Source: Bacteroidota bacterium
GTDB lineage: Bacteria; Bacteroidota; Bacteroidia; Chitinophagales; JADJOU01
Reading direction: 5' to 3'
Length of the DNA: 64,000 nucleotides
NCBI GenBank assembly: GCA_016713645.1
Contig: JADJOU010000008.1
Location: 43,472-107,471, forward strand
Part shown: in pieces, positions 1 to 64,000 of the stretch
How positions within the stretch are numbered: position 1 is the first letter of the stretch
Layout of the letters: each line of letters opens with the position of its first letter
The notes under the pieces: generated by a model
Told to the model about the DNA's origin: nothing
Database searches by the model: none
Seen by the model: the letters and a program-made list of their open reading frames with translations, nothing else
Translations under genes and position numbers: made by a program

Positions 1-1
1 C

Positions 2-628
2 GGCAGCGTCTGGGAATTCATGCATATCAACGAAAAAGAGGGAAGCACTTTCAAAGTCTTTAATACTGAACAAGCCATTCGCGCCTCCTTTAAAAAGTTC
101 GAAACCGAATTGCGACAAAATAATATCATGTACGATATTAAACCTCCATTCGCCAATATCTTGGGAAACAGTGATTTGCTCACTGAGGCCATCAATAGCC
201 TCATTTCCAATTCCATTAAATACTGCAAACAGCCAGGTGCCGTTATCCGCATTTTCTGCGAAGTAGATAGAGGAAATGCCGTGATTACCTATTACGACAA
301 TAGCAAAGGCATGAATTGGGACGTCCTTCAACGAGTGTATAACCTCATCGGAAATAGCGATAGAACTGGCATGGGCAACGGGCTCGCACTACTTAAAAAT
401 GTTGTTGAACTACACGGCGGCTCCGTCAAATTGGCTTCTGGAAATAAAGAAGGTGTATCGTTTCGGCTTATATTTCCCGTCAGGACCAAAATCATCCTAT
501 TCCGAAGAATGGCACAAGAGCCCGAAAACATCTGGTCGATTTGGAAAGAAGTCCACGCACTCGAAGAACAAGAAAAAGAAGAAGTGCGCAGATTTCAAAT
601 CGAAAAATGGGGACGAACATTCGAATAA
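2..628 (+). CDS. Sensor histidine kinase, C-terminal HATPase_c part (5' end lies outside the window)
   Basis: The reading frame is open to the window edge. G-box-like motifs (GMGNGLALLKNVVELHGGSV, EGVSFRLIFPV) are typical of the histidine kinase ATPase domain. Confidence 0.8.
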   Translation, partial: GSVWEFMHINEKEGSTFKVFNTEQAIRASFKKFETELRQNNIMYDIKPPFANILGNSDLLTEAINSLISNSIKYCKQPGAVIRIFCEVDRGNAVITYYDNSKGMNWDVLQRVYNLIGNSDRTGMGNGLALLKNVVELHGGSVKLASGNKEGVSFRLIFPVRTKIILFRRMAQEPENIWSIWKEVHALEEQEKEEVRRFQIEKWGRTFE

Positions 629-798
629 TCGCTCTTATTTTCCTATTATATATAGTATAAAAAACAAAAATCGCTTCTTTAACTATATTTATTCCTTTCT
701 GCAACTGCCGTTGTATTCTCCCTCAACCCCACCATCACGCAATCTTCATCACACGCATCTTTTCAAAAACCCTTCGCCACATTTATTTTCGAAACTAC

Positions 799-830
799 TT
801 GACAAAGGCTATCTCACAATCGTATATTTG
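799..830 (+). promoter_or_regulatory. Putative Bacteroidota-type promoter of queA (TTG at 799-801, -7 box TATATTTG at 823-830)
   Basis: TAnnTTTG motif lies 36 nt upstream of the queA ATG, with a TTG 21 nt upstream of the TA. Confidence 0.4.
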
Positions 831-865
831 CCGCCTTTCACAATAAATCCAAGTATAGAATAATT

Positions 866-1933
866 ATGTCTGAAGTCTTTAAATTATCCAAATTCGTATA
901 TAAACTACCCGAAGAACTTATCGCCAAACACCCTTCTCCAGAGAGAGGTGAGAGCAGAATGATGATCGTAGATCGAAAAAAAGGCAAAATCGAACACAAA
1001 ACATTTAGAGATATCCTCAAATACTTTTCTGAAGACGATGTCATGGTATTCAACAATACCAAGGTTTTCCCCGCTCGTCTATGGGCTACCAAAGAAAAAA
1101 CGGGTGCCAAAATCGAAGTCTTTTTGTTGAGAGAACTCAATGGTAACCAACTCCTTTGGGATGTATTGGTCGACCCAGCTAGAAAAATCCGCGTCGGAAA
1201 CAAACTATACTTCGGAGATGATGATTTACTCGTCGCTGAAATTGTAGACAATACCACCTCAAGAGGTCGAACCATCCGTTTCCTCTATGATGGAGATAAG
1301 TCGAAGTTCAGAGAATTCCTCTTTTCATTCGGGGAAACGCCTATTCCTAAATACATCGCATCCAAAAGAAATATTGAAGCAAGCGATAAAGATAGATATC
1401 AAACAGTATATGCTAAACATGAAGGGGCCGTCGCTGCGCCAACTGCTGGTTTGCACTTTACCAAAGAAATTCTCAAGCGCTTGGAAATCAAAGGTGTCAA
1501 CTTAGCAGAAGTTACCCTTCACACAGGACTCGGTTCTTTTAGAACCATCGATGTAGAAGATTTGTCCAAACATAAAATGGATGCAGAATATGTGAAAGTC
1601 GGCTCTGATGCAGTTGCACTTGTCAATGAAGCAAAAGACAAAGGGAAAAAAGTCATCTCCGTGGGTACAACAGTGATGAGAAGCATTGAAAGTGGTGTTA
1701 CCTCTGAGGGCAGACTTAAAGAATTTGAGGGTTGGACCAATTTATTTATCTATCCCCCTTACGATTTCAGCATAGCGGATTGTCTTTTGACAAATTTCCA
1801 CTTGCCTAAATCATCGCTCTTTATCATGACATGCGCCTATGGTGGTTATGATCTCATTCAAGAAGCCTATAAAGAAGCCGTAAAAGAGAAATACAATTTC
1901 TTTACTTATGGCGATTGTATGCTTATTATATAA
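866..1933 (+). CDS. queA: S-adenosylmethionine:tRNA ribosyltransferase-isomerase
   Basis: 355-aa ORF. The N-terminus ([19 protein letters not shown]) and the full-length pattern match the QueA family. Confidence 0.93.
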
Positions 1934-1964
1934 TGCACGCGCTGCCAAGACCCCGTAACCTTTC

Positions 1965-2974
1965 ATGATAAAAATTGGCAATACAGAACTTGGCGAATAC
2001 CCTTATTGCTAGCGCCCATGGAGGATGTCAGTGATCCCCCATTTAGAGCTCAATGCAAAAAGTTCGGGGCCGATATGATGTATACAGAATTCATATCCAC
2101 TGAGGGACTCATGCGAGGCGCCAATAAAAGCATTCAAAAACTAGATATTTACGACTACGAGAGGCCCATTGGAATTCAAATATTCGGCGGGGAACTCGAA
2201 CCGATGATCTATTCTGCCCAAGTCGTAGAAGCTCATCAACCCAATTTACTCGATATCAACTATGGATGCCCTGTGAAAAAAGTCGTCTGTAAAGACGCCG
2301 GCGCAGGGATTCTGAAGAATATCCCCAAAATGATGCAATTGACATCTGCAGTAATTAAGGCGACCACCTTGCCCGTTACTGTAAAAACCCGCTTAGGATG
2401 GGATGAATCAACCATCAATATTGTAGAGGTAGCGGAGCGACTTCAAGACATTGGGGTACAAGCGCTCACCATTCACGCACGAACCAGGGTTCAAATGTAT
2501 AAAGGCGAGGCAGATTGGTCCTGGATTGCTAAAGTAAAAGACAATCCGCGCTTGACCATTCCTGTTTTTGGAAATGGAGATATCGACAGTCCTCAAAAAG
2601 CAAAGAGGTATAAAGAAACTTTTGGAGCCGACGGATTGATGATCGGAAGAGCCGCGATTGGATACCCATGGGTTTTTAGAGAGATCAAAGCCTATCTAGA
2701 TCGAGGAGAAATCATTCCGCCACCCGATATCCATGAGAGAGCTACTGCATGCCGCGAACACCTCACCCACTCGATGGAGTGGAAGGGAGAATCACTGGGT
2801 ATTGTTGAAATGCGCCGACACTATGCCCATTATTTCCGAGGCTATGAAGGAATTAAAGAGTTTAGAATGAGGTTGGTGAATACTATGGATTACCGTGAAT
2901 TGATGAACATTCTCGAAGAAGTTGAATCCCACTACCACGGAAAAGAAGATTTGTTTGCCGATACCGCTATATAG
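1965..2974 (+). pseudogene. dusB: tRNA-dihydrouridine synthase DusB with an N-terminal frameshift (or sequencing error)
   Basis: ORF 2006-2974 carries LAPMEDVSDPPFR and DUS family features. The expected first 13 codons (MIKIGNTELGEYP, ATG at 1965) are in another frame. One extra C in the run at 2000-2002 restores EYPLLLAPMEDV. Confidence 0.85.
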
Positions 2975-2977
2975 TGC

Positions 2978-3610
2978 TTAAATGATATTCGTTTTTCTAT
3001 TTTCTGGTGAAATCTCCTCACAAATACTTAAAAAAGAGTCAATTGGCTTGGGTGACCGCCAAATAGCAGATTGCAATACAAAACCACCAAAACCCAACTT
3101 TTCTGTCTCCTTGATTCTGCTGATATTCACGCCGCCCATAGCATAGACTCGTCGCTCGTCCTTCATGGCATTTAAACGGGTACTATCCACTAACTTAATG
3201 ATATTGTCATTGTAATTTTCTATAAAGACGGGGTAAATAAATACATGTTTGGCTCTTTTATCCAAACTCTCTAATTGAACAATATGCTTCACTTGTGAAA
3301 AAATCCACATGTTAGGGTTTCGCTTTAAAAATGGCTTTAAAACGAATAAATTATAAAAAAAGGCGCCAAATTTTTCTTTTTCGACCAAATATCCCCTCGT
3401 TTTATACTTTTCTGCTAAGTCAGTATAGGTAGCAATAATCAATCTATTGTGGTATTTTGAATCGATAGACAAGATGTATTCCTCCATTTCGCGATGAGTG
3501 AATTTCGGCTTAAACACATACAATAAATCCAAACCATTCTCAAATGCTTTGTGAATTATGTCTAATTCAAAAACAACATTATAGGGGTTTGTAGCAATTG
3601 TCTTTATCAT
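2978..3610 (-). CDS. Thiamine-phosphate synthase (ThiE/TenI)-like family protein
   Basis: 210-aa ORF with a TIM-barrel-like pattern (YAMGGVN..., GFGGFVLQSAIW) that resembles TMP-TENI proteins. The family assignment is from memory only. Confidence 0.45.
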   Translation of the reverse strand: MIKTIATNPYNVVFELDIIHKAFENGLDLLYVFKPKFTHREMEEYILSIDSKYHNRLIIATYTDLAEKYKTRGYLVEKEKFGAFFYNLFVLKPFLKRNPNMWIFSQVKHIVQLESLDKRAKHVFIYPVFIENYNDNIIKLVDSTRLNAMKDERRVYAMGGVNISRIKETEKLGFGGFVLQSAIWRSPKPIDSFLSICEEISPENRKTNII

Positions 3611-3613
3611 CTT

Positions 3614-5263
3614 CTATATCGTCAAATTGTTCTTTTTAGCCGTTTCAATGGCGATTTCATATCCAGCGTCTGCGTGTCGAATAACTCCCATCGCAGGGTC
3701 GTTGTGCAATACCCGTTTGAGTCGCTCTGCTGCATCCACCGTGCCATCTGCCACGATAACCATACCCGCATGGAGCGAATAACCCATGCCAACTCCTCCA
3801 CCGTGATGGAAAGAAACCCAACTAGCGCCGCCTGCAGTATTGATTAAAGCATTGAGTATTGGCCAATCAGCCACAGCATCAGAGCCATCCATCATCGCCT
3901 CTGTCTCTCGATTCGGCGAGGCCACAGATCCAGTATCTAAATGATCTCTTCCTATGACAATCGGCGCTTTCACTTTACCCTCTGCAACCAATTCATTAAA
4001 GGCAAGAGCAGCCCTTTCTCGTTCACCCATTTTCAACCAACATATTCTGGCAGGCAAGCCTTGAAAAGCGATTTTTTCTTTAGCTAGAGTCAACCAGCGA
4101 AGCAAGCCTTTATTTTCTGGGAATAATTCTTTCAATTTCGCATCACAAACAGCAATATCATTTTCATCACCGCTCAGAGCGACAAAACGAAAAGGACCAG
4201 ACCCTTCGCAGAACAGCGGTCTTATATATTCTGGAACAAACCCCGGGAAGTCGAATGCATTCTCTACCCCATGAGCCAGCGCCTGACCTCGGATATTATT
4301 GCCATAATCAAAAGTGATGGCTCCTCTTTTTTGCAATTCAATCATTTGGCGCACTTGTTTGCACATCGTCTCAATCGAACGTTTCCTGTATTCATCCGGA
4401 TTGGCTTCGCGCAGCACATTTGCCTCGACGACCGACATTTTCTCCGGGAAATACCCGATTAATTCATCGTGAGCAGATGTTTGGTCTGTCAAAGTATCCG
4501 GGGTGATATTGCGCTCAATCAAGCGCCCCAATAAATCCACCGCATTGCATACGACACCGATAGAGATGGCCTTTCCCTCTTTAGCATATTGCACAGCTTT
4601 ATCTATGGCGATATCGATATCTTCATACATCTCATCGATATACCGAGTTTCAATTCTCTTTTTAATCCTCCATGCCTCTACATCAGCAGCTAGACAAACT
4701 CCTTCGTTCATGGTAATGGCAAGGGGTTGAGCACCGCCCATGCCGCCGAGTCCCGCAGTAACATTCAGCTTGCCCTTTAAACTTCCATTAAAATGCTTAT
4801 TAGCTAGCGATAAATAGGTCTCATAAGTGCCTTGCACGATTCCCTGCGAACCGATATAAATCCAGGAGCCAGCGGTCATTTGACCATACATCATCAAACC
4901 TTTTTGCTCTAGTTCTGAGAAATGTTCCCAATTGGCCCATTTTCCCACCAAATTTGAATTGGCGATAATCACCCTCGGCGCATGCTTATGCGAGCGCAAG
5001 ATACCGACGGGTTTTCCAGACTGCACCATTAAGGTTTGGTCCTCTTCTAAATTCTGAAGACAAGAGATAATTTTATGATAGGATTCCCAATTTCTGGCAG
5101 CTTTTCCTCTACCTCCATATACAATAAGCTCGTCGGGGCGCTCAGCAACATCTGGGTCGAGATTATTCATCAACATCCGCATTGCTGCTTCTTGCACCCA
5201 TCCCTTGCATGAAATTTTAGCACCGCGCGGTGCCCTTATATTTTTTACAATATTTGATTCCAT
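3614..5263 (-). CDS. hutU: Urocanate hydratase
   Basis: 549-aa ORF with full-length resemblance to HutU ([24 protein letters not shown]). Confidence 0.95.
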
Positions 5264-5265
5264 AA

Positions 5266-5625
5266 TTAGAATGGTAAGTCGTCGGAAATATTATCCATTG
5301 AAGGGGTTGCAATGACCGTATTTTGTCCATTGCTCTCATTTGGTTGACTTCCCTTGCCTGCCTCCGCCAATTCAATTTTCCATCCCCTCACCTCAGTATA
5401 CCATCTATTATTATATTCTCTGCTCTCTAAATCAAAGGATAAATTGACAATATTGCCCTCTTTGATTACATCCATATTGATTTTATCACCCCAGATAGAA
5501 GCACATACTTTTTTAGGGTATTGACCATCTGTCTCTAAAATAAACTCTTGTTTTTTCCATTGTCCGTTTTTTCCTTCCCCCGTAACCAATGGCAGTAGCT
5601 GCACCACTTTCGCTTTTAATTCCAT
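5266..5625 (-). CDS. DUF3127 domain protein
   Basis: 119-aa ORF ([17 protein letters not shown]...YPKKVC...WGDK) matching the small Bacteroidota DUF3127 family. It starts 3 nt upstream of hutU in the same operon. Confidence 0.65.
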
Positions 5626-5714
5626 AACTTATTTAAACTTTTAAAGGGTAAAAATAAGAATCCTTTCCCACATCCCATGCAGAATAATTGACTTATTTGA
5701 ATTTTAACATTTGG

Positions 5715-6078
5715 CTCTTTCTCATTTGACCTTATATCCATCGTTTTTAAATCAAAACACATCCTCTTTAGAGCGCATCAAAGTCTATTTAAAGCAAATC
5801 ACTGATTCTATAAACCTTATCTAGGACTCTTTGACACAAATCCACATATCTTTGGGATTCAACACGCTATCGCTAAAACAAGTCACATTCTCTCCATGAT
5901 TCGACAAGAGTTCTTTGCGGCAGATGATTGGCTCTTTATGACAAGTTGTAAATTCTTTGAAACACAAATTGAACTCTTTGAAAGGTGCTTGCCTATTTCA
6001 ATGACAAAACACCTACTCTTTGGAGCGCAACATACACTGTCTTAGACAGAATTCCTATTCTCTCAAACAAAACACTAT
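5715..6078. repeat. Degenerate 21-bp periodic tandem array (about 15-17 units) with a conserved YTCTTTR core
   Basis: Cores start at 5764, 5827, 5848, 5911, 5932, 5953, 5974 and 6016. All spacings are exact multiples of 21. A second conserved ACA block sits at unit positions 10-12. Confidence 0.8.
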
Positions 6079-6398
6079 TTATATGAATGAAAAAGCCATA
6101 GACATAAACAAAAGAGAATGTGCGCTTCTTAAAAGTGAAGAGGGCGATAACCTTCAAAATAATGACAATCAAAAGCTAGTAATAGAAATCGCTATTGAGA
6201 ATATCAGCCTCTCCTCAACTATAATTGAGATACAGGATACAACTAAATGTGACTCTTTCTTCTTTTCACCCATTCAATTCAAAATTTAATGTCATCATTC
6301 AAATATTCCTTTCGTCTGAGAATCTCACCAATTCTTCTACCTTTACCATGCCCCGTAGGTAATCACGACATATCTATTTGTCTTAAATAAAAATAAAG

Positions 6399-7458
6399 AT
6401 GGAAAACACAACAGTAAAAGCATTCGGAACTCAGGCAGCTACAAAACCGCTCGAACCATTGACCATTCAACGAAGAGGCGTGGCAAACAGAGATGTAAAA
6501 ATCGAAATTGTATATTGCGACGTTTGCCACTCAGATTTGCACACTGCCCGCAATGACTGGGGTGGAACAATCTATCCCGCCGTTCCCGGTCATGAAATTG
6601 TCGGCAAAGTCACTCATATCGGAAATGCCATTACCAAATTTGCCGTGGGCGATATCGTTGGGGTGGGTTGCTTAGTTGATTCTTGCAGAACATGCGATAG
6701 TTGCAAAAAGGATCTAGAGCAATACTGCTTGAATGGTTTTACGGGAACATACAATGGCAAGGACAAACATCTCGGCGGACACACCTTCGGTGGATATTCA
6801 GAAACGGTGGTAGTAGACGAGGATTTTGTATTAAAAATCCCTACCAACCTGCCAATTGCAGCCACAGCTCCCCTACTCTGCGCTGGAATCACCACTTGGT
6901 CACCACTAAAACACTGGAATGTAAAAGCAGGCAGTAAAGTCGCCGTCGTCGGGCTCGGTGGATTGGGGCATATGGCCATCAAACTCGCCAAGGGCTTAGG
7001 AGCTTCCGTAACCTTATTCTCAAGGACAGTAGAAAAAACCAGCGATGCTTTGGCATTGGGCGCAGACCAAGTCATTATATCCACCGATGCCGATCAGATG
7101 AAAGCAGCTAAAGGGAAGTTTGATTTAATCATCGATACCATCCCCTCGATACATGATGTAAACCCCTACATCACGACACTGGGCATAAGCGGCACCTTGG
7201 TTTTGGTAGGCTATTTAGGCAGTCTCGACCCGATGCTCAATTCTGTTCCCCATGATTCTCGGCAGAAAATCTGTCGCAGGCTCTGTAATTGGAGGCATCG
7301 CAGAAACACAAGAAATGCTCGACTTCTGCGGTACACACAATATCGTCTCCGACATTGAAATGATTTCAATGAGTGATATTAATACTGCTTATGAACGAAT
7401 GCTGAAAAGCGATGTGAAATACCGATTTGTAATTGACATGGCTTCGCTTAAGAGTTAG
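6399..7458 (+). pseudogene. Zn-dependent NAD(P) alcohol dehydrogenase (CAD/YahK-like), frameshifted
   Basis: Motifs present: GHEIVGKV, the structural-zinc cysteines CRTCDSCKK, and GLGGLGH. The true C-terminus ([14 protein letters not shown]...YRFVIDM) is in ORF 7252-7458. There is an extra C in the run at 7248-7251. Confidence 0.85.
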
Positions 7459-7691
7459 TCTTTGGATTAGATTGGGTTTTTAATAAATGAAAGTTAGATG
7501 ATGACTTGGCATGTATTTTTAAATCCCACCACACATTTCTATACTAGATATTCCACCATCATCCATACAGGATTTGGGATTGATTTGCAAGACATAAAAA
7601 TGTATGATAAGCCACAAGTGATAGTCGGTAAAAGCTATATCATGTTGCTTTCCTCTTTTCCCCTATCTTCATCCCTCAATTTTTGTAATAA

Positions 7692-10555
7692 ATGAAAATA
7701 AATTTCTTTCTTGTTTTCTTATTAAGCGTTTGGTTTATAAATCAAGCAAGAGGTCAACAACCCGCCCATTTCATCCTCGGTGAAAATCAATTTAAGGGCG
7801 TGCAGATCTATGATATGATTCAAGACAATGAGGATTATTTCTACTTCGCGACCAACGAGGGAATCATCCACTACGACTTTATAAGCTTTACCAAACTAGA
7901 GACCAAAGAGGCGCGCAGCAATGCATTTTTCAACTTAGTAAAAAACAAAAAGGGCACCATATTCTTCAACAATCTAAACAACCAAATTTTTAAAATTGAG
8001 AACAAGACCTGTGAACTCGTCTTTACTTTGCCAGAGCGTTTCAGTTCGAATATAATCAACCTCACTTGCAATAATCTCGGTCAATTGATCATCGCCTGCA
8101 AAGGAATCCTCCTTATCTCAGAAGAAGGGAAGTTATTGAATGAATTAGAATCGCCCTATGTTTTCAACTCCAGCTATCAACTCAGTGACGGGAGTTGGAT
8201 GTTTCCGGTTGCGAATGATACGAGTCTATTATTGTATGACAATAAAATCTTCCATCGTGCCGAGCTGCTGCTAAATGGCGCAAAATCAAGCCGAGCCTTC
8301 GGTGTGCTGAACTTCTTTCGTTTCCTAGACAGCCTTTATGCTGTAGATTTATCCAACAATAAATTTTATGCCTTCGATGAACTTAGGTTGTCACTGCGCG
8401 AAATCAATGTCGGCAATTTTTTAAATTCCAGTACCAATGCGCGGGTCTATATCACCGGCGATCAAATCTGGTCGGCATCGTCCATCTCGGGCATCAATTT
8501 TAGCAATCATACCCTGCCACAAGAATTCTCAGTCTTATTTAAAGACTATTTTATCTCCGACGTCTATCGCGACCGCGAAGGGAATATCCTCATGGGCACT
8601 TTCGACAAAGGTGTTATTGTAATTCCCGACTTAAGTGTGCCTGATGTCATTGACCCTTTTCACAGCGACCCGATGATTAGCCTATTTGCCGCAGGTAAAA
8701 ATGAAATCTATATGGGTTCAAATAGTGGCTTTTTTAAAATGTATCAAAACTATCAAATTCAAACAATCAGCAGCACCCATAAAAAGCCGATTGAGGGAGT
8801 CTATGGTGACGTAGAGAGTGATTTTATCATTTATGATGATGAAAAAATAAAGTGCTATAATCGCAAGACCAAAGAGATATACAGCTTCTCCAACGCTTCG
8901 CTGAAAGACGTTTGTTTTATCAATCATGAGGCGATGTATATTGGAACCAATATTGGGGTATACAAGGCGAAACTGGGAACTCATGCGCGTTTTTCCATAG
9001 AACACATCCCTGATTTTAAGACAAGGGTTTATTCCCTCGCTTATGATAAAACAAATGAAATTTTATACATCTCCAGTGCGAGTGGATTACTAAAATTCCA
9101 TCAAAACAAAGTCGAAAAAATTCTTTATCAAAACCATGATATCTATTCAGAAAAAATTTGTGTTGATGGGGAAACCCTCTATGTTTTATCCCGTCAACAC
9201 GGCATATTGACGGTGAATAGCCAAGTTCAAATTTCTCCTTTTGTATTTAAAACACTTAGTCGTGAAGAACAAATCAAGCATATCCAATTTTACAATCACT
9301 CTATCATTACTAGCACCAATACGGGTTTGTATCAATTTGACTTGAAAGGGAATATCGTACGACAATTTCATACGGCTTTTGGATTTGCGACAAAGAAAAT
9401 CTATGAATACAGTATAGCTGAAAACACGCTGTGGGTGAGCCATTCAGGTGGTGTGCAAGAGATTGGGCTCAATACCTACATTCAAAAAAGGAAGCAATTG
9501 CCATTAGATTGAAACAAGTCTTTGTAAATGATTCAAATGTAACAATAGCATCTGTCAATCACTTTAATTCTACACAGCGCAAGATTGCCTTTGTGGTCGT
9601 CTCTCCTAGTTTGCGGAATTTGGAAAATATAAAATACCACTATATCCTTCAAGGCTATGATAATCATTGGTATTCACAGAGCAGCAATTCCATCCAATTC
9701 AACGCCTTATCGCCTGGCAGCTATACCCTCTTTGTAAAAGCTGAGTCAATGGGAAATTTTAGCAATGTAATTCAATACTCTTTTAGAATAATCAAGCCTT
9801 TTTATCTGCAGATTTGGTTTCTAATCAGTGCATTGTTTATTTTTTTAGCAATCGTATATTTTGTGTATAGATGGCAGGTGGAAAAGCAGAAATTGAAATT
9901 GAAATTGTTGAACGAATTGAACGTATCCAAACTCACGGCGATTCAATCTCAGATGAATCCCCACTTTATATTTAACTCCCTCAATTCTATTCAAGATTTT
10001 GTCTTACAACAAGACGCGATAAAAGCCTATGATGCCATTGGTAAATTTGCCACCCTCATTCGAAAAATTATGTTGCATTCGGAAAAGGAATTTATTGATA
10101 TTGAAGAAGAACTCGCCATCTTGAATGTCTATTTGGAATTGGAAATGATGCGCATCAAAAAGGATTTTCACTATTCCATAAATAGCCACGACTTGGCCGA
10201 TATTGAAATTCCGCCCATGCTTATCCAACCCTTCATTGAGAACAGCATTAAACATGGCTTGTTGCATAAACAAGGCGAAAAAATATTGACTGTAGATATG
10301 ACTATTTCCGGGGATGTTTTTATCTGTGAAATTCAAGACAATGGCATCGGTCGGCGGCAGTCAGGCATTATTAAATCCAGACAGAACAAAGAGCATACAT
10401 CTTTTGCAGGAAGTGCGTTAGAAAAGAGAATGCAAATACTTAAGAAACATTTTGGTGGGAATTTTAGTGTAGAAATCTTAGATTTACACGATAAGGAGGG
10501 AAATGCAACAGGCACCAAAGTCATTTTGAAAGCCCCCTTTAAATATATATATTAG
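7692..10555 (+). pseudogene. Sensor histidine kinase with periplasmic propeller repeats, a Y_Y_Y domain, one TM helix, and LytS-type His_kinase + HATPase domains; frameshifted
   Basis: ORFs 7692-9512 and 9431-10555 join as ...LNTYIQKKEAIAIRLK... if the A6 run at 9484-9489 is read as A7. Supporting motifs: YHYILQGYDNHWY (Y_Y_Y), QMNPHFIFNSLNSIQ (His_kinase), and a C-terminal ATPase. Confidence 0.85.
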
Positions 10556-10558
10556 CAA

Positions 10559-11305
10559 ATGGAAAAGATTAAAGCACTTATTGTAGATGATGAGGAAAGT
10601 GCGAGAAACATTTTATTCAAACTTTTGCAGACTTATCGAAATGATATTGACATTATTGGTCAGTGCGATAATGTGGAACAAGCCGTTTTATTTATCAAAA
10701 ACAACAAGCCCGATCTTGTGTTCTTAGATATTGAAATGCCCAACTACTCTGGCTTGGAGCTTATTCAATTCTTCGATGAAATACCCTTCGACATTATTTT
10801 CATCACGGCTTATCATCAATTCGCCATCAAAGCATTTGAAATTTCTGCATTCGATTATTTGTTAAAGCCCATTGAAATAGCGCGGCTCGACAGCGCCATA
10901 AAAAAATACATCGTCAAAACGCATCAGCAATTAGAAGCGATCAACTACAAAATCTTAAAAGAGAATCTAAGCCAAAACTGTATTTCTAAATTGATTGTAA
11001 GTCAGCAGGGCGGGCAGAAAGCCATATTATTGTCGGACATCATCGCCCTACAAGCAAACGAGGCATATACGACGATCTATGATGCAAATGGGCAGCAATA
11101 CACCATGAGTAAAAATTTAAAGTATTTTGAACAGCAATTCTCCGACAACAAAGATTTCCTTCGTGTACACAAATCTTGGTTAGTCAATGGACAGCACATT
11201 CGGAAATATTCCAGTACTGATTTTTCCATTTATTTGAGTCTAAATATAGAAGCGAAGCTTTCGAAATACAAAAAAGCCGAGTTTGACGCTTGGTATAAAA
11301 GCTAA
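10559..11305 (+). CDS. LytTR-family response regulator (REC + LytTR DNA-binding domain)
   Basis: 248-aa ORF with a receiver domain (ALIVDDE...DLVFLDIEMP) and a C-terminal LytTR pattern (FLRVHKSWLVN). It starts 3 nt after the kinase gene. Confidence 0.9.
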   Translation: MEKIKALIVDDEESARNILFKLLQTYRNDIDIIGQCDNVEQAVLFIKNNKPDLVFLDIEMPNYSGLELIQFFDEIPFDIIFITAYHQFAIKAFEISAFDYLLKPIEIARLDSAIKKYIVKTHQQLEAINYKILKENLSQNCISKLIVSQQGGQKAILLSDIIALQANEAYTTIYDANGQQYTMSKNLKYFEQQFSDNKDFLRVHKSWLVNGQHIRKYSSTDFSIYLSLNIEAKLSKYKKAEFDAWYKS

Positions 11306-11323
11306 TCCCGCTTTCGTTTTTCG

Positions 11324-11356
11324 TCCATTCCTCAAAAAATCAATCCATTCCTCAAA
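11324..11356 (+). promoter_or_regulatory. Putative LytTR operator: two perfect 13-bp direct repeats TCCATTCCTCAAA
   Basis: Copies at 11324-11336 and 11344-11356 (20-bp period). They lie 18 nt after the regulator stop codon and 7 nt upstream of the -33 element. Confidence 0.6.
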
Positions 11357-11363
11357 CATCTGT

Positions 11364-11393
11364 TTTGAGCCCTTTAATAGCACAATAAATTTG
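11364..11393 (+). promoter_or_regulatory. Putative Bacteroidota-type promoter (TTTG at 11364-11367, TAAATTTG at 11386-11393)
   Basis: TTTG, an 18-nt spacer, then TAnnTTTG. The -7 box ends 26 nt upstream of the ATG at 11420. Confidence 0.5.
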
Positions 11394-11419
11394 CGCTATA
11401 AACAATTTACATTATCATC

Positions 11420-12751
11420 ATGAAACAGATTAAAAAATTAAAACGCATCAGTGTTATTGCGCTAATCAGCTTATTTACAACCAATCTATTTGCGCAAAAA
11501 ATTCAATTCGAAACTATTGAAATTAATTATGGAAACGTCGTAGGTGGAGTAAAAAAGAAAAATGAATTCTTAGTATTCACAGGGCCTACACCATTAACAA
11601 TAAATAGCGGAATCTCTCTTAACAAAGACAATGGTGACTATAAAGGCAAATTAACTTTAATTGGGAATGACAGAAAGGGCAAAAGACTTAGTATTATGAC
11701 GGATATAACTTATAGTGCAACTAGATATAGAAACACGAGCAAGGTAGATATCAAGCCCGAGCAAGACAACGAGATTTATATCAACGAAATAATGATTTCT
11801 GTAACGGACTCAAAAGGCAATACGACATCTGCGACTGAGCCCATCTTTAATGCACGGACCAATACGAGTTTTGCTGTTTTGCTGAATGGCATTTCAAGTG
11901 ATAAATTTTGCGATGAACAAAAACTGAATGCCGTATTTATGAATCAATCCGTTGGTTTCGGAATATTCGCTGTTGTATTGGGATTAAACAATACAAAGAC
12001 GGGTCCCTCGCCAATCGAAAAAGCGATGACTGCAGGAAGAGGAAATGGAATCGGGAGATATGTTTGGACAACTAGTCATGATCAGAGAACAACGAGAATT
12101 GTTGCGCCTACAACAGACAATGCAGGAAACTGGACATTTGAAGACAAAATGCCCATAAAAGATGAAAAAAACCCACCAGTTCTTGAGAGTTTTGAAATGA
12201 TTTATATAACTGCTTGCAATGATACTTACACGTATAAAAGTGTTTTCATGCAAAAGCTAGCTGATATTAAACCATGGGATTATAAAGTAAGAATGGACAA
12301 TGTAATAGCTACAGATAATCCCGTATTCCAAGGTGGAGGTAATGTTATGACGAATGTCTTGGGTTTAACCTTCCCTAGTTCTTCTGTTACAATAACAGGA
12401 GGAAGTATAGCAATCGCTGACCATTCAAAATTCAGTATTGGCTTGAGCAATACCAATGTTGGAAATGGCGGTATCAACTACAAAAAAATCAATGATGTCT
12501 TTATAAACATTCAATTCAAATCAGAAAGCGATAGAGTATTCTATCACTGGGGAAGCGTCGTGTCTACCTCAAACCCAAGAATTGCAATTAACACCGACTC
12601 GCTAAAAATCAAAGATTACACCATTGTAAATGCTGAAATTCGCGTTGTCAACGACAAAAAGATACCCTCGTATATGAGAGCAATGGAAAGTTTGCAACTT
12701 CATTGGATGGAAAACAACCTTTTTATTGTTGGAGAAATCAGAGAAAATTAA
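11420..12751 (+). CDS. Secreted hypothetical protein (signal peptide; no family recognised)
   Basis: 443-aa ORF. The N-terminus (MKQIKKLKRISVIALISLFTTNLFAQ) is a typical Bacteroidota signal peptide. Confidence 0.7.
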   Translation: MKQIKKLKRISVIALISLFTTNLFAQKIQFETIEINYGNVVGGVKKKNEFLVFTGPTPLTINSGISLNKDNGDYKGKLTLIGNDRKGKRLSIMTDITYSATRYRNTSKVDIKPEQDNEIYINEIMISVTDSKGNTTSATEPIFNARTNTSFAVLLNGISSDKFCDEQKLNAVFMNQSVGFGIFAVVLGLNNTKTGPSPIEKAMTAGRGNGIGRYVWTTSHDQRTTRIVAPTTDNAGNWTFEDKMPIKDEKNPPVLESFEMIYITACNDTYTYKSVFMQKLADIKPWDYKVRMDNVIATDNPVFQGGGNVMTNVLGLTFPSSSVTITGGSIAIADHSKFSIGLSNTNVGNGGINYKKINDVFINIQFKSESDRVFYHWGSVVSTSNPRIAINTDSLKIKDYTIVNAEIRVVNDKKIPSYMRAMESLQLHWMENNLFIVGEIREN

Positions 12752-12803
12752 ATTGATCAAAGAGAGCTATGCCTTTGGAAAATCGAGCTTAATAGTGACA
12801 GAT

Positions 12804-13160
12804 TTGAAAACATTATTGGCATTGACCTTCTTCTTTTCTTTGAAAAAAGGAAGTAGCATTCCAGCATCGATGGTCGCTCAAGTAGAGATTAATACTTGCA
12901 AAACTGTTCCCGAATTTATAGCAGTAAAGCTAAAATATGATCCTATTTCGGGTTTATGGACAGGTGGTCAATCTATCTTACAAACAGCAGAATGCCCCGT
13001 GACAGTAAAAGGATTTAAAATCAATATCGTCAACACTTGTGGCATTACTTATTCTGCAAAGAATGGCTATTTTGACGAAACAAAAAACACCTGGATTTGT
13101 GAAGATGAATGCTTAAAAGTAAACACAGATACTTTTTGCGGGAGTACAGATCATTTCTAA
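12804..13160 (+). CDS. Small secreted six-cysteine protein (hypothetical)
   Basis: The ORF track gives 12726-13160. An in-frame TTG at 12804 yields MKTLLALTFFFSL... (a signal peptide) and a mature part of about 95 aa with 6 Cys. The start codon is uncertain. Confidence 0.5.
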   Translation: MKTLLALTFFFSLKKGSSIPASMVAQVEINTCKTVPEFIAVKLKYDPISGLWTGGQSILQTAECPVTVKGFKINIVNTCGITYSAKNGYFDETKNTWICEDECLKVNTDTFCGSTDHF

Positions 13161-13183
13161 TTTGGAAGAATAGAATTTTTACA

Positions 13184-13214
13184 AAACGCACTCTGATTGG
13201 GGTGCGTTTTTTTT
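13184..13214 (+). terminator. Rho-independent terminator
   Basis: Stem AAACGCAC (13184-13191) pairs with GTGCGTTT (13202-13209), followed by a T run to 13214. It lies 24 nt after the stop at 13160. Confidence 0.75.
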
Positions 13215-13290
13215 ATAATCCCCCTTTCTATCCATTCTTCCCAATACAATTTGTGCAATTCTACGTCTATTTCATTCCCCACCGTAAACA

Positions 13291-13331
13291 AAAATGCCCA
13301 AAGAAAAATTGTATTTCTTGGGCATTTTTTA
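13291..13331. terminator. Hairpin terminator, probably bidirectional (serves the minus-strand ABC gene)
   Basis: ATGCCCAA (13294-13301) pairs with TTGGGCAT (13318-13325), with an extended stem. T runs follow on both strands. Confidence 0.6.
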
Positions 13332-13380
13332 TTGCAAATTGTTTTGATCCAACAAACTTGGCTTCGGCCATTGTTAATCA

Positions 13381-15174
13381 TTAAGCCATCCTTGCGGCCT
13401 TATTCCGCTTGATGTCTTCCAAACTTCCCTTTGGAATAGCTTGAATCAATTTCTGTGTATACTCATTCGATGGATTATTGTAAATATCATCGGCATAGCC
13501 CATTTCTTCCACCTTTCCCTTGTTCATCACCACCATTCTATCGCTCATAAACTTCACCACCGATAAATCATGTGAGATGAAAATATAGGTAAACTTAAAC
13601 TCTTCGCGAAGGTTAATTAATAGATTCAATACCTGTGCCTGCACAGAAACATCTAATGCTGAAACAGACTCGTCGCAAATGATGAATTTTGGATTCAATG
13701 CCAATGCACGTGCAATACATACCCGCTGTCTCTGTCCACCAGAAAACTCATGTGGATATCGCGCAAATTGCTCTGGCTTCATATTCACTTTCTCTAACAA
13801 CTCGATTGTCTTTTCCTTGCGCTCTTTGTCGCTGCCATAGATTCCATGCACCATCATCGGCTCCATAATCGCATTGCCAATTGTCATCCTCGGATTGAGC
13901 GAAGAATAGGGATCCTGGAAGATAATCTGCATCTCTTTTCTCAAGTCCAACATATCTGCTTGATTCAAATCCAATACATTTCTTCCCTTATAAATAATCT
14001 CTCCTGCCGTAGCTGGCGCCAATCTCAATATCGTTCTTCCAAGCGTTGTCTTTCCGCATCCAGACTCACCAACCAATCCCATCGTTTCACCTTCATATAC
14101 ATCAAAAGTCACATCATCCACCGCTTTGACATAATCCTTTACATTGCCGAAAAAATCGCGCTTAGAAGGAAAATAGGTCTTTACCCCTTTCAATTGCAAT
14201 ATCTTCTCTCTTGTCATCAATTCAGCCCTGCGCTTCAAGGTATCTTCCTTGGTCACAATCACATTCTTAATCGCTTCCTCTACCGAACTCTGCAATTCGA
14301 TAATTTGTCCATTCTCCTCTTTCATGAAATCTGTCACGGTAGGCAATACCCTCAAACGCAAATCCAATGGCGGTCGGCACGCCAACAAGCCCTTGGTATA
14401 TGGATGCTTAGGACTCTCAAAGATAGAGACCACATCGCCTTGCTCGACGATTCTTCCCTTATACATCACCAATACTCTATCGGCAATTTCTGCAATTACA
14501 CCCAAATCATGTGTGATGAAAATAACGGCTGAATCAATTTCCTTCTTCAAATCATTCATCAATTGCAATATCGTCTTCTGCACAGTTACATCTAATGCCG
14601 TTGTCGGTTCATCTGCAATCAATACGCCCGGTTTGCAACTCATCGCCATAGCGATCATCACCCTTTGTTTTTGTCCTCCAGACAATTGATGCGGATAGGC
14701 ATTCAATACGCGTTTTGGATCCGGTAGTTTTACTTTTTCAAATAATTCCAAGGTCAATTTCTCCGCCTCTTGCTTGGTCACCTTCTGATGCAATAAAATG
14801 GTCTCCATCACCTGATTTCCGCATGTGAATACTGGATTCAAAGAGGTCATCGGCTCTTGAAATATCATCGCCAATTCATTCCCTCTGAAGGATTGCATTT
14901 CTTTTTCTGAGATTTTTACTAAATCTATTTGCTTGCCATCCTTGGTGTGATAGATAATCTGTCCCGAGGCAATTCTGCCCGGCGGATTTGGAATCAAACG
15001 CATAGCAGACAATGAAGTAACTGATTTACCAGAACCTGATTCTCCCACAATTCCTATTGTCTCTCCTCGATATAAATCAAAGCTGACATCATTCACCGCT
15101 TTGACAATCCCATCATCTGTCTTAAATTCTGTTACAAGGTTTTTTACTTCTAACAATAACTTTTTTTCCATCAT
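13381..15174 (-). CDS. ABC transporter ATP-binding protein with duplicated ATPase domains (Dpp/Opp/YejF-like)
   Basis: 597-aa ORF with two Walker A motifs (GESGSGKS, GESGCGKT), two LSGGQ signatures (QLSGGQKQR, EFSGGQRQR) and two Walker B motifs. Confidence 0.92.
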   Translation of the reverse strand: MMEKKLLLEVKNLVTEFKTDDGIVKAVNDVSFDLYRGETIGIVGESGSGKSVTSLSAMRLIPNPPGRIASGQIIYHTKDGKQIDLVKISEKEMQSFRGNELAMIFQEPMTSLNPVFTCGNQVMETILLHQKVTKQEAEKLTLELFEKVKLPDPKRVLNAYPHQLSGGQKQRVMIAMAMSCKPGVLIADEPTTALDVTVQKTILQLMNDLKKEIDSAVIFITHDLGVIAEIADRVLVMYKGRIVEQGDVVSIFESPKHPYTKGLLACRPPLDLRLRVLPTVTDFMKEENGQIIELQSSVEEAIKNVIVTKEDTLKRRAELMTREKILQLKGVKTYFPSKRDFFGNVKDYVKAVDDVTFDVYEGETMGLVGESGCGKTTLGRTILRLAPATAGEIIYKGRNVLDLNQADMLDLRKEMQIIFQDPYSSLNPRMTIGNAIMEPMMVHGIYGSDKERKEKTIELLEKVNMKPEQFARYPHEFSGGQRQRVCIARALALNPKFIICDESVSALDVSVQAQVLNLLINLREEFKFTYIFISHDLSVVKFMSDRMVVMNKGKVEEMGYADDIYNNPSNEYTQKLIQAIPKGSLEDIKRNKAARMA

Positions 15175-15421
15175 TGAAAATTTACGAATGCCAAACGTAC
15201 ATAAAAATTTTGAATCTAATTAGACTAAACGGGATTTCTCATAGCATTCCCCTTAAAACCAGCTGTTTGTCACCTTTTTTGCCTCTTAGATGCCCATCCG
15301 CTTTACGACGGATATTTAGCTCTTTTGCTCAACCCAATCATTCGCGCAGACTTCGAAGGATTGATTTCGACGATGCTAAATTTCTCAAACTTATTTGAAC
15401 ATCCTTTAAAATTAAATACAT

Positions 15422-17569
15422 TTGGACTCCTTTTTAAAACGGCAGATTCATTATAACCTAAACCCATTATTTATCAATATCATCATCTCATATCCCTATT
15501 ATTTTATCCTCTTCTGCCTATTCTTAGGTTTCGTTTTTGCATGGATATTATATAGAGACGAGACAAAATTCAACATTCAAGAGAAAAAGCATTGGCTCTA
15601 TGTATTGAGGACTTTGCGTTTTATGGCGGGCTCTTTACTGGCTTTCTTGCTCCTTTCTCCTTTTGTCAAAATTAAAAAAAACATCGTAGAAAACCCCACA
15701 GTCGTTATCGCGATAGACAATTCCTCATCGATTCTCCAAGATAAAAACTTTAATGCTCAAGCTTTTCGTGCGAATTTAGAATCGCTGACAAAAGCCCTTA
15801 GCGATAAATGTCAAGTGGAAGTTTTCTCTTTCGGCTCTGCGCTTCAAAAAGATAGCTTGTATCACTTTTCCGATAAAGAGACAGACATCTCCAGCGCCAT
15901 AGAAGAAGTCGACAATACCTATTTCAACCAAAACCTCACCGCATTGGTCATCGCATCAGATGGTTTATTCAATAAGGGCATTCACCCTTTTTATTCTAAG
16001 ACAAGCAGCTCTTTTCCCATTTATACCATTGCGCTCGGCGATAGCAATATTAAAAAAGACATCAGTATAATCGATGTGCACCACAATAAATTCGCCTATC
16101 TCAACGATAAGACCACTGTTGAATTGGACATTGAAGCCAATAATTATGCCGGTGCTAAATCAGAACTTTCTCTCTACCATATTTTGCCTAATGGCAATGC
16201 CAAAATTATTGGTCAGCCTATCCAAATAAACTCTAATCGATTCAACCAAACAGCGACGCTATACATTGACTGCAAAACGGTTGGTCTCGGCCATTATCGA
16301 GCTGTAATAGGAGCTCTGCCTGGCGAGTCTGTCACACAAAACAATACAAGAGATTTCTTTATCGAAGTGCTCGACGGAAGGAAAAAAATACTCATCGTTG
16401 GTTCTTCCCCGCACCCTGACATGACGGCGCTCAAACAGTCCCTTGAACAATCCAAAAACTATCAAGTAGATATTGATTTTACCAATGCGCGCTTGGCAAA
16501 TTTAAATGAATACCAATTGGTGGTCATGCATCAAATGCCTTCCAACACCAATGCTGCTGGCGATTGGAATAAGGCAATTCTCGAGAAAAAAATCCCTTGT
16601 CTCTATATTATCACATCCCATTCCCAATTGGCCCTATTCAATAGCCTTCAATCCAATTTGGAAATTACGAAACAAGCAGATGCTCAGCAAGATTTATTTC
16701 CATCCATCCCGAATAGCTTCGATTTATTTTCCTTAACGGAAGAATCCAAAGCGCTGATGAAACGCGTTCCCCCTTTGGATTTTACCTATTCTTCGATACG
16801 CCCCAAATCTGCACTAAATATCCTCTTGAAACAAAAAATTGGTGCCATAGAAACAGAATTTCCACTCATCGCTTTTGGCGAGAGCAATGGTGTTAAAAAT
16901 GGCTATATCATCGGCGAAGGCATATGGAGATGGCGTTTATATGAATTTCAACAGAATCAATCGCACACATACTTTGACGAATACTTCACCAAAATCTTCA
17001 ATTATCTAGCTGTAAAAAAGGATAATCGCCCTTTCCGAGTCAATTTAGCCAAAAATATTTATCGCGAAAATGAAGCCGTCAAATTAGAAGCCCAATTATA
17101 CAATCCCTCTTTTGAATTGGTCAATACACCTGATGCGAGTATAGAAGTTAAAAATCGCGAGGGCAAGACGTATAAATTTAATTTTGCTAAAAAAGACAAA
17201 ATCTATTCGCTCGACATTGGATATCTCCCCGCTGGAGACTACGATTATAAAGCGGTTTGCAATTACAATGGAACAAATTATATAGCCGATGGAGCCTTTA
17301 TCATCAGCCCACTGCAATTGGAATTATCCAAAATTACTGCTGATCACCAATTGTTAAATTCACTCGCAGCTAAGCGCAACGGTTCAATGTATTATCCCAA
17401 CCAAATCGATCTCATGGCAAAAGAGATGTTGGAAAAACTTCCCTTTAAAAAACTGCTCTACGAATCTTCTGAAACCAATCCAATCAACAATTTGTGGTGG
17501 ATACTCGCAATTGTTATTTTGCTATTGGCCGCCGAGTGGTTCATTAGAAAGTATTTGGGCGACTACTAA
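15422..17569 (+). CDS. Membrane-anchored vWA-like domain protein (hypothetical)
   Basis: 715-aa ORF with N-terminal TM helices, a MIDAS-like DNSSS motif (VVIAIDNSSS) and a C-terminal TM helix (WWILAIVILLLAAEWF). The TTG start is uncertain. Confidence 0.6.
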   Translation: MDSFLKRQIHYNLNPLFINIIISYPYYFILFCLFLGFVFAWILYRDETKFNIQEKKHWLYVLRTLRFMAGSLLAFLLLSPFVKIKKNIVENPTVVIAIDNSSSILQDKNFNAQAFRANLESLTKALSDKCQVEVFSFGSALQKDSLYHFSDKETDISSAIEEVDNTYFNQNLTALVIASDGLFNKGIHPFYSKTSSSFPIYTIALGDSNIKKDISIIDVHHNKFAYLNDKTTVELDIEANNYAGAKSELSLYHILPNGNAKIIGQPIQINSNRFNQTATLYIDCKTVGLGHYRAVIGALPGESVTQNNTRDFFIEVLDGRKKILIVGSSPHPDMTALKQSLEQSKNYQVDIDFTNARLANLNEYQLVVMHQMPSNTNAAGDWNKAILEKKIPCLYIITSHSQLALFNSLQSNLEITKQADAQQDLFPSIPNSFDLFSLTEESKALMKRVPPLDFTYSSIRPKSALNILLKQKIGAIETEFPLIAFGESNGVKNGYIIGEGIWRWRLYEFQQNQSHTYFDEYFTKIFNYLAVKKDNRPFRVNLAKNIYRENEAVKLEAQLYNPSFELVNTPDASIEVKNREGKTYKFNFAKKDKIYSLDIGYLPAGDYDYKAVCNYNGTNYIADGAFIISPLQLELSKITADHQLLNSLAAKRNGSMYYPNQIDLMAKEMLEKLPFKKLLYESSETNPINNLWWILAIVILLLAAEWFIRKYLGDY

Positions 17570-17683
17570 TTAAGGCTATTGCAAACCCTCTTTCAAAGTT
17601 CCACTTAGCACAAAATGATTTTTTAAATGACTTATTTCAAAAGATACTTATTTTTATCCTTTTATAAATAGCGAACAACCCGA

Positions 17684-19116
17684 ATGTACAAATTCTTATT
17701 GATTCTTCTTATCCCTATTGGTGCATTTTCACAAAAAGCTTTGTCGATAAAAAACTGCATTCAAATCGCCTTAGAGAAAAACCTTCAAATCAAACAATCC
17801 CTGATTCAAGAATCTATTGCGCGAAACAATTCTAAACAGTCGCAAAACAATCTATTGCCCTCCGTGTCCGTGGATATGAGCGGTGGATTGAGTTTGGGAA
17901 ACTCCCTCAACCCGACAACCTATGAAGTGCAATTCCGAAATGCCTATTCCTCTACTTTAGGCGTTGGGGCGCAAATGACCATATTCTCTGGATTACAACA
18001 AATCAATAATATCGAACGCACAAAGGCCCTTCTCTCAAGTGCCTCCATGGACAAGGAAACTTTTATCAACAACCTCGCACTAACTGTTTCCAACCTCTAT
18101 TTGCAAATTTTACTCGCCAAAGAATTATTGACCACATCCATCAATCAATCCAAATTGACCATTGAAGAAATCAAGCGTACTTCTGAATTAATTGAAGCCG
18201 GGGTATTGCAAAAGGGAATTCAATTGATCTCGAGGCTCAAAGTGCAAGAGACGAGCTCAATATTGTCAAAGCACAGAACAGTTATGATTTGCTCGTTTTC
18301 CAAATGAAACAGTTGCTCTTGATGCCTTTGAGAGCAGACATTCAATTCGAAACTTCCTACAAGTTGAGAGAAGCCCTCTACAACTTAGATGGTATTGATA
18401 CCATTACTTCTCGTGCAATCGCTAGAATGCCTCAAGTCAAAAGCGATGAATTCAAATTGCGCGCCGCACAGAGACAAGTCTATATGTCTAAAGGGGCCTT
18501 TTCACCGACATTGAGCTTGTCCTATTATTCGGGGTCTAATTTCATCAACCTCGCTCAAGATTACCGAGACTCGACTGTCATCGTGGATCCGAGCCCTATT
18601 GGAAATGTCTTTGTCCCACAATTGAACTCCTTTGTCACCATTAATTCTTTACAGAGTTCATATACAGGAAAAGTGCCTGATGGTGAAAGGCCTTATTGGA
18701 TGCAGATTTCCGACAATCTATCACACCGTGTGACGCTTTCGATGAGTATTCCCATCTTCTCCAGATTTCAGCGCAAAACCAATTTGTCAAATTCTTTTCT
18801 GCAGTTGAAAAACCAGGAATTGCAACTCGAGCAGACAAAAAACAAAATTCGCGAGGAGATTTATACCGCTTATATCAATTATAAAAATGCACAGAAAGCA
18901 TATTATGCCAACGTGACCAACGCCAAGGCCTTCGACAATTCACTCAATTTTGCTAGAGAAAAATTCAATGCCGGTGTAATCAACTCGCTTGATTTCAACA
19001 CCACAGTCACCAATGACCAAAATGCAAAATCTGAATTGTTAAGATCGAAGTATGAATATATTTTTAGAAAAATTGTCTTAGACTTTTACGTCTATGGTGT
19101 GGTAAATATTGAATAA
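17684..19116 (+). pseudogene. TolC-family outer membrane efflux protein, frameshifted
   Basis: ORFs 17684-18307 and 18289-19116. The second frame is open further upstream and reads KGNSIDLEAQSARDELNIVKAQNSYDLLVFQMKQLL. A single-base indel lies near 18200-18215. Confidence 0.85.
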
Positions 19117-19118
19117 AA

Positions 19119-20405
19119 ATGAATAAAAACTATTTGTATATAGGCATTGGTGTAGCCATTTTATTAGCGCTTGCGGTATTGGGCAAAAAGCGCGGCTGGT
19201 GGGGTGATGTGAAGGGAATTGAAGTTGCTGTTGAAGCCGCAGCAAAGAGAGATATTTTTGAAAAAGTAAATGCTCAAGGGACTTTATTCTCTGCGACAGA
19301 GATAAAGATTAGCTCTGAAGTTTCAGGTGAAATCATTGGACTGCATACCAAAGAAGGCGCATGGGTAAATAAAGGCGATTTAATCCTCGAAATCAATCCC
19401 ACCATATATAAAACTTTGATTGACCAAGCGCAAGCCCAAGTCAATCAAATGAAAGCCAACCTCGCAACGGTAAAGGCGCGAAACAAACAAGCCATCGCCA
19501 GTTATGCCATCGCTGAAAAAGACTATGCCCGCAAAGAAGGTCTTTATAAAAAAGATATCATCGCCATTCAAGAATTCAATCAATCGGAATCACAATATTT
19601 AGCATCAAAAGGAGAGAAAGAGGCCTCTGAGGAAAATGTGCATGCCGCCGAATTTCAACTTGAAAATGCACAAGCAGGTTTTAAACAAGCGCAAGAGAAT
19701 CTAAGCCGAACAAAAATCTATGCGCCTATGAGTGGCACGGTCTCCAAACAAAGTGTTGAGTTAGGCGAGCGCGTTGTCGGAACAGCCCAGATGTCTGGAA
19801 CAGAATTAATCCGGATTTCCGATTTAAACAATATGGAAGTGCGCGTAGATGTCTCTGAAAATGATATTGTCAAGACCAATATCGGCGACTCCGCGATTAT
19901 TGACATTGAAAGTTATCCAGATATAAAATTTAAAGGCGTCGTTTCTCAAAAGGCCTATTCATCGAATCAAAACTCCATGATCACAGACAAAGTGACCAAT
20001 TTTATTGTGAGAATAAAGTTAGACAAAACAGCCATTTCCTCCAATTCAACGTTGGGCTCTGAACAATTTCCCTTTAGGCCGGGCATGACTGCTTCTGCAG
20101 ATATCATTACCAATAAGGCCATCGGCGTGCTTGCTGTGCCGATTCAATGCGTCACCACGCGCGAAAAAGAAAAAAACAAGGACGAGACGGATGAAGTTGT
20201 CTTCTTCGCCGATAAAAACAAAGCAGTTAAAAGAATCGTTAAAACGGGGATACAAGACGACAACTACATAGAAATTAAATCGGGCGTAAAGCTTGGCGAT
20301 AAGGTGATTAAAGCGCCTTTCAGGGTAATTGCCAAAACCATAAAAGCGGACGATGTTATTGTTGAAGTAGACGAGGAAAAATTGAATAATAAGAAAGAGA
20401 AGTAA
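19119..20405 (+). CDS. Efflux transporter periplasmic adaptor subunit (HlyD/MFP family)
   Basis: 428-aa ORF with an N-terminal TM helix, a lipoyl-like/coiled-coil pattern (KIYAPMSGTV) and a beta-barrel domain. It starts 2 nt after the TolC gene. Confidence 0.85.
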   Translation: MNKNYLYIGIGVAILLALAVLGKKRGWWGDVKGIEVAVEAAAKRDIFEKVNAQGTLFSATEIKISSEVSGEIIGLHTKEGAWVNKGDLILEINPTIYKTLIDQAQAQVNQMKANLATVKARNKQAIASYAIAEKDYARKEGLYKKDIIAIQEFNQSESQYLASKGEKEASEENVHAAEFQLENAQAGFKQAQENLSRTKIYAPMSGTVSKQSVELGERVVGTAQMSGTELIRISDLNNMEVRVDVSENDIVKTNIGDSAIIDIESYPDIKFKGVVSQKAYSSNQNSMITDKVTNFIVRIKLDKTAISSNSTLGSEQFPFRPGMTASADIITNKAIGVLAVPIQCVTTREKEKNKDETDEVVFFADKNKAVKRIVKTGIQDDNYIEIKSGVKLGDKVIKAPFRVIAKTIKADDVIVEVDEEKLNNKKEK

Positions 20406-20435
20406 GGCTCCTCCCGTCACTAAATAGCAGCATGT

Positions 20436-21578
20436 ATGCATCCATTTCAACTGTCATACTGGGAGCAAAAATCATTCTTTTCAAACATTGATTTATTGGT
20501 GGTAGGCAGCGGGATTGTCGGACTCAATGCTGCATGGGCTTTTAAAAAACGCCAACCTTCTGCAAATGTTCTAGTCATTGAAAAAAGTTTTCTCCCCTAC
20601 GGCGCGAGCACACGCAATGCTGGCTTTGCCTGCTTTGGCAGCTTGTCAGAATTGATCGAAGATAAAAAAACAATGGGTGAAAAAGCCATGTTTGATTTGG
20701 TTGAAAAGCGCATTCGCGGACTTGATAAACTGCGCAAAAATCTCGGAGACGAATCCATTGGATACAAGCATTACGGAGGATATGAATTGTTTAGGAAATC
20801 CGATTTTCCTCTCTACGAATCTTGCCTCAATGAAATGCAATATTTCAATGAATCCCTAGAAAAATATACCCAGCAAAAGTCTACGTTTGAAATGAAAGAT
20901 GCATCCATTTCTCACATGGGATTTGCTGAAACAGAACATATGCTTTGGAATAATGCAGAAGGTCAAATCGACACCGGGATGATGATGAACTCTTTGCTCT
21001 CTGCCTGCCGAAATTCTGGGATACAGATACTCAATGGCATCTCAATTGAAAGATTTGATGGCGCACAAGGGCGCGTTAGTGTGCTCACAGACGCCGGATT
21101 TGAGTTCTCTGTTAAAAAGCTCATCATTACCACCAATGCTTTCGCCAAAGACCTCCTTCCCGAACTGGAAGTCGAACCTGCACGCGCTCAGGTATTAATC
21201 ACAGCACCTATTCCCAATTTAAACATTAAAGGTTGCTTCCATTTTGATCGCGGTTATTATTATTTCCGGAATATCGACAATCGCATTTTGTTTGGAGGCG
21301 CAAGAAACTCAGCCTTTGAAGACGAAGCCACCACTTACTTTGGTATAACACAAACAATCCAACACAAATTAGAGCATATTCTTGCAGAAACCATTCTGCC
21401 CAATACACCTTTCACCATAGAAAATCGCTGGAGTGGAATTATGGGTCTCGGACCTAAAAAAGGGCCCATTGTCAAAGCGATCTCCGCGAATGTCTTCTGC
21501 GCCGTTCGCATGTCGGGGATGGGCGTGGCCATTGGCTCTGAGATAGGCGAAGATGTCGCTAAACTCGCTTCTAATTAA
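20436..21578 (+). CDS. FAD-dependent oxidoreductase (DAO family)
   Basis: 380-aa ORF with an N-terminal dinucleotide-binding motif (LLVVGSGIVGLNAA). Confidence 0.8.
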   Translation: MHPFQLSYWEQKSFFSNIDLLVVGSGIVGLNAAWAFKKRQPSANVLVIEKSFLPYGASTRNAGFACFGSLSELIEDKKTMGEKAMFDLVEKRIRGLDKLRKNLGDESIGYKHYGGYELFRKSDFPLYESCLNEMQYFNESLEKYTQQKSTFEMKDASISHMGFAETEHMLWNNAEGQIDTGMMMNSLLSACRNSGIQILNGISIERFDGAQGRVSVLTDAGFEFSVKKLIITTNAFAKDLLPELEVEPARAQVLITAPIPNLNIKGCFHFDRGYYYFRNIDNRILFGGARNSAFEDEATTYFGITQTIQHKLEHILAETILPNTPFTIENRWSGIMGLGPKKGPIVKAISANVFCAVRMSGMGVAIGSEIGEDVAKLASN

Positions 21579-21615
21579 GCCGCTTTTCAGAACAGAATCA
21601 TTTGTCTTTTAACAT

Positions 21616-22761
21616 TTACTTCTGCCCGTATATTTCTGCCTTGGGGAAAAATGCCAAATATGCAAATGCAAAATGGTTGGTATGCGGTAGAATATCCAAT
21701 TGAACTCCTTGGTGCTTCCCCTCTTTGCAATAACCTGTAATATCCCATATAGAACCCGTTTGATCGTCTTTAAAATATCGACCCGCTTTCTTAAAAGTCA
21801 AATTTACCCCTTCTACTTTGGTTACAAATGGAGCCGCACTTCCCACTTTCTTTGATGACGCCAAATCATCTTCATCCAATACTGAAACCATTCCATCGTG
21901 ATAGAAAATGACGATATTCGTTTTTCCTATGGTCTCATGCACGACCTGTTTCTTTGCCAATTCTCTATAAGGCTAGATTTTGTCGTGCTCTTGATAGTGA
22001 ATTCCTAAAACGTGCTCAATTGGCGGCAAACGCTTGTCTATTTTCTCTGGTAAAAAATACTCCTTTGATAAATTATCGCCATGTTCTAAATGATGAAATT
22101 GTCTGTGCCCATCTTTCTTTGCCATTAAACTTAATTCAACGGGTGCCAGAATTTTTCCTTTCGGGTACCGATCAAAAAAATCATCCACAGAAATTAGCAA
22201 TGCCCTCATCATATTCAAAGCCACTCCTGAATGCTCTCCAGCAATTCCCTCTCCTGTCAATTGTCCCCACCATGATTCTGTCTCGCGGTCATACATCACC
22301 ATATCATTATGAATTAACAATCCAGAAACCCCAAATTGCATCGTCTTTTCTCCTTTTGGCGTAGCTATATTTCTATTAAAAACCAACGCGGAATTGCACA
22401 TCGGACAATAAGAAACCATAATGTTTTTACCCCCAACGGTATCATTGCTCAATTCAAATAGTGTCAGAATGCTCAATGGATAAGCCCTCGCTTCGCCTCC
22501 AAAATTAACGACGATTGCTGGCTCATGCGCATAGAATTTATTTCTGGGATCTTCTTTGGTAATAAAATTGGGGAAATCCAAGGTTAGAATCGCATCTTTC
22601 TCTGTTGCTATGCTCAACTCTTTAAATTCATAGGTATGCTTTGCTGTATCTGTTTTCCAACGATAGGAGATTTTGTTTGGATTGGGAATTTGCGCGTATA
22701 GCCCAATGGATAGGGTCAAAAAAAGGGCAATTGTAATTTGACGGTGCTGAATCATTCGCAT
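21616..22761 (-). pseudogene. DUF3179 domain protein interrupted by an in-frame TAG
   Basis: ORFs 21973-22761 and 21616-21960 are in the same frame, separated only by a TAG (21973-21975) and 4 codons. Together they give a contiguous DUF3179-like sequence of about 380 aa (YCPMCNSALVF...). Confidence 0.75.
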
Positions 22762-22820
22762 TTTAATCTTTTAGATGTATAAAAGTATCATAATTTAAGA
22801 TTCCGCCTTCGCTTTTTTGC

Positions 22821-22850
22821 AAAAAAAAGGCGCTTGTTTTCACAAGCGCC
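22821..22850 (-). terminator. Rho-independent terminator of the lipoprotein gene
   Basis: A perfect 9-bp stem (GGCGCTTGT/ACAAGCGCC) with a 4-nt loop, followed on the minus strand by T8. Confidence 0.85.
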
Positions 22851-22873
22851 TTCATTTTAAAGATAAATTATGA

Positions 22874-23707
22874 TTACAATAAAATGTCTTTTGATGTACC
22901 ATCAACTGTCAAGACTGCTTTTGCATCGCAATCCCCGTTTCCAAAATCCAAGGTTTTTGTTTTTGTTGTTGTTGTTCCTGTTTTGACATAATTTATAACC
23001 CCGCTGATGATATACTTGCAAGCCATATCTTTAATCAAAGGAGTTGATATGGTTGTTTCAAAACTATTGCCATTCGATGATGAGCCAGAAGCGCTTCCTG
23101 TAAGTTCATATTTGTCGTCACCCCAAGTTTTTGTTCCTGCTCCTGCAATCATCGTACGCGTTCTTGTTGAAGTCCACGTCATTGATTTTCCATTTGCCTT
23201 TGTAATTGTCAAACTTGTCGAAATGGTCCAATACATTTGTCCTTTCGAATTTAGTCCTTTATAAACAATTGTTTTTGTTCCTTCTACCGAATTGCCATTG
23301 TTAGAGAATTTCTCAAATGTAACTGTACTGCTATAGCCCTCGTCAAAAAATTTCTTTCCGTTAAAGCTTTTGAAAATTTTGCCTTTGTACAATCTGCCGT
23401 TTCTGCCCTTACACCCGCTCTCTCCGCCAAAATCTATTTTTATTGACCCTTTAGACAAGTCTTTTTCAATTTTTATTGAATCACTCAATATGCTACTCGC
23501 ATCTCCTGTCTTTAAATCTTCTAATTTCTCATTCACATCTGATTGACTTGCAATGTTTTCAACATCATCGTCAATTTGTTCTGCAAGTACATTATCTTCT
23601 GCAATTTCTGTATCACTCGTTAAATCAACAGCCTTACTGCATGACATTTGAATGCTCAATAGTCCAATAGATAGAATTCCTACTGCTAAAATTTTTTTTG
23701 TGTTCAT
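22874..23707 (-). CDS. Putative lipoprotein (hypothetical)
   Basis: 277-aa ORF with a signal peptide ending LLSIQMSC (lipobox-like), followed by an acidic linker and a Thr/Ser/Gly-rich beta-type domain. Confidence 0.65.
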   Translation of the reverse strand: MNTKKILAVGILSIGLLSIQMSCSKAVDLTSDTEIAEDNVLAEQIDDDVENIASQSDVNEKLEDLKTGDASSILSDSIKIEKDLSKGSIKIDFGGESGCKGRNGRLYKGKIFKSFNGKKFFDEGYSSTVTFEKFSNNGNSVEGTKTIVYKGLNSKGQMYWTISTSLTITKANGKSMTWTSTRTRTMIAGAGTKTWGDDKYELTGSASGSSSNGNSFETTISTPLIKDMACKYIISGVINYVKTGTTTTKTKTLDFGNGDCDAKAVLTVDGTSKDILL

Positions 23708-23843
23708 AATTCTTTACTTTTAAAATTTACAATGAATAATAACTAAGACGGTTTTTTAACCCTCTTGGTTGCGTTATGACAAAAATTGTGCTGTTTGGTT
23801 TAAACTTTGGTTAAAAAACTTTAAGAACGAATTCCCTCATTTT

Positions 23844-23872
23844 TTTGTTTAATTGCGTACCCGCTATTTTTG
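23844..23872 (+). promoter_or_regulatory. Putative promoter (TTTG at 23844-23847, TATTTTTG at 23865-23872)
   Basis: A TAnnTTTG box ends 13 nt upstream of the ATG at 23886. This supports that ATG as the real start of the ABC exporter gene. Confidence 0.4.
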
Positions 23873-23885
23873 CTGCGTCTTTTCT

Positions 23886-25629
23886 ATGAAACTTCTTTTC
23901 AATTATTTAAAAAACTACAAAGGACTTATTGCCTTGGCTCTATTGCTCGCCGCACTCAATCAGACCTTTTCCCTTTTAGACCCTTTTATCTTTGGCAAAA
24001 TCATCGATCGATTTGCCTCAAAACCATCCAATCACTTGGAGCACGACTATATTTATGGGGTAGGTTTCTTGGTGCTATGTGCTATTGGTGTCGCCATGAT
24101 CAGTAGAATTGCCAAGGCTTTTCAAGATTATGTCACCAGCTTAATCGTTCAAAAGTTTGGCGCGCGCGTGTATACAGATGGCTTAAAACACTCCCTAAAA
24201 TTGCCATTCCAACAGTTTGAAGACCAACGCAGTGGTGAAACCTTGAACATTTTACAAAAAGTCCGCTCTGATTGTGAAAAATTCATTTCTAATTGCATCA
24301 ACGTTCTTTTCGCTTCACTAGTGGGCATTGTGTTTGTCATGATCTATGCGTTTTCTGTTGAACCAAAACTCATATTCATCTATTTTATCGCCTCTTTTCT
24401 TCTTTTTGCGCTGACGAGTTTTTTGAGCAAAAAAATTAAAGAAATTCAGAAGAACATTGTCAAAGAGACCAATATCCTGGCTGGCGCCACCACGGAGAGC
24501 TTGCGAAATATCGAATTGGTGAAAAGCCTCGGATTGACAGACCAAGAAATTCGTCGGCTCAATATTTCCACGATGAAAATATTGCAGTTAGAATTAAAAA
24601 AAGTCAAGGATATCCGCAGCATCAGCTTTGTTCAAGGCACTTTTGTCAATTTGTTGAGGCAGTCCATCATGTTTTTTTTACTCTTCCTCATTTTTAAAGG
24701 CAAGCTCTCTGTGGGTCAATTGATGACACTTCAGTTCTACTCTTTCTTTATATTCGGTCCATTACAGGAGATTGGCAATGTCATTTTATCCTATCGCGAA
24801 GCGGAGGCATCTCTGCATAATTTTAAAACCATTTTAAATACACCTATTGAGGCCAAGCCCGAAAACCCCATTAAAATAAACGCCCTTGAAACCTTTGAAT
24901 TCGATGGCGTTTCTTTTAAACACAAATCCAGTGAGCATTATGCGCTTGAAAACATTCATTTTCAAGTAAAACAAGGGGAGACCATTGCCTTCGTGGGTCC
25001 ATCTGGCTCAGGAAAAACAACGCTGGTGAAACTTTTGGTCGGTCTCTATCGTCCCGAGCAAGGCTCTATTCTATACAATTCCATAGATTCTGTGAACTTG
25101 GACATTGAAGAAGTACGACATCAAATTGGCTTTGTAACTCAAGACACGCAGTTATTTTCTGGTACGATCAAAGAGAATCTGCTCTTTGTAAACCCTACTG
25201 CCACGGACGAGGAAATTCACCGCGTTCTTATGAAATCGGCATGTCAAAATTTATTGGCGCGCAGCGATAAAGGTATTGACACCATCATCGGTGAAGGCGG
25301 TATTAAAATCTCTGGCGGCGAAAAGCAGCGGCTATCGATTGCACGCGCTTCTGCGCAACCCTAAACTCATCGTTTTTGATGAAGCCACTTCTGCATTAGA
25401 CTCAATCACTGAAACTGAAATAACCGATACGATACGCTCTATTGCATCGACAAAAAATCATATGATGGTACTGATTGCACATAGACTTTCAACCATCATG
25501 CATGCCGATCGGATATTTGTATTAGAAAAAGGCAAAGTCGTTGAAATGGGCGACCATTCATCGCTTTTAGCGGAAAAAGGCTTGTACTATGCCATGTGGC
25601 GTCAACAAATTGGCGAACGAAAATCGTAA
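23886..25629 (+). pseudogene. ABC exporter, fused permease/ATPase (MsbA-like), frameshifted
   Basis: A six-TM region is followed by Walker A (GPSGSGKTT) and the signature ISGGEKQRLSIARA. The frame is then lost: ALLRNPKLIVFDEATSALD continues in ORF 25276-25629. The single-base indel is near 25347-25351. Confidence 0.88.
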
Positions 25630-25706
25630 ACCCTTTGATTCAAGGCACAAAGCCTCGAAAAATAATTATGTTTGCAGCTATTCTAATCATTTAATCACCA
25701 CAAGGT

Positions 25707-26315
25707 TTGAGCTCACAGAAATTATATCCCGTCATGGAACACTTCTATACCATTCAAGGTGAAGGGTTTTTCAGCGGCTGTGCTGCTTATTTTATTCGTT
25801 TGGGCGGTTGCGATGTCGGTTGCACTTGGTGCGACGTAAAAGAGAGCTGGGATCCTGAAAAGCACAAAAAATATAGTTCTGATCAAATTCTCCAATGGAT
25901 TGTTGATGCAAAGGCAAGTCTTTGTGTCATCACAGGTGGTGAACCCCTTATGCACGATTTAAGTGATTTGACCCTTCTTTTGCATAAAAATGGGATTCAG
26001 ATCAATATTGAAACCTCTGGAACTTCACCGATATCGGGCCATTTGGATTGGATTACCTTTTCTCCAAAGCGATTTAAAAAACCCCTCCCTGAATTTTACG
26101 CACGAGCGAACGAGCTAAAAATTATTGTCGCTCACCCCAATGATTTGCGCTGGGGCGAAGAATTTGCATCACATGTTTCACCCAAGTGCCATTTGTATTT
26201 ACAACCGGAATGGTCAAAGGAAAAAGAGGTCTTGCCGAAAATGATTGATTTTGTCAAAGCCAATCCATCTTGGAAAATTTCCCTACAAACGCATAAATAC
26301 ATGGGAATAGACTAG
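25707..26315 (+). CDS. queE: 7-carboxy-7-deazaguanine synthase (radical SAM)
   Basis: FYTIQGEGFFSG and the CDVGCTWCD cluster. The start is either TTG 25707 or ATG 25734. Confidence 0.88.
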   Translation: MSSQKLYPVMEHFYTIQGEGFFSGCAAYFIRLGGCDVGCTWCDVKESWDPEKHKKYSSDQILQWIVDAKASLCVITGGEPLMHDLSDLTLLLHKNGIQINIETSGTSPISGHLDWITFSPKRFKKPLPEFYARANELKIIVAHPNDLRWGEEFASHVSPKCHLYLQPEWSKEKEVLPKMIDFVKANPSWKISLQTHKYMGID

Positions 26316-26408
26316 TTCTAAACAGATTGTTATTTTCGCCATTTTTATTTTCCGCATTTTTTTGCTTTTTGATTATCATTGTAAAACTTATTCAAAAAAC
26401 CATTTCTT

Positions 26409-27677
26409 ATGCCGAAAGATCAAAAAATATTTGATTTAATTGATCAAGAACTTACAAGACAAATCGAAGGTCTTGAGTTGATTGCTTCTGAAAATTATAC
26501 CTCTCTTGATGTCATGAAAGCCATGGGCTCGTGTCTGACCAATAAATATGCTGAAGGGCTTCCAAAGAATCGATATTATGGTGGTTGCGAAGTGGTAGAT
26601 GAAGTAGAACAAATCGCCATCGACAGAATCAAAACCATATTTGGCGCTGCTTGGGCAAATGTTCAACCCCATTCTGGTGCACAGGCAAATGCTGCCGTTA
26701 TGTTGGCTGTTCTCAAACCTGGAGACTCCATTCTTGGTTTTGATTTGAGCCATGGTGGCCATTTAACGCATGGTTCTCCTGTTAACTTTTCAGGCAAACT
26801 CTATCAACCAAATTTCTACGGCGTTGAAGAGGCGACGGGCATTATCGATATGGATAAAGTAGAAGCAAAGGCAATAGAAGTAAAGCCAAAACTCATCATC
26901 TGCGGAGCATCTGCTTATTCGCGCGATTGGGATTATGCGCGTTTCCGTGCTATTGCAGATAAAGTGGGCGCTCTTTTGCTTGCAGATATCTCGCATACTG
27001 CTGGTTTGATTGCCGCGAAATTGATGAACGACCCTATTCCTCATTGTCATTTCGTATCTAGTACCACCCACAAAACGCTTCGCGGACCAAGAGGTGGCAT
27101 CATCTTAATGGGCCGTGATTTTGATAATCCTTGGGGATTGACCAATCCGAAAGGCGAGATTCGAAAAATGTCTGCACTATTAGACTTAGCCGTATTCCCA
27201 GGAACTCAAGGCGGACCATTAGAACATGTCATTGCCGCAAAAGCGGTATCTTTTTTTGAAGCTATGCAACCGGAATATGTCGCCTATCAAAAACAAGTTA
27301 AAGCCAATGCTCAAGCCATGGCTAAGGCGTTTACAGACCGCGGATATAAAATCATCTCTGGTGGTACAGATAATCACCTCATGTTGATCGATCTAAGAAA
27401 TAAAAATATCTCTGGGAAAAAAGCTGATTTAACTCTGGGCAAGGTGCATATAACCATCAATAAAAACATGGTTCCCTTCGATGATAAATCTCCTTTCATC
27501 ACATCGGGTATTCGCGTTGGAACACCTGCTATTACAACACGTGGCATGAAAGAAGCAGATATGGAAACCATTGTGAATTGGATCGATCGCGCCATTGTGA
27601 ATGCAGATAATGAAGACGCTTTGGCTGCAATTAAACAAGAAGTTGTCGCTTTCGCAAAAAAATGGATTTTGTATTAA
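26409..27677 (+). CDS. glyA: Serine hydroxymethyltransferase
   Basis: 422-aa ORF with the [17 protein letters not shown]-lysine motif and full-length similarity. Confidence 0.96.
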
Positions 27678-27683
27678 TCCAAA

Positions 27684-29603
27684 CTAAAGATAGGTTTTGA
27701 TTATTTTCCATTCCTCTTCTAAACTCCATTGTTTAGCGTACTTTTCATTGATCAATCTTTTCGTTTTGCTGCTCATCTCATCGAGAAATACATTTTTGGG
27801 TGTAAAAACTGCCTGATGCAAACGAGGTAAATTTTCTTGTTCATCGACAAAATATCCAATCCACGTTTTATAGTTCAATAAAACAGTAAAGAGATTGCCA
27901 TAGATAGCACTTCTGTTTTTTCGCAGGACAAACCAAGGAAATAAAAGAATAAACAACCCGGATATACATATATCAAACATCCGCTTATTTCTTCGCTGAT
28001 GCGCTTGATTAATACTGTAATTCAAATCCTTTGCATATAATTCCCCCGCCTGATCTTTTGAATTACTTCCTATGATACTCTCTGAATTTTCTGGCAATAT
28101 TTTAAAGTGCAGTCCCGATTCATTTTCATCGATGATCTCTACTATTTCTTTATTTGTCAAGTCCTTCGAGCAGAAAATAATTTCTTCAATATTGAACCAT
28201 TCCACCAATTGATTCAATTGCTTGTAATTGCCCAATCCACCGGATTTGCTTCCTATATCAATTCTCCCTTTGTAGATAATTTGAACATTGGAATTTTCAA
28301 TCAACGACAAAGCCCTTTTCTCTTCCTCTTCAGAACCGATAATTGCCACCGCATATCGCTCAGGTGTATCGATGCTCCATTTTCTATTGTAATAATAATT
28401 TAGAATCATGCGCGTGATCGCCATCCAGAAAACGGATGCAATGGCGCCAAACAATATTACGGCGCGCGAGTACCGCCAATTTTCCGGAGCAAATGCATAC
28501 AAATTGGCGATGATAAATGTGCCGATGACGATGCCTCTCAGTGCGCTCTTCATCGTTTTTGGTTTGTCGTAGGCACCATTTAAATAGGCGCTTGTCATCC
28601 ATATCAACACATAGAAAGGAACAATAACCCAAGTAAATACGAAGGGATAATAAGATGTTTGATGTTTGATATTTACTGCCCAAAACACTTTGATAAACTC
28701 TATGGAAGCGAAGATGAGGGCACTATCGAGAATGAGGTGGTTCCACTTTCCAAAGAAGCTGGTGATGATCGCTAAAAAAGCCTTTAAAAAAATAGCACCC
28801 TTTAAAACCCTTTGATAAGCTTTTGCGCTGCTTCCACTGTAATGCTTTTGCGCAAAAATGATCATGGCATTGTAAAACGTCTTTACATAGTTGAGGCTGC
28901 CCTTTTTCGTGCTCTCGCCTTTATAGTGGATGATGGTGGTATCTGCAAAATAATAATTGTCATACCCCGCTAATACAAACCGATAAGAGAGATCAATATC
29001 TTCCCCATACATAAAAAAGCTTTCGTCTAATAGGCCAATTTTATCTATGGCTTCGCTGCGCATAAACATAAATGCTCCTGATAAAATATCCGCTTTTGTC
29101 GTTTCCATTTCTGGCTTATCGCCCAAATGGTATTTTGAATATTTTGGGTGTTTTGGAAATATGGCACTTAATCCAAACAATTTATAAAATGCGACACTGG
29201 GCGTTGGCAGCGATCGCTTTGATTCTGGCAAAAATATTCCTTTGCCATCTATCATCCGCACGCCGATTGCTCCTGCGTTTGGGTTGGCATCCATAAAATC
29301 GATACATTTTTTAAACGTGTCTTCCTGTACAAACGTATCGGGATTCAACAATAATTTATATTTCCCGGTTGCCAATTTAATGGCCTGATTATTTGCTTTT
29401 GAAAAACCTGGATTGTCTTTATTGGCAATCAATTTTACTTGAGGAAATTTTTTTTCCACCAACTCTAGAGAACCATCTTTTGAATTATTGTCCACCACCC
29501 ATATCTCTGCCTCTATTCCCTGACAAGCCTTTAGCGCCGAAACAATCGTTTGCTCCAGAAAATATTTTACATTGTAATTGACTATGATGATGGATAAGGT
29601 CAA
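27684..29603 (-). CDS. Family 2 glycosyltransferase with a multi-TM C-terminal half
   Basis: N-terminal GT2 pattern (IIIVNYN...[10 protein letters not shown]...GAFMF), then several TM helices, then a [17 protein letters not shown] segment that resembles a sugar-transferase membrane hairpin. The TTG start overlaps the recR stop (TTGA). Confidence 0.75.
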
Positions 29604-30238
29604 TGTGGATTTGCTTTTATTTCTATGTTCTCTTGTGAATAAGTATATGGCAATCGCGTTGCTATGCTGCGCGCCAAGGTTATTTCATCGGTGTATTCCA
29701 ATTCAGATCCAATGGCTATTCCCCTCGAAATGGAAGAAATTTTACTCCCGTTCCCTCAATTTTTTAATCAAATAATAAATCGTCGTATCTCCCTCTATAG
29801 TTGGATTGAGCGCCATAATGATTTCTTCCACTTCACCACTTTCGACGCGTTGCAATAGTTTTGTATGTTCAGCTTTTCTGGTCCAATTCCTTCAACTGGT
29901 GAAATGACGCCACCTAAGACATGATAGACCCCTTGATACTGGCCCGTATTTTCTATTGCCAAAACTTCGCGAACCGTTTCTACAACGCAGATCATCTTCT
30001 TCTTTCTTGCATTGCTCTCACATATATGGCATATTTCGCCGTCTGCATAATTGCAGCAGATGCGGCAAGTCTTTACTTCTTTCTTCATCACTGATATCGC
30101 AGAACAAAACTTTTCTACCTCTTCTGTATTTGCTTTTAGCAAATGTAAAACCAAGCGCAGGGCCGTTTTTTTTCCTATTCCAGGAAGTCTTGACACTTCT
30201 GAAACCGCTAATTCAATATGTTTAGATGAGTAAATCAT
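29600..30238 (-). pseudogene. recR: Recombination protein RecR with two compensating frameshifts
   Basis: The N-terminal HhH, the Cys4 zinc finger (CRICCN...CHIC) and the start of the Toprim domain are in ORF 29795-30238. The middle part ([38 protein letters not shown]) is in another frame. The tail ([28 protein letters not shown]) returns to the first frame and stops at 29600-29602. Confidence 0.85.
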
Positions 30239-30246
30239 ACACTTTA

Positions 30247-30942
30247 TTATTTCAGTAAATACAAGAGGTTATAAAACTCTTTAAACAAAACAGATAGGTC
30301 AACTTTCTTAACGTTGATATCCTGCTTTAACTCCCCATGTATATAACCTATTCTTCTCTTTTGTTTAAATGCTTCTTTTATAAATTCTAAGTCAAACAAA
30401 TATCCATCGATTTTTGTGTTTATTAAAATTTCTTTTCCCATTTTATTCATGCTCTTTAAACCACCCTGCGTATCTGCTGTAGGCAGACGAAACAATAATT
30501 TAATTAGATATTGCACAACCAGAGAAATTATCTTTCTCTGCATTGGAATTGTATCATAATACGTTTTATCGCGGACTGTTATTACTATATCATCCCCTTT
30601 CTCTAATAATTCCAAATGCTCAGCGATATGTTTATTTTCATATGGAATATCACTATCTGTATAGATAATATATTTCCCATTCGCTAAACTTACTCCTTTT
30701 CTAACGGCATTGCCTTTTCCTGCGTTGACCTGATTCTTTGTTCTTACTGTCTTCCATTTTTTGCTTATTCTCTCAAATGCCTCATCCAAGTCATGCATAG
30801 ATCCATCATCAACCAATATAATTTCAATTTCATATTGTTTAGATATGGATTGGTCAATTTTTTCCAAATTTTCCATGACTTTTTTTTCCCATTCGTTTTC
30901 GGGATTATAACAGGGAATTACAATGGAAACTAGCTCTCTCAT
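30247..30942 (-). CDS. Family 2 glycosyltransferase
   Basis: 231-aa ORF with VSIVIPCYNPE, VDDGS and TDSD motifs. Confidence 0.8.
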   Translation of the reverse strand: MRELVSIVIPCYNPENEWEKKVMENLEKIDQSISKQYEIEIILVDDGSMHDLDEAFERISKKWKTVRTKNQVNAGKGNAVRKGVSLANGKYIIYTDSDIPYENKHIAEHLELLEKGDDIVITVRDKTYYDTIPMQRKIISLVVQYLIKLLFRLPTADTQGGLKSMNKMGKEILINTKIDGYLFDLEFIKEAFKQKRRIGYIHGELKQDINVKKVDLSVLFKEFYNLLYLLK

Positions 30943-31378
30943 TTGTTTTCAGTAAATATTTACTTATCCACAGACAATAAATATTTATTGTTTGTAATAA
31001 TATAATAAGTTTTTCTTTTCCACATTATTTTCTCACTTATTCTACAAAATGATTCATTTCATATTTTGATAAATTCTTTTCCTTTTGTTACCCACCCTTA
31101 TGTTCATAAAAAGGACAATATTTTTATGTACATTTTACTTGTACACTTCATGTGAATTAACGCACAAAATAGCCATATTCATTCATTTCCTCCTGTTGAT
31201 TATAAGTTAATAACCCTATAACAAAATGTTAAAATAATAAGAAACAATAGAGGTAATAAAATCTTTCCCACGAATTAACATCCCTAATAATAATGGCTTT
31301 TTTTATTTATTTAAAATAATTAATTATAATTATAATAGCTTGTTAATTCAAGTCGATTTAAATTTCTATTTTTGCATC

Positions 31379-32132
31379 GTGAAACAATTTTTAATTATTC
31401 TTTTTTTATTTTCGGTGGGCATGATTTCGGCACAACAAGAATTCCTTGATGCGCAATTGACCAATGAGCGCGTGGCTATTGCTAATTCTGAAAAGTACAA
31501 ATATTTGGTGGATTTATTTGCTAGTAAAACGGTTGAGTTTCCCTGCGATAGCATTTATTTCCGGGCGATGAAATGGAATAAGAAATTGGAAGTGTGGGCG
31601 TGGAGCAAAGACAGTTCAAAGTATGTTTTAATAAATACATATAATATTTGTATGTTATCTGGTGAGCTGGGACCAAAGCGCGAACAAGGGGATCAACAAA
31701 TACCAGAAGGGTTTTATCAAATTGTAGATTTTAATCCAATGAGTAAATATTTTTTATCCCTGGGAATCAATTATCCAAATGAAAGTGATAAGGTCTTTGG
31801 AACCCAAGGTGCTTTAGGTGGAGATATCTATATCCATGGTGGGTGTGAAACCATCGGTTGTTTGCCGATGACAGATGCCATGATGAAAGAAATTTATCTT
31901 ATTGCGCTTTATGCAAAAAGGCAGTGGTCAGCAAGTAATTCCTGTTCACATTTATCCTACAAAATTAACCAAGAATAATTTTGTAAAATTGAAAGAGAAT
32001 TATTTCAAAGGAAGTACAACGCATATCAATTTTTGGAGTCAGATTAAGCAGGGATATGACTACTTTGAAAAGTATAAAAAATTGCCACGATTTAATATTG
32101 TTGATGGTAACTATTTATTAATCAATGATTAA
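31379..32132 (+). pseudogene. L,D-transpeptidase (YkuD-like) family protein, frameshifted
   Basis: A GTG at 31379 gives the signal peptide MKQFLIILFLFSVGMISAQQ. The catalytic region (IYIHGGCETIGCLPM) is present. The C-terminus continues in ORF 31902-32132. The indel is in the A5 run at 31915-31919. Confidence 0.75.
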
Positions 32133-32134
32133 TG

Positions 32135-32491
32135 CTATTTCATTTCAAGTTTAGCGTAAATATAGAACCAAAGTGAGCGAGATATTCTAAAGAAAACAAT
32201 AAATAGAAAACTCATTGATAGGATTAAGTATAAAAAGGTATTTAGTATAGATTGTTTGAGTATAAAAACGGAAGTAAAGCAAAAAGAAAGACAGTATACT
32301 GAAGTTAAGGCATAGGATACATACATCGATCCCCAATAGAATCCAGGTTCAGGTTCAAATTTAATACCACAATTAGGACACGATTCATTCATCGTTAGTG
32401 GATTTTTAAAAGAGAGTAGGGAATTTTTAAAGAGAGGAGATTGTTGACATTTTCCGCAACGTTGAAGAAAAACAGATTTTAATAAACTCAT
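32135..32491 (-). CDS. DUF983 domain membrane protein
   Basis: 118-aa ORF with CGKC...CPNCG zinc-ribbon-like pairs followed by two TM helices. Confidence 0.7.
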   Translation of the reverse strand: MSLLKSVFLQRCGKCQQSPLFKNSLLSFKNPLTMNESCPNCGIKFEPEPGFYWGSMYVSYALTSVYCLSFCFTSVFILKQSILNTFLYLILSMSFLFIVFFRISRSLWFYIYAKLEMK

Positions 32492-32548
32492 GGTTTTGAT
32501 ATTAGGGCAAAGATAAGAATATTTATGACAAAGTCAATGGTTGGGAAT

Positions 32549-32562
32549 GTTCCACGTGGAAC
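32549..32562. promoter_or_regulatory. Perfect 14-bp palindrome GTTCCACGTGGAAC (copy 1)
   Basis: Located in the 124-bp divergent region between the DUF983 gene and mnmG. Confidence 0.5.
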
Positions 32563-32595
32563 AAGAAAAGAAGTAATTAATTTATAAAAGTAAAC

Positions 32596-32609
32596 GTTCC
32601 ACGTGGAAC
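32596..32609. promoter_or_regulatory. Perfect 14-bp palindrome GTTCCACGTGGAAC (copy 2)
   Basis: Identical to copy 1, 47 bp away centre to centre. It ends 6 nt before the mnmG ATG. Confidence 0.5.
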
Positions 32610-32615
32610 AATAAG

Positions 32616-34478
32616 ATGTTTAAGAAATACGATTTAATTGTTGTTGGTGCTGGCCATGCCGGATGTGAAGCTGCTGTTGCGGGAGCAAATATGGGTGCTT
32701 CTGTCCTTTTAATCACCATGAATTTACAAGCCATAGGTCAGATGAGTTGTAACCCGGCAATGGGTGGTGTAGCCAAGGGACAGATTGTTAGAGAAATTGA
32801 TGCGCTCGGCGGATATAGTGGTATAGTCAGTGATAAATCCATGATTCAATTTAGAATGCTCAATGCGTCTAAAGGAGAAGCGATGTGGAGCCCGCGCACA
32901 CAAAATGATCGAATGCTATTTGCTAGTGAATGGAGAAATATGCTCGAGCAAAATCCTAACATAGATTTCTGGCAAGAGATGGTTGCTGGGTTAATTGTAA
33001 AAGGAGATAAAGTAATAGGAATCAAAACTGGCTTTGGTACGGAAATATATGCTTCTGCAGTTGTCTTAACCAATGGAACTTTCCTCAATGGAATTATTCA
33101 TATCGGAGAAAAACAATTGGGCGGTGGCAGAGCAGGAGAAAGTGCCTCAAAGGGAATTACCGAGCAACTCGCCAATCTAGGATTTGAATTTGGTAGAATG
33201 AAAACGGGCACCCCACCTAGAGTGGATGGTAGAAGTTTGGATTATACTAAAATGGAAGAACAACACGGAGATGAAGATGTAGTTGGTTTTTCCTACCTCA
33301 ATATCCTAAAACCGGCACAACAGAGATGTTGCTGGATAACCTATACCAATAATATAGTTCACGACGCATTGAGAGAAGGGTTTGTTAGAAGCCCCATGTT
33401 CAATGGCCGCATTCAAGGATTGGGCCCAAGGTATTGTCCGTCTATAGAAGATAAAATCAATCGATTTGCTGAGCGAGACAGACATCAATTATTTGTTGAA
33501 CCCGAGGGATGGAATACGGTAGAGATTTATGTCAATGGTTTTTCTACTTCCCTGCCTGAAGATATTCAATACAAAGCGATGAGATTAATCCCTGGGTTTG
33601 AAAACGCTAAGATGTTTAGACCTGGATATGCGATAGAATATGATTACTTTCCACCGACCCAATTGGAAAATTCCCTACAAACAAAATTGATCAAAGGGTT
33701 GTTTTTTGCTGGACAAATTAACGGAACGACGGGTTATGAGGAAGCCGCTTGTCAAGGTTTGGTTGCGGGAATGAATGCGATTCGTTTTATCCGCGACGAA
33801 GAGCCTATTGTCTTCGGAAGGGAAGAAGCCTATATTGGTGTATTGATCGACGACCTAATAAATAAAGGAACGGAAGAACCCTATAGAATGTTCACCTCTC
33901 GAGCAGAGTATAGATTGCTCTTGAGACAGGATAATGCTGATATTCGCTTGACAGAACGCGGCAGAAAAATCGGCATGGTCGATGATGAGCGGTACCAAAA
34001 ATATACTGAGCGACTAGATAATATCGGCAAAATCACGAAATACATAGAAAATGCCAGTATTAAACCAGAGGAAATGAACGCCTATTTGGTGTCAAAAGGA
34101 TCTAGTCCGCTGAATCAGGGCATGAAATTGAAGACAATATTGACCAGACCGGATGTTGAATTGATGGAAATGATTGAACAAATACCGCAGGTTAAAGAAA
34201 ACTTAGCGCGATTTGATCGAGAGGATATAAAAACGGCCGAAATAGAAATCAAGTATGAAGGCTATATTGTAAAAGAAAATGAACAAGTAGAAAAGCAAAA
34301 GCGCTTAGAGGATATGAAATTGCGGGATAGTTTGGACTATCGCGAGATCAAATCGCTATCGCTTGAAGCAGTAGAAAAGCTCCAAAAGGTCAGGCCAAAA
34401 ACGATAGGCCAGGCGAGTCGTGTAAGCGGAATTAGCCCAGCGGATATCAATGTGCTCATGGTATATGTTGCCAAATAG
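32616..34478 (+). CDS. mnmG: tRNA uridine 5-carboxymethylaminomethyl modification enzyme MnmG (GidA)
   Basis: 620-aa ORF with the N-terminal FAD motif (VVGAGHAGCEAA) and full-length similarity. Confidence 0.96.
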   Translation: MFKKYDLIVVGAGHAGCEAAVAGANMGASVLLITMNLQAIGQMSCNPAMGGVAKGQIVREIDALGGYSGIVSDKSMIQFRMLNASKGEAMWSPRTQNDRMLFASEWRNMLEQNPNIDFWQEMVAGLIVKGDKVIGIKTGFGTEIYASAVVLTNGTFLNGIIHIGEKQLGGGRAGESASKGITEQLANLGFEFGRMKTGTPPRVDGRSLDYTKMEEQHGDEDVVGFSYLNILKPAQQRCCWITYTNNIVHDALREGFVRSPMFNGRIQGLGPRYCPSIEDKINRFAERDRHQLFVEPEGWNTVEIYVNGFSTSLPEDIQYKAMRLIPGFENAKMFRPGYAIEYDYFPPTQLENSLQTKLIKGLFFAGQINGTTGYEEAACQGLVAGMNAIRFIRDEEPIVFGREEAYIGVLIDDLINKGTEEPYRMFTSRAEYRLLLRQDNADIRLTERGRKIGMVDDERYQKYTERLDNIGKITKYIENASIKPEEMNAYLVSKGSSPLNQGMKLKTILTRPDVELMEMIEQIPQVKENLARFDREDIKTAEIEIKYEGYIVKENEQVEKQKRLEDMKLRDSLDYREIKSLSLEAVEKLQKVRPKTIGQASRVSGISPADINVLMVYVAK

Positions 34479-34485
34479 ATAAAGC

Positions 34486-36059
34486 ATGATACATTTAGAA
34501 ATTGACGAAACCTTCATTCATGCTTTGCCAGCAGACCCCAACCTAAATAACGAGCGCAGGCAAGTGAGGCAAGCATGTTATTCTTTCGTCAAACCGACAA
34601 TTCCCACGAGTCCTCATATCATTCATGTTGCGGAAGAAGTGACAGACCTGATTGGGTTGAAAGCAGAAGAGTTAAATACCGAATCGTTTTTAAATGTCTT
34701 TTCCGGAAAGGAGATATTCCCCCATACACATCCATTTGCCATGGCTTATGCAGGCCATCAATTTGGTCATTGGGCGGGACAATTGGGTGATGGTAGAGCC
34801 ATTAATTTGACAGAAGTGCTGTGCAATAAACAGCGGTTTATGCTCCAGCTGAAAGGAGCTGGTCCAACACCCTATTCTCGTTCAGGCGACGGTTATGCGG
34901 TATTGCGATCATCTATCCGCGAACATCTCTGCAGTGAGGCCATGCATTATTTGGGAGTTCAGACGACGAGGTCGCTATCCCTTATCGGCACAGAAGATAT
35001 AGTGGCGAGGGATATGCTCTATAATGGCAATATCCAAATGGAAAAAGGGGCTATTGTCTGCAGGGTTGCACCGAGTTTTATACGCTTCGGAAACTTTGAA
35101 TTGCTAGCCGCCAATAAAGACATTGTCAATCTAAAAAAGCTCGCTGACTATACCATTGAGCTATTTTTCCCTGAAATAAATGAATCAGGAGCAGATAAAT
35201 ATATCCATTTTTTAAGCGCAGTTTCAGAAAAAACACGTATGATGATACTCGATTGGCAGCGGGTTGGATTCGTCCATGGTGTAATGAATACCGACAATAT
35301 GTCTATTCACAGCGTAACGATTGACTATGGACCATATGGTTGGTTGGAGGGATATGATGAGGGCTGGACACCCAATACTACGGACCGCGAACACAAGCGA
35401 TATCGATTCGGCAACCAAGCCAATATCGCCCTATGGAATCTAATGCAATTGGCAAATGCCCTCTATCCATTGATTGAAAAAGTGGAACCGCTGGAAGAGA
35501 TATTGCATGGATTTGGTGAACAATATCGAAACGATTACGCGGATATGATGCGGGAAAATTGGGATTATCGCAGCTAGAGGAAGGGGATGATGAATTGATA
35601 AAAAACCTCATCGACAGTCTGCAATTAGCGGAAACGGACATGACTATTTTCTTCAGAAACCTATCAAATATCCATCAAAACGCCCAGGTTTCTTGGGAGG
35701 AAATCATGGATAAATTGGGCAATGCATTTTATAAACAGGGTGAATTAACGGAAACGGTCAAAGATAAATGGGCGGTTTGGATGGGCAATTATGTTCTGCG
35801 ATTGCAAAAAGAAGCGCGGCCAGATGAAGAGAGAGTGCAAGCGATGAATCGAGTCAACCCAAAATATGTCTTGAGAAACTATATGGCGCAAATGGTCATC
35901 GAGGAAGCAGAAAAAGGAAATTACCAATTATTGAATGAAGTATTCGAATTATTGAAGCGGCCATACGAGGAACAAGTAGAAAATGAAAAATGGTTTGCAA
36001 AAAGACCAGAATGGGCGAGGAATAAAATTGGTTGTTCCGCACTTTCATGTAGTTCATAG
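34486..36059 (+). pseudogene. selO: Protein adenylyltransferase SelO (YdiU/UPF0061), frameshifted
   Basis: ORFs 34486-35577 and 35559-36059 join as ...MMREKLGLSQLEEGDDEL... if the A4 run at 35555-35558 is read as A5. Pseudokinase motifs present: GDGRA, QLKGAG, HGVMNTDNMS. Confidence 0.88.
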
Positions 36060-36415
36060 TTGAAAAAGAGACCTAAAAAATTATCCTCTATTCCAGCCCA
36101 AAATCCAAGGACAAAAATTATACACGAAATATAGAGGCTTAAAATGAAGATAAATAAACGTGAAGCCAATCTGAATGGGGGTTTTCGAGAGAAACTACAC
36201 GTGGAACAATTCTTTTAAAATAAACGGAGATAGAGCGAGGAAAAAGCAGTAAACCACTCTAAATGAATCAACTAGATATAATTTCATCTGCGAGGGAGAA
36301 TTGAACGACAAAATGGATCAAAAAAGTTCAGCGAATAAAAATTTACCCAAGAGAGAAATTATATATGCGATATTAGATGCATGTAAATTCTCTAGAGAAA
36401 AAGCAAAGAAAAAAT

Positions 36416-37270
36416 TTATTTGCCTTTTTGTGCCTCAGCGATGAGTTTTTGATTCATATTGATATAATCATCACTTTTTGCTTCTTTGGCTAAAATCATG
36501 GATTGTTCAGCAGAGGCAATGGCGCCTTTGAAATCTTTGAGTTTCATTTGAATTTTTGCTTTCAAGTGAACCATGTAAAAAGCTTTTGGATTTTGCTCAA
36601 TAGCTTTATTGGCCCATTCAAGCGCTTTGTTGAGGTCTTTGTTGTTTTCATAATAATATCCCGCTGCTTGAAAATAGGGTCTGCCGTCTAAAGCCAAGCT
36701 AGTCTCGATATTCTTCATGATCTTGCTGTCGATTTCTGCGACAATAGAAAAGCTGACACGCGTATTCTCCCAAATAAATTCTAGGTTGCAAGCACTAGGT
36801 GTAATTTCTGCAAAATTCATGGTAAAGGTCTCCGTCTTGGCGCTGTAAGCATGGGCCTTGGCGCGAATGCGCAAGACTTCATTTTCTTTTTTATAATCCG
36901 CCACATTGCCTCCCAATTTCAAATCGCTGTAGAAGAGGATATCCCAGCTGTCTTTATTCGGGATGGTATATAGCGCGTAAGTACCTGTGGGGAGGGACTT
37001 GCCATCCACTTTCACCTCTTCGCCAAAGGTGATTTTAGTAGAAGCATTGGCACCTGTTCGCCAGATTTTACCGAAAGGCACGACATCGCCAAAAACCACG
37101 CGGCCACGAGCGCTCGGGCGGGAATATTCCAATTTGATAGACGAAAGGGCAAAGCTCTGTTCCAAGGTTTGCAGCGGACTGAGGGCCGGCACCTTGAGTT
37201 GTTGAGCGTGTATCGGTGCAGAGAGCAAGGCAGCAAAAGCAAGGATCAAAAATGAGTGGAGTGATTTCAT
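36416..37270 (-). CDS. DUF2911 domain protein with a C-terminal TPR-like region
   Basis: 284-aa ORF with a signal peptide, then IKLEYSRPSARGR...FGKIWRTGAN, typical of DUF2911. Confidence 0.7.
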   Translation of the reverse strand: MKSLHSFLILAFAALLSAPIHAQQLKVPALSPLQTLEQSFALSSIKLEYSRPSARGRVVFGDVVPFGKIWRTGANASTKITFGEEVKVDGKSLPTGTYALYTIPNKDSWDILFYSDLKLGGNVADYKKENEVLRIRAKAHAYSAKTETFTMNFAEITPSACNLEFIWENTRVSFSIVAEIDSKIMKNIETSLALDGRPYFQAAGYYYENNKDLNKALEWANKAIEQNPKAFYMVHLKAKIQMKLKDFKGAIASAEQSMILAKEAKSDDYINMNQKLIAEAQKGK

Positions 37271-37459
37271 AAGTATGGAATAAAATGTGGAGCGAATATA
37301 CGGGGAAAGAGATTAGTTAAGGGGATAAATAAGTGGTGTATGTTATATGGTGTCTGGTGTTTGGTCCCTACACTGTGCAGGGATGAGGCATTTTTGGAAT
37401 TTGGAGTGCAATCACGGAATTCATCCAATGTGCTTCTTAATAAAATATCCTCCGAATAC

Positions 37460-37492
37460 GTCATTCCAAACTAGATTTGGAATCTGTTGTGC
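37460..37492. repeat. Short hairpin repeat, copy 1 (GTCATTCCAAACT...GGAATCTGTTGTGC)
   Basis: Stem ATTCCAAA/TTTGGAAT with loop CTAGA. Both ends are shared with the copy at 37611-37669. Confidence 0.6.
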
Positions 37493-37610
37493 CTTCAACC
37501 GAACCGATTCGAAATCGAAAACAATTCAATAATCGCAAGTTGCAAAGCCACCACAATCGTTTTATATCACTCCTTTATATATTTCCCTCATTCAAAATTT
37601 CTCCGCGTCT

Positions 37611-37669
37611 GTCATTCCAAACTTGATATGTCCTGCCCCGAGACAAAGTGTAGGGGGAATCTGTTGTGC
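37611..37669. repeat. Short hairpin repeat, copy 2 (expanded by about 26 bp in the loop)
   Basis: Same termini (GTCATTCCAAACTTGAT ... GGAATCTGTTGTGC) as copy 1. Confidence 0.6.
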
Positions 37670-37731
37670 TTTAAACACAACGGAATAAAATCAACCACAT
37701 AAGGCAAATAAGCGCACATAAGACGAAAGAG

Positions 37732-40700
37732 CTATTCCTGAATTAGCAATTTCCCCTTTTCAATATTTCCACGGAAAGAAATTTCGTATAGATAAAATCC
37801 AGGAACGAGGTGTGATATTGGGAGAGTATTTATTTTCTGATTCAAATAATAGGTCAGTATTTTTTTACCGTCCAAAGAGAGCAAAACTATGGATGCATGG
37901 AAATCTTCATCACTCAGAGAAATGGTTAACGATTCCCGCGCAGGGTTGGGATAAATGCGAACTTGCTGGCTGAGGTTGTTTTGATTTAATCCAACAGAAT
38001 TAATAGGCACACAAGCAGAAGTGTCGGAACAATTCGTTTGAGTAACAACTACTTTAAAAGAACCATTAAAAGATGGAGTAAATGATTCAGCATTGGCTTC
38101 AGCTATTATAGTATTGGTCGCACAATTGATCCATTGATAAGTAGCACCAGCTTGTGCAGCAGTGATGGTATTTCCGGTCGTATTGGTCAGTTTACTCGGC
38201 AGTGGCGTGACCGTCAAGTTTAAAGTGACCACAGAATCGCATCCATTGAAAGAGGTAAATGTATCTTTGAAAGCGCCGGAAGTGTTTCTGGCTATGCCGT
38301 TCCAGAGAAAGGATTGGTTGGCGCAGATGGTTTGGTTGATGCTGCTTGAACTTGTTGGTTTGACGGTAAGATTTAAACTGACCACAGAATCACAACCACT
38401 AAACGAAGTAAATGTATCTTTAAAAGCGCCAGAAGTGTTTCTGGCTATGCCGTTCCAAAGGAAGGATTGGTTGGCGCAGATGGTTTGATTGAAATTGAAG
38501 TTAAAAGAGAAGCTACGAATAACAATTTTGTTTTCGGAGGGTTTACTTACAATGAGATAATTAAAGGCGGAATCAAAAGCGCTAAAAAGAGTGATGCTTG
38601 GATTGGCAGCACTTCCCAACACACTATTGCAATTATTAATCGTGCCAATGATTTCAGCATTATCAGCAGCAATTGTTATAGCACCAGCGTTTATAAAAGC
38701 CCCATTATCCCAAAACGAACTTCCTACAACATAATTTCCATTAGTTAAAGCGGTAACACCATTATTTCCAATTTGGTCATTTGCCTGAGAACCTACGAGC
38801 GAATTGCTCGCGCTAACAGCGCCGACTCTTCCTGTTGTTCCATTGCCCCAAGTCACCGCCCCAGCATTAGCAATCACCCCATTGTCCCAAGAGTTAGAAG
38901 TGACCACATAATTTCCATTGGATAAAGCGGTAATTCCGTTACTTCCAATTAGGTCACTAGCCGAAGATCCGACAAGCGAATTGCTCGCGCTAACAATGCC
39001 GACGCTTCCTGTTGTTCCATTGCCCCAAGTTACCGCCCCAGCATTAGCAATCACCCCATTGTCCCAATTTGGACTTCCTACAACATAATTCCCATTTGTT
39101 AAAGCGGTAATTCCGCCATTTCCAGTATTGTCATTAGCCGAAGAACCGACGAGCGAATTGCTCGCGCTAATAGCGCCAACAATTCCTGTTGTTCCGTTGC
39201 CCCAAGTCACCGCCCCAGCATCAGCAATCGCCCCATTGTCCCATGACGGGCTTCTTACTACATAATTTCCATTGGATAAAGCGGCAATTACATAATTTCC
39301 AATTTGGTCATTAGCCGATGTTCCGACGAGCGAATTGCTTGCGCTAACGGTACCAACTCTTCCAGTTGATCCATCGCACCACGTCGCTGCTCCAGCATTG
39401 CCAATTGCACCATTGTCCCAATTCAAACTTCTTACAACATAATTTCCATTGGATAAAGCGGCAATTCCGTTACTTCCAATTGCATCATTAGCCGAAGATC
39501 CGACGAGCGAATTGCTCGCGCTAACGGGACCAACTCTTCCTGTTGTTCCATTGCCCCAAGTCACCGCCCCAGCATCAGCAATCGCCCCATTGTCCCAGAA
39601 CGGGCGTGTTACAACATAATTCCCATTTGTTAAAGCGGTAATTGCACCACCTCCAAATGCATCATTAGCTGAAGATCCGACGAGCGAATTGCTCGCGCTA
39701 ACAGCGCCGACAATTCCTATTGTTCCATTGCCCCAAGTCACCGCCCCAGCATCAACAATCGCCCCATTGTCCCAAGAGTTAGAAGTGACCACATAGTTTC
39801 CATTGGATAAAGCGGTAATTCCGTTATTTCCAATTAGGTCACTAGCCGCAGATCCGATGAGCGAATTGCTTGCGCTCACAGTGCCGACAATTCCAGTTGT
39901 TCCATTACCCCAAGTCACCGCCCCAGCTTGAGCAATCGCCCCATTGTCCCAATTCCGGCTACTTACGACATAATTCCCATTTGTTAAAGCGGTAATTCCA
40001 CTACCTCCAATTGCATCATTAGCCGAAGAACCGACGAGCGAATTGCTTGCGTTAACGGGACCAACTCTTCCAGTTGTTCCGTTGCACCAAGTCACTGCCC
40101 CGGCATTAGCAATCGCCCCATTGTCCCAATTTGGACATCCTATAACATAATTCCCATTGGATAAAACAGTAATTCCATTAAATCCAATTTGGTCATTAGT
40201 CACAGATCCGACGAGTGAATTGCTCGCGCTAACAACGCCGACTTTTCCTGTTGTTCCATCACACCAAGTCACTGCCCCAGCATCTGCAATGGCACCATTG
40301 TCCCAATCTAGACTCCTTACAACATAATTCGCATTTGATAAAACAGTAATAGTACTACTACCAATTTGGTCATTAGCCGAAGAACCTATGAGCGAATTGC
40401 TCGCGCTAACAACGCCGACGCTTCCTGTTGTTCCATTGCCCCACGTCACCGCCCCAGCATTAGCAATCGCCCCATTGTCCCAATTTGGACTTCCTATAAC
40501 ATAATTCCCATTGGATAAAACAGTAATTCCATTAAATCCAATTTGGTCATTAGTCACAGATCCGACGAGTGAATTGCTCGCGCTAACAACGCCGACAACT
40601 CCTGTTGTTCCATTGCCCCAAGTCACCGCCCCAGCATTAGCAATTGCCCCATTGTCCCAATTCACACTTCTTACAACATAATTTCCATTGGTTAAGATGC

Positions 40701-40986
40701 TAATTCCGCCGGAGCCAACCTGGTCGTTCGCTGTTGAGCCAGTTAATGTGCTAATCAGCGCATGAGTTGCCCCATTATACAAATAAACGGCACCGACATC
40801 AGTCAAGGAATTGTCAAAGAGCGGGTCGGTTACTACGTAATTCCCATTCGGCAATACTGTGACCGTTTTACCAAATTGGCCGCTGCCAGAAGGGCCATTG
40901 ATTATTTTATTTTGAGCCGATAAAGAGCAAAAATTAAATGGAATAAAGAAGACAATAAGTAAAAATGTAAAAACAAAGTGGTTCAT
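37732..40986 (-). CDS. Large T9SS-secreted repeat protein (about thirteen 59-aa tandem repeats, two 51-aa Cys-containing repeats, type A C-terminal sorting domain)
   Basis: Signal peptide ...SLSAQ. Repeat unit: NGNYVVxSxxWDNGAIxNAGAVTWGNGTTGxVGxVSASNSLVGSxANDQIGxxGITAL. C-terminus: VRIYPNPARESLTISL...GFYLYEI. Confidence 0.85.
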   Translation of the reverse strand: MNHFVFTFLLIVFFIPFNFCSLSAQNKIINGPSGSGQFGKTVTVLPNGNYVVTDPLFDNSLTDVGAVYLYNGATHALISTLTGSTANDQVGSGGISILTNGNYVVRSVNWDNGAIANAGAVTWGNGTTGVVGVVSASNSLVGSVTNDQIGFNGITVLSNGNYVIGSPNWDNGAIANAGAVTWGNGTTGSVGVVSASNSLIGSSANDQIGSSTITVLSNANYVVRSLDWDNGAIADAGAVTWCDGTTGKVGVVSASNSLVGSVTNDQIGFNGITVLSNGNYVIGCPNWDNGAIANAGAVTWCNGTTGRVGPVNASNSLVGSSANDAIGGSGITALTNGNYVVSSRNWDNGAIAQAGAVTWGNGTTGIVGTVSASNSLIGSAASDLIGNNGITALSNGNYVVTSNSWDNGAIVDAGAVTWGNGTIGIVGAVSASNSLVGSSANDAFGGGAITALTNGNYVVTRPFWDNGAIADAGAVTWGNGTTGRVGPVSASNSLVGSSANDAIGSNGIAALSNGNYVVRSLNWDNGAIGNAGAATWCDGSTGRVGTVSASNSLVGTSANDQIGNYVIAALSNGNYVVRSPSWDNGAIADAGAVTWGNGTTGIVGAISASNSLVGSSANDNTGNGGITALTNGNYVVGSPNWDNGVIANAGAVTWGNGTTGSVGIVSASNSLVGSSASDLIGSNGITALSNGNYVVTSNSWDNGVIANAGAVTWGNGTTGRVGAVSASNSLVGSQANDQIGNNGVTALTNGNYVVGSSFWDNGAFINAGAITIAADNAEIIGTINNCNSVLGSAANPSITLFSAFDSAFNYLIVSKPSENKIVIRSFSFNFNFNQTICANQSFLWNGIARNTSGAFKDTFTSFSGCDSVVSLNLTVKPTSSSSINQTICANQSFLWNGIARNTSGAFKDTFTSFNGCDSVVTLNLTVTPLPSKLTNTTGNTITAAQAGATYQWINCATNTIIAEANAESFTPSFNGSFKVVVTQTNCSDTSACVPINSVGLNQNNLSQQVRIYPNPARESLTISLSDEDFHASIVLLSLDGKKILTYYLNQKINTLPISHLVPGFYLYEISFRGNIEKGKLLIQE
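38190..38490. repeat. 153-bp tandem duplication (two 51-aa NQTICANQSFLWNGIARNTSGAFKDTFTSF.GCDSVV.LNLTV units)
   Basis: GGATTGGTTGGCGCAGATGGTTTG occurs at 38311 and 38464. The antisense ORF 38162-38488 also shows the duplication. Confidence 0.85.
38570..40850. repeat. 177-bp coding tandem repeat array (about 13 units) inside the large T9SS protein gene
   Basis: Blocks such as GCGAATTGCTCGCGCTAAC recur every 177 bp (for example at 38799 and 38976). Several units are near-identical at the DNA level. Confidence 0.85.
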
Positions 40987-41425
40987 AAATTATAAAATTT
41001 TAATACAATAATTAACGAAGATAGCAAAGTATTTATATTTAGGCGACTATATACATTGTGGGACAGAGTTTAATATTCCAAAATACATAATATAATAAAA
41101 AATGGTAGAAACGCAAGGGTTGTCGGTCTTTTCTTGAGAGTAGTCGTTTCTATAGAAAGCGTTCAGAAACTACTATAATTCTAATGATTTTCTTTTAAAA
41201 AATATTTTAAGATTTCCCACAACATGCGTAATGTTGGAGTTAAGTCTTTTACCACTTTAAAAAAGTGACATTTTGTTTTAAAATTCATAAAAAAGAATTA
41301 AAAGTGAAAAAAAATCTTTATTTCTAAAAGTTCTTTCTTTAGTAAATCTTTTCTTATAACTCCCTTACGCCCTACCAAAATCAAATATAATTATATATAT
41401 TAGAAACATATAAATAATTGTTTAG

Positions 41426-42736
41426 TTAAATTCTTAAATAAAACAAAAATGGATTAGTTAAGAGCTTAAACTCAAAAAACGCCTCAATCGCCCCATACAC
41501 CTTTTCCAATTCCTCATCACTCATACAATACATCGGCAAGATATAAATGACATTGCCCAGCGGGCGGAGCAAGATATCGTGCGAGAGAAAGAAGGAATAA
41601 ATCTCAGTACTGATTGAATTGAAATACGAGGTCTCTGCTGGTGTGATAATGTCCATGGCAATGATGGTGCCGGTCTGTCGGACGTTGCGGACAGAGGGAT
41701 GGACGGAGATTTTCTTTGCAAAGTGTGCGTGAGATGATGTGATTCGCGAAATATTTTCTGTGCATTCAATGCGCTGCAATAATTCCATTGAGGCATTCGC
41801 CGCGGCACAGGCCAAGGGATTGGCGGTATAGGAATGTCCGTGAAAAAAAGTCTTGGCCTTGTCATCGGAGTAAAATGCATCGTAGATAAATGCTGCACAA
41901 ACCGTCACACCCAAGGGCATAAATCCGCCGGTGATGCCCTTTGACAAGCAAATGATATCGGGTTGATGATGGAGGTAATTGATCGCGAAGTGTTTTCCTG
42001 TTCTGCCAAATCCCGTCATCACTTCGTCGGCGATAGCAATAACGTTGTGTTCTTTAGCGATAGCGAGAAGGGCATCGAGGTGTGCGGCCTCATACATGAG
42101 CATGCCCGCAGCGCCCTGCACCAGCGGTTCGAAGATAAAGGCAGCGACGCTATCATCTTGGACCAATTTTTTAAATTCCGCTTTTACTGCTTCTATATTC
42201 TCTGCTGTAGGCAAGGGAATATGGTGAACTTTGAATAGATGTTTTTGAAAAGCTTTATTGAATGTGCTCTTCCCGCCGACACTCATCGCACCGAATGTAT
42301 CGCCGTGATAGGCATTTTCAAAGGCGATGATATTGGTCTTGTGGGTGATGTCCTGATTGTCCCAATATTGCAGCGCCATTTTAATAGCGACTTCTACGCA
42401 GGTCGAACCATTGTCTGAAAAGAATACTTTGGAAAAATGCGGCGGTAAAATCTCCATGAGTTTATTCGCCAAATCAATCGCAGGTTGATGGGTGAATCCC
42501 GCGAATATGACTTGCTCTAATTTATGTGCTTGTTTGGCGATCGCTTCAGCAATATGCGGATGGGCATGACCGTGTATATTGACCCACCAAGAGGAGACCG
42601 CATCGATAATGGCGCGACCATCTTTGGTATATAAAAGACTTCCCTTTGCGCTCTCGATGTGAATGGGCGCAGCGGCAATTTTCATCTGCGTGAATGGATG
42701 CCAAATGGGGTTGTTCTCTTTTTCAAAATGATGCAT
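41426..42736 (-). CDS. bioA: Adenosylmethionine-8-amino-7-oxononanoate aminotransferase
   Basis: 436-aa class III aminotransferase with AIADEVMTGFGRTG and the SKGITGG PLP-lysine region. It is the last gene of the bio operon. Confidence 0.92.
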   Translation of the reverse strand: MHHFEKENNPIWHPFTQMKIAAAPIHIESAKGSLLYTKDGRAIIDAVSSWWVNIHGHAHPHIAEAIAKQAHKLEQVIFAGFTHQPAIDLANKLMEILPPHFSKVFFSDNGSTCVEVAIKMALQYWDNQDITHKTNIIAFENAYHGDTFGAMSVGGKSTFNKAFQKHLFKVHHIPLPTAENIEAVKAEFKKLVQDDSVAAFIFEPLVQGAAGMLMYEAAHLDALLAIAKEHNVIAIADEVMTGFGRTGKHFAINYLHHQPDIICLSKGITGGFMPLGVTVCAAFIYDAFYSDDKAKTFFHGHSYTANPLACAAANASMELLQRIECTENISRITSSHAHFAKKISVHPSVRNVRQTGTIIAMDIITPAETSYFNSISTEIYSFFLSHDILLRPLGNVIYILPMYCMSDEELEKVYGAIEAFFEFKLLTNPFLFYLRI

Positions 42737-42738
42737 GG

Positions 42739-43350
42739 CTATAAATCTATCGATAAGTTTTGTGCAAATCTAGCAATCGCTTGGCTATTTAAATCTTCGA
42801 ATTGAGGAATGGAAAATAGCAAGGGCAATTGCGTGTGTTCGAGGATGAATGATTCAGAGGCACTATTTTTTTCACCGCTGAAAACGATGCCACGGATGTC
42901 TATATTTCTGCTTTGCAAAGCGAGGAAGGAAAGCAAGCTATGGTTGATACTTCCTAAATAATTATTGGAAACTAAAATGACTGGTAAAGCGAGATGCTCT
43001 ATCAAGTCGAGGTTGAGGAGGTTTTTTGCGAGCGGACTCATCACACCACCAGCGGTTTCTACTAGGAGATTGTTATGGGTTTGAGGCAATACGATTTTTT
43101 CTTTTTCAATGGTGATTCCCTCTTGTTCTGCGGCATAGTGCGGCGAAGCGGGAATCTGCAAGCGATAGGATTCGGGATGAATCACACAACGCGGATTTGT
43201 CACCAATTTTTTAATCGCGATGCTATCGCTATTGTCTAAATCACCTGCTTGGACAGGTTTGAAGTAGTCATAGCCCAGGGCTTGACAAATCACAGCCGAG
43301 CAGATGGTCTTGCCGACACCGGTATGAATTCCAGCAATTATAACACTCAT
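42739..43350 (-). CDS. bioD: Dethiobiotin synthase
   Basis: 203-aa ORF with the P-loop GIHTGVGKT and ETAGG motifs. Confidence 0.9.
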   Translation of the reverse strand: MSVIIAGIHTGVGKTICSAVICQALGYDYFKPVQAGDLDNSDSIAIKKLVTNPRCVIHPESYRLQIPASPHYAAEQEGITIEKEKIVLPQTHNNLLVETAGGVMSPLAKNLLNLDLIEHLALPVILVSNNYLGSINHSLLSFLALQSRNIDIRGIVFSGEKNSASESFILEHTQLPLLFSIPQFEDLNSQAIARFAQNLSIDL

Positions 43351-44462
43351 GATAAGAAAGATTTTATTTCATTCAGCAAATCATCAATTTGCGATTTCGT
43401 ATTAAATGTATGCAAGCAAATGCGCAAGCGCTCACGTCCGACAGGTACTGTGGGAGAGAGGATGGCGCGGATAAAAAAGCCCTTATCGGATAAATAATTG
43501 GCGAGCGCTTTGGCCTTGAAATTATCTCCGATGATGATCCCTTGAATGGGCGAAAAGCTATCTAGAAAAACAAGCGATTTTAGATTGGATGCCGTGTTTC
43601 TAAAGTGCAGAATTAAATCAAAGAGAAATTCGCGATCAAGCGCAGGGAAAAGGGTATAGGCGGTTTTGATTTGTTCGTATGTATGCGGGGGCAGGGCTGT
43701 TGAGAAAACAAATGATCGCGCATTGTTGATCAAATGGTCGCGCAGAATATTAGACCCAACAACGGCAGCGCCATGGATGCCAGCGGCTTTGCCATAGGTA
43801 TATACACAGGCCAATACCTCGCTCTCCAATTCGAATTGGCAGACCAAACCTTCACCGCGCTCTCCGAATACGCCTGTGGCATGGGCTTCATCGACGATGA
43901 GCAAGGCGTCGTATTCATTGCAAAGGGCGGCGATTTCAATCAGCGGAGCAGCATCACCATCCATAGAATAAATGGATTCAACGGCGACGAATTTACGACC
44001 GATGGTCTGACGCAATTTGTGCTCGAGATCGAGCAAGTCGTTGTGTTTAAATTTCAGGCGATTGGCGTGGCTCAAGCGCATGCCATCGATGATGCTGGCA
44101 TGGATATACTCATCGGAGATATAGGTTTCTCCTTTGGAGGCAATGCAGGAAAATAGTCCGACATTGGCTGCATATCCTGAATTAAATATGAGTGCTGATT
44201 CTTGATTGTGGTATTCTGCGATGATGTATTCAGCTTCTTCTGCTTCGTTCATATTCCCAGAGATAGAGCGCGAACCCGTCGCTCCAGACCGATTGTTTTT
44301 ATCTAAGAATAAATAGGCGGGTGATGAAGAGAGGCCGAAATAATCATTGGAACTAAAATCAATTTTATCTCCTCGATGCACCAATGTGCGCATCAAACCT
44401 TTCTCATAGCGCTCGCGCAGCTTTTGTTTGAGATCGTTTTGAAATTTGTCCTTAGCATTCAT
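43347..44462 (-). CDS. bioF: 8-amino-7-oxononanoate synthase
   Basis: 371-aa alpha-oxoamine synthase with VDEAHATGVFG and the YTYGKA PLP-lysine region. A 4-nt overlap links it to bioD. Confidence 0.9.
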   Translation of the reverse strand: MNAKDKFQNDLKQKLRERYEKGLMRTLVHRGDKIDFSSNDYFGLSSSPAYLFLDKNNRSGATGSRSISGNMNEAEEAEYIIAEYHNQESALIFNSGYAANVGLFSCIASKGETYISDEYIHASIIDGMRLSHANRLKFKHNDLLDLEHKLRQTIGRKFVAVESIYSMDGDAAPLIEIAALCNEYDALLIVDEAHATGVFGERGEGLVCQFELESEVLACVYTYGKAAGIHGAAVVGSNILRDHLINNARSFVFSTALPPHTYEQIKTAYTLFPALDREFLFDLILHFRNTASNLKSLVFLDSFSPIQGIIIGDNFKAKALANYLSDKGFFIRAILSPTVPVGRERLRICLHTFNTKSQIDDLLNEIKSFLS

Positions 44463-44465
44463 AGC

Positions 44466-45455
44466 TTACGAAGTAGTGGCGAGCGTTTCTTTCTCCGCAT
44501 CTTTAAACGCTTTGCGCGGAGTCAATCCGAGCGTTTTGAACATCTGCATATCGGTGTCGAAATCTGGATTTGGTGTAGTCAACAATTTTTCTCCAGCAAA
44601 AATAGAATTGGCACCTGCCATAAAGCACATGGCTTGTTCGGCGATACTCATTTCATTTCTTCCTGCAGAGAGGCGTACAACGCTGTTTGGCATCAAGATT
44701 CGAGCGGTTGCAATCATGCGCACCATGACGTCGATTTCCACTTTTTTATTCTCTTGAAGAGGTGTTCCTTCGACAGCAACGAGCGCGTTGATAGGCACAG
44801 AGTCCGGATGCACTTCCATGGTGGATAGTGTGTGGAGCATATTCATTCTATCTTCGTCGGTTTCGCCCAATCCAACAATCCCGCCGCAGCAAACACTCAA
44901 CTTCGCTTTGCGCACATTGTTTAAGGTGTTGATTCTATCGTCGAAAGTGCGCGTGGTGATGATGTTTCCGTAGTTTTCTGAAGAGGTATCGATATTGTGG
45001 TTGTATGCAAAACAGCCCGCTTCTTTTAATTTTTCTGCTTGTTCGTAAGTCAACATCCCCAATGTACAACAGACTTCCAATCCCATATCGTTCACTTCAG
45101 AGACCATTTCCAATACGCGGTCAAAATCGGAATTGTCGCGCACTTCGCGCCATGCGGCACCCATGCACAATCTTGAAGAACCATTGGCCTTGGCAATGGC
45201 GGCGCGCTCTTTCACTTTTTCCACTGTCATGAGGGAATGTGCTTCGATGCCTGTAGAATATCTCGCTGCTTGTGGACAATAAGAACAGTCTTCTTTGCAG
45301 CCACCCGTTTTGATGGAGATCAAACTGCTGATTTGCACTTCGCCATAATTTTTATTCTGACGGTGAATGGTTGCAGCGCGAAAAATCAAATCGAATAATG
45401 GTGTATTGTAAATTTCTTTGACTTCGTCTAGGGTCCAATTTGTTTTAACTTGCAT
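44466..45455 (-). CDS. bioB: Biotin synthase (radical SAM)
   Basis: 329-aa ORF with the CKEDCSYCPQ radical SAM cluster motif and full-length similarity. Confidence 0.95.
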   Translation of the reverse strand: MQVKTNWTLDEVKEIYNTPLFDLIFRAATIHRQNKNYGEVQISSLISIKTGGCKEDCSYCPQAARYSTGIEAHSLMTVEKVKERAAIAKANGSSRLCMGAAWREVRDNSDFDRVLEMVSEVNDMGLEVCCTLGMLTYEQAEKLKEAGCFAYNHNIDTSSENYGNIITTRTFDDRINTLNNVRKAKLSVCCGGIVGLGETDEDRMNMLHTLSTMEVHPDSVPINALVAVEGTPLQENKKVEIDVMVRMIATARILMPNSVVRLSAGRNEMSIAEQAMCFMAGANSIFAGEKLLTTPNPDFDTDMQMFKTLGLTPRKAFKDAEKETLATTS

Positions 45456-45472
45456 AGGGTTATAATATTTTA

Positions 45473-45480
45473 CAAATATA
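45473..45480 (-). promoter_or_regulatory. Putative -7 box TATATTTG of the bio operon
   Basis: A TAnnTTTG on the minus strand, 17 nt upstream of the bioB ATG. Confidence 0.4.
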
Positions 45481-45569
45481 GTATTTTGTCTTTTTTGTTC
45501 GCGTCAAACTGCAAGACACATAAACTGCAGAAAGTCATTTATATCAAAGAAAATCTTTTTCTAAAAGCA

Positions 45570-46815
45570 TTATGGGAGATGTTTTTTAAATATGGAACTG
45601 GCGATATGTCCGCCAAAACCAAAGGTATTGTTCATGGCGTAGACGATCTTTTTTTGCACAGCATGACCGAGCGTGAAGTCAAAAGAGTGAGCAAATTCAT
45701 GTTCAATGGTGGATGTATTGATGGTCGGCGGAATGATATCCTCGCGAATAGATTGAATGCATGCAATGGCTTCAATGGCGCCCGCAGCGCCGATTAGGTG
45801 ACCTGTCATGGATTTTGTCGCGCTGATATTGAGCTTGCGAGAATTACCAAAAATAGTTTTCATGGCAAATAGTTCGCTTAAATCTCCCGCTTGGGTGGAA
45901 GTTGCATGGGCATTTACATAGTCGATTTCAGAAGCTTGAATGCCGGCCTCTTCAAGTGCAAGCGACATTCCCTCAGCAGCGCCTTCTCCTTTAGGATGAG
46001 TCCCCGTGAGGTGATAAGCGTCAGCATAAAGGCCGCCACCGACGATTTCTGCGAGAATAGGTGCACCGCGCTTGATGGCGTGTTCGAGGGATTCAAACAC
46101 GAGGGCACCTGCGCCTTCACCCAAGACAAATCCATTTCTATGGATATCAAATGGTTTTGAAGCGGTTGTATGGGTTTCGTTAGAAGTAGAAATAGCGCGT
46201 GCGGCGTTGAATCCGCCGATGGAACTCTCGGTGATGGATGCTTCCAGAACCGCCTGTGATGATCATATCTGCCTTTCCCCAGCGGATATAATTCAAGGCG
46301 TTAATTATGGCGGTATTGCTTGAAGCACAAGCAGAAGCTGTGGTAAAATTGATGCCGTGCAAATCGTATTTTATGGAGATGGCGCCAGCGGCAATATTAT
46401 TGATTCGCTTGGGAATAAAGTAGGGGTTGAATCGCGGAATTCCCTCATTGAGTTTATAGTCACCATATTCCTGTTCCGTGGTGGAAATCCCGCCATTGCT
46501 GGTTCCCCAGATGACGCCGATGCGCTTTTTGTTTAGAGCATCAAATTGAATTTGTGCTTGTCGAATGGCTTCATCAGCAGCGACAAGGGCGTACTGTGTA
46601 TATAAATCGTACTTTTTTAAATTCGCCGCATCAATGGCAATCAATGGATTGAAGTCTTTCACTTCGCAAGCGAATTGGGTTTTAAATCGACTTGCGTTAA
46701 ATTTGGTGATAGGCCCTGAACCGCTTTTACCGCGCAAGAGCGCCTCCCAATAATCGCGAAGATTATTGCCGATGGGCGTGATGGCTCCGAGGCCTGTTAT
46801 GACGACTCTTTTCAT
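45570..46815 (-). pseudogene. fabF: Beta-ketoacyl-ACP synthase II, frameshifted
   Basis: ORF 46180-46815 holds the active-site Cys (TTASACASS). ORF 45570-46124 holds the His pair (NAHATST, GHLIGAAG). The frames rejoin as ...ITGGSEASITESSIGGFNAARA... if one G is removed near 46243-46246. Confidence 0.9.
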
Positions 46816-46839
46816 GCGAGATGGGGCTGAAATTCACTT

Positions 46840-46847
46840 CAAATATA
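46840..46847 (-). promoter_or_regulatory. Putative -7 box TATATTTG of fabF
   Basis: A TAnnTTTG on the minus strand, 25 nt upstream of the fabF ATG. Confidence 0.4.
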
Positions 46848-46930
46848 GGGTATAATTGTTTTAAAGAGGGGCGATTTAAAGAGATTTGTTTTTAATTACA
46901 AACATTCTTGCTAAGTGTCAGTTGGTGATG

Positions 46931-47020
46931 TTTTAAACGCAAAGAAGCGATTTTAAACGCAAAAAAGGAGTTTTGTCAAAGATTGTTCTCAGAGCTGAAG
47001 ATAATTTAAACGCAAAGAAC
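46931..47020. repeat. TTTTAAACGCAAAGAA direct repeats (two tandem 20-bp units, a degenerate third unit, and one dispersed copy)
   Basis: Copies at 46931-46947, 46951-46967 and 47004-47020, in the divergent region between fabF and the DUF2132/MbnPH operon. Confidence 0.7.
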
Positions 47021-47035
47021 CGCAAAGGAATGAAT

Positions 47036-47043
47036 TATATTTG
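47036..47043 (+). promoter_or_regulatory. Putative -7 box TATATTTG of the DUF2132-MbnP-MbnH operon
   Basis: A TAnnTTTG ending 29 nt upstream of the ATG at 47073. The third AAACGCAAAGAAC repeat covers the expected -33 position. Confidence 0.4.
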
Positions 47044-47072
47044 AAAAGATTTAGTAGAGACAAGATTCGATT

Positions 47073-47315
47073 ATGGAAACGCAAAAAAACAATCCACTTC
47101 ATGGCATTACGCTAGAGCAGATGTTGATTTATCTCACAGAAAATCACAGTTGGGAATTTCTAGCGTCGGAGATCAATATCAATTGCTTTAAGAGTGACCC
47201 GAGTATCAAATCCAGTTTGACATTTTTGAGAAAAACGCCATGGGCGAGAACGCGCGTAGAAAATCTCTATTTGTATTTGAAGAAGAAAGAGCAAAAGAAA
47301 AGCGATACTAAATGA
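47073..47315 (+). CDS. DUF2132 (VF530-like) small protein
   Basis: 80-aa ORF. The pattern [13 protein letters not shown]...[35 protein letters not shown] is characteristic of DUF2132. Confidence 0.8.
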
Positions 47316-48001
47316 TACAAAGGGCAATATTTATTTGCATGGTCATGATTCTTTTAGGAACTTTTGTTCATGGTCAACAATCGCTGGTCCTCTCGATAAA
47401 ACCGATGATGGGCAAGGAGGAATTGATTTTGGGCAAAGCATATATCGATGCGCGAGGGGATACGATGAATATTGAAACCCTGCGATTTTACCTATCAAAT
47501 TTTATGTTTTATAGCAAAGGGAAATCCGTTTGGCAAGAGAAGAATAGTTACCATTTGGTGGAGGGAGATGATAGCGCGAAGCGATCGATTGCCTTGCGAA
47601 TTCCTCCTAAAATAAAATACGACGCAATGGGCTTTACATGGGGGGTCGATAGCACAGCCAATGTGTCGGGCGCGATGGGTGGGGATTTAGACCCGACGAA
47701 AGGCATGTATTGGACTTGGCAGAATGGCTATATCAATACAAAAATAGAGGGAACTTGTTCTTCTAGCACAGTGGCGAAAGGCTCATTTCAAATGCATCTA
47801 GGTGGTTATGCATATCCATTTCGAGCAGATCAGCACTTATTGTTTTCTTTAGGTGAGGGAAATACCTTGCAAATCAAGATTCAATTAGAACAGTTTTTTG
47901 AGCAAATAGATTGGGTAAAACAAAATCGCATTATGTCGCCGAGTAATGACGCCGTTCAATTGTCGGAGGCATTGTCCAAAACCATTCAAGTGAAGCAATG
48001 A
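47312..48001 (+). CDS. MbnP-family (putative copper-binding) periplasmic protein
   Basis: 229-aa ORF with a signal peptide, then [10 protein letters not shown] and [21 protein letters not shown] motifs as I recall them for MbnP-like proteins. It is directly coupled (ATGA overlap) to a di-haem peroxidase gene, as in MbnP/MbnH pairs. Confidence 0.6.
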
Positions 48002-49023
48002 AAAAGAAGCAGATCATTTTTTTAGGATTTTTGGGATTGACTGCGATTGCTTTTAAAGGAAAAGGGGAAAAGGACATAGAGCGACCAAAACATTTTCCTG
48101 AGCCAACTTATTCCTTTCAAAACAATCCGATGAGTGTGGATAAAATCTATTTAGGACGTGTTTTGTTTTACGATCCGATTTTGTCGCGAAACAATACGAT
48201 TGCCTGTTCGAATTGTCATTCCCCTTACAATGCCTTTACACATGTAGATCATGCATTGAGTCATGGTATTGAAGATAGAGAGGGAAAGAGAAATTCTCCC
48301 GCTTTGATGAACTTGGCCTGGCAGCCCTATTTTATGTGGGATGGGGCGATCAATCATTTGGATATGCAATCCCTATTTCCGATAACACATCCTGACGAGA
48401 TGGGGGAGACGATAGAAAATGTCGTCATGAAATTAAAAGAGAAAAGGGCCTATCGAAATTTATTTTTAAAAGCATATGGAGATTCTTCGATTACAGGAGA
48501 GCGCTTATTGAAAGCGTTTTCGTCATTTATGGTTCAGTTGGTGAGCGCCAATTCAAAGTACGATAGTGTGATGCGCAAAACATCTATTTTTGCGTCGCAA
48601 GAAAAGCGCGGATATGATTTGTTTAAGACGCATTGCAATGCTTGTCATACCGAACCGCTCTTTACTAATTATAGATTTGAAAGCAATGGTTTGTCTCTTG
48701 ATCCAGTATTGAAGGATATTGGGCGTGCAGGAATTAGTCAAAATCCCAAAGATTCATTTCTCTTCAAAATCCCCACTTTGCGCAATATTGAATTCTCCTA
48801 TCCCTATATGCATGACGGACGATTTAAGAAGTTGAAGGAAGTCTTGAACCACTATAATAAAGATTTTGGAAAGGGGAAGTATGGTAGCGTAAACAAGCCC
48901 ATTCAATTGAGTTCAGAGGAGCAAGTGGATTTGATGGCATTTTTACTTACCTTATCGGACAGAGCATTTTTATTCAATCAAGACTATGCCTACCCAAGGG
49001 AGTTTTTGAAAGAGGGGAAGTAA
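47998..49023 (+). CDS. Di-haem cytochrome c peroxidase family enzyme (MbnH/MauG-like)
   Basis: 341-aa ORF with two CxxCH haem motifs (CSNCH, CNACH) and CCP/MauG-type spacing. The ATGA overlap with the MbnP-like gene is at 47998-48001. Confidence 0.85.
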   Translation: MKKKQIIFLGFLGLTAIAFKGKGEKDIERPKHFPEPTYSFQNNPMSVDKIYLGRVLFYDPILSRNNTIACSNCHSPYNAFTHVDHALSHGIEDREGKRNSPALMNLAWQPYFMWDGAINHLDMQSLFPITHPDEMGETIENVVMKLKEKRAYRNLFLKAYGDSSITGERLLKAFSSFMVQLVSANSKYDSVMRKTSIFASQEKRGYDLFKTHCNACHTEPLFTNYRFESNGLSLDPVLKDIGRAGISQNPKDSFLFKIPTLRNIEFSYPYMHDGRFKKLKEVLNHYNKDFGKGKYGSVNKPIQLSSEEQVDLMAFLLTLSDRAFLFNQDYAYPREFLKEGK

Positions 49024-49095
49024 TTGGGAAAGGGATTTCTAAGATAGAATTAAATTATTGTACTTATTCTTGTATTTAAATCACGCTAAGCAAGA

Positions 49096-49995
49096 ATGGA
49101 CATCAAACGCTATATCGCCACACACGACAATTTTCTCTTGTCTTTTTTGAAATTCTTTTTGTACAAAATCAAGAACAAGTATTATCACGTCAATGAGATC
49201 ATCGAAAAGACGGAAATTATAGAGAATGGTATGGTGAAAGTGACGCTCAAAGAGGGGATTGTGATGTATGGAAATCCGTCCAAATTGCCCGCGGAGATTC
49301 AGTTTACAGAAAGGATAAAATTTGGTGAAAAGAGCAAACTCACGAAAATTATAGATGTAAACAAGTACTATTTTATGTATGAGGGATTGAGTGAATTGTT
49401 TGCAGAGCGCGTGCATTTTCAGTATTTCGCGCCTAAGGCGGGAGACTGTGTGGTGGACTGCGGAGCGAATGTGGGATTTTTCACCGTTCAAGCGGCGAAG
49501 ATGATCGGCGAAAATGGGCGATTGATCGCTATTGAACCAGATACAGATAATCATAAACTCTTGCTAAAGAATATCGAAGCAAATGGATTGAAAAATGTGA
49601 AGGTCGTCAATGCGGGAGTCTGGTCGAAGAAGGATGTCTTGACGTTTAATGTGGGCATTCACCCAGGAGAGCATTCATTTGTATTGCACGATGATATTAT
49701 TCATCAAGAGGGGATTCGCAAGATTGAAATCCCTGTGGACACGCTCGACAATATATTGGCAAACGAGGGAGTTACAAAAGTGGACTTCGTTAAAATGGAT
49801 ATTGAAGGAGCAGAGACCGAGGCAATCAAAGGGATGAATGGCGTATTAGCCCAGGATGGCGTGAAATGGGTTGTTGAAGCTGGGCATTTGGTCGATGGCG
49901 AAATGACTTTCCACAAAGTAGAGGCGTATATGAAAGAGAAGGGGTATAGGAATTTGAGCACCGATGGTCTTTTAGAGGGGCGATTTATGCGGTGA
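49096..49995 (+). CDS. FkbM-family SAM-dependent methyltransferase
   Basis: 299-aa ORF with VVDCGANVGFFT...AIEPD....L..N.....N pattern and DFVKMDIEGAE. Confidence 0.8.
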   Translation: MDIKRYIATHDNFLLSFLKFFLYKIKNKYYHVNEIIEKTEIIENGMVKVTLKEGIVMYGNPSKLPAEIQFTERIKFGEKSKLTKIIDVNKYYFMYEGLSELFAERVHFQYFAPKAGDCVVDCGANVGFFTVQAAKMIGENGRLIAIEPDTDNHKLLLKNIEANGLKNVKVVNAGVWSKKDVLTFNVGIHPGEHSFVLHDDIIHQEGIRKIEIPVDTLDNILANEGVTKVDFVKMDIEGAETEAIKGMNGVLAQDGVKWVVEAGHLVDGEMTFHKVEAYMKEKGYRNLSTDGLLEGRFMR

Positions 49996-50168
49996 AGTAG
50001 TCGCCTTAAACGCCCAGATAAAGGAATTGTGCGCTTCTAATGCAGAATAAGGCAGGCGAGTCTTTGTTCGCTGCAGAATTAATAGAGGTTTTGAATAGCG
50101 CAAGCAACCATCTCAAATGAATATGCGTAAAAGATATAAATGGGATTCCCAGTTTAAATCTTAGCATT

Positions 50169-50451
50169 ATGAAACGATTGATCATTTTTTACACTATTAA
50201 GCGTATATCTTATAGATTTACAGGCACAAGCGAACTATAGCGACAAGGGGTGTTTTGATAGCAGTTTAACATTTGAAGACGAATGGGTCGCTGAGGAAGG
50301 GCCTCAAAACGACTGTTCTGCAACCGAGGATACAAAGCGAAAAACAGCAAAAGAGTTTACAATTTGGAAAGTCTCAGGTCGAATGGTAAGAAAGATGCTC
50401 ACAGAAAACACGCATGCGGCAGAGATCAATAGCAAAGAAGTTGGTGAATAG
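50169..50451 (+). pseudogene. Small secreted hypothetical protein, frameshifted (not in the ORF track)
   Basis: ATG 50169 encodes MKRLIIF.... After a 1-nt shift at the T6 run (50185-50190), the reading continues as ...LLSVYLIDLQAQANYSDKGCFDSSLTFEDEWVAEEG... to a TAG at 50449-50451. Confidence 0.35.
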
Positions 50452-50524
50452 AAGCGCCCTTTTGGCTGAACACAAGGGAGTCCAAGGGGAATAACAAATA
50501 AAAAAAATTTATCACAAAGAAAAA

Positions 50525-52119
50525 TTGATGGAAAAGAAAATCGTTTTACTGTGGCTCTTATTTTGTCTCGCAAATATTTCTTTTGCGCAACGCAATGTGA
50601 TTCTCATTATTGCAGATGACCTAAGTCCTGATTTCTTTGGCTTTTACGAGGGGTACGGCGATACCGTTGATGTTCCTAATATACGTGCATTGGTGAAAAA
50701 AGGGGTGCGATTTAAAAATGGCATGAGCAATCCTGTCTGTTCATCGACGAGGTCTAGCATATTGACAGGTCGTTATGGGTTTAGAACAGGTGTTGGCGGA
50801 ATTGTTGGCGGCAGCGGTGGTTCAGGTCAGTTGGACACGGCGGAAATGACCATCCCGAGAATCTTGAAGGCATATAATTCCAATATCTCAGCAGCGAATA
50901 TCGGCAAGTGGCATTTGCACAATCCAAGTCCTACAGCATTGAATTATCCGAATAAGATGGGATATGATCATTTCGAGGGGCCATTTATTGGAGCATTGCC
51001 GAGCTTTACCAATTGGTCGAAAATCATCAATGGAACAACAGTTAGTGTGACTAATTATGCCACGACAGAGAATGTGAACAATGCGGTGACTTGGATAAAG
51101 GCACAGGGAACCAAGCCTTTTTTCTTGTGGTTGGCATTTAATGCACCACACGAGCCCTTGCATTTGCCTCCAGCTGGATTGCACAGTTTCACGAGTTTAA
51201 CGGGGACAGCCCAAGACATCAAGAATAACCCCAAGTCTTATTTTAAGGCGATGATTCAAGCCATGGATACCGAGATGGGAAGGCTTTTTGATAGTTTGCG
51301 CACCACGAATAGATTTGATAGCACGGATTTTATATTTATTGGTGATAACGGCAGCACGCCTCGCACAGCCCAAACATTGGATACGTCGAAAGCCAAGGGA
51401 ACCGTTTATCAGTATGGTGTTCGCACTCCATTTATCGCTTCGGGTCCATCTGTTGTAAATCCGGGTAGGTCAAGTGATGCGTTAGTGAATGTCGCGGATA
51501 TATTTGCGACTGTTATGGATTTATTTGGCAATCAAAACTGGTCGAGCCAAATACCAGTTAATAAAACAGTCGACAGCAAGAGTTTTATGAATGTGATAAG
51601 AGATGAGAAATCTGCAACAAGGGCATGGACTTTTTGTGAAATTTTTAAAACAACACACGATTCAGATGAAGCAAAAGCAATGCGCAACATTGATTATAAA
51701 CTGATTAGATTTGATTATGGAGCGGAAGAATTTTACAATCTCAGTAAAGATCCCAATGAAACCAATAACCTTTTAAAAACGACGATGACGAATACTGACA
51801 GTGTGAATTATTCATACTTGTGCAACGAAATGACGAATTTAGTGGGGAAAGGGATAACTTGTAAAGCGATAGGCGGCTACAAACGCAATCAATGAAATAA
51901 ATCAAAGTAGGCGGGTCTATCCCAATCCTTTTTCAAGATTTCATCCAAATAAAAGAGGCAAGTCCGGGTGAAATTTTTACTTTGATGAATATGCAAGGGG
52001 AGAAAATATATGAAGGAGAAAGCATCAGTAAGCAAAACTTTTCTTTTCTTTCAAATGGAGTATATTTTTTAAAATCTAATTTAGAATCAACGAATATTAT
52101 TAAAATTATCAAACAATAA
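50525..52119 (+). pseudogene. Sulfatase-family enzyme with a detached T9SS type A C-terminal domain (two frameshifts)
   Basis: ORF 50525-51895 has the sulfatase N-terminus (ILIIADDL, CSSTRSSILTGRY). Downstream, in two other frames, the sequence reads ...INEINQSRRVYPNPF / QDFIQIKEASPGEIFTLMNMQGEKIYEG...NGVYFLK...IKIIKQ*, ending at 52119. The shifts are near 51873-51893 and at the T5 run 51929-51933. Confidence 0.75.
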
Positions 52120-52134
52120 AATAAATCAATTCAA

Positions 52135-53513
52135 ATGAGAAAACGATTGCTCTTTTTGATAATGACAATGTCTATTATCCTAGTGAATGCTCAAATTAAT
52201 CCAGCCATAAAAGCGTGGTTGCAAAACACGACCATTAAGGGGAAACATTATGTGAAAAACAATTCGACAGCAATTCCCGACACTTCAACAGCAAATGTTC
52301 AGTTGGTAAGATATTCAGCGGATTGGGTATATATAAATACAAATGGTGTACCAGCATATACAACAGGGCCATTTTTAGATAATAACCCGAGTTTGGCAAG
52401 TTCGCAGAATGCCATTTTTAAAGTGTCTTTAAAACCTCAGAAAAATACAGGAGCGCCCATTCCAACAACGGGAGGGAATATTGGATTGTTTATTAATGGG
52501 GTCGCGCTCTTTGATTACCGCGATGGTGTTTCATGGAACAATGCACAATCTAAACTCTGCGGAGGTCCGATTATGTCACTCCTCCAGGAGGTGATGGAAA
52601 ATGGAATCGCGATGCAGTTGTCGGCGAGCGATTGGGTTTTGATTGTTCCAAAGGACACCCCGCTATGGGCAATTATCACCATCATCAAAACCCCAGTGCA
52701 TTTGATATGGATTTGAATGTCACGTCTACAGTATGTTCGCTCTATGATGCAGATGGATTGTATAAAATTGACTCGACTAAGCACTCCCCGCTTATTGGGT
52801 TTGCTTACGATGGTTTTCCAATTTATGGCGCTTATGCATATAAGGATACCAATGGCATGGGTGCGATTGCGCGGATGAAATCTAGCTATGTCTTGAGAAA
52901 TATTACGGTGAGAACACATTGGGCAGATGGCACTGATGTATTGGATGGTCCTCCTGTAGATGCTACTTATCCTTTGGGATATTTTAGAGAGGATTATGAA
53001 TATGTCCCAACAACAAAGACAGATTATTTGGATGCGAGCAACGGACGTTTTTGTAAGACACCAGAATATCCAAACGGCATTTATTGTTATTTCGCGACTG
53101 TGGATGAAAAGTGGAATTCTGCTTATCCCTATGTCGTCGGACCGAATTTCTATGGGGTGAAAACAACAACTAAACCAACCAGTATCACTGAAACAGTAAC
53201 AATTTATGCTGATTCTGTAGCGACTAAGGACACAACAAAATCGTCGGTATTGGTAAATAAGGGGACATCGTTTGCAAATGTTTTCGCAAGTCGCGATGGA
53301 GAATTTGTCGTTATTCAAATCAACGATTTGGTGAAACAAACGATTTATGTAGAGATGTATAGTATGGATGGCAAATTGATTCAAAAGACATCAGTTTTGC
53401 AGGGAAGCACTATTGCTTATATGGATACAAGAACGCTCTACCAAGGGCTGTATATTGTCAAAATCACCAATGGCACGGAGCATGAAGAGCGAAAGGTGTT
53501 TGTGGAGAAATAG
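52135..53513 (+). pseudogene. YHYH-domain protein with a T9SS type A C-terminal domain, frameshifted
   Basis: ORFs 52135-52716 and 52632-53513. The second frame is open back to DYVTPPGGDGKWNRDAVVGERLGFDCSKGHPAMGNYHHHQNP. The indel is near 52566-52570. The C-terminus (IYVEMYSMDGKLI...GLYIVKI) is CTD-like. Confidence 0.75.
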
Positions 53514-53615
53514 CGCCACGAATGTGTCATCTTTGAATTGAATGAGTGAATTGAACTGAAAGAAAAATCCATCCTTTTTTGGCCAAATGCGTAATATTGA
53601 TTTTAAAATCAAAGT

Positions 53616-54638
53616 ATGCACGCGGGAAAGAATTTTACTTTTAAAGAAGTCGTCCTTTGGACGAGGAGGGATATTTATTTACTCGTCCTTCTTTCAACAG
53701 CAGCGACGTTCTGCTACAAAGTGTTGGGTTGGCAATGGTTGTCTATACCTTGGCTTCCTGTTGCTCTATTGGGCACAGCCGTTGCTTTTGTCGTAGGGTT
53801 TAAGAACAACGCCTCTTACGATAGAATGTGGGAAGCGCGCAAAGCATGGGGCGCTATTGTCAATGCGAGTAGAACGTGGGGCATCATGGTCAAGGATTTT
53901 GTTTCGGACAAACATGCAACGCAGAAGATTTCCGAAGAATTATTAAAGACAGAAAAGGAGAAACTGATTCAATACCATATTGCTTGGTTGGCCGCATTGC
54001 GATTTCAACTCAGAGAGCCGAGGGCTTGGGAGGCAATCTATAAGAAGCACAATTTGGAGTATAAGGAAAAGTGGTTCAAAGTGCATGAACATGGCCATAA
54101 GATGGAAGATGAATTATTATTGCATTTAGACCGAGAAATTGTAGATTCGATTATGACAAAGAGCAATAAGGCTGCTCAAATTATAGGATTGCAATCGGAG
54201 AATTTAAAGCGATTGCTCGACATGGGATTGATTGAAGACTTCAGGCATATGGAGTTGGAGAAAATCCTAGTCGAGTTATACAACCAACAAGGAGCATCTG
54301 AGCGCATTAAGAATTTTCCCTACCCTCGGCAATTTGCCACATTGAACTTGTATTTCATTCGAATATTTATATGCCTTATTCCACTAGGGATGTTGCAAGA
54401 ATTTGAGAAATTGGGTGGCAATATGATTTGGTTATCCATTCCTTTTAGTGCCTTATCTTCGTGGATATTTACAACACTAGAGAAAATCGGAGAATCGACA
54501 GAGAGTCCATTCGAAGGCAGCGCAAACGATGTTCCTATTACTGCGATCAGCAGGGGGATAGAGATAGACTTGAAGGAGATGTTTGAAATGGAGCATATTC
54601 CCGCGAGCATCAAACCAGAGAATAATATTTTAGTTTAA
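53616..54638 (+). CDS. Bestrophin-family (YneE/UPF0187) anion channel
   Basis: 340-aa ORF with N-terminal TM helices followed by FKNNASYDRMWEARKAWG, which is characteristic of bacterial bestrophin homologues. Confidence 0.75.
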   Translation: MHAGKNFTFKEVVLWTRRDIYLLVLLSTAATFCYKVLGWQWLSIPWLPVALLGTAVAFVVGFKNNASYDRMWEARKAWGAIVNASRTWGIMVKDFVSDKHATQKISEELLKTEKEKLIQYHIAWLAALRFQLREPRAWEAIYKKHNLEYKEKWFKVHEHGHKMEDELLLHLDREIVDSIMTKSNKAAQIIGLQSENLKRLLDMGLIEDFRHMELEKILVELYNQQGASERIKNFPYPRQFATLNLYFIRIFICLIPLGMLQEFEKLGGNMIWLSIPFSALSSWIFTTLEKIGESTESPFEGSANDVPITAISRGIEIDLKEMFEMEHIPASIKPENNILV

Positions 54639-54648
54639 ACGAAAGAAT

Positions 54649-55271
54649 ATGTTTGAGAAAATTTTTAAAAACAACGAGAAATGGGTCGCAGAAAAACGCT
54701 CAACGGACCCGGAATATTTTGAGAAGTTGAGTCGTGGACAGCACCCAGAATATTTATACATCGGCTGCTCTGATAGTCGAGTAACCGCAGAAGATTTAAT
54801 GGGCGTGCAGCCAGGAGAAGTCTTTATCCATCGCAATATTGCGAATATGGTTATCAGCATCGACATGAATATTATGTCTGTTTTGAATTATGCGGTGAGA
54901 CATTTGAAAGTCAAGCAGATTATTGTTTGCGGGCATTATTCCTGCGGAGGAGTGAAAGCGGCTATGCAATCGGAGGACATGGGAATTCTCAATCCATGGC
55001 TCAGAAATATTCGCGATGTGTATCGCTTGCATAAAGAGGAGTTAAATGGCATTCAAGAGGAGGAGAAGCGCTATAATCGACTTATTGAACTCAAGTGCAG
55101 GAGCAATGTATTAATCTAATAAAAACAGCAGCGGTTCAAACTGCCCATAAAGAAAGAGGCTTGATGGTGCATGGATGGGTTTTTGATGTGCACACGGGAA
55201 AATTGATCGATTTAAAGATTGACTTTAAAAAGGAGTTGGAGGGAATCATGGAAATCTACCGATTGGATTGA
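54649..55271 (+). pseudogene. Beta-class carbonic anhydrase, frameshifted near the C-terminus
   Basis: The zinc ligand motifs CSDSR and HYSCGG are present. The expected C-terminus (VQEQCINLIKTAAVQTAHKERGLMVHGWVFDVHTGKLIDL) is in the next frame up to the TGA at 55269-55271. The indel is near 55092-55096. Confidence 0.88.
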
Positions 55272-58040
55272 TTATTTCCCTCGGAATAAATGAATATATC
55301 CCCCCCCATTCTTATTTCCAGGAAGCGGTTTTTTGATTTCCCCACCAAGGGTATTGATAAAATAAGAGCCAGAATACATATAAACACCTTCGTTCAAAGC
55401 CTTGCCAGCAAAGGCGTCAACGCCATCCCAATTGATTGAAGGATCTGTTGTTTCGTAGACTAAATTCCCCCAGCGGTTGTATATTTTTAAGTCAATTTTC
55501 GTGACGAAGCGATAGGGCTTGAACGGAGTGTATAAATCATTCGAACCGTCGCCATTGGGGGTAAAAGTATTGGGAAGGTTATAAAAAGGGCAATTGTCAA
55601 TACAGATGCTATTGCTGAACTTGCTGGTGTTTCCCGCTTGGTCAGTGGCTGTAATTTTGTAACAACCCTTTAGGTTATTGACCATGATTTGGTTAAATGA
55701 ATTGATGTTTGCTCCAAAAGAATCGAGTAGAGAATAAGCTTTTGTACTATCTGCTGTATAATAGAGATGGTAGCGCGTCACTCCTTCTCTGCAGGCATCA
55801 TCGCCTTGAATGGTCCACTTGATATAGTTGATATATTGCTCGTTTTTCCATGCTTGGTCAATATACAAACCGCAATCGTTAGTAACGGTGATTGTAGGCG
55901 GACAAGGTGGCACTCTGTCTTGCGGTTTGTCGCACCAGATTTGAGATTTATTTACAAGCGGTGCCGCATATTGGGGATTATTGTATGTTCCGTGTGCTTC
56001 TACATAATAGCAGTAGGTAGAATCGTTTATCAAAAGAGTGTCCAAATAGTTCAGGCTTTGAACGCGCTTTATGAAATTGAATGGGGCAATTTTATTAAAA
56101 TCTTGTCGATAGATATCGTATTCATAATTTGTCCAAGGGACGATTTCTGACCAAGAGAGCAGAAGCGATTGATTCTTGGGCTGTGATGATAGTCTGATTG
56201 ATGAAGCGATATCCGATTCGCCAATACTATCATTGTTTTTTCCAAAAAAGCCAACTTTATAGGAGAAGGATTTTCCTTCGGTATTTTGGTTTAGGTCAAT
56301 AAAGCTGGTGTCATTGGCGAGATAAAAAGGAGCGGGGGTGGTTGTTTTTATCAATGCAAATGAATTCCCCGTTTGGCCATCAGAGCGATAGAGTTTAAAT
56401 GAATATGGTCCGGGATTAAAGTTGGTATCCAAATTTCCTGCTGTAACTTTGGGTTTTGCCCAGCGAACAAAAACTTGACCCGTGGCAGTGTTTGTCGTTT
56501 GAATATCGACATTGAGCATGACTGGAATATCGAGTTTTAGTTCGATACAAACTTCATTAGAAGGCGCGCTGAGGCTTTCCTCGATAATTTGTCCGCCACC
56601 TAATGAGCGTTTCGCAAAATTGGCAACAACGCGATAGCTGTATTTCTGCCCAGTTCGAGCCGTTAAATCCGTATAAGTATATGCTTTAATTTTATCGGCA
56701 ATTTTCGTATAGCCTCGTTGCGCTGCACCAATTTCGCAATAGTTTGGTAGGAAGCTATCACAACCGCTCTTGCGCCAAATGGAGAATCCTTCAAACTCAC
56801 TGTGGTCAAAGCATTTATAGGGGTTTTGCCAATTTAAAACGACTTTTCTTCCCTGCGTAATTCCTGTAAGTAATTTGGGTTCTGCAGGAAGTACGTTGAT
56901 TTTCCATAGTTCTTCGTCATATAGAAATCGGGTAGTTCCGTTGATGGTATAATCGTCATGGGCTTTAAGCAAAACATCATAGGGGTTTTTGCGAATGAAA
57001 TCGCAAGTAGGAGTCCATCTAAACATGGCTGAAACGGGATTTCCCACAGCGGGAGAATCAAAAGTAGCAATGGGAGAATTGAAAATAAAGGGCGCTCCTA
57101 ATGCTGTGAGATAAACAAGGTCTCTCTTTACAAGCCCAATAACGTTGGGGTCTGAGGCGGTTACATTGATGTTGAGGTTGTCTCCAACACGAATGCAAGT
57201 ATCGTTGGGCTTATTAATTTGTGGAGGGTCATTGTTTTCGCAAGTCGTGAATATTTGCATATCGCGAATCATGGTACTCAACTTGATTCCCTTTCTATAT
57301 TCTGAAATTCTTACGGCGATTACAAAAATACAAGGGCATTTCTGAGGCGTAATCCATTTGATTTCCCCTGTCTTTGAATTAATAGAAAATTTATTGTTTG
57401 GTCCTGGAATAGATTGATCGGGAAAAGTGTATCCAGGCAAATTGGCAATAGGATCGTTTTGTCTTCTACCAAGCGGAAACATCAATTCATAGGCAATGCT
57501 ATCGCCTTCAAGGTCCACTGCGAGGGGATTGTAAACAAAAGTATCGTTGCTATTGGCGTATAATATCGGGGATTGACAAATACGGGTCCTTGATTGAGGC
57601 CGAATATAGAGACGTCTTGAATGAAAATAGTGTCGGTGATAACGGTTGATAAATAGCGGGAATCGCCATTTTGGACATTGCATAAATCATGCACTCTGTC
57701 TCTGAGTTCCACTTTCATTACATAATTTGATGGACCAGCGTAGACATGTGTGGCTTTGAAGATATTAAGTTTGACGCTATCTTTGGGAAGACCGATAAAA
57801 ACGCCATTTCCATTGCTTCTCTGCAGCACATCACTAGAGCCATCACCCCAAGAAATAGTCAATGTGTCGGGATCAAATGCGGTTCGAAACTTCGTATAAC
57901 TATTAATTTGAACAGCAAATTCATTTAACCCAATTTCTCTTGTATTGAATTTCAAGTGCAATACCATGGGTTCCGTAGACGGATTTATTCGCGCAAATGA
58001 CGATTAGGAAAACGAGAAGAGATTTATATAATTTTTCCAT
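55272..58040 (-). pseudogene. Large T9SS type B (gliding motility-associated C-terminal domain) protein with two frameshifts
   Basis: The signal peptide (MEKLYKSLLVFLIVICANKSVYG, ATG 58040), the middle part (ORF 57482-57967) and the main body (ORF 55272-57683) lie in alternating frames. The C-terminus (NTFTPNGDGSNDLY...IYNRWGNLVYE...WDG) is the type B sorting domain. Confidence 0.8.
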
Positions 58041-58050
58041 TTTCAGGGTA

Positions 58051-59175
58051 TTAGATGGGCATTTCGTAAATGGCATATTTTTTATAAACTTGTCCGTTAA
58101 CGACAGCAATTCCGCAATTCATGGCTGGGTTGTCCTCTAGAATCCAACTCGCTTCTGCAAACTTAATACCTCGCTCCATGCCATTTTTGATGATTTCATA
58201 ATAGAGCAAGGAGTCTAAGCCTTTGTTTCTCCATTCAGGCAATATGCCCAATAGTACAACGCGAATCCACTTGATTTCTTTCTTTTTCGTAAAGATTTTG
58301 ATAAAATTGAATGGGAATAAATTTCCGTTGAAAGATTTGAAAATATAGTTGAAATCGTGAAGTGCTAGTGCCATCCCGACATCTTCGCCTTTTTCATTGA
58401 CGAGGAATGGAAATAAGCCTGGGTCGACGGCCATTTTGAGTTCAGAAGCCATTAAATTAATTTCTTCATCGGACATGGGCGCAAAGCCCCAATTATTCTC
58501 CCAAGACTTGTTGTAGATCTTTTTGATTTGTTCAATCTCGTAGGGTAGGTTTTTGAGGTTGATGGGGCGCACGGTTACTTTGCTTCTTTCTTTGGATATG
58601 TCTTTGACGCGGGGGAATTTCTCGTTTTTCAAAACACCCTCTTCATCGAATTTATAGGCTAAAAGGCCCATGGCTTTCTTGAGCCCATAGTTTTCAACCA
58701 ATTTGAGATAATAGGGGGGATTATAGGTCATCATGATTTTTGGGGGATCGTCAAAACCCTCGACGAGCAGCCCAGCTTCATAGTTGGTTGAAGGGTTGAC
58801 GGGCCCTTGCATCGTATTTAGAGATCGATCCTGAAGCCAGCGCTTAGCCTCATCAAAAAGAGCATTGGCTACTTCTTGGTCGTCGATGCATTCGAAAAAG
58901 CCCCAAAAGCCTGTTTTGCAAGAATGGTATTCATTGAATTGTGTGTTTTGAATGGCGGCAATGCGGCCCACTGCCTTTCCGTGTTTAAATGCCATAAAGC
59001 ACTGAATCGAATTTTTCGCATAGAAAGGATGTTTCTTCACGTCTAATCTAGCGTTGACGTCCATTCTAAGAGGCGCAACCCAATTGGGCTCATTGACATA
59101 AATTTCCCGATCAAAATTGACAAATTGCTTCTTTTCCTTACTATTATCTAGGTGTATGACTTTTACCTCAATCAT
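58051..59175 (-). CDS. Hypothetical protein, GNAT-like N-acetyltransferase fold suspected
   Basis: 374-aa ORF. It resembles a widespread Bacteroidota family that I recall being annotated as N-acetyltransferase. It ends 10 nt upstream of the type B CTD gene. Confidence 0.45.
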   Translation of the reverse strand: MIEVKVIHLDNSKEKKQFVNFDREIYVNEPNWVAPLRMDVNARLDVKKHPFYAKNSIQCFMAFKHGKAVGRIAAIQNTQFNEYHSCKTGFWGFFECIDDQEVANALFDEAKRWLQDRSLNTMQGPVNPSTNYEAGLLVEGFDDPPKIMMTYNPPYYLKLVENYGLKKAMGLLAYKFDEEGVLKNEKFPRVKDISKERSKVTVRPINLKNLPYEIEQIKKIYNKSWENNWGFAPMSDEEINLMASELKMAVDPGLFPFLVNEKGEDVGMALALHDFNYIFKSFNGNLFPFNFIKIFTKKKEIKWIRVVLLGILPEWRNKGLDSLLYYEIIKNGMERGIKFAEASWILEDNPAMNCGIAVVNGQVYKKYAIYEMPI

Positions 59176-59309
59176 TACTTACATTTAAATGTACGAAAAT
59201 AGATAAAATGGTTGAGGATGGGAGATTTTTTATTTGTCTAGGCGGGAATAATTTGAAATTAAAGCATTGAAAATATCGGGAAAAAAAAGGTTAAAATGGA
59301 AAATATTTT

Positions 59310-59317
59310 TACCTTTG
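59310..59317 (+). promoter_or_regulatory. Putative -7 box TACCTTTG of the atp operon
   Basis: A TAnnTTTG ending 28 nt upstream of the atpB GTG. Confidence 0.35.
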
Positions 59318-59345
59318 CCCCGCAAAAAATTAAATAAAGAGCACC

Positions 59346-60446
59346 GTGAGGATTTTTAGAGTCAATATTAGCAAGTGTTTCGCCGCTTTTTTAGCGTTTT
59401 TTTTAGTTTTCAACACAGTTGTTGGACAACACGAAGCAAGTGCCAATCCTGCGCATGGTTCTTCGAGTCACACAGCTGATTCTGCCAAGTCAGAAAAGTT
59501 TGATCCTGTGCCGATTATCATGCATCACGTAGCAGATGCCAATGAATTTCATATTCTAGGAGATATGGTGATGCCTTTGCCGATTATTGTTTACAATAAA
59601 ACGACAGGCGCTTGGTTTACAGGAATGTCATCTATGTTTCACGCGCATCATGGCGATGGAACTGAAGAAGTAGGAGGCTATAAAATGGAGCATAGCCGCG
59701 TTCACCCAGTTAATCACGAGGAACATATCATCGATTTTTCAATCACCAAGAATGTCTTTGTCATGTTGTTGGGCGTTGTTCTATTGACAATATTGTTTTT
59801 CTCTATGTCTAGCAAGTATAGAGCACAACAAGGCAAAGCGCCGAGTGGATTTCAATCTTTGGTGGAGCCAATTTTCCAGTTTGTCGTAGATGATATCGCC
59901 AAACAAAACATTGGAAAGAATTACCAAAAATTCTCCGTTTATTTGGTTTGTGTGTTTTTCTTTATCTTGATATGCAATTTATTGGGATTGATTCCATTCT
60001 TCCCTGGTTCGGCGAATGTTTCAGGAAATATTTCATTTACAGTTGTTTTGGCATTTATTACATTCTTACTCATCAATCTATTTGCAAAGAAAGATTATTG
60101 GGTACACATGTTTGCTATGCCGGGTGTTCCAAAGGCCTTGTTGGTTATTCTAACTCCGATTGAGGTTTTGGGTATGTTTATCAAGCCTATCGCATTGATG
60201 CTGCGTCTCTTTGGAAATATAACAGGAGGTCACATCGCTATTTTGAGTATTACATCCATGGTATTTATCTTGGGTAAAGTAGGTGCGAGTTATGGTGGAG
60301 CTGCTGCTGGTGGGATTATTGCTTTACCGATGTTGTTGTTTGTCAATGCAATGGAATTGTTTGTGGCGTTTTTGCAGGCATATGTATTTACATTATTGAG
60401 TGCGATATTTATAGGCATTGCTCAAGAAGAACATGCGCATCATTAA
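59346..60446 (+). CDS. atpB: F0F1 ATP synthase subunit a
   Basis: 366-aa multi-TM ORF with the conserved LRLFGNITGGH arginine region. Confidence 0.93.
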   Translation: MRIFRVNISKCFAAFLAFFLVFNTVVGQHEASANPAHGSSSHTADSAKSEKFDPVPIIMHHVADANEFHILGDMVMPLPIIVYNKTTGAWFTGMSSMFHAHHGDGTEEVGGYKMEHSRVHPVNHEEHIIDFSITKNVFVMLLGVVLLTILFFSMSSKYRAQQGKAPSGFQSLVEPIFQFVVDDIAKQNIGKNYQKFSVYLVCVFFFILICNLLGLIPFFPGSANVSGNISFTVVLAFITFLLINLFAKKDYWVHMFAMPGVPKALLVILTPIEVLGMFIKPIALMLRLFGNITGGHIAILSITSMVFILGKVGASYGGAAAGGIIALPMLLFVNAMELFVAFLQAYVFTLLSAIFIGIAQEEHAHH

Positions 60447-60500
60447 TAGCGGGGAGTCTAGCATTAGGCAAAAGAAATAGTAAACAGACATGGAGTTTAA

Positions 60501-60776
<276 letters not shown>

Positions 60777-60794
60777 TACCAGATCAAGAGATTA

Positions 60795-60835
60795 AAACCG
60801 TATAAACGGGGTTGCCATTTATACGGTTTATTTTA
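60795..60835 (+). terminator. Strong intra-operon hairpin after atpE (attenuator/terminator-like)
   Basis: A 12-bp stem (AAACCGTATAAA at 60795-60806 pairs with TTTATACGGTTT at 60818-60829), followed by ATTTT. Confidence 0.6.
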
Positions 60836-60862
60836 AAAAATTATTGAAGCAAATATAAATAT

Positions 60863-61372
60863 ATGATTTTCTTATTCGATCCTATCAGTCTTATTACCCC
60901 AGATTTAGGGTATGTATTTTGGACCACTTTGGCCTTTGTCGGCTTTTGGTTTTTAATTGGCAAATTTGCCGTGAGACCTATTCAAAACTCTATTGAGTCT
61001 AGAAATAAGTCTATTGAGGATTCTTTGGCACAAGCGGAAATCGCTCGCCGAGAAATTGCTACCATGCAAGCTAAGAACGAAGACCTACTCAAGGAAGCGA
61101 GAGAAGAGCGCACGCGCATTATGAATGAGGCGAAAGCAACAGCAGATAAATTTAGAGCAGAGCAAATCGAGAGAGCAAAAGCAGATGCGGCTAAATTGTT
61201 GAATGATGCTAAAACAGAAATCGATAACCAGAAGAAGCAAGCCATGACAGAAGTGAAGAACGAAGTGGGTAAATTGGCACTTGAAATTTCTGAAAAAATT
61301 ATCCGCCAACAGCTTTCTAATGATGCTGCACAGCAAGAATTGGTAAAGAAAATGGTTGCAGAATTGAATTAA
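60863..61372 (+). CDS. atpF: F0F1 ATP synthase subunit b
   Basis: 169-aa ORF with one N-terminal TM helix and a long charged helix. Confidence 0.88.
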   Translation: MIFLFDPISLITPDLGYVFWTTLAFVGFWFLIGKFAVRPIQNSIESRNKSIEDSLAQAEIARREIATMQAKNEDLLKEAREERTRIMNEAKATADKFRAEQIERAKADAAKLLNDAKTEIDNQKKQAMTEVKNEVGKLALEISEKIIRQQLSNDAAQQELVKKMVAELN

Positions 61373-61402
61373 TCTTTTTGAATAGAAATTAAATAATATT
61401 TC

Positions 61403-61924
61403 GTGTCAGTAGAACAAATTACCATCCGATATGCCAAAGCGCTTTTTGATTTAGCAGAATCAAAGAATGCTCTTGATGCCGTTATGAAAGATGTACAAAT
61501 GATTCATCAATCTATTAAAGGCAGCAATGAATTGCATACAGCATACCAAAGTCCTGTGATTAAGGCCGATAAAAAGACGGCTTTTACCAAGGCAATATTT
61601 GGCGGAAAGATCAGCGAGATGAGCAGTAATTTTTTACAATTATTGATTACCAAGCGCAGAGAACAATATATATTCGAAGTAATGGAATCTTTCATTGGAT
61701 TGTATAATACCAAGAATAATATCATGCCTGTTAAGTTGCGAACAGCAGTTGCGGTAACAGATGATGTTATCAAAGCGATTCAATCATCTATCAAGGGAAA
61801 TATACAATTGGAGACCAGTGTAGATCCATCGTTGATAGGCGGCTATGTGCTAGAATACGACAATAAAATGCTAGATGCGAGCGTATCTAGAAGTTTAGAA
61901 AAAATGAGACAAAAATTTAACTAA
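61403..61924 (+). CDS. atpH: F0F1 ATP synthase subunit delta (OSCP)
   Basis: 173-aa ORF with RYAKALFDLA at the N-terminus and GGYVLEYDNKMLDASV at the C-terminus. Confidence 0.88.
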   Translation: MSVEQITIRYAKALFDLAESKNALDAVMKDVQMIHQSIKGSNELHTAYQSPVIKADKKTAFTKAIFGGKISEMSSNFLQLLITKRREQYIFEVMESFIGLYNTKNNIMPVKLRTAVAVTDDVIKAIQSSIKGNIQLETSVDPSLIGGYVLEYDNKMLDASVSRSLEKMRQKFN

Positions 61925-61948
61925 TAATATCACTACTAATAATTAATT

Positions 61949-63523
61949 ATGTCAGCAGTAAAACCAGATGAAATTTCAGCAATCTTGAGAGATCAAATCG
62001 CTCAAGCGTCAACACCCACTCAATTAGAGGAGACAGGAACTGTTCTTCAAGTTGGAGATGGTATTGCGCGTATTTATGGGCTCAACAACGTGAAAGCGGG
62101 AGAGCTTGTTCAATTTGAAAATGGAACACAAGCGATTGCATTGAATCTTGAAGAAGATAATGTAGGAGTTGTATTGATGGGCGCTACCGAGGGAATTAAG
62201 GAAGGCGATAAAGCATTCCGAACTAAGGTAATCGCTTCAATCAAAGTTGGTGAGGGAATGGTTGGCCGTGTAATTAATACATTGGGATTGCCAATCGATG
62301 GAAAAGGACCTATTACAGGAGATGTATATGAAATGCCATTGGAGAGAAAAGCGCCAGGGGTTATCTATCGTCAACCAGTAAATGAGCCTTTGCAAACAGG
62401 TATCAAAGCGATTGATGCGATGATTCCAATTGGAAGAGGACAGAGAGAGTTGATCATCGGAGATAGACAAGTTGGTAAAACAACCGTTGCAATCGATACG
62501 ATTATCAATCAAAAAGAGTTCTTCGAAAAAGGAGAACCAGTATTTTGTATCTATGTTGCTTGCGGACAAAAATCTTCAACGGTTGCGAATATCGTTAGAA
62601 CATTGGAAGATGCAGGTGCGATGAAATATACAGTTGTTGTTGCAGCGAGTTCTGCTGACCCTGCTCCATTGCAATTCTACGCGCCATTTGCGGGTTGTGC
62701 TGTTGGAGAATTCTTCAGAGATACAGGAAGACCAGCTTTGATCGTTTATGATGATTTGTCAAAACAAGCGGTTGCCTATAGAGAGGTGTCATTGTTGTTG
62801 AGAAGACCTCCAGGAAGAGAGGCTTATCCAGGTGACGTATTCTATTTGCACAGTAGATTGTTGGAGAGAGCGGCTAAAGTAAATGCTAACGACAATATCG
62901 CTCAAGCGATGAACGATTTACCAGATTCATTGAAGGGCATGATTAAAGGTGGCGGTTCATTGACTGCCTTGCCAATCATCGAAACACAAGCGGGTGACGT
63001 ATCAGCATATATTCCTACGAACGTAATTTCAATTACAGACGGACAGATATTCTTGGAGTCTAACTTGTTCAACTCGGGTGTGCGTCCAGCGATCAACGTG
63101 GGTATTTCGGTATCGCGTGTGGGAGGAAATGCACAGATCAAAGCGATGAAGAAAGTGGCTGGAACATTGAAATTGGACCAAGCGCAATACAGAGAGCTAG
63201 AGGCATTCTCTAAGTTCGGTTCTGATTTGGATGCTGCTACAAAAGCAGTTTTGGATAAAGGAGCGAGAAACGTGGAAATCTTAAAGCAAAACTTGGGTTC
63301 ACCATTGACAGTTGAAAAGCAAATTGCAATTCTTTACTTAGGTGCAAACAATCTATTGAAAGAAGTTCCAGTTACTAAGATTAGAGCTTTCCAAGATGAT
63401 TTCTTATCGACTTTGGAAAATTCACATGCAGAATTGTTGAGTTCAATCAGCAAAAAAGCAATTGATGAAGTAGCGCCGGCGATAGTAGAGGTAGCGAATA
63501 AAGTAATGCAAGGGTATAAATAA
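61949..63523 (+). CDS. atpA: F0F1 ATP synthase subunit alpha
   Basis: 524-aa ORF with Walker A (GDRQVGKT) and full-length similarity. Confidence 0.97.
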
Positions 63524-63657
63524 TTTTGAATTTTGAATTCTGAATTTTGAATTACAAATTTGGAATTGTCAATTCTTAATTTTGGAATTCTTAATTTTGA
63601 ATTTTGAATTGCATTTTTGGAATTCGGAGTTTTGAATTGAAAGGCAGGGTTTGAAAG
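63524..63657. repeat. Degenerate 7-bp tandem array (TTTTGAA, about 18-19 units)
   Basis: It reads ttttgaa ttttgaa ttctgaa ttttgaa ttacaaa tttggaa ttgtcaa ttcttaa ... and starts immediately after the atpA stop codon. Confidence 0.8.
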
Positions 63658-63672
63658 CTTAAAACATTTGGG

Positions 63673-64000
63673 GTGAAAGAGAATATTATACTGACGAAGT
63701 CTTTTGATTTTTCATTGAAGATTATTGGTCTGTATAAATTGCTCAGAGAGAAAAATGAATTTTTGTTGAGTAAACAATTATTCAGAAGTGGGACCTCAAT
63801 AGGTGCAAATGTAGAAGAGGCTATTGCAGCGCAGTCGCGAAAGGATTTTGTAAGTAAATTATCCATTGCAGCAAAAGAGTCGAGAGAGACGCGTTATTGG
63901 CTGAAATTGTTGGAGGAGAGTGAATTGATAGAGAATATTGATGTGAAAGAACATGTCGCTTTATGCAGTGAATTAAAGCGAATATTGACATCCATCATAT
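63673..64000 (+). CDS. Four-helix-bundle protein (23S rRNA intervening-sequence protein family), 3' end outside the window
   Basis: GTG 63673 opens VKENIILTKSFDFSLKIIGLYKLL...LSKQLFRSGTSIGANVEEA.AAQSRKDF.SKLSIA.KESRETRYWL.LL, the hallmark of this family. It has no stop before the window end, so it is absent from the ORF track. Confidence 0.85.
   Translation, partial: MKENIILTKSFDFSLKIIGLYKLLREKNEFLLSKQLFRSGTSIGANVEEAIAAQSRKDFVSKLSIAAKESRETRYWLKLLEESELIENIDVKEHVALCSELKRILTSII

Follow-up and report, generated by a model that had tools for sequence, protein, structure and literature searches.

Helically phased arrays of short DNA repeats are known mainly from plasmid origins and centromeres. 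The iterons of such origins number three to seven, are nearly identical to one another and lie beside a rep gene, an AT-rich region and DnaA boxes; R6K carries seven 22-bp iterons, and phage lambda has a bent origin with four iterons. Centromere-like repeats, including parC of R1 and pSK41 as well as the omega heptad arrays, are bound by ribbon-helix-helix proteins, and when the repeats stand in exact register they assemble a cooperative protein-DNA superstructure. Regulators may also occupy several phased sites. ArcA reportedly recognizes variable numbers of same-orientation, helix-phased repeats, with weak sites tolerated through cooperativity; its targets contain two to five repeats at 11-bp spacing. 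The characterized sites of LytTR-type regulators are pairs, located a few base pairs upstream of the -35 box. Finally, the classical curved elements consist of three to six A5-6 tracts spread over 30-60 bp.

Here we describe a periodic array that is genuine, restricted to one lineage and without a known relative. It was found in the window, which is the whole 64-kb stretch of Bacteroidota DNA analysed here, between the divergent DUF3127-hutU operon and an alcohol dehydrogenase (ADH) gene. In its putative mode of working the array is like iteron, centromere and multi-repeat regulator arrays, but it has the defining features of none of them. With iterons it shares tandem, same-orientation repeats of about 20-22 bp, or two turns of the helix, along with putative one-face binding and bent DNA. 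Unlike iterons, however, its units are only 45% identical, a rep gene is absent nearby, and no similarity to plasmids or phages was detected. The likeness to centromere arrays lies in the contiguous head-to-tail repeats, their exact register and the small open reading frame (ORF) that follows the array. In contrast to centromeres, the repeats are far more degenerate, genes for ParM, ParA and ParR are absent within 6 kb on either side, and the small ORF, of 68 aa, is an orphan with an unconvincing predicted fold. The neighbours are instead DUF3127, hutU, ADH and a two-component system, with no replication or partition gene nearby. ArcA-type sites differ in both number and spacing, since the array has 16 units at 21 bp. 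The LytTR sites of the AgrA, ComE and HdrR/BrsR type are also direct repeats in the same orientation, with a short core and about 21 bp from start to start, but the second conserved block of the array would fall inside the spacer of such a site. A replication origin at the array was considered and rejected: the GC-skew minimum of the window lies at ~31 kb, and the matches to the DnaA box fall elsewhere, with no cluster at this position. A literature search for 21-bp phased repeats returned nothing that matches the array.

Register and anatomy of the array

The core of the array (5743-6078, + strand) consists of 16 head-to-tail 21-bp units in one orientation, 336 bp in all. The gap that holds it had been called unusually long, at 770 bp, in the initial annotation, and indeed it measures 773 bp (5626-6398). 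To its left is the DUF3127 gene (5266-5625, - strand; Pfam PF11325, E = 4e-30), the first gene of the DUF3127-hutU operon, and to its right the zinc-type ADH gene (6399-7458, + strand), which was identified by Pfam hits. The array begins ~118 bp from the DUF3127 start and ends ~320 bp before the ADH start.

Eight YTCTTTR cores had been reported in the gap. Seven are exact (5764, 5827, 5911, 5932, 5953, 5974 and 6016), and the eighth, at 5848, reads ATCTTTG and is a near match only. When the gap is cut into 21-mers from 5764, every spacing between cores is a multiple of 21, as had been claimed. The + strand of the window contains the motif 50 times, and 0.18 occurrences would be expected in the 259 bp where seven are seen (Poisson P = 9e-10, before the extra factor of (1/21)^6 for a common register). 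Chance is thus excluded by the number of cores and their shared register. Autocorrelation of 5764-6078 gave the same picture, with z = 6.9, 8.3 and 6.7 at lags 21, 42 and 63 against 1000 dinucleotide shuffles, and no signal at lags 3, 7 and 14. No other periodic signal in the window is as strong across lags 5-79.

The register is exact. In a leave-one-out profile test, offset 0 of the 21 possible offsets was the best for all 16 units (5743-6058), and no indel has interrupted the phase, despite 55% of positions differing between units. The mean pairwise unit identity is 45%, and this accounts for the silence of Tandem Repeats Finder, which yielded no rows for the array at a minimum score of 30. 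An ordinary tandem repeat, or minisatellite, would require copies at least ~70% alike, and this class was rejected on both the identity and the blank result. Beyond the core, a weak 17th unit (TTATATGAATGAAAAAGCCAT, 6079-6099, + strand) continues in register and overlaps the start of the orphan ORF; its leave-one-out score is 1.7, its best offset is 0, and it has 13 of 21 bases in common with the unit at 6058.

The unit consensus, nTCTTTrrrrCAaAwCACnnn, contains two conserved blocks, TCTTT at positions 2-6 and C-A-n-A-n-C at positions 11-16, with centres ~9.5 bp apart, or about one helical turn. Within the first block T is kept in 16/16 units at position 2, in 15/16 at position 4 and in 14/16 at position 6. 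The second block had been noticed as ACA/GCA at positions 10-12, which was borne out: C stands at position 11 in 13 of 17 units. The 14-mer said to be common to the units at 5764 and 6016 is also there, and reads CTCTTTRGAGCGCA. Positions 4-7 and 11-14 together form an imperfect TTTG-N3-CAAA dyad, and positions 19-21 are random. The variance of conservation among positions is 8.8, compared with 3.6 under uniform decay, and none of 5000 simulations reached 8.8; the null here is a star-like history from one ancestral unit, and shared ancestry among units would somewhat inflate the variance. Such a mixture of invariant and fully randomized positions would hardly arise unless particular ones were under selection. 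Higher-order structure among the units is slight, amounting to a small bias towards every second unit.

An assembly artefact is excluded by an independent assembly. L001 (GCA_020051655.1), a metagenome contig with 93% DNA identity to the window over 2967-5881, has the left third of the array, with its register unchanged.

Coding and RNA-level readings

The consensus unit is free of stop codons in four of six frames, and for this reason heptad-like translations of the array look attractive. The initial annotation offered, as one of two readings, the relic of a heptad-repeat coding sequence on the minus strand. That frame reads x-V/I-F/I-C-x-K-E per unit. Several in-frame stops are indeed present in it, although we count six over 5743-6078 and not five. 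The minus-strand relic is not supported, on the grounds of its stops, its pN/pS, the uniformity of its codons and the lack of a real homologue for the best frame.

The best candidate for a heptad-repeat protein pseudogene is instead + frame 1, with the pattern [L/F/I/V]-F-x-[A/T]-x-H-x. This frame has just two stops in ~129 codons, varied NTN codons place a hydrophobic residue at the first heptad column in 17 of 17 units, and the TGA stop of the frame at 5803 is TTA in L001. Nevertheless, the frame has no start codon, the sequence has no 3-bp periodicity, and each of the six frames contains 2-11 stops. Comparison of the window with L001 gave a pN/pS of 0.87 in + frame 1 and 0.5-2.5 over the six frames; in the flanking genes pN is 0-0.014 and pS is 0.20-0.25, for a pN/pS of ~0.02-0.05. 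The GC skew of the + strand is -0.26, as opposed to an average of +0.07 for coding strands in the window.

Further evidence came from the codons themselves. At the conserved columns they are too uniform in all six frames, with Fisher-combined P values, calculated against the codon usage of this genome, from 4.5e-5 to 1.3e-7; the value is 1.3e-7 in + frame 1 and 4.3e-5 in the minus-strand frame. For example, the counts are 7/7 for ACA and 11/12 for TCT, codons that account for 33% of the Thr codons and 25% of the Ser codons of the genome, respectively. The uniformity includes synonymous sites, and positions 19-21 are saturated, which indicates that nucleotides rather than amino acids have been conserved.

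Searches of protein databases led to the same result. A 79-aa piece of + frame 1 was run with HMMER against 1.84 billion protein representatives and found no real homologue; its one match, P0121, a 2092-aa eukaryotic repeat protein, was judged spurious. Scans of the stop-free pieces from all six frames against Pfam and NCBIfam matched no family. It had been allowed in the initial annotation that relatives might carry an intact ordinary gene at the syntenic site, of which the array would be the debris; no gene is found at this site in the relatives, where unrelated non-coding sequence stands. Taken together, these findings largely refute a heptad-repeat pseudogene, to which we give very little credence, and a phased array acting at the DNA level fits the evidence better than a coding relic. 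The array also illustrates that a heptad-like translation is no evidence of a former gene.

The orphan ORF directly after the array (6083-6289, + strand) is probably not a real gene. It lies in frame 2, which differs from the best frame of the array, and has no Pfam or NCBIfam match; its sole database match is itself, annotated as a hypothetical protein of a Bacteroidetes MAG. The AlphaFold2 model, with a mean pLDDT of 47, is uninformative.

The array might also act as RNA, transcribed as a long leader or non-coding RNA in which CUCUUU or AAAGAG repeats titrate an RNA-binding protein. It lies upstream of ADH on the same strand, and repeated short motifs, which the array has, are typical of protein-sponge RNAs. 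However, Rfam gave no match at the gathering score and chance-level matches only at E values up to 10, and on neither strand is the predicted fold more stable than in shuffles (z = +1.06 and -0.20). In addition, an exact 21-nt register lacks a rationale for the binding of single-stranded RNA, and ADH has its own conserved proximal upstream region. We therefore consider a role of this kind extremely improbable. One hairpin, at 6037-6049, sits inside a unit. The array is a DNA-level element, neither coding nor structured RNA.

Distribution among relatives and divergence

The source organism has few sequenced relatives; among 185,579 species genomes the best match to its DUF3127 has 61% identity, and the array is absent from all of the contigs in that set that carry DUF3127 relatives. 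Closer comparisons came from four other contigs. In L284, where DUF3127 is 94% identical (pS 0.53), the first ~130 nt upstream of the gene are shared, after which the sequence diverges and the array is missing. In L285, L287 and L082, with DUF3127 90% identical, ~85 nt are shared upstream; beyond this the sequence is unrelated for at least 430 bp, and again there is no array. Its absence next to DUF3127 genes of 94% and 90% identity indicates that the array is dispensable for the flanking genes. On the other side, L164, with an ADH 90% identical at the protein level, is homologous from the start of its contig, which aligns at window position 6273. Other ADH homologues are either non-syntenic or on contigs too short to reach the array.

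These alignments place the array inside a lineage-specific segment between conserved promoter-proximal regions. The left boundary is the DUF3127 upstream region (5626-5710, - strand), presumably the promoter and leader of that gene, which is not part of the array; 80 of its 85 bases are identical in L001, and it is kept in L284 and in L285/L287 as well. A unit-like element, TTATTTGAATTTTAACA, lies within it at 5692-5709, out of register, and the L284 copy of this element has a profile score of 8.9. Between this region and the first unit is a left edge zone (5711-5742, + strand) with an out-of-register, unit-like CTCTTTC at 5715 (best offset -7). In the alignment with L001, L284 and L287 the zone is partly homologous in L284, so that it is either older than the array or its edge. 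On the right, according to the alignment to L164, the limit of the lineage-specific segment is set by the ADH upstream region (6273-6398, + strand).

Two further features of the segment were examined and rejected. An 18-nt imperfect inverted repeat (5694-5711 / 6288-6305, 15/18) flanks the array together with the ORF and could suggest an invertible segment or a MITE. However, the repeat is of chance quality in an AT-rich region, is interleaved with another pair and not nested, and has a left arm that relatives without the array also keep. Also, a direct repeat (5709-5727 / 6247-6265) was dismissed as an insertion junction, because the homology to L284 continues past it.

Comparison of the window with L001 reveals a fast turnover. 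Whole units have been gained and lost while the phase and the total length were preserved: under one-to-one matching, the window units at 5764 and 5785 pair with L001 units one step to the right, which leaves one unit without a partner in each array. Between orthologous units 26 of 126 sites differ (0.21). This matches the 0.20-0.25 measured at synonymous sites of DUF3127, hutU and the next gene, and it is 3.5 times the divergence of the DUF3127 upstream region (5/85). Changes affect 7 of 48 core positions and 19 of 78 others, a difference that is not significant (P = 0.26). Since the array diverges at the synonymous rate and is absent from the next relatives, any present-day function is putative.

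Much of this would also be expected if the array were a non-functional relic, that is, a once-constrained 21-bp array now decaying and doing nothing for the flanking genes. Such a relic could have originated by local amplification, or by import with the iteron- or centromere-like array of a lost mobile element. The divergence from L001 at the synonymous rate, the gain and loss of whole units, the unrelated sequence at the same spot in the nearest relatives, the core positions without significant protection and the adjacent orphan ORF unsupported as a gene all point in this direction. On the other hand, both the position-specific pattern and the perfect register can still be clearly seen. Judging from typical bacterial indel-to-substitution ratios, pure neutrality would predict indels that break the phase; positions 19-21 fully randomized beside a perfect register imply instead a long history in which indels were kept out. 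The import of a mobile element finds no echo in plasmid or phage records, or in replication or partition genes nearby. On balance we regard a decaying relic as rather unlikely, though it must be taken seriously.

The age of the array is a related matter. Positions 19-21 are saturated and the split from L284 amounts to ~0.5 substitutions per site, which makes a simple, recent, in-place amplification of one unit unlikely. The array would then be either older and lost elsewhere, or have arrived already diverged. A search for the unit beyond the locus, which might have uncovered a related array, found no second one in the rest of the window or in 1.2 Mb of related loci. Similarly, blastn of the array against plasmid and phage records detected no similarity, and a scan of viral contigs for four phased cores returned at least 119 loci, all of them unrelated, near-perfect tandem repeats. 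Standard tools miss the array altogether, in that Tandem Repeats Finder, Rfam, ORF callers and BLAST return nothing.

Predicted curvature and candidate binders

At the helical repeat of 10.56 bp used in the dinucleotide wedge model, 21 bp is 1.99 turns, so any bend per unit adds up along the array. For the 336-bp array the model gave a ratio of end-to-end distance to contour length of 0.52, calculated with approximate wedge parameters after Bolshoy and colleagues. This value is lower than that of all 425 window tiles (mean 0.87, minimum 0.56) and of 500/500 shuffles, and part of the predicted curvature is automatic from any 21-bp periodicity. It is also lower than that of 97.6% of arrays made by permuting the same columns, which means that the motif adds curvature beyond the periodicity. 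The AA/TT power at 10.5 bp puts the array in the top 1% of tiles. Within the wedge model, therefore, the array is predicted to be the most curved segment of the window. As in intrinsically curved DNA, A/T runs are phased with the helical repeat and a static bend is predicted; as in the phased-A/T curved DNA upstream of bacterial promoters, runs of T3 and A3-4 recur in helix phase. The array differs from classical curved elements in its length, 336 bp as opposed to 30-60 bp, and in its conserved C positions (3, 11 and 16), which curvature alone does not explain.

The other reading in the initial annotation was a phased protein-binding array on one face of the helix. Its structural part stands, through the register, the nucleotide-level blocks one turn apart and the predicted curvature; its binder and its present function are putative. 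Since 21 bp is two helical turns, all blocks lie on the same face of the DNA. We put at roughly 40% the probability that the array is a functional, phased docking or curvature array of redundant weak sites. Most likely it would be a homotypic cluster of weak, redundant docking sites, to which a protein would bind side by side on one face, or around which it would wrap the DNA, helped by the intrinsic curvature predicted from the phased T- and A-runs. In so doing, the array may organize the 773-bp region that separates the divergent promoters of DUF3127-hutU and ADH. Redundancy among sites would allow single units to drift at a near-neutral rate while the register and the motif persist. Protein binding, the identity of the protein and an effect on the flanking promoters are what we infer from this arrangement.

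A functional array would give the Bacteroidota, a group whose promoter architecture and nucleoid proteins are, to our knowledge, poorly known, a chromosomal case of a repeat array that is long, highly degenerate and phased with the helix. It would also be an instance of regulatory DNA maintained through register and motif density instead of sequence identity. If it is a relic, it would establish that non-coding bacterial DNA can retain strong periodic signals with position-specific conservation.

A subset of this docking-array reading is that the array is the multi-site target of a neighbouring LytTR-type regulator. A receiver-LytTR regulator gene (10559-11305) is located 4.5 kb downstream, beside a Reg_prop/Y_Y_Y/His_kinase sensor, so that both regulator and sensor are encoded nearby, downstream of ADH. 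Such proximity is weak evidence, because Bacteroidota genomes encode many LytTR regulators. The LytTR repeat is 9 bp long, and the family consensus is [TA][AC][CA]GTTN[AG][TG] (WMMGTTNRK). The spacer between LytTR direct repeats is mostly 12 bp, sometimes 11 or 13 (PMC6193735). Repeats of 9 bp with spacers of 11-13 bp give a period of 20-22 bp, and the period of the array, exactly 21 bp, falls within this range. In addition, the 9-bp core profile of the array weakly matches the probable own site of the regulator (TTTGAG), in the top 0.6% of random windows, a figure inflated by the fact that this site is itself a repeat.

The remaining observations oppose a LytTR target. Of 42 matches to the consensus WMMGTTNRK in the window, none falls between 5700 and 6100, and the array consists of 16 units over 336 bp and not of one promoter-adjacent pair. 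Moreover, just downstream of the regulator gene (11324-11356) is a perfect 13-bp direct repeat, two copies of TCCATTCCTCAAA with a period of 20 bp. This pair is a much better candidate than the array for the site of the regulator, and it fails the 18-position unit profile and shares just TTTGAG with the array core. We accordingly hold it very doubtful that the array is the target of this regulator.

A bolder version of the docking array may be imagined, in which the array is a living and recently evolved nucleoprotein scaffold. Its 16 redundant one-face sites would nucleate a cooperative filament or wrapped complex of a putative Bacteroidota DNA-binding protein, possibly the neighbouring LytTR regulator, and this complex would jointly control both divergent promoters; the array would be kept by birth and death of whole units and not by conservation of single sites. 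We think this improbable; if true, the scaffold would be a chromosomal analogue of plasmid iteron and centromere arrays, caught early in its evolution.

Several minor observations concern the gap and its flanking genes. A scan for sigma-70 promoters and terminators found no more matches than in shuffles, and the PDB holds no DUF3127 structure. The reading frame of the ADH gene apparently shifts by 1 bp near 7249, where there is a CCCC run, and tblastn of P0001 splits between frames there at 7249/7250.

Sequence upstream of DUF3127 in the window and its relatives

The sequence TTATTTGAATTTTAACA, located at 5692-5709 in the upstream region of the DUF3127 gene, is conserved across all four lineages. 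It resembles the unit of the 21-bp array at roughly 10-11 of 17 positions and is out of register with it; the copy in L284, a relative lacking the array, reaches a profile score of 8.9 against the unit. The array unit could have had TTATTTGAATTTTAACA as its seed or its model. In L285 and L287, relatives without the array whose DUF3127 is 90% identical, the array site is occupied from the window-equivalent of position 5711 by unrelated sequence containing short repeats of the ATTGCG(G/A)A type, and the intergenic spot upstream of DUF3127 looks like a hotspot of sequence replacement. At 4100-4420 of L070, a Bacteroidales MAG locus, about eight copies of a 42-bp unit form a clean tandem repeat with an internal dyad (…GCATTGCAAGTTTATGCAATAG…), approximately 1.5 kb upstream of a DUF3127 homologue; it is unrelated in sequence to the array.

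The array and the orphan ORF downstream of it are flanked by an imperfect 18-nt inverted repeat (5694-5711 and 6288-6305; 15 of 18 positions complementary). Three such inverted pairs were found in the region, compared with 0.28 in simple shuffles. However, these pairs cross one another instead of nesting and involve A-rich and T-rich patches, and conservation of the left arm extends to relatives without the array. The inverted repeat is probably due to chance.

Apparent frameshifts

The frame of the alcohol dehydrogenase gene changes near 7249 (7245-7250), at a CCCC run, as judged by tblastn with a 90% identical homologue, and the sensor kinase is broken into two ORFs, 7692-9512 and 9431-10555, which overlap at 9431-9512. 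Further overlapping ORF pairs occur at 399-628 and 52632-52716. This suggests a long-read assembly with homopolymer indel errors, and not pseudogenes; the register of the array is unaffected by any of these apparent frameshifts.

A possible replication origin and other repeats

An AT-rich gap at 30940-31400 coincides with the cumulative GC skew minimum, GC content being 0.32 across 30-32 kb. Within it, TTATCCACA at 30964 is a perfect DnaA box, and TTTTCCACA follows at 31016. The gap is a possible replication origin, but across the whole window matches to the DnaA box were not enriched (21 found, 18.5 expected).

Between the gene for the receiver-LytTR regulator (10559-11305) and the ORF at 11420-12751, a perfect 13-bp direct repeat, two copies of TCCATTCCTCAAA with a period of 20 bp, spans 11324-11356; it looks like a binding site of the adjoining regulator itself. 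The window's second periodic signal, with lags of 7, 14, 21 and so on, comes from about 16 degenerate heptamers (TTTTGAA / AATTTTG) at 63524-63640. This tract begins immediately 3' of the stop codon of the ORF at 61949-63523 and ends about 30 nt before the gene for a TIGR02436 four-helix-bundle protein (ORF from 63673; E = 6e-29).

Follow-up and report, generated by a model that had tools for sequence, protein, structure and literature searches.

A probable signal-response cassette

The region is most readily explained as a self-contained signal-response cassette in a Chitinophagales genome, in which a sensor kinase, a response regulator, an operator with its promoter, and a single cargo gene belong together. 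We regard this joint reading as probable, and most likely the operator switches on just one fast-evolving secreted protein. The cassette is recognized by its gene structure, its synteny, the geometry of its operator and promoter, and its evolutionary rates. All of its elements are located on the forward strand of the window, which is the whole 64 kb stretch of DNA that was analysed.

A first-pass annotation had described a block of five elements. The positions given there hold for the kinase, regulator, repeat pair, promoter and terminator alike, and the unidirectional order from kinase through LytTR regulator and operator/promoter to an exported cargo and a terminator is backed by conserved synteny, operator and spacing. 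The block exists, but it has four functional parts, and the two proposed cargo proteins are one gene. There are only three genes in the block (kinase, regulator and cargo). No SusC/SusD polysaccharide-utilisation locus is found next to it, and no peptide pheromone, processing or exporter gene was found within it. The unit is closed by an intrinsic terminator (13183-13218) with a 12-pair stem that includes 5 GC pairs and is followed by a T-run, wherein the hairpin plus T-run spans 13183-13210. This terminator is located 23 nucleotides past the cargo stop codon, and the gene that follows, for an ABC ATPase, is convergent.

Sensor kinase and response regulator

The first gene (7692-10555) encodes a sensor histidine kinase of 954 amino acids once a single base is restored at 9484-9490. 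An N-terminal signal/TM segment is followed by a periplasmic region of about 710 amino acids, a TM helix, and then the PF06580 His_kinase (75.2 bits) and HATPase_c domains, so that two TM segments accompany the large periplasmic domain. The periplasmic region carries Pfam matches to Y_Y_Y (42.1 bits) and to Reg_prop (29.6 bits), the latter call depending on one significant repeat. The HATPase_c match scores 21.2 bits, which is under the curated cut-off of 26.4 bits and is therefore sub-threshold. An NPHF histidine motif is present, and Pfam reveals no HisKA, REC, AraC or 5TMR_LYT domain in the kinase, whose sensor is the periplasmic Reg_prop/Y_Y_Y region. Among sensor domains of solved structure, none matches it in sequence. 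Full-length orthologues of 954-990 amino acids exhibit 44-66% identity (L001, L002, L008, L013, L018).

As read, the kinase is divided into two ORFs (7692-9512 and 9431-10555) by a single-base deletion at or beside a run of six A residues (9484-9489). This is the sole indel that distinguishes the entire kinase and regulator coding sequence from that of L018, and the restored length equals that of the L002 orthologue. These comparisons, together with similar splits in unrelated genes of the window, support the suspicion of a sequencing artefact, and the lesion is probably an assembly error.

The regulator gene (10559-11305) starts 3 nucleotides past the kinase stop codon and encodes a REC-LytTR protein of 248 amino acids (Pfam Response_reg 78 bits, LytTR 57.7 bits). 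Its sequence includes the acidic pocket residues D10/D11 and the phospho-acceptor D57. The top NCBIfam models are BtsR (E 1e-42) and LytR, and both fall under their equivalog cutoffs (145.8 versus 246 bits and 124.5 versus 375 bits, respectively). Orthologues of the regulator are 48-99% identical. Kinases with Reg_prop/Y_Y_Y and PF06580 domains occur repeatedly with LytTR regulators in Bacteroidota metagenome assemblies, and a limited search of the literature found no characterised example of this combination.

Operator and promoter

Two exact copies of the 13-mer TCCATTCCTCAAA are located downstream of the regulator gene, and there are no others within the window. The distal repeat (11324-11336) lies at about -74 to -62 and the proximal repeat (11344-11356) at about -54 to -42 relative to a predicted transcription start near 11398. 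The proximal repeat starts 20 base pairs after the start of the distal repeat and 42 base pairs ahead of the -7 box of a Bacteroidota sigma-A-type core promoter (11364-11393), which is composed of a -33-like TTTG (11364-11367) and the -7 box TAAATTTG (11386-11393). The TAnnTTTG box of such promoters corresponds to positions -12 to -5 (PMC9723704).

This arrangement is conserved in intergenic DNA that has otherwise diverged. The operator TCCATTCCT[A/C]AAA exhibits an exact start-to-start period of 20 base pairs in 9-10 loci, and in these the proximal repeat starts 41-43 base pairs upstream of the TAnnTTTG -7 box. The repeat period and the -7 distance of the window are shared with L002, L004, L005, L008, L009, L010, L013 and L014, and the -7 box is found at the conserved distance in all loci linked to a two-component system. 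The geometry persists even where the regulators are only 51% identical and the cargo is another protein. The motif is absent from two loci (L006, L007) where cargo homologues lack an adjacent two-component system. Known LytTR sites have repeats of 9-11 nucleotides and spacers of 11-13 nucleotides (PMC4847170), and the predicted operator, with its 9-nucleotide core TCCATTCCT, 11-nucleotide spacer and 20-bp period, fits this layout. There is no operator motif upstream of the kinase, and there is no sign of autoregulation in the window.

The cargo is a single gene

The first-pass annotation had placed two exported proteins downstream of the promoter, one of 443 amino acids with a signal peptide and one of 118 amino acids with six cysteines. 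The ORFs as read (11420-12751 and 12726-13160) are instead the 5′ and 3′ portions of a single gene (11420-13160), which encodes a secreted multi-beta-sandwich protein of 580 amino acids, belonging to an unnamed family, after two bases are restored. Homologues of 578-610 amino acids cover both ORFs, and P0002 (87% identity, 596 amino acids), P0003 and P0004 (583 amino acids) span them uninterrupted. Orthologues at the same chromosomal position are single ORFs of 580-583 amino acids in assemblies made independently, both in Logan assemblies (L015-17) and in an NCBI metagenome-assembled genome (L018/19). Because these intact genes of close relatives read through, the 443- and 118-amino acid ORFs represent one gene. 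The 443-amino acid protein is therefore not a separate product, although it is what NCBI annotates (P0001), and the public annotation falls short of the full gene. Likewise, the six cysteines do occur in the last 118 codons, but they belong to the C-terminal sandwich and Cys-rich tail of the 580-amino acid cargo. The signal peptide proposed for the small ORF was rejected, since the stretch in question belongs to the beta-strands inside the C-terminal domain.

Two single-base lesions account for the split. At 12655-12660 one A is missing (A5 here and A6 in relatives), and at 12709-12714 one base is missing (GG-AAAA here and GGCAAAA in relatives). From the kinase start to the terminator, and setting aside a swapped and poorly aligned segment (11368-11932) described below, indels with a length not divisible by three occur at three positions only, namely 9490, 12655 and 12710. 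Genes for ADH, SelO and YHYH elsewhere in the window are likewise split, all at short homopolymers, and in the case of SelO and YHYH each pair of ORFs matches consecutive stretches of one Pfam model. Since these unrelated genes are split in the same manner, the lesions point to artefact rather than decay, and the three frameshifts (one in the kinase and two in the cargo) are most likely homopolymer assembly errors. Such indels make ORF-level reading unreliable in this assembly, and the locus illustrates this in practice.

It is quite unlikely that the frameshifts are genuine, such that the cassette is decaying into pseudogenes or is phase-variable via slippage at A-tracts. The three lesions do fall inside 4 kb of one functional unit, and genes for surface proteins are classic targets of phase variation. 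However, the same type of lesion affects the housekeeping-type genes for ADH, SelO and YHYH, there are no stop codons or further damage in the genes beyond the three single-base lesions, and tracts of only 4-6 nucleotides are too short for efficient slippage. That two co-transcribed exported proteins are made, one of 443 amino acids and one of 118 amino acids with six cysteines, is extremely improbable and we consider it refuted: both ORFs are present as drawn in the raw sequence and the larger is annotated, but every homologue is continuous across both parts, non-triplet indels separate the window from its relatives, the junction requires a short third-frame stretch that encodes the conserved motif DTxVYExNGKxAxSLDGK, and the residues taken as start and signal peptide of the small ORF fall within the C-terminal sandwich when aligned.

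Family, export and predicted fold of the cargo

The cargo begins with a signal peptide, MKQIKKLKRISVIALISLFTTNLFAQ (11420-11497), which by eye has a type I appearance and no lipobox cysteine, and which is conserved as MK...AQ across all family members. It ends with a module (12750-13160) made of an Ig-like beta-sandwich of about 100 amino acids and a Cys-rich tail terminating in CGSTDHF. The cysteines of the module are conserved, and judging from them the cargo is probably disulfide-bonded. This module also ends other architectures and occurs alone, and the C-terminal tails of the family are of two alternative types. None of 16 family members carries a T9SS sorting domain recognizable by Pfam and NCBIfam (type A Por_Secre_tail or type B CHU_C), and when the cargo was compared by hhalign with the type A and type B carriers present in the window, the probability stayed below 2%. 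The export signals of the cargo comprise a type I signal peptide only, with neither T9SS sorting domain nor lipobox, and would account for transport no further than the periplasm.

The family is rare, with 80 matches among 1.84 billion representatives. The window cargo is a full member of this unnamed family (P0001-P0017 and relatives), with 87% identity to P0002 and with all of the conserved motifs (WDYKVKM, RVFYHWGSxVSTSNP and DTIVYE). The product of the N-terminal ORF (P0001) covers positions 1-418 of the family profile (alignment A1; E 2e-164), and the 3′ ORF shares 88-90% identity with the C-terminal ends of P0002 and P0004. No cargo matches are found in Pfam, NCBIfam, PDB, PADLOC or PHROG. 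The earlier statement that the cargo cannot be assigned to a named family therefore holds, as there is neither a Pfam or NCBIfam model nor a solved or annotated relative.

Profile and structure searches yielded no family match and generic beta-sandwich folds. AF2 predicts an all-beta, multi-domain, multi-sandwich protein with moderate confidence (pLDDT 65 and 68). Matches to known folds are generic, with TM scores of 0.2 or less at full length and 0.3-0.4 for the C-terminal domain, and the resemblance is to Ig, FN3, macroglobulin-domain and CBM21-like folds. For the C-terminal module, pLDDT is about 80 in the sandwich and below 50 in the tail, and there is no specific PDB match.

Conservation and divergence

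The order of kinase, regulator and cargo is retained in at least eight independent loci with unrelated flanks (L001, L002, L004, L005, L008, L010, L015-19, and L013 with a domain-shuffled cargo relative). Two cargo homologues (L006, L007) have no adjacent two-component system, and thus the cargo is not strictly dependent on it. Paracrocinitomix mangrovi (L014), whose regulator is 51% identical, has the same arrangement of kinase, regulator and operator upstream of two unrelated proteins, of 457 and 402 amino acids, which are also secreted. These two proteins are retained at L020, where the repeats are degenerate. We conclude that the platform of sensor, regulator and operator is conserved, and that its output, the cargo, is fast-evolving and exchangeable.

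The rates of divergence agree with this view. Between the window and L002, identity is 66% for the kinase, 75% for the regulator and 36% for the cargo. Relative to L015, the flanking genes have a dN of 0.006 and a dS of about 0.4, whereas cargo residues 173-580 have a dN of 0.118 and a dS of 0.83. Cargo residues 1-172 are only 30% identical, versus 99-100% in the flanking genes. These residues are encoded within a swapped segment (11368-11932) that includes the core promoter, the 5′ UTR and the first ~170 codons, corresponding to the N-terminal beta-sandwich domain. Homology detected by blastn stops exactly at 11367 and 11933 in comparisons with L015, L016, L017 and L018, and these near-identical strains carry a divergent allele type with no nucleotide homology to the window. 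The break at 11367 is located directly after the operator. Such extreme allelic divergence of the cargo, next to regulators that are conserved, suggests that an external partner exerts the selection.

Proposed mechanism and possible roles of the cargo

A plausible account of the signal, the binding and activation steps, and the fate of the product is as follows. The periplasmic beta-propeller/Y_Y_Y sensor would detect a periplasmic ligand, whereupon the kinase would phosphorylate D57 of the cognate REC-LytTR regulator. In this state the regulator would bind, as a tandem pair, the two TCCATTCCT(C/A)AAA direct repeats, whose centres lie near -68 and -48 with a spacing of 20 base pairs, immediately ahead of the TTTG/TAnnTTTG promoter. 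Binding would activate the single neighbouring gene, transcribed up to its strong terminator, and the product would be a single Sec-exported chain of beta-sandwich domains, 580 amino acids in length, from a rare unnamed family. Our best guess from the structure models is that the cargo is induced by the signal and serves in ligand binding or adhesion, either in the envelope or outside the cell, rather than being an enzyme or toxin. Given the moderate confidence of these models and the generic fold matches, we infer this function only weakly.

A more specific version of this proposal is tentative and somewhat doubtful. Perhaps a conserved LytTR platform, extending from Chitinophagales to Crocinitomicaceae, drives a hypervariable and exchangeable output whose left recombination junction is marked by the operator, and the product is an inducible polymorphic recognition protein. 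Ancient, divergent N-terminal alleles of the cargo would then be maintained among near-identical strains.

The cargo might instead be a periplasmic accessory of the sensor, such as a co-receptor or feedback modulator resembling CpxP for CpxA. The cargo gene is the only adjacent target, it has been closely co-inherited with the kinase gene, and a type I signal peptide unaccompanied by an outer-membrane or T9SS sorting signal would place the protein in the periplasm. Yet the cargo has diverged far faster than the sensor domain of the kinase (36% versus 62% identity between the window and L002), strains with near-identical regulators carry different N-terminal cargo alleles, an unrelated cargo occupies the same platform in P. 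mangrovi, and homologues also occur without the system. We therefore consider an accessory role unlikely.

LytTR regulators often control bacteriocins and toxins, and the first-pass annotation had proposed a secretion or antagonism module. The cargo would then be an antagonistic effector under the control of the two-component system, either bacteriocin-like or a polymorphic toxin, in parallel with the Firmicute LytTR bacteriocin loci, and its hypervariability and two alternative C-terminal tail types are reminiscent of polymorphic toxins. However, variability peaks in the N-terminal domain and not at a C-terminal toxin tip, and the protein is predicted to fold as successive beta-sandwiches. 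There is no toxin, peptidase, nuclease or defence domain in the cargo, no PADLOC match, no immunity-like gene between cargo and terminator, no exporter or pheromone gene, and no recognizable T9SS C-terminal sorting domain. This causes us to set the antagonism module aside and to regard such an effector as very unlikely.

Relation to known systems

The locus had been likened to the peptide and bacteriocin loci of Firmicutes, but it is closer to single-target LytS/LytTR systems. Escherichia coli BtsS/BtsR (yjiY/btsT) and YpdA/YpdB (yhjX) each have one target gene per regulator (PMC5552118, PMC4847170). As in those systems, a PF06580 plus HATPase_c kinase core (the latter sub-threshold here) is paired with a REC-LytTR regulator, and a direct-repeat pair about two helical turns apart is located just upstream of the promoter. 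Unlike their 5TM-LytS/GAF membrane modules, the sensor here is a periplasmic Reg_prop/Y_Y_Y region of ~710 amino acids, the target is an adjacent gene for a secreted beta-sandwich protein rather than a distant transporter gene, and the operator sequence is unrelated to theirs. An orthologue of BtsS/BtsR or LytS/LytR was rejected because there is no 5TM-LytS sensor and the regulator scores fall under the NCBIfam equivalog cutoffs.

Sensors of the Bacteroides HTCS family respond to glycan fragments. The kinase resembles these proteins (e.g. BT4663), which are from the same phylum, in its periplasmic Reg_prop (one repeat here) and Y_Y_Y domains. In contrast to the fused HisKA-HATPase-REC-AraC architecture of HTCS, the PF06580 kinase and the LytTR regulator are encoded by separate genes, and no SusC/SusD locus is adjacent. 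Membership was rejected on the basis of the two genes and of a kinase that lacks HisKA, REC and AraC domains. Similarities to Agr/Com/Pln loci include the LytTR regulator and tandem direct repeats, with binding predicted here, at the promoter of an adjacent exported product. Those loci differ in having a pheromone, processing/export genes, a polytopic HPK10-type sensor and autoregulation, for which there is no sign here. A peptide quorum-sensing LytTR locus was rejected, as there are three genes only and the kinase has a large periplasmic domain plus two TM segments.

Significance

This locus provides a concrete model for one clade, with a defined 13-nucleotide operator, a fixed geometry and a single adjacent target gene, and the cultured relative P. 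mangrovi makes this model testable. The locus further brings to light a family of modular secreted proteins that is both rare and unannotated. If the cargo is indeed a polymorphic recognition protein, it would represent a new functional class of LytTR output as well as a new protein family, with possible roles in kin or partner recognition, in adhesion to prey or particles, or as a phage decoy.

Organization of the two-component block

The block opens with a sensor kinase gene that is split between two ORFs (7692-9512 and 9431-10555) and whose product matches the Pfam models Reg_prop, Y_Y_Y and His_kinase (PF06580), together with an HATPase_c match of 21.2 bits that falls under Pfam's 26.4-bit cut-off. 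Sequence comparison found no solved relative of the sensor region. A gene for a REC-LytTR regulator (10559-11305) begins 3 nucleotides past the kinase stop codon, and an intergenic region of 114 bp separates it from the ORF of the downstream gene (from 11420), here called the cargo, which encodes a signal peptide. A strong hairpin with a T-run, identified as a terminator, is located at 13183-13210, and the next gene after the block is a convergent ABC ATPase gene on the minus strand (13381-15174). An imperfect GC-rich hairpin with an A-run and a T-run is also present at 13296-13330; the terminator scan missed this element, which is probably a bidirectional terminator serving the ABC ATPase gene.

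The ORF map, Pfam matches and sequence scans confirm the kinase, LytTR regulator, repeat pair, promoter and terminator described in the first-pass annotation. That observation is largely correct, and its anatomy needs correction to one cargo gene and three frameshifts most likely caused by assembly errors.

A single cargo gene and the probable origin of the frameshifts

Two cargo proteins had originally been read from this region, one of 443 amino acids and a second, secreted one of 118 amino acids with six cysteines. There are 17 relatives of the 443 amino acid ORF among 5.8 billion clusters, and nearly all of them are 565-760 amino acids long. Three of these proteins, P0002 (87% identity, 596 amino acids), P0003 and P0004 (583 amino acids), run beyond the stop codon of the window's ORF and have the supposed 118 amino acid protein as their C-terminal end. 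Three-frame translation indicates that the first frame is left after ...VVNDKK at an A5 run (12656-60), that a second frame encodes the conserved DTLVYESNGKFATSLDGK, and that a second shift at GG-AAAA (12710-14) leads into the frame of the small ORF. When one base is restored at each site, the result is a 580 amino acid protein ending in CGSTDHF. Independent assemblies of close relatives (loci L015-17 and L018/19) carry a single cargo ORF of 580-583 codons at the same chromosomal position, with an alcohol dehydrogenase (ADH) gene upstream and the ABC ATPase gene downstream. Thus, there is one cargo gene, and the sequence of the 118 amino acid protein is its C-terminal part; the family alignment and an AF2 model place the apparent signal peptide of the small ORF inside the C-terminal domain, where it forms an internal strand.

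From the kinase start to the terminator, leaving aside the swapped cargo segment discussed below, indels of a length not divisible by three occur only at 9490, 12655 and 12710. The kinase is 954 amino acids long once one base is restored, and its orthologue in locus L002 is equally long. Three further genes, for a zinc alcohol dehydrogenase (the ADH, 6399-7458), SelO (34486-36059) and a YHYH protein carrying a T9SS Por_Secre_tail (52135-53513), each appear as two overlapping ORFs, all broken at short homopolymers, and for SelO and YHYH the two halves match consecutive parts of one Pfam model. Since these genes show the same kind of split and the relatives are intact, we conclude that the three frameshifts, one in the kinase and two in the cargo, are most likely assembly errors typical of long-read data. 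Phase variation was considered and rejected, because housekeeping genes carry lesions of the same kind and the tracts are not long enough. ORF calls in this assembly are systematically unreliable, and the source, we infer, is a metagenome-assembled genome built from long reads.

Operator and promoter architecture

An exact 13-mer, TCCATTCCTCAAA, is present at 11324 and again at 11344, with no further exact copies in the 64 kb window. It is followed by a promoter of the Bacteroidota type, composed of TTTG at 11364-67 and TAAATTTG at 11386-93. The TAnnTTTG box sits at -12 to -5 (PMC9723704), and therefore transcription is predicted to start near 11398, which would place the repeats at about -74 to -62 and -54 to -42. 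LytTR sites generally consist of repeats of 9-11 nucleotides separated by spacers of 11-13 nucleotides (PMC4847170), and the window operator fits this layout with a 9-nucleotide core and an 11-nucleotide spacer.

Across the operator-bearing loci there are two copies of TCCATTCCT[A/C]AAA, or three in L004, although one or both are degenerate in L005, L013 and L001. The start-to-start distance between copies is exactly 20 bp in every case, and the proximal one begins 41-43 bp (mostly 42) upstream of the TAnnTTTG box, while the remaining spacer has diverged. The operator is kept in L003, which begins just upstream of the cargo gene, and the motif is absent from the orphan cargo loci L006 and L007. 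When the JGI metagenome collection was scanned for the exact operator, three matches were found, two of which are the same cassette; the third (L011, 2803-2835), an exact double-repeat pattern, lies on an unrelated high-GC contig without convincing ORFs and was treated as a chance match.

In the window there is no operator copy upstream of the kinase gene, and so nothing in the sequence suggests autoregulation. Extra operator-like repeats are located between the kinase and regulator genes in L004 (1124-1136) and L014 (5928-5965), which suggests that the regulator might control its own expression there. The 3-nucleotide gap at this position in the window leaves no room for such repeats.

Conserved synteny and exchangeable output genes

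Cargo homologues with 36-48% identity are found directly downstream of the orthologous kinase and LytTR regulator genes in six loci (L001, L002, L004, L005, L008 from a Chitinophagaceae genome, and L010), and the flanking genes differ at every one of them. The block is therefore a unit, and this synteny, along with the operator geometry conserved across loci, strengthens the regulatory interpretation first proposed for it. More distant cargo homologues stand alone between housekeeping genes in L006 and L007. A protein with SprB/HYR repeats follows the cargo gene in L002 (10088-13085), L003 (2378-5376) and L008 (8710-10605), with a KilA-N protein in between in the first two, and this neighbour might point to a connection with gliding or functions at the cell surface.

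With the regulator as query, about 35 clusters reached 56% identity or higher, and a larger set, which includes Crocinitomicaceae, fell at about 50-55%. In L013 (regulator 63%), the neighbouring gene encodes a 466 amino acid protein that has the family N-terminal domain and C-terminal module and lacks the central core. This locus also encodes a protein in which Reg_prop/Y_Y_Y domains are joined to a guanylate/adenylate cyclase domain (1-1584), 1.4 kb upstream of the kinase gene, and has two small ORFs starting with MNTKNT downstream of the cargo gene (8291-8782), one of which contains part of the cargo core motif (DNPIFQP).

Paracrocinitomix mangrovi (L014, regulator 51%), whose genome is complete, has the same kinase, regulator and operator, the last consisting of TCCATTCCTGAAA and TCTATTCCTGAAA, 20 bp apart and 42 bp from a TATTCTTG box. 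The two genes downstream of it encode unrelated proteins with signal peptides, 457 and 402 amino acids long, neither with a family match. Both of these cargo genes recur in a Crocinitomicaceae metagenome-assembled genome (L020, 5987-8682), where they are inverted relative to the two-component system and preceded by degenerate repeats 20 bp apart. The recognition motif therefore appears to be a property of the regulator clade, with an output gene that changes.

Divergence of the cargo gene

Identity across loci is 44-66% for the kinase, 48-77% for the regulator and 36-44% for the cargo, which evolves unusually fast. Between the window and L015, nucleotide identity is about 94% from the kinase 3' end to the operator and about 91% over 11933-19319, which includes the 3' part of the cargo gene; the flanking regulator and ABC ATPase genes have a dN of 0.006, a dS of about 0.4 and a dN/dS of 0.015. 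Cargo residues 173-580 show 82-83% nucleotide identity, with a dN of 0.118 and a dS of 0.83. Segment 11368-11932, which comprises the core promoter, the 5' UTR and the first 170 or so codons, has no detectable nucleotide homology, and its coding part has 30% amino acid identity, a dN of 0.75 and a saturated dS. The left breakpoint of this swapped segment falls immediately after the operator, and there are two N-terminal allele types across the cargo family. Such a pattern is expected when old alleles are moved about by recombination, or under diversifying or balancing selection.

Nature of the cargo protein

The signal peptide was judged by eye to be of type I, without a lipobox. An AF2 model based on a 16-sequence alignment depicts a chain of beta-sandwich domains (pLDDT 65 overall, 80-88 in the conserved core), and the C-terminal part modelled alone forms an Ig-like sandwich whose Cys-rich tail is of low confidence (overall pLDDT 68). 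Foldseek returned no specific match, only generic Ig, FN3 or macroglobulin domain strings, or CBM21-like and glycosidase accessory domains. A profile search of PDB sequences with the same alignment gave no matches even at an E-value of 10, Pfam gave sub-threshold noise for 16 family members (such as BNR_3 and EGF_2), and there was no cargo match in NCBIfam, PADLOC or PHROGs. The initial view that the cargo belongs to no named family thus holds, and the family is genuinely unannotated.

An exhaustive profile search recovered 80 proteins among 1.84 billion representatives, about 17 of which cover essentially the whole profile, and a search with a narrower alignment found two family loci among 185,579 species genomes. 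Variants of 736-761 amino acids (P0006, P0011, P0013, P0014 and P0016) carry an insertion of ~170 amino acids after the N-terminal domain (alignment columns about 200-385) that includes a Cys-rich stretch with weak EGF-like matches. The C-terminal module also occurs alone, in tandem and attached to other architectures. The possibility that this module is a new kind of T9SS sorting domain was considered and rejected, since it stands alone behind a signal peptide in P0065, has internal tandem copies in P0036, and does not resemble the type A and type B sorting domains of the same genome.

Probable function of the circuit and relation to known systems

The best-supported model is a single-target circuit of the LytS/LytTR type, in which the cargo would be the regulated gene. 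We favour an inducible binding or adhesion protein as its product. Less likely is a periplasmic accessory of the sensor. An antagonistic effector, as initially envisaged, is also less likely, and this idea finds no support in the PADLOC, PHROGs, Pfam and NCBIfam searches.

The closest characterised analogues are BtsSR and YpdAB of Escherichia coli, each of which controls one gene (PMC5552118). The window system would share this single-target arrangement but differs in its sensor, which has a periplasmic Reg_prop/Y_Y_Y region of the kind present in Bacteroides hybrid two-component systems, and in its target, an adjacent gene for a hypervariable secreted protein. It is neither an orthologue of BtsSR, nor a hybrid system, nor a peptide system of the Agr/Com type, and a literature search gave no characterised example of a Bacteroidetes LytTR system with a Y_Y_Y sensor. 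Thus, the locus represents a known kind of circuit that is joined to an unannotated and unusually fast-evolving protein family.

Follow-up and report, generated by a model that had tools for sequence, protein, structure and literature searches.

The window, that is, the whole 64-kb stretch of Bacteroidota DNA analyzed here, contains a sensor histidine kinase gene (7692–10555), a response regulator gene (10559–11305), and a gene for a secreted protein (11420–13160), all on the forward strand. The kinase combines a periplasmic sensor part, composed of a Reg_prop beta-propeller and a Y_Y_Y domain, with a core of the LytS/YehU type, for which the Pfam matches PF06580 His_kinase (E=4.8e-21) and HATPase_c both fall in the ORF at 9431–10555. 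The same Reg_prop and Y_Y_Y sensor part is present in the kinases of four related loci (L003, L008, L015, and L016). The response regulator, of 248 aa, consists of a receiver domain (PF00072, E=7.9e-22) and a LytTR domain (PF04397, E=1.4e-15), in agreement with the initial annotation of this DNA, which had named the gene a LytTR regulator. Its homologues found in the same gene order are 48–99% identical to it, and a 95%-identical regulator originates from a Chitinophagales MAG. In all, homologous regulators number more than 4,600. An exact-protein look-up of the window regulator returned no record, and a PDB sequence search with this protein matched receiver domains only. The neighboring genes, located on the opposite strand, encode an alcohol dehydrogenase and a twin-domain ABC ATPase.

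The target gene downstream of the regulator encodes an approximately 580-aa secreted protein, predicted to be all-beta, with a signal peptide but no Pfam domain and no PDB sequence match. The protein is identical to IPK03_07715 and belongs to a rare family, represented by 17 clusters among 5.8 billion proteins. The AlphaFold2 model was of low confidence (mean pLDDT 62.5, pTM 0.31), and a Foldseek search with it yielded only generic Ig/FN3/macroglobulin strings with TM < 0.2.

Both the kinase and the target genes are broken in frame in this assembly. The kinase gene is split into two overlapping ORFs (7692–9512 and 9431–10555), while its relatives encode a single protein of 943–990 aa; tblastn confirmed that both ORFs are colinear with single genes in L008 and L003. 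The target gene is split by two 1-nt deletions into ORFs of 443 aa (11420–12751) and 144 aa (12726–13160), and its relatives carry an intact gene of 583 aa. The breaks map to 9431–9512 in the kinase (one break) and 12640–12751 in the target (two breaks), as 1-nt deletions that lie in short A runs where they could be placed. Specifically, the kinase frame is lost where the first ORF ends, in a stretch with an A6 run; one target break lies in an A run within GGAAAACA, where relatives read Lys-Thr-Thr, and another occurs just after NDKK. The simplest reading is that these are likely homopolymer assembly errors in a long-read MAG. Genuine pseudogenization is possible, in which case this organism may have lost a working system.

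The intergenic region between the regulator and the target gene carries two exact copies of TCCATTCCTCAAA, at 11324–11336 and 11344–11356, separated by a 7-nt spacer (AAATCAA) and thus repeated with a 20-bp period. The pair begins 18 nt after the regulator stop codon (TAA, 11303–11305). It ends 7 nt before TTTG (11364–11367), a candidate −33 element, and 29 nt before TAAATTTG (11386–11393), which matches the sigma-A −7 box TAnnTTTG. The repeats, the distances from the stop codon to the pair and from the pair to TTTG, and the two promoter elements had been described in the initial annotation and were recovered exactly. The sigma-A −7 box spans positions −12 to −5 in Flavobacterium (PMC9723704), which places the predicted transcription start site (TSS) of the target gene near 11398. 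Relative to this site, TTTG lies at −34 to −31, and the distal and proximal half-sites lie at about −74 to −62 and −54 to −42, respectively. Each half-site scored 19.7 bits against a position weight matrix (PWM) that was built from the other loci, leaving the window out, and together they form the single strong PWM pair in the 64-kb window.

Taken by itself, the repeat is significant but does not set this position apart. For exact 13-mer direct repeats lying 13–40 bp apart, 100 second-order Markov simulations of the window give an expected number of 0.07, whereas five such loci were observed. The 13-mer is not dispersed: allowing up to two mismatches, TCCATTCCTCAAA has five matches in the window, against 3.8 expected. 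Closely spaced exact repeats also occur in a 257-bp intergenic region between the divergent ORFs 46180–46815 (−) and 47073–47315 (+), in which three TTTAAACGCAAAGAA-like copies lie at 46925–47015; two of them are exact 13-mers with a 20-bp period (46931 and 46951), and another regulator may have its operator here. Units resembling TTTTGAATT form an AT-rich array at 63527–63640, right after the ORF 61949–63523, with exact 13–14-mers spaced 14–15 bp apart. Finally, the exact 13-mer TACATAATTTCCA occurs twice, 30 bp apart, at 39259–39301 within the minus-strand ORF 37732–40986. This ORF encodes a 1084-aa DUF5650-repeat protein with a Por_Secre_tail, and the duplication probably reflects the repeats of the protein.

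Conservation of the pair was assessed in related loci. Using the target protein family alone, we recovered eight loci (L001, L002, L003, L005, L006, L007, L008, and L010), and an alignment-based metagenome search contributed only two loci. The order kinase, LytTR regulator, and target is kept wherever the available upstream DNA suffices. The relatives carry TCCATTCCTnAAA-like repeats upstream of the target gene, in pairs and once as a triplet, with a period of 20–21 bp. For example, the 20-bp period is maintained in L001 (TCCATTCCTCAAA and TCCATTCCTAAAA), L002 (TCCATTCCTAAAG and TCCGTTCCTAAAA), L005 (TCTATTCCTAAAG and TCCATTCCTAAAA), L008 (two copies of TCCATTCCTAAAA), and L010 (TCTATTAATAAAG and TCCATTCCTAAAA), and three copies are found in L007. 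Within 150 nt upstream of the target gene, each of these six loci has at least one copy with up to three mismatches to the window 13-mer, and most have two or three. L003, whose regulator is the most distant in this gene order (48% identity), has only one copy within this threshold. It carries a diverged variant, TCCATTCATGAAT and GCTGTTTATGAAC, with a 21-bp period, and the two copies share the same two departures from the consensus. Judged from these sequences, the variant motif looks like operator–regulator co-variation.

To quantify this pattern, nine non-redundant target promoters were aligned without gaps. The two repeats contain 1.17 and 1.38 bits of information per position, compared with 0.52 bits in the spacer, 0.21 bits in the 28 nt that follow, and 0.29 bits in the 5′ flank. 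The distance from the end of the proximal repeat to the TAnnTTTG-like box is 28–29 nt in the promoters compared, with L012, in which a poor box follows after 30 nt, as an outlier, and the sequence in between is unrelated from locus to locus. The LytTR operator proposed in the initial annotation is strongly supported by the related loci: the repeat sequence, its period, and its distance from the −7 box are conserved, whereas the surrounding DNA is not.

The motif is also associated with the regulator gene itself. A second pair lies upstream of this gene in five relatives (L007, L010, L011, L015, and L016), and a weak one in L003. These pairs occur where intergenic DNA separates the kinase gene from the regulator gene, and they show the same 28–29-nt spacing to a −7 box. 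Two of these loci, L015 and L016, were found by regulator homology alone (63% and 51% identity, respectively), and in both, PWM pairs precede the regulator gene and the downstream gene and occur nowhere else. L016 is Paracrocinitomix mangrovi (CP091819), in which the gene downstream of the regulator is unrelated to the target family; its promoter nevertheless carries TCCATTCCTGAAA-N7-TCTATTCCTGAAA, followed after 29 nt by TATTCTTG. In L011, a 640-bp insertion parts the regulator from the operator, which remains with the target promoter. The inserted DNA carries, at about 790–1290, a DUF559 endonuclease-like gene flanked by inverted repeats such as CCCCTTTTAAAGGGGG. Across these loci, the motif goes with the regulator and not with the target gene. 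Two operator-bearing loci have no adjacent regulator: an orphan target (L013) and a contig edge with an unrelated lipoprotein gene (L012).

To describe how specific the motif is, we scanned both strands of the window and the related loci, 181 kb in total, with the PWM. The scan returned 21 pairs, all but one weak pair being at these promoter positions, and a control scan of the reversed sequences returned none. A weak pair at 29952 (12.1 + 2.4 bits) was disregarded, and no second operator pair was found by the PWM in the 64-kb window. At a larger scale, the degenerate pair pattern TCYATTNNTMAA-N8-TCCRTTCCTMAAA has four matches in 185,579 species genomes, three of which belong to this system (L011, L013, and L014). 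The fourth, L012, precedes an unrelated lipoprotein-like ORF at a contig edge, with a similar spacing to its poor box, and could be either a regulon member or a chance match. Since the strict pattern misses variants such as that of P. mangrovi, the true distribution is wider. The concern, raised in the initial annotation, that the 13-mer might be a frequent dispersed repeat is dispelled by these four genomic matches and the single pair in the window.

Two further sites in the window resemble the motif. A single strong half-site, TCCATTCCTCAAT, lies on the minus strand at 42801–42813. It falls within a gene (AAA_26) that resembles dethiobiotin synthase, and 28 nt separate it from a TAGATTTG box that precedes an aminotransferase class-III gene. 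As no second site pairs with it convincingly, we judged it to be probably a chance occurrence and not a regulon member. The initial annotation had also noted a weak echo of the repeats in front of the kinase gene. The strings are present as written (TTCCTC at 7650–7655 and ATCCCTCAA at 7671–7679), but the PWM gives them no score and they have no counterpart upstream of the L008 kinase, and we did not retain the echo. Its position relative to the start codon had already been called unconvincing in that annotation; it ends 12 nt before the kinase ATG (7692), leaving no room for a promoter.

The promoters themselves have several features worth detailing. A generic sigma-70 promoter scan of 11306–11419 gave no match; such a scan is uninformative here, because Bacteroidota promoters use TTTG/TAnnTTTG. 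The −33 position is without conservation in the other loci, and a poorly conserved −33 element is typical of activator-dependent promoters. In 11 of 20 related promoters, counting those of target and regulator genes, exactly 4 nt separate the box from the ATG (loci L003, L005, L007, L010, L011, L013, L015, and L016), which predicts leaderless mRNAs. Leaderless mRNAs make up only 5.5% of the mRNAs in Flavobacterium psychrophilum (PMC9723704). In the window's own promoter, 26 nt lie between the box and the ATG. In 3 of 18 promoters (L005, 79–86; L008, ~4943–4950; and L016, ~5972–5979), the 29 nt that separate the box from the proximal repeat contain an inverted third core, GGAATGGA with at most one mismatch, which is absent from the window. 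Shuffled sequences give 0.08 such promoters, and none of 5,000 shuffles reached three. This inverted core may be an additional regulator site over the −33 region.

The DNA directly downstream of the operator is subject to a different kind of variation. A 565-bp stretch (11368–11932), which comprises the core promoter 3′ of the −33 element and the first ~170 codons of the target gene, shares no DNA similarity with relatives, although these are 81–94% identical on both sides of it. The blastn breakpoints (11367/11368 and 11932/11933) are identical against four contigs (L006, L017, L018, and L019). A dissimilar stretch this sharp, with the same breakpoints in four contigs, indicates that the N-terminal domain exists as at least two alleles that are swapped as a cassette.

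The two TCCATTCCTCAAA repeats are thus very probably the operator of the LytTR regulator encoded at 10559–11305, which would activate the secreted-protein gene. We favor this reading because the same pair, at the same distance from the promoter, recurs in about 20 related promoters. According to the proposed mechanism, the propeller/Y_Y_Y sensor kinase (7692–10555) would phosphorylate the regulator, presumably in response to a signal, and two regulator molecules would each occupy one of the direct repeats, both on one face of the helix, with centers near −68 and −48. Once bound, the regulator would bring sigma-A RNA polymerase to the promoter, whose −7 box (TAAATTTG, 11386–11393) is a good one, and this recruitment would activate the downstream secreted-protein gene (11420–13160). 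In relatives whose kinase and regulator genes are spaced apart, the second operator and promoter would drive the regulator gene, resulting in positive autoregulation.

Several other explanations were weighed against this model. We consider it unlikely that the repeats form a genuine operator at which the regulator represses or modulates transcription, or to which a different transcription factor binds. Repression or looping would fit the inverted GGAATGGA core that lies over the −33 region in 3 of 18 promoters. However, the sites are upstream of the −33 position and do not cover the −7 box or the TSS, and the −33 element is as poorly conserved as in activator-dependent promoters. A different factor could account for the two operator-bearing loci that lack an adjacent regulator (L012 and L013), but the motif precedes the regulator gene itself and is kept with the regulator even when the downstream gene is unrelated, which points to this regulator. 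Moreover, the paired direct-repeat geometry is a hallmark of LytTR regulators (PMC4847170).

An element acting at the RNA level, such as a terminator or attenuator hairpin for the kinase–regulator transcript, is very improbable. CUCAAAC (11351–11357) can pair with GUUUUGAG (11362–11369), the predicted RNA fold of 11306–11419 has a z-score of −2.48 with a small hairpin at 11351–11369, and the close relative L001 has a similar pairing (CTAAAA/TTTTAG). Yet the stem is short and AU-rich, with no T run behind it, composition would lead one to expect that the AAA tail of the repeat can pair with the TTTG of the −33 element, and the pairing is absent in six loci with conserved repeats (L002, L007, L008, L011, L015, and L016). 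No meaningful Rfam match was obtained, and a terminator scan between the regulator and the target gene (11305–11420) found none, so that some target expression could come from read-through. We find it scarcely credible that the repeat is a product of chance or slippage, a copy of a dispersed repeat, or the end of a mobile element, with no regulatory role. The four other exact, closely spaced 13-mer direct repeats in the window would be in line with chance, but the pair is conserved in loci whose regulators are only 48–78% identical and whose flanks have diverged. Slippage would have to contend with the 7 nt that follow each copy, which are unlike (AAATCAA and CATCTGT) and argue against a fresh 20-bp tandem duplication, and a dispersed repeat or mobile-element end would not be expected to be as rare as the genome and window scans found it.

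Beyond the operator itself, a broader interpretation can be put forward, although we regard it as doubtful. The repeat pair might mark a Bacteroidota-wide module, extending from Chitinophagales-like MAGs to the flavobacterium P. mangrovi, in which a LytS-type kinase with a propeller sensor and its LytTR regulator would act through a rigid template (two TCCATTCCTnAAA sites, a 28–29-nt gap, a −7 box, and often exactly 4 nt to the ATG, predicting a leaderless mRNA) to control a rare, signal-induced secreted protein with a swapped promoter/N-terminal cassette. The exchange of the cassette between near-identical strains suggests that such a signal-induced product is under diversifying selection, for example in competition or in interactions with phages or predators.

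LytTR regulators are abundant in Bacteroidota. Our literature search found no characterized operator for any LytTR regulator of this phylum, and the arrangement described here is, as far as that search shows, the first concrete, albeit predicted, operator and promoter template for a Bacteroidota LytTR system. The template is testable: two TCCATTCCTnAAA sites with a 20-bp period, followed after 28–29 nt by TAnnTTTG. Its conservation extends to regulators of only 51% identity, and the cultured P. mangrovi carries it, so that the regulon can be predicted and wet-lab tests can be undertaken directly. The general view of how LytTR regulators work is unchanged. The site is of the expected kind and would not surprise a specialist.

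Published LytTR binding sites comprise two repeats of 9–11 nt with spacers of 11–13 nt and follow no universal consensus (PMC4847170). The exact 13-mers with a 20-bp period correspond to a 9-nt core and an 11-nt spacer, within the published ranges for repeat and spacer. The sites of AgrA follow the consensus [TA][AC][CA]GTTN[AG][TG], are 12–13 bp apart, and lie upstream of the −35 element (PMC5600425). The core TCCATTCCT agrees with this AgrA-type consensus at 7 of 9 positions and the L002 variant TCCGTTCCT at 8 of 9. As in the P2/P3 promoters of Staphylococcus aureus AgrA, and in those of ComE, PlnC/D, and VirR, two imperfect direct repeats are located just upstream of the −35 region, and the proximal and distal sites are unequal in quality. 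Autoregulatory copies (PMC5600425) have their putative counterpart here in the pairs upstream of the regulator gene in five relatives. In contrast to the AgrA-type sites, the period is 20 bp instead of 21–22 bp and the consensus is matched at only seven positions, and the phylum and promoter type differ. An Agr/Com/Pln-type cassette was not recognized either, as the ORFs and Pfam matches at the locus revealed no HPK10-type kinase, pheromone precursor, or exporter.

The sensor invites another comparison. In Bacteroides, hybrid two-component systems for glycan sensing unite Reg_prop and Y_Y_Y domains, a HisKA kinase, and an AraC-type output in a single polypeptide and control polysaccharide utilization loci. 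The sensor families are the same here, whereas the kinase is of the LytS type, the LytTR regulator is a separate protein, and no polysaccharide utilization genes are adjacent.

The closest parallels are the YpdA/YpdB and YehU/YehT systems of Escherichia coli, which likewise pair a PF06580 and HATPase_c kinase with a receiver–LytTR regulator. The yhjX promoter contains a direct repeat of GGCATTTCAT to which YpdB binds (PMC4847170), so that in both YpdA/YpdB and the present locus the operator, here a predicted one, has two direct repeats and precedes a single main target promoter. The YpdB core GCATTTCAT (PMC4847170) is also similar to CCATTCCT in the window and to CCATTCAT in L003. Unlike YpdA/YpdB, the locus described here has a Bacteroidota TAnnTTTG promoter and has as its target a secreted beta-rich protein instead of a transporter. 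Its kinase senses through a periplasmic Reg_prop/Y_Y_Y part, which replaces the multi-pass LytS-type membrane sensor domain, and the locus is therefore a variant architecture of the LytS/YehU/YpdA-type system.
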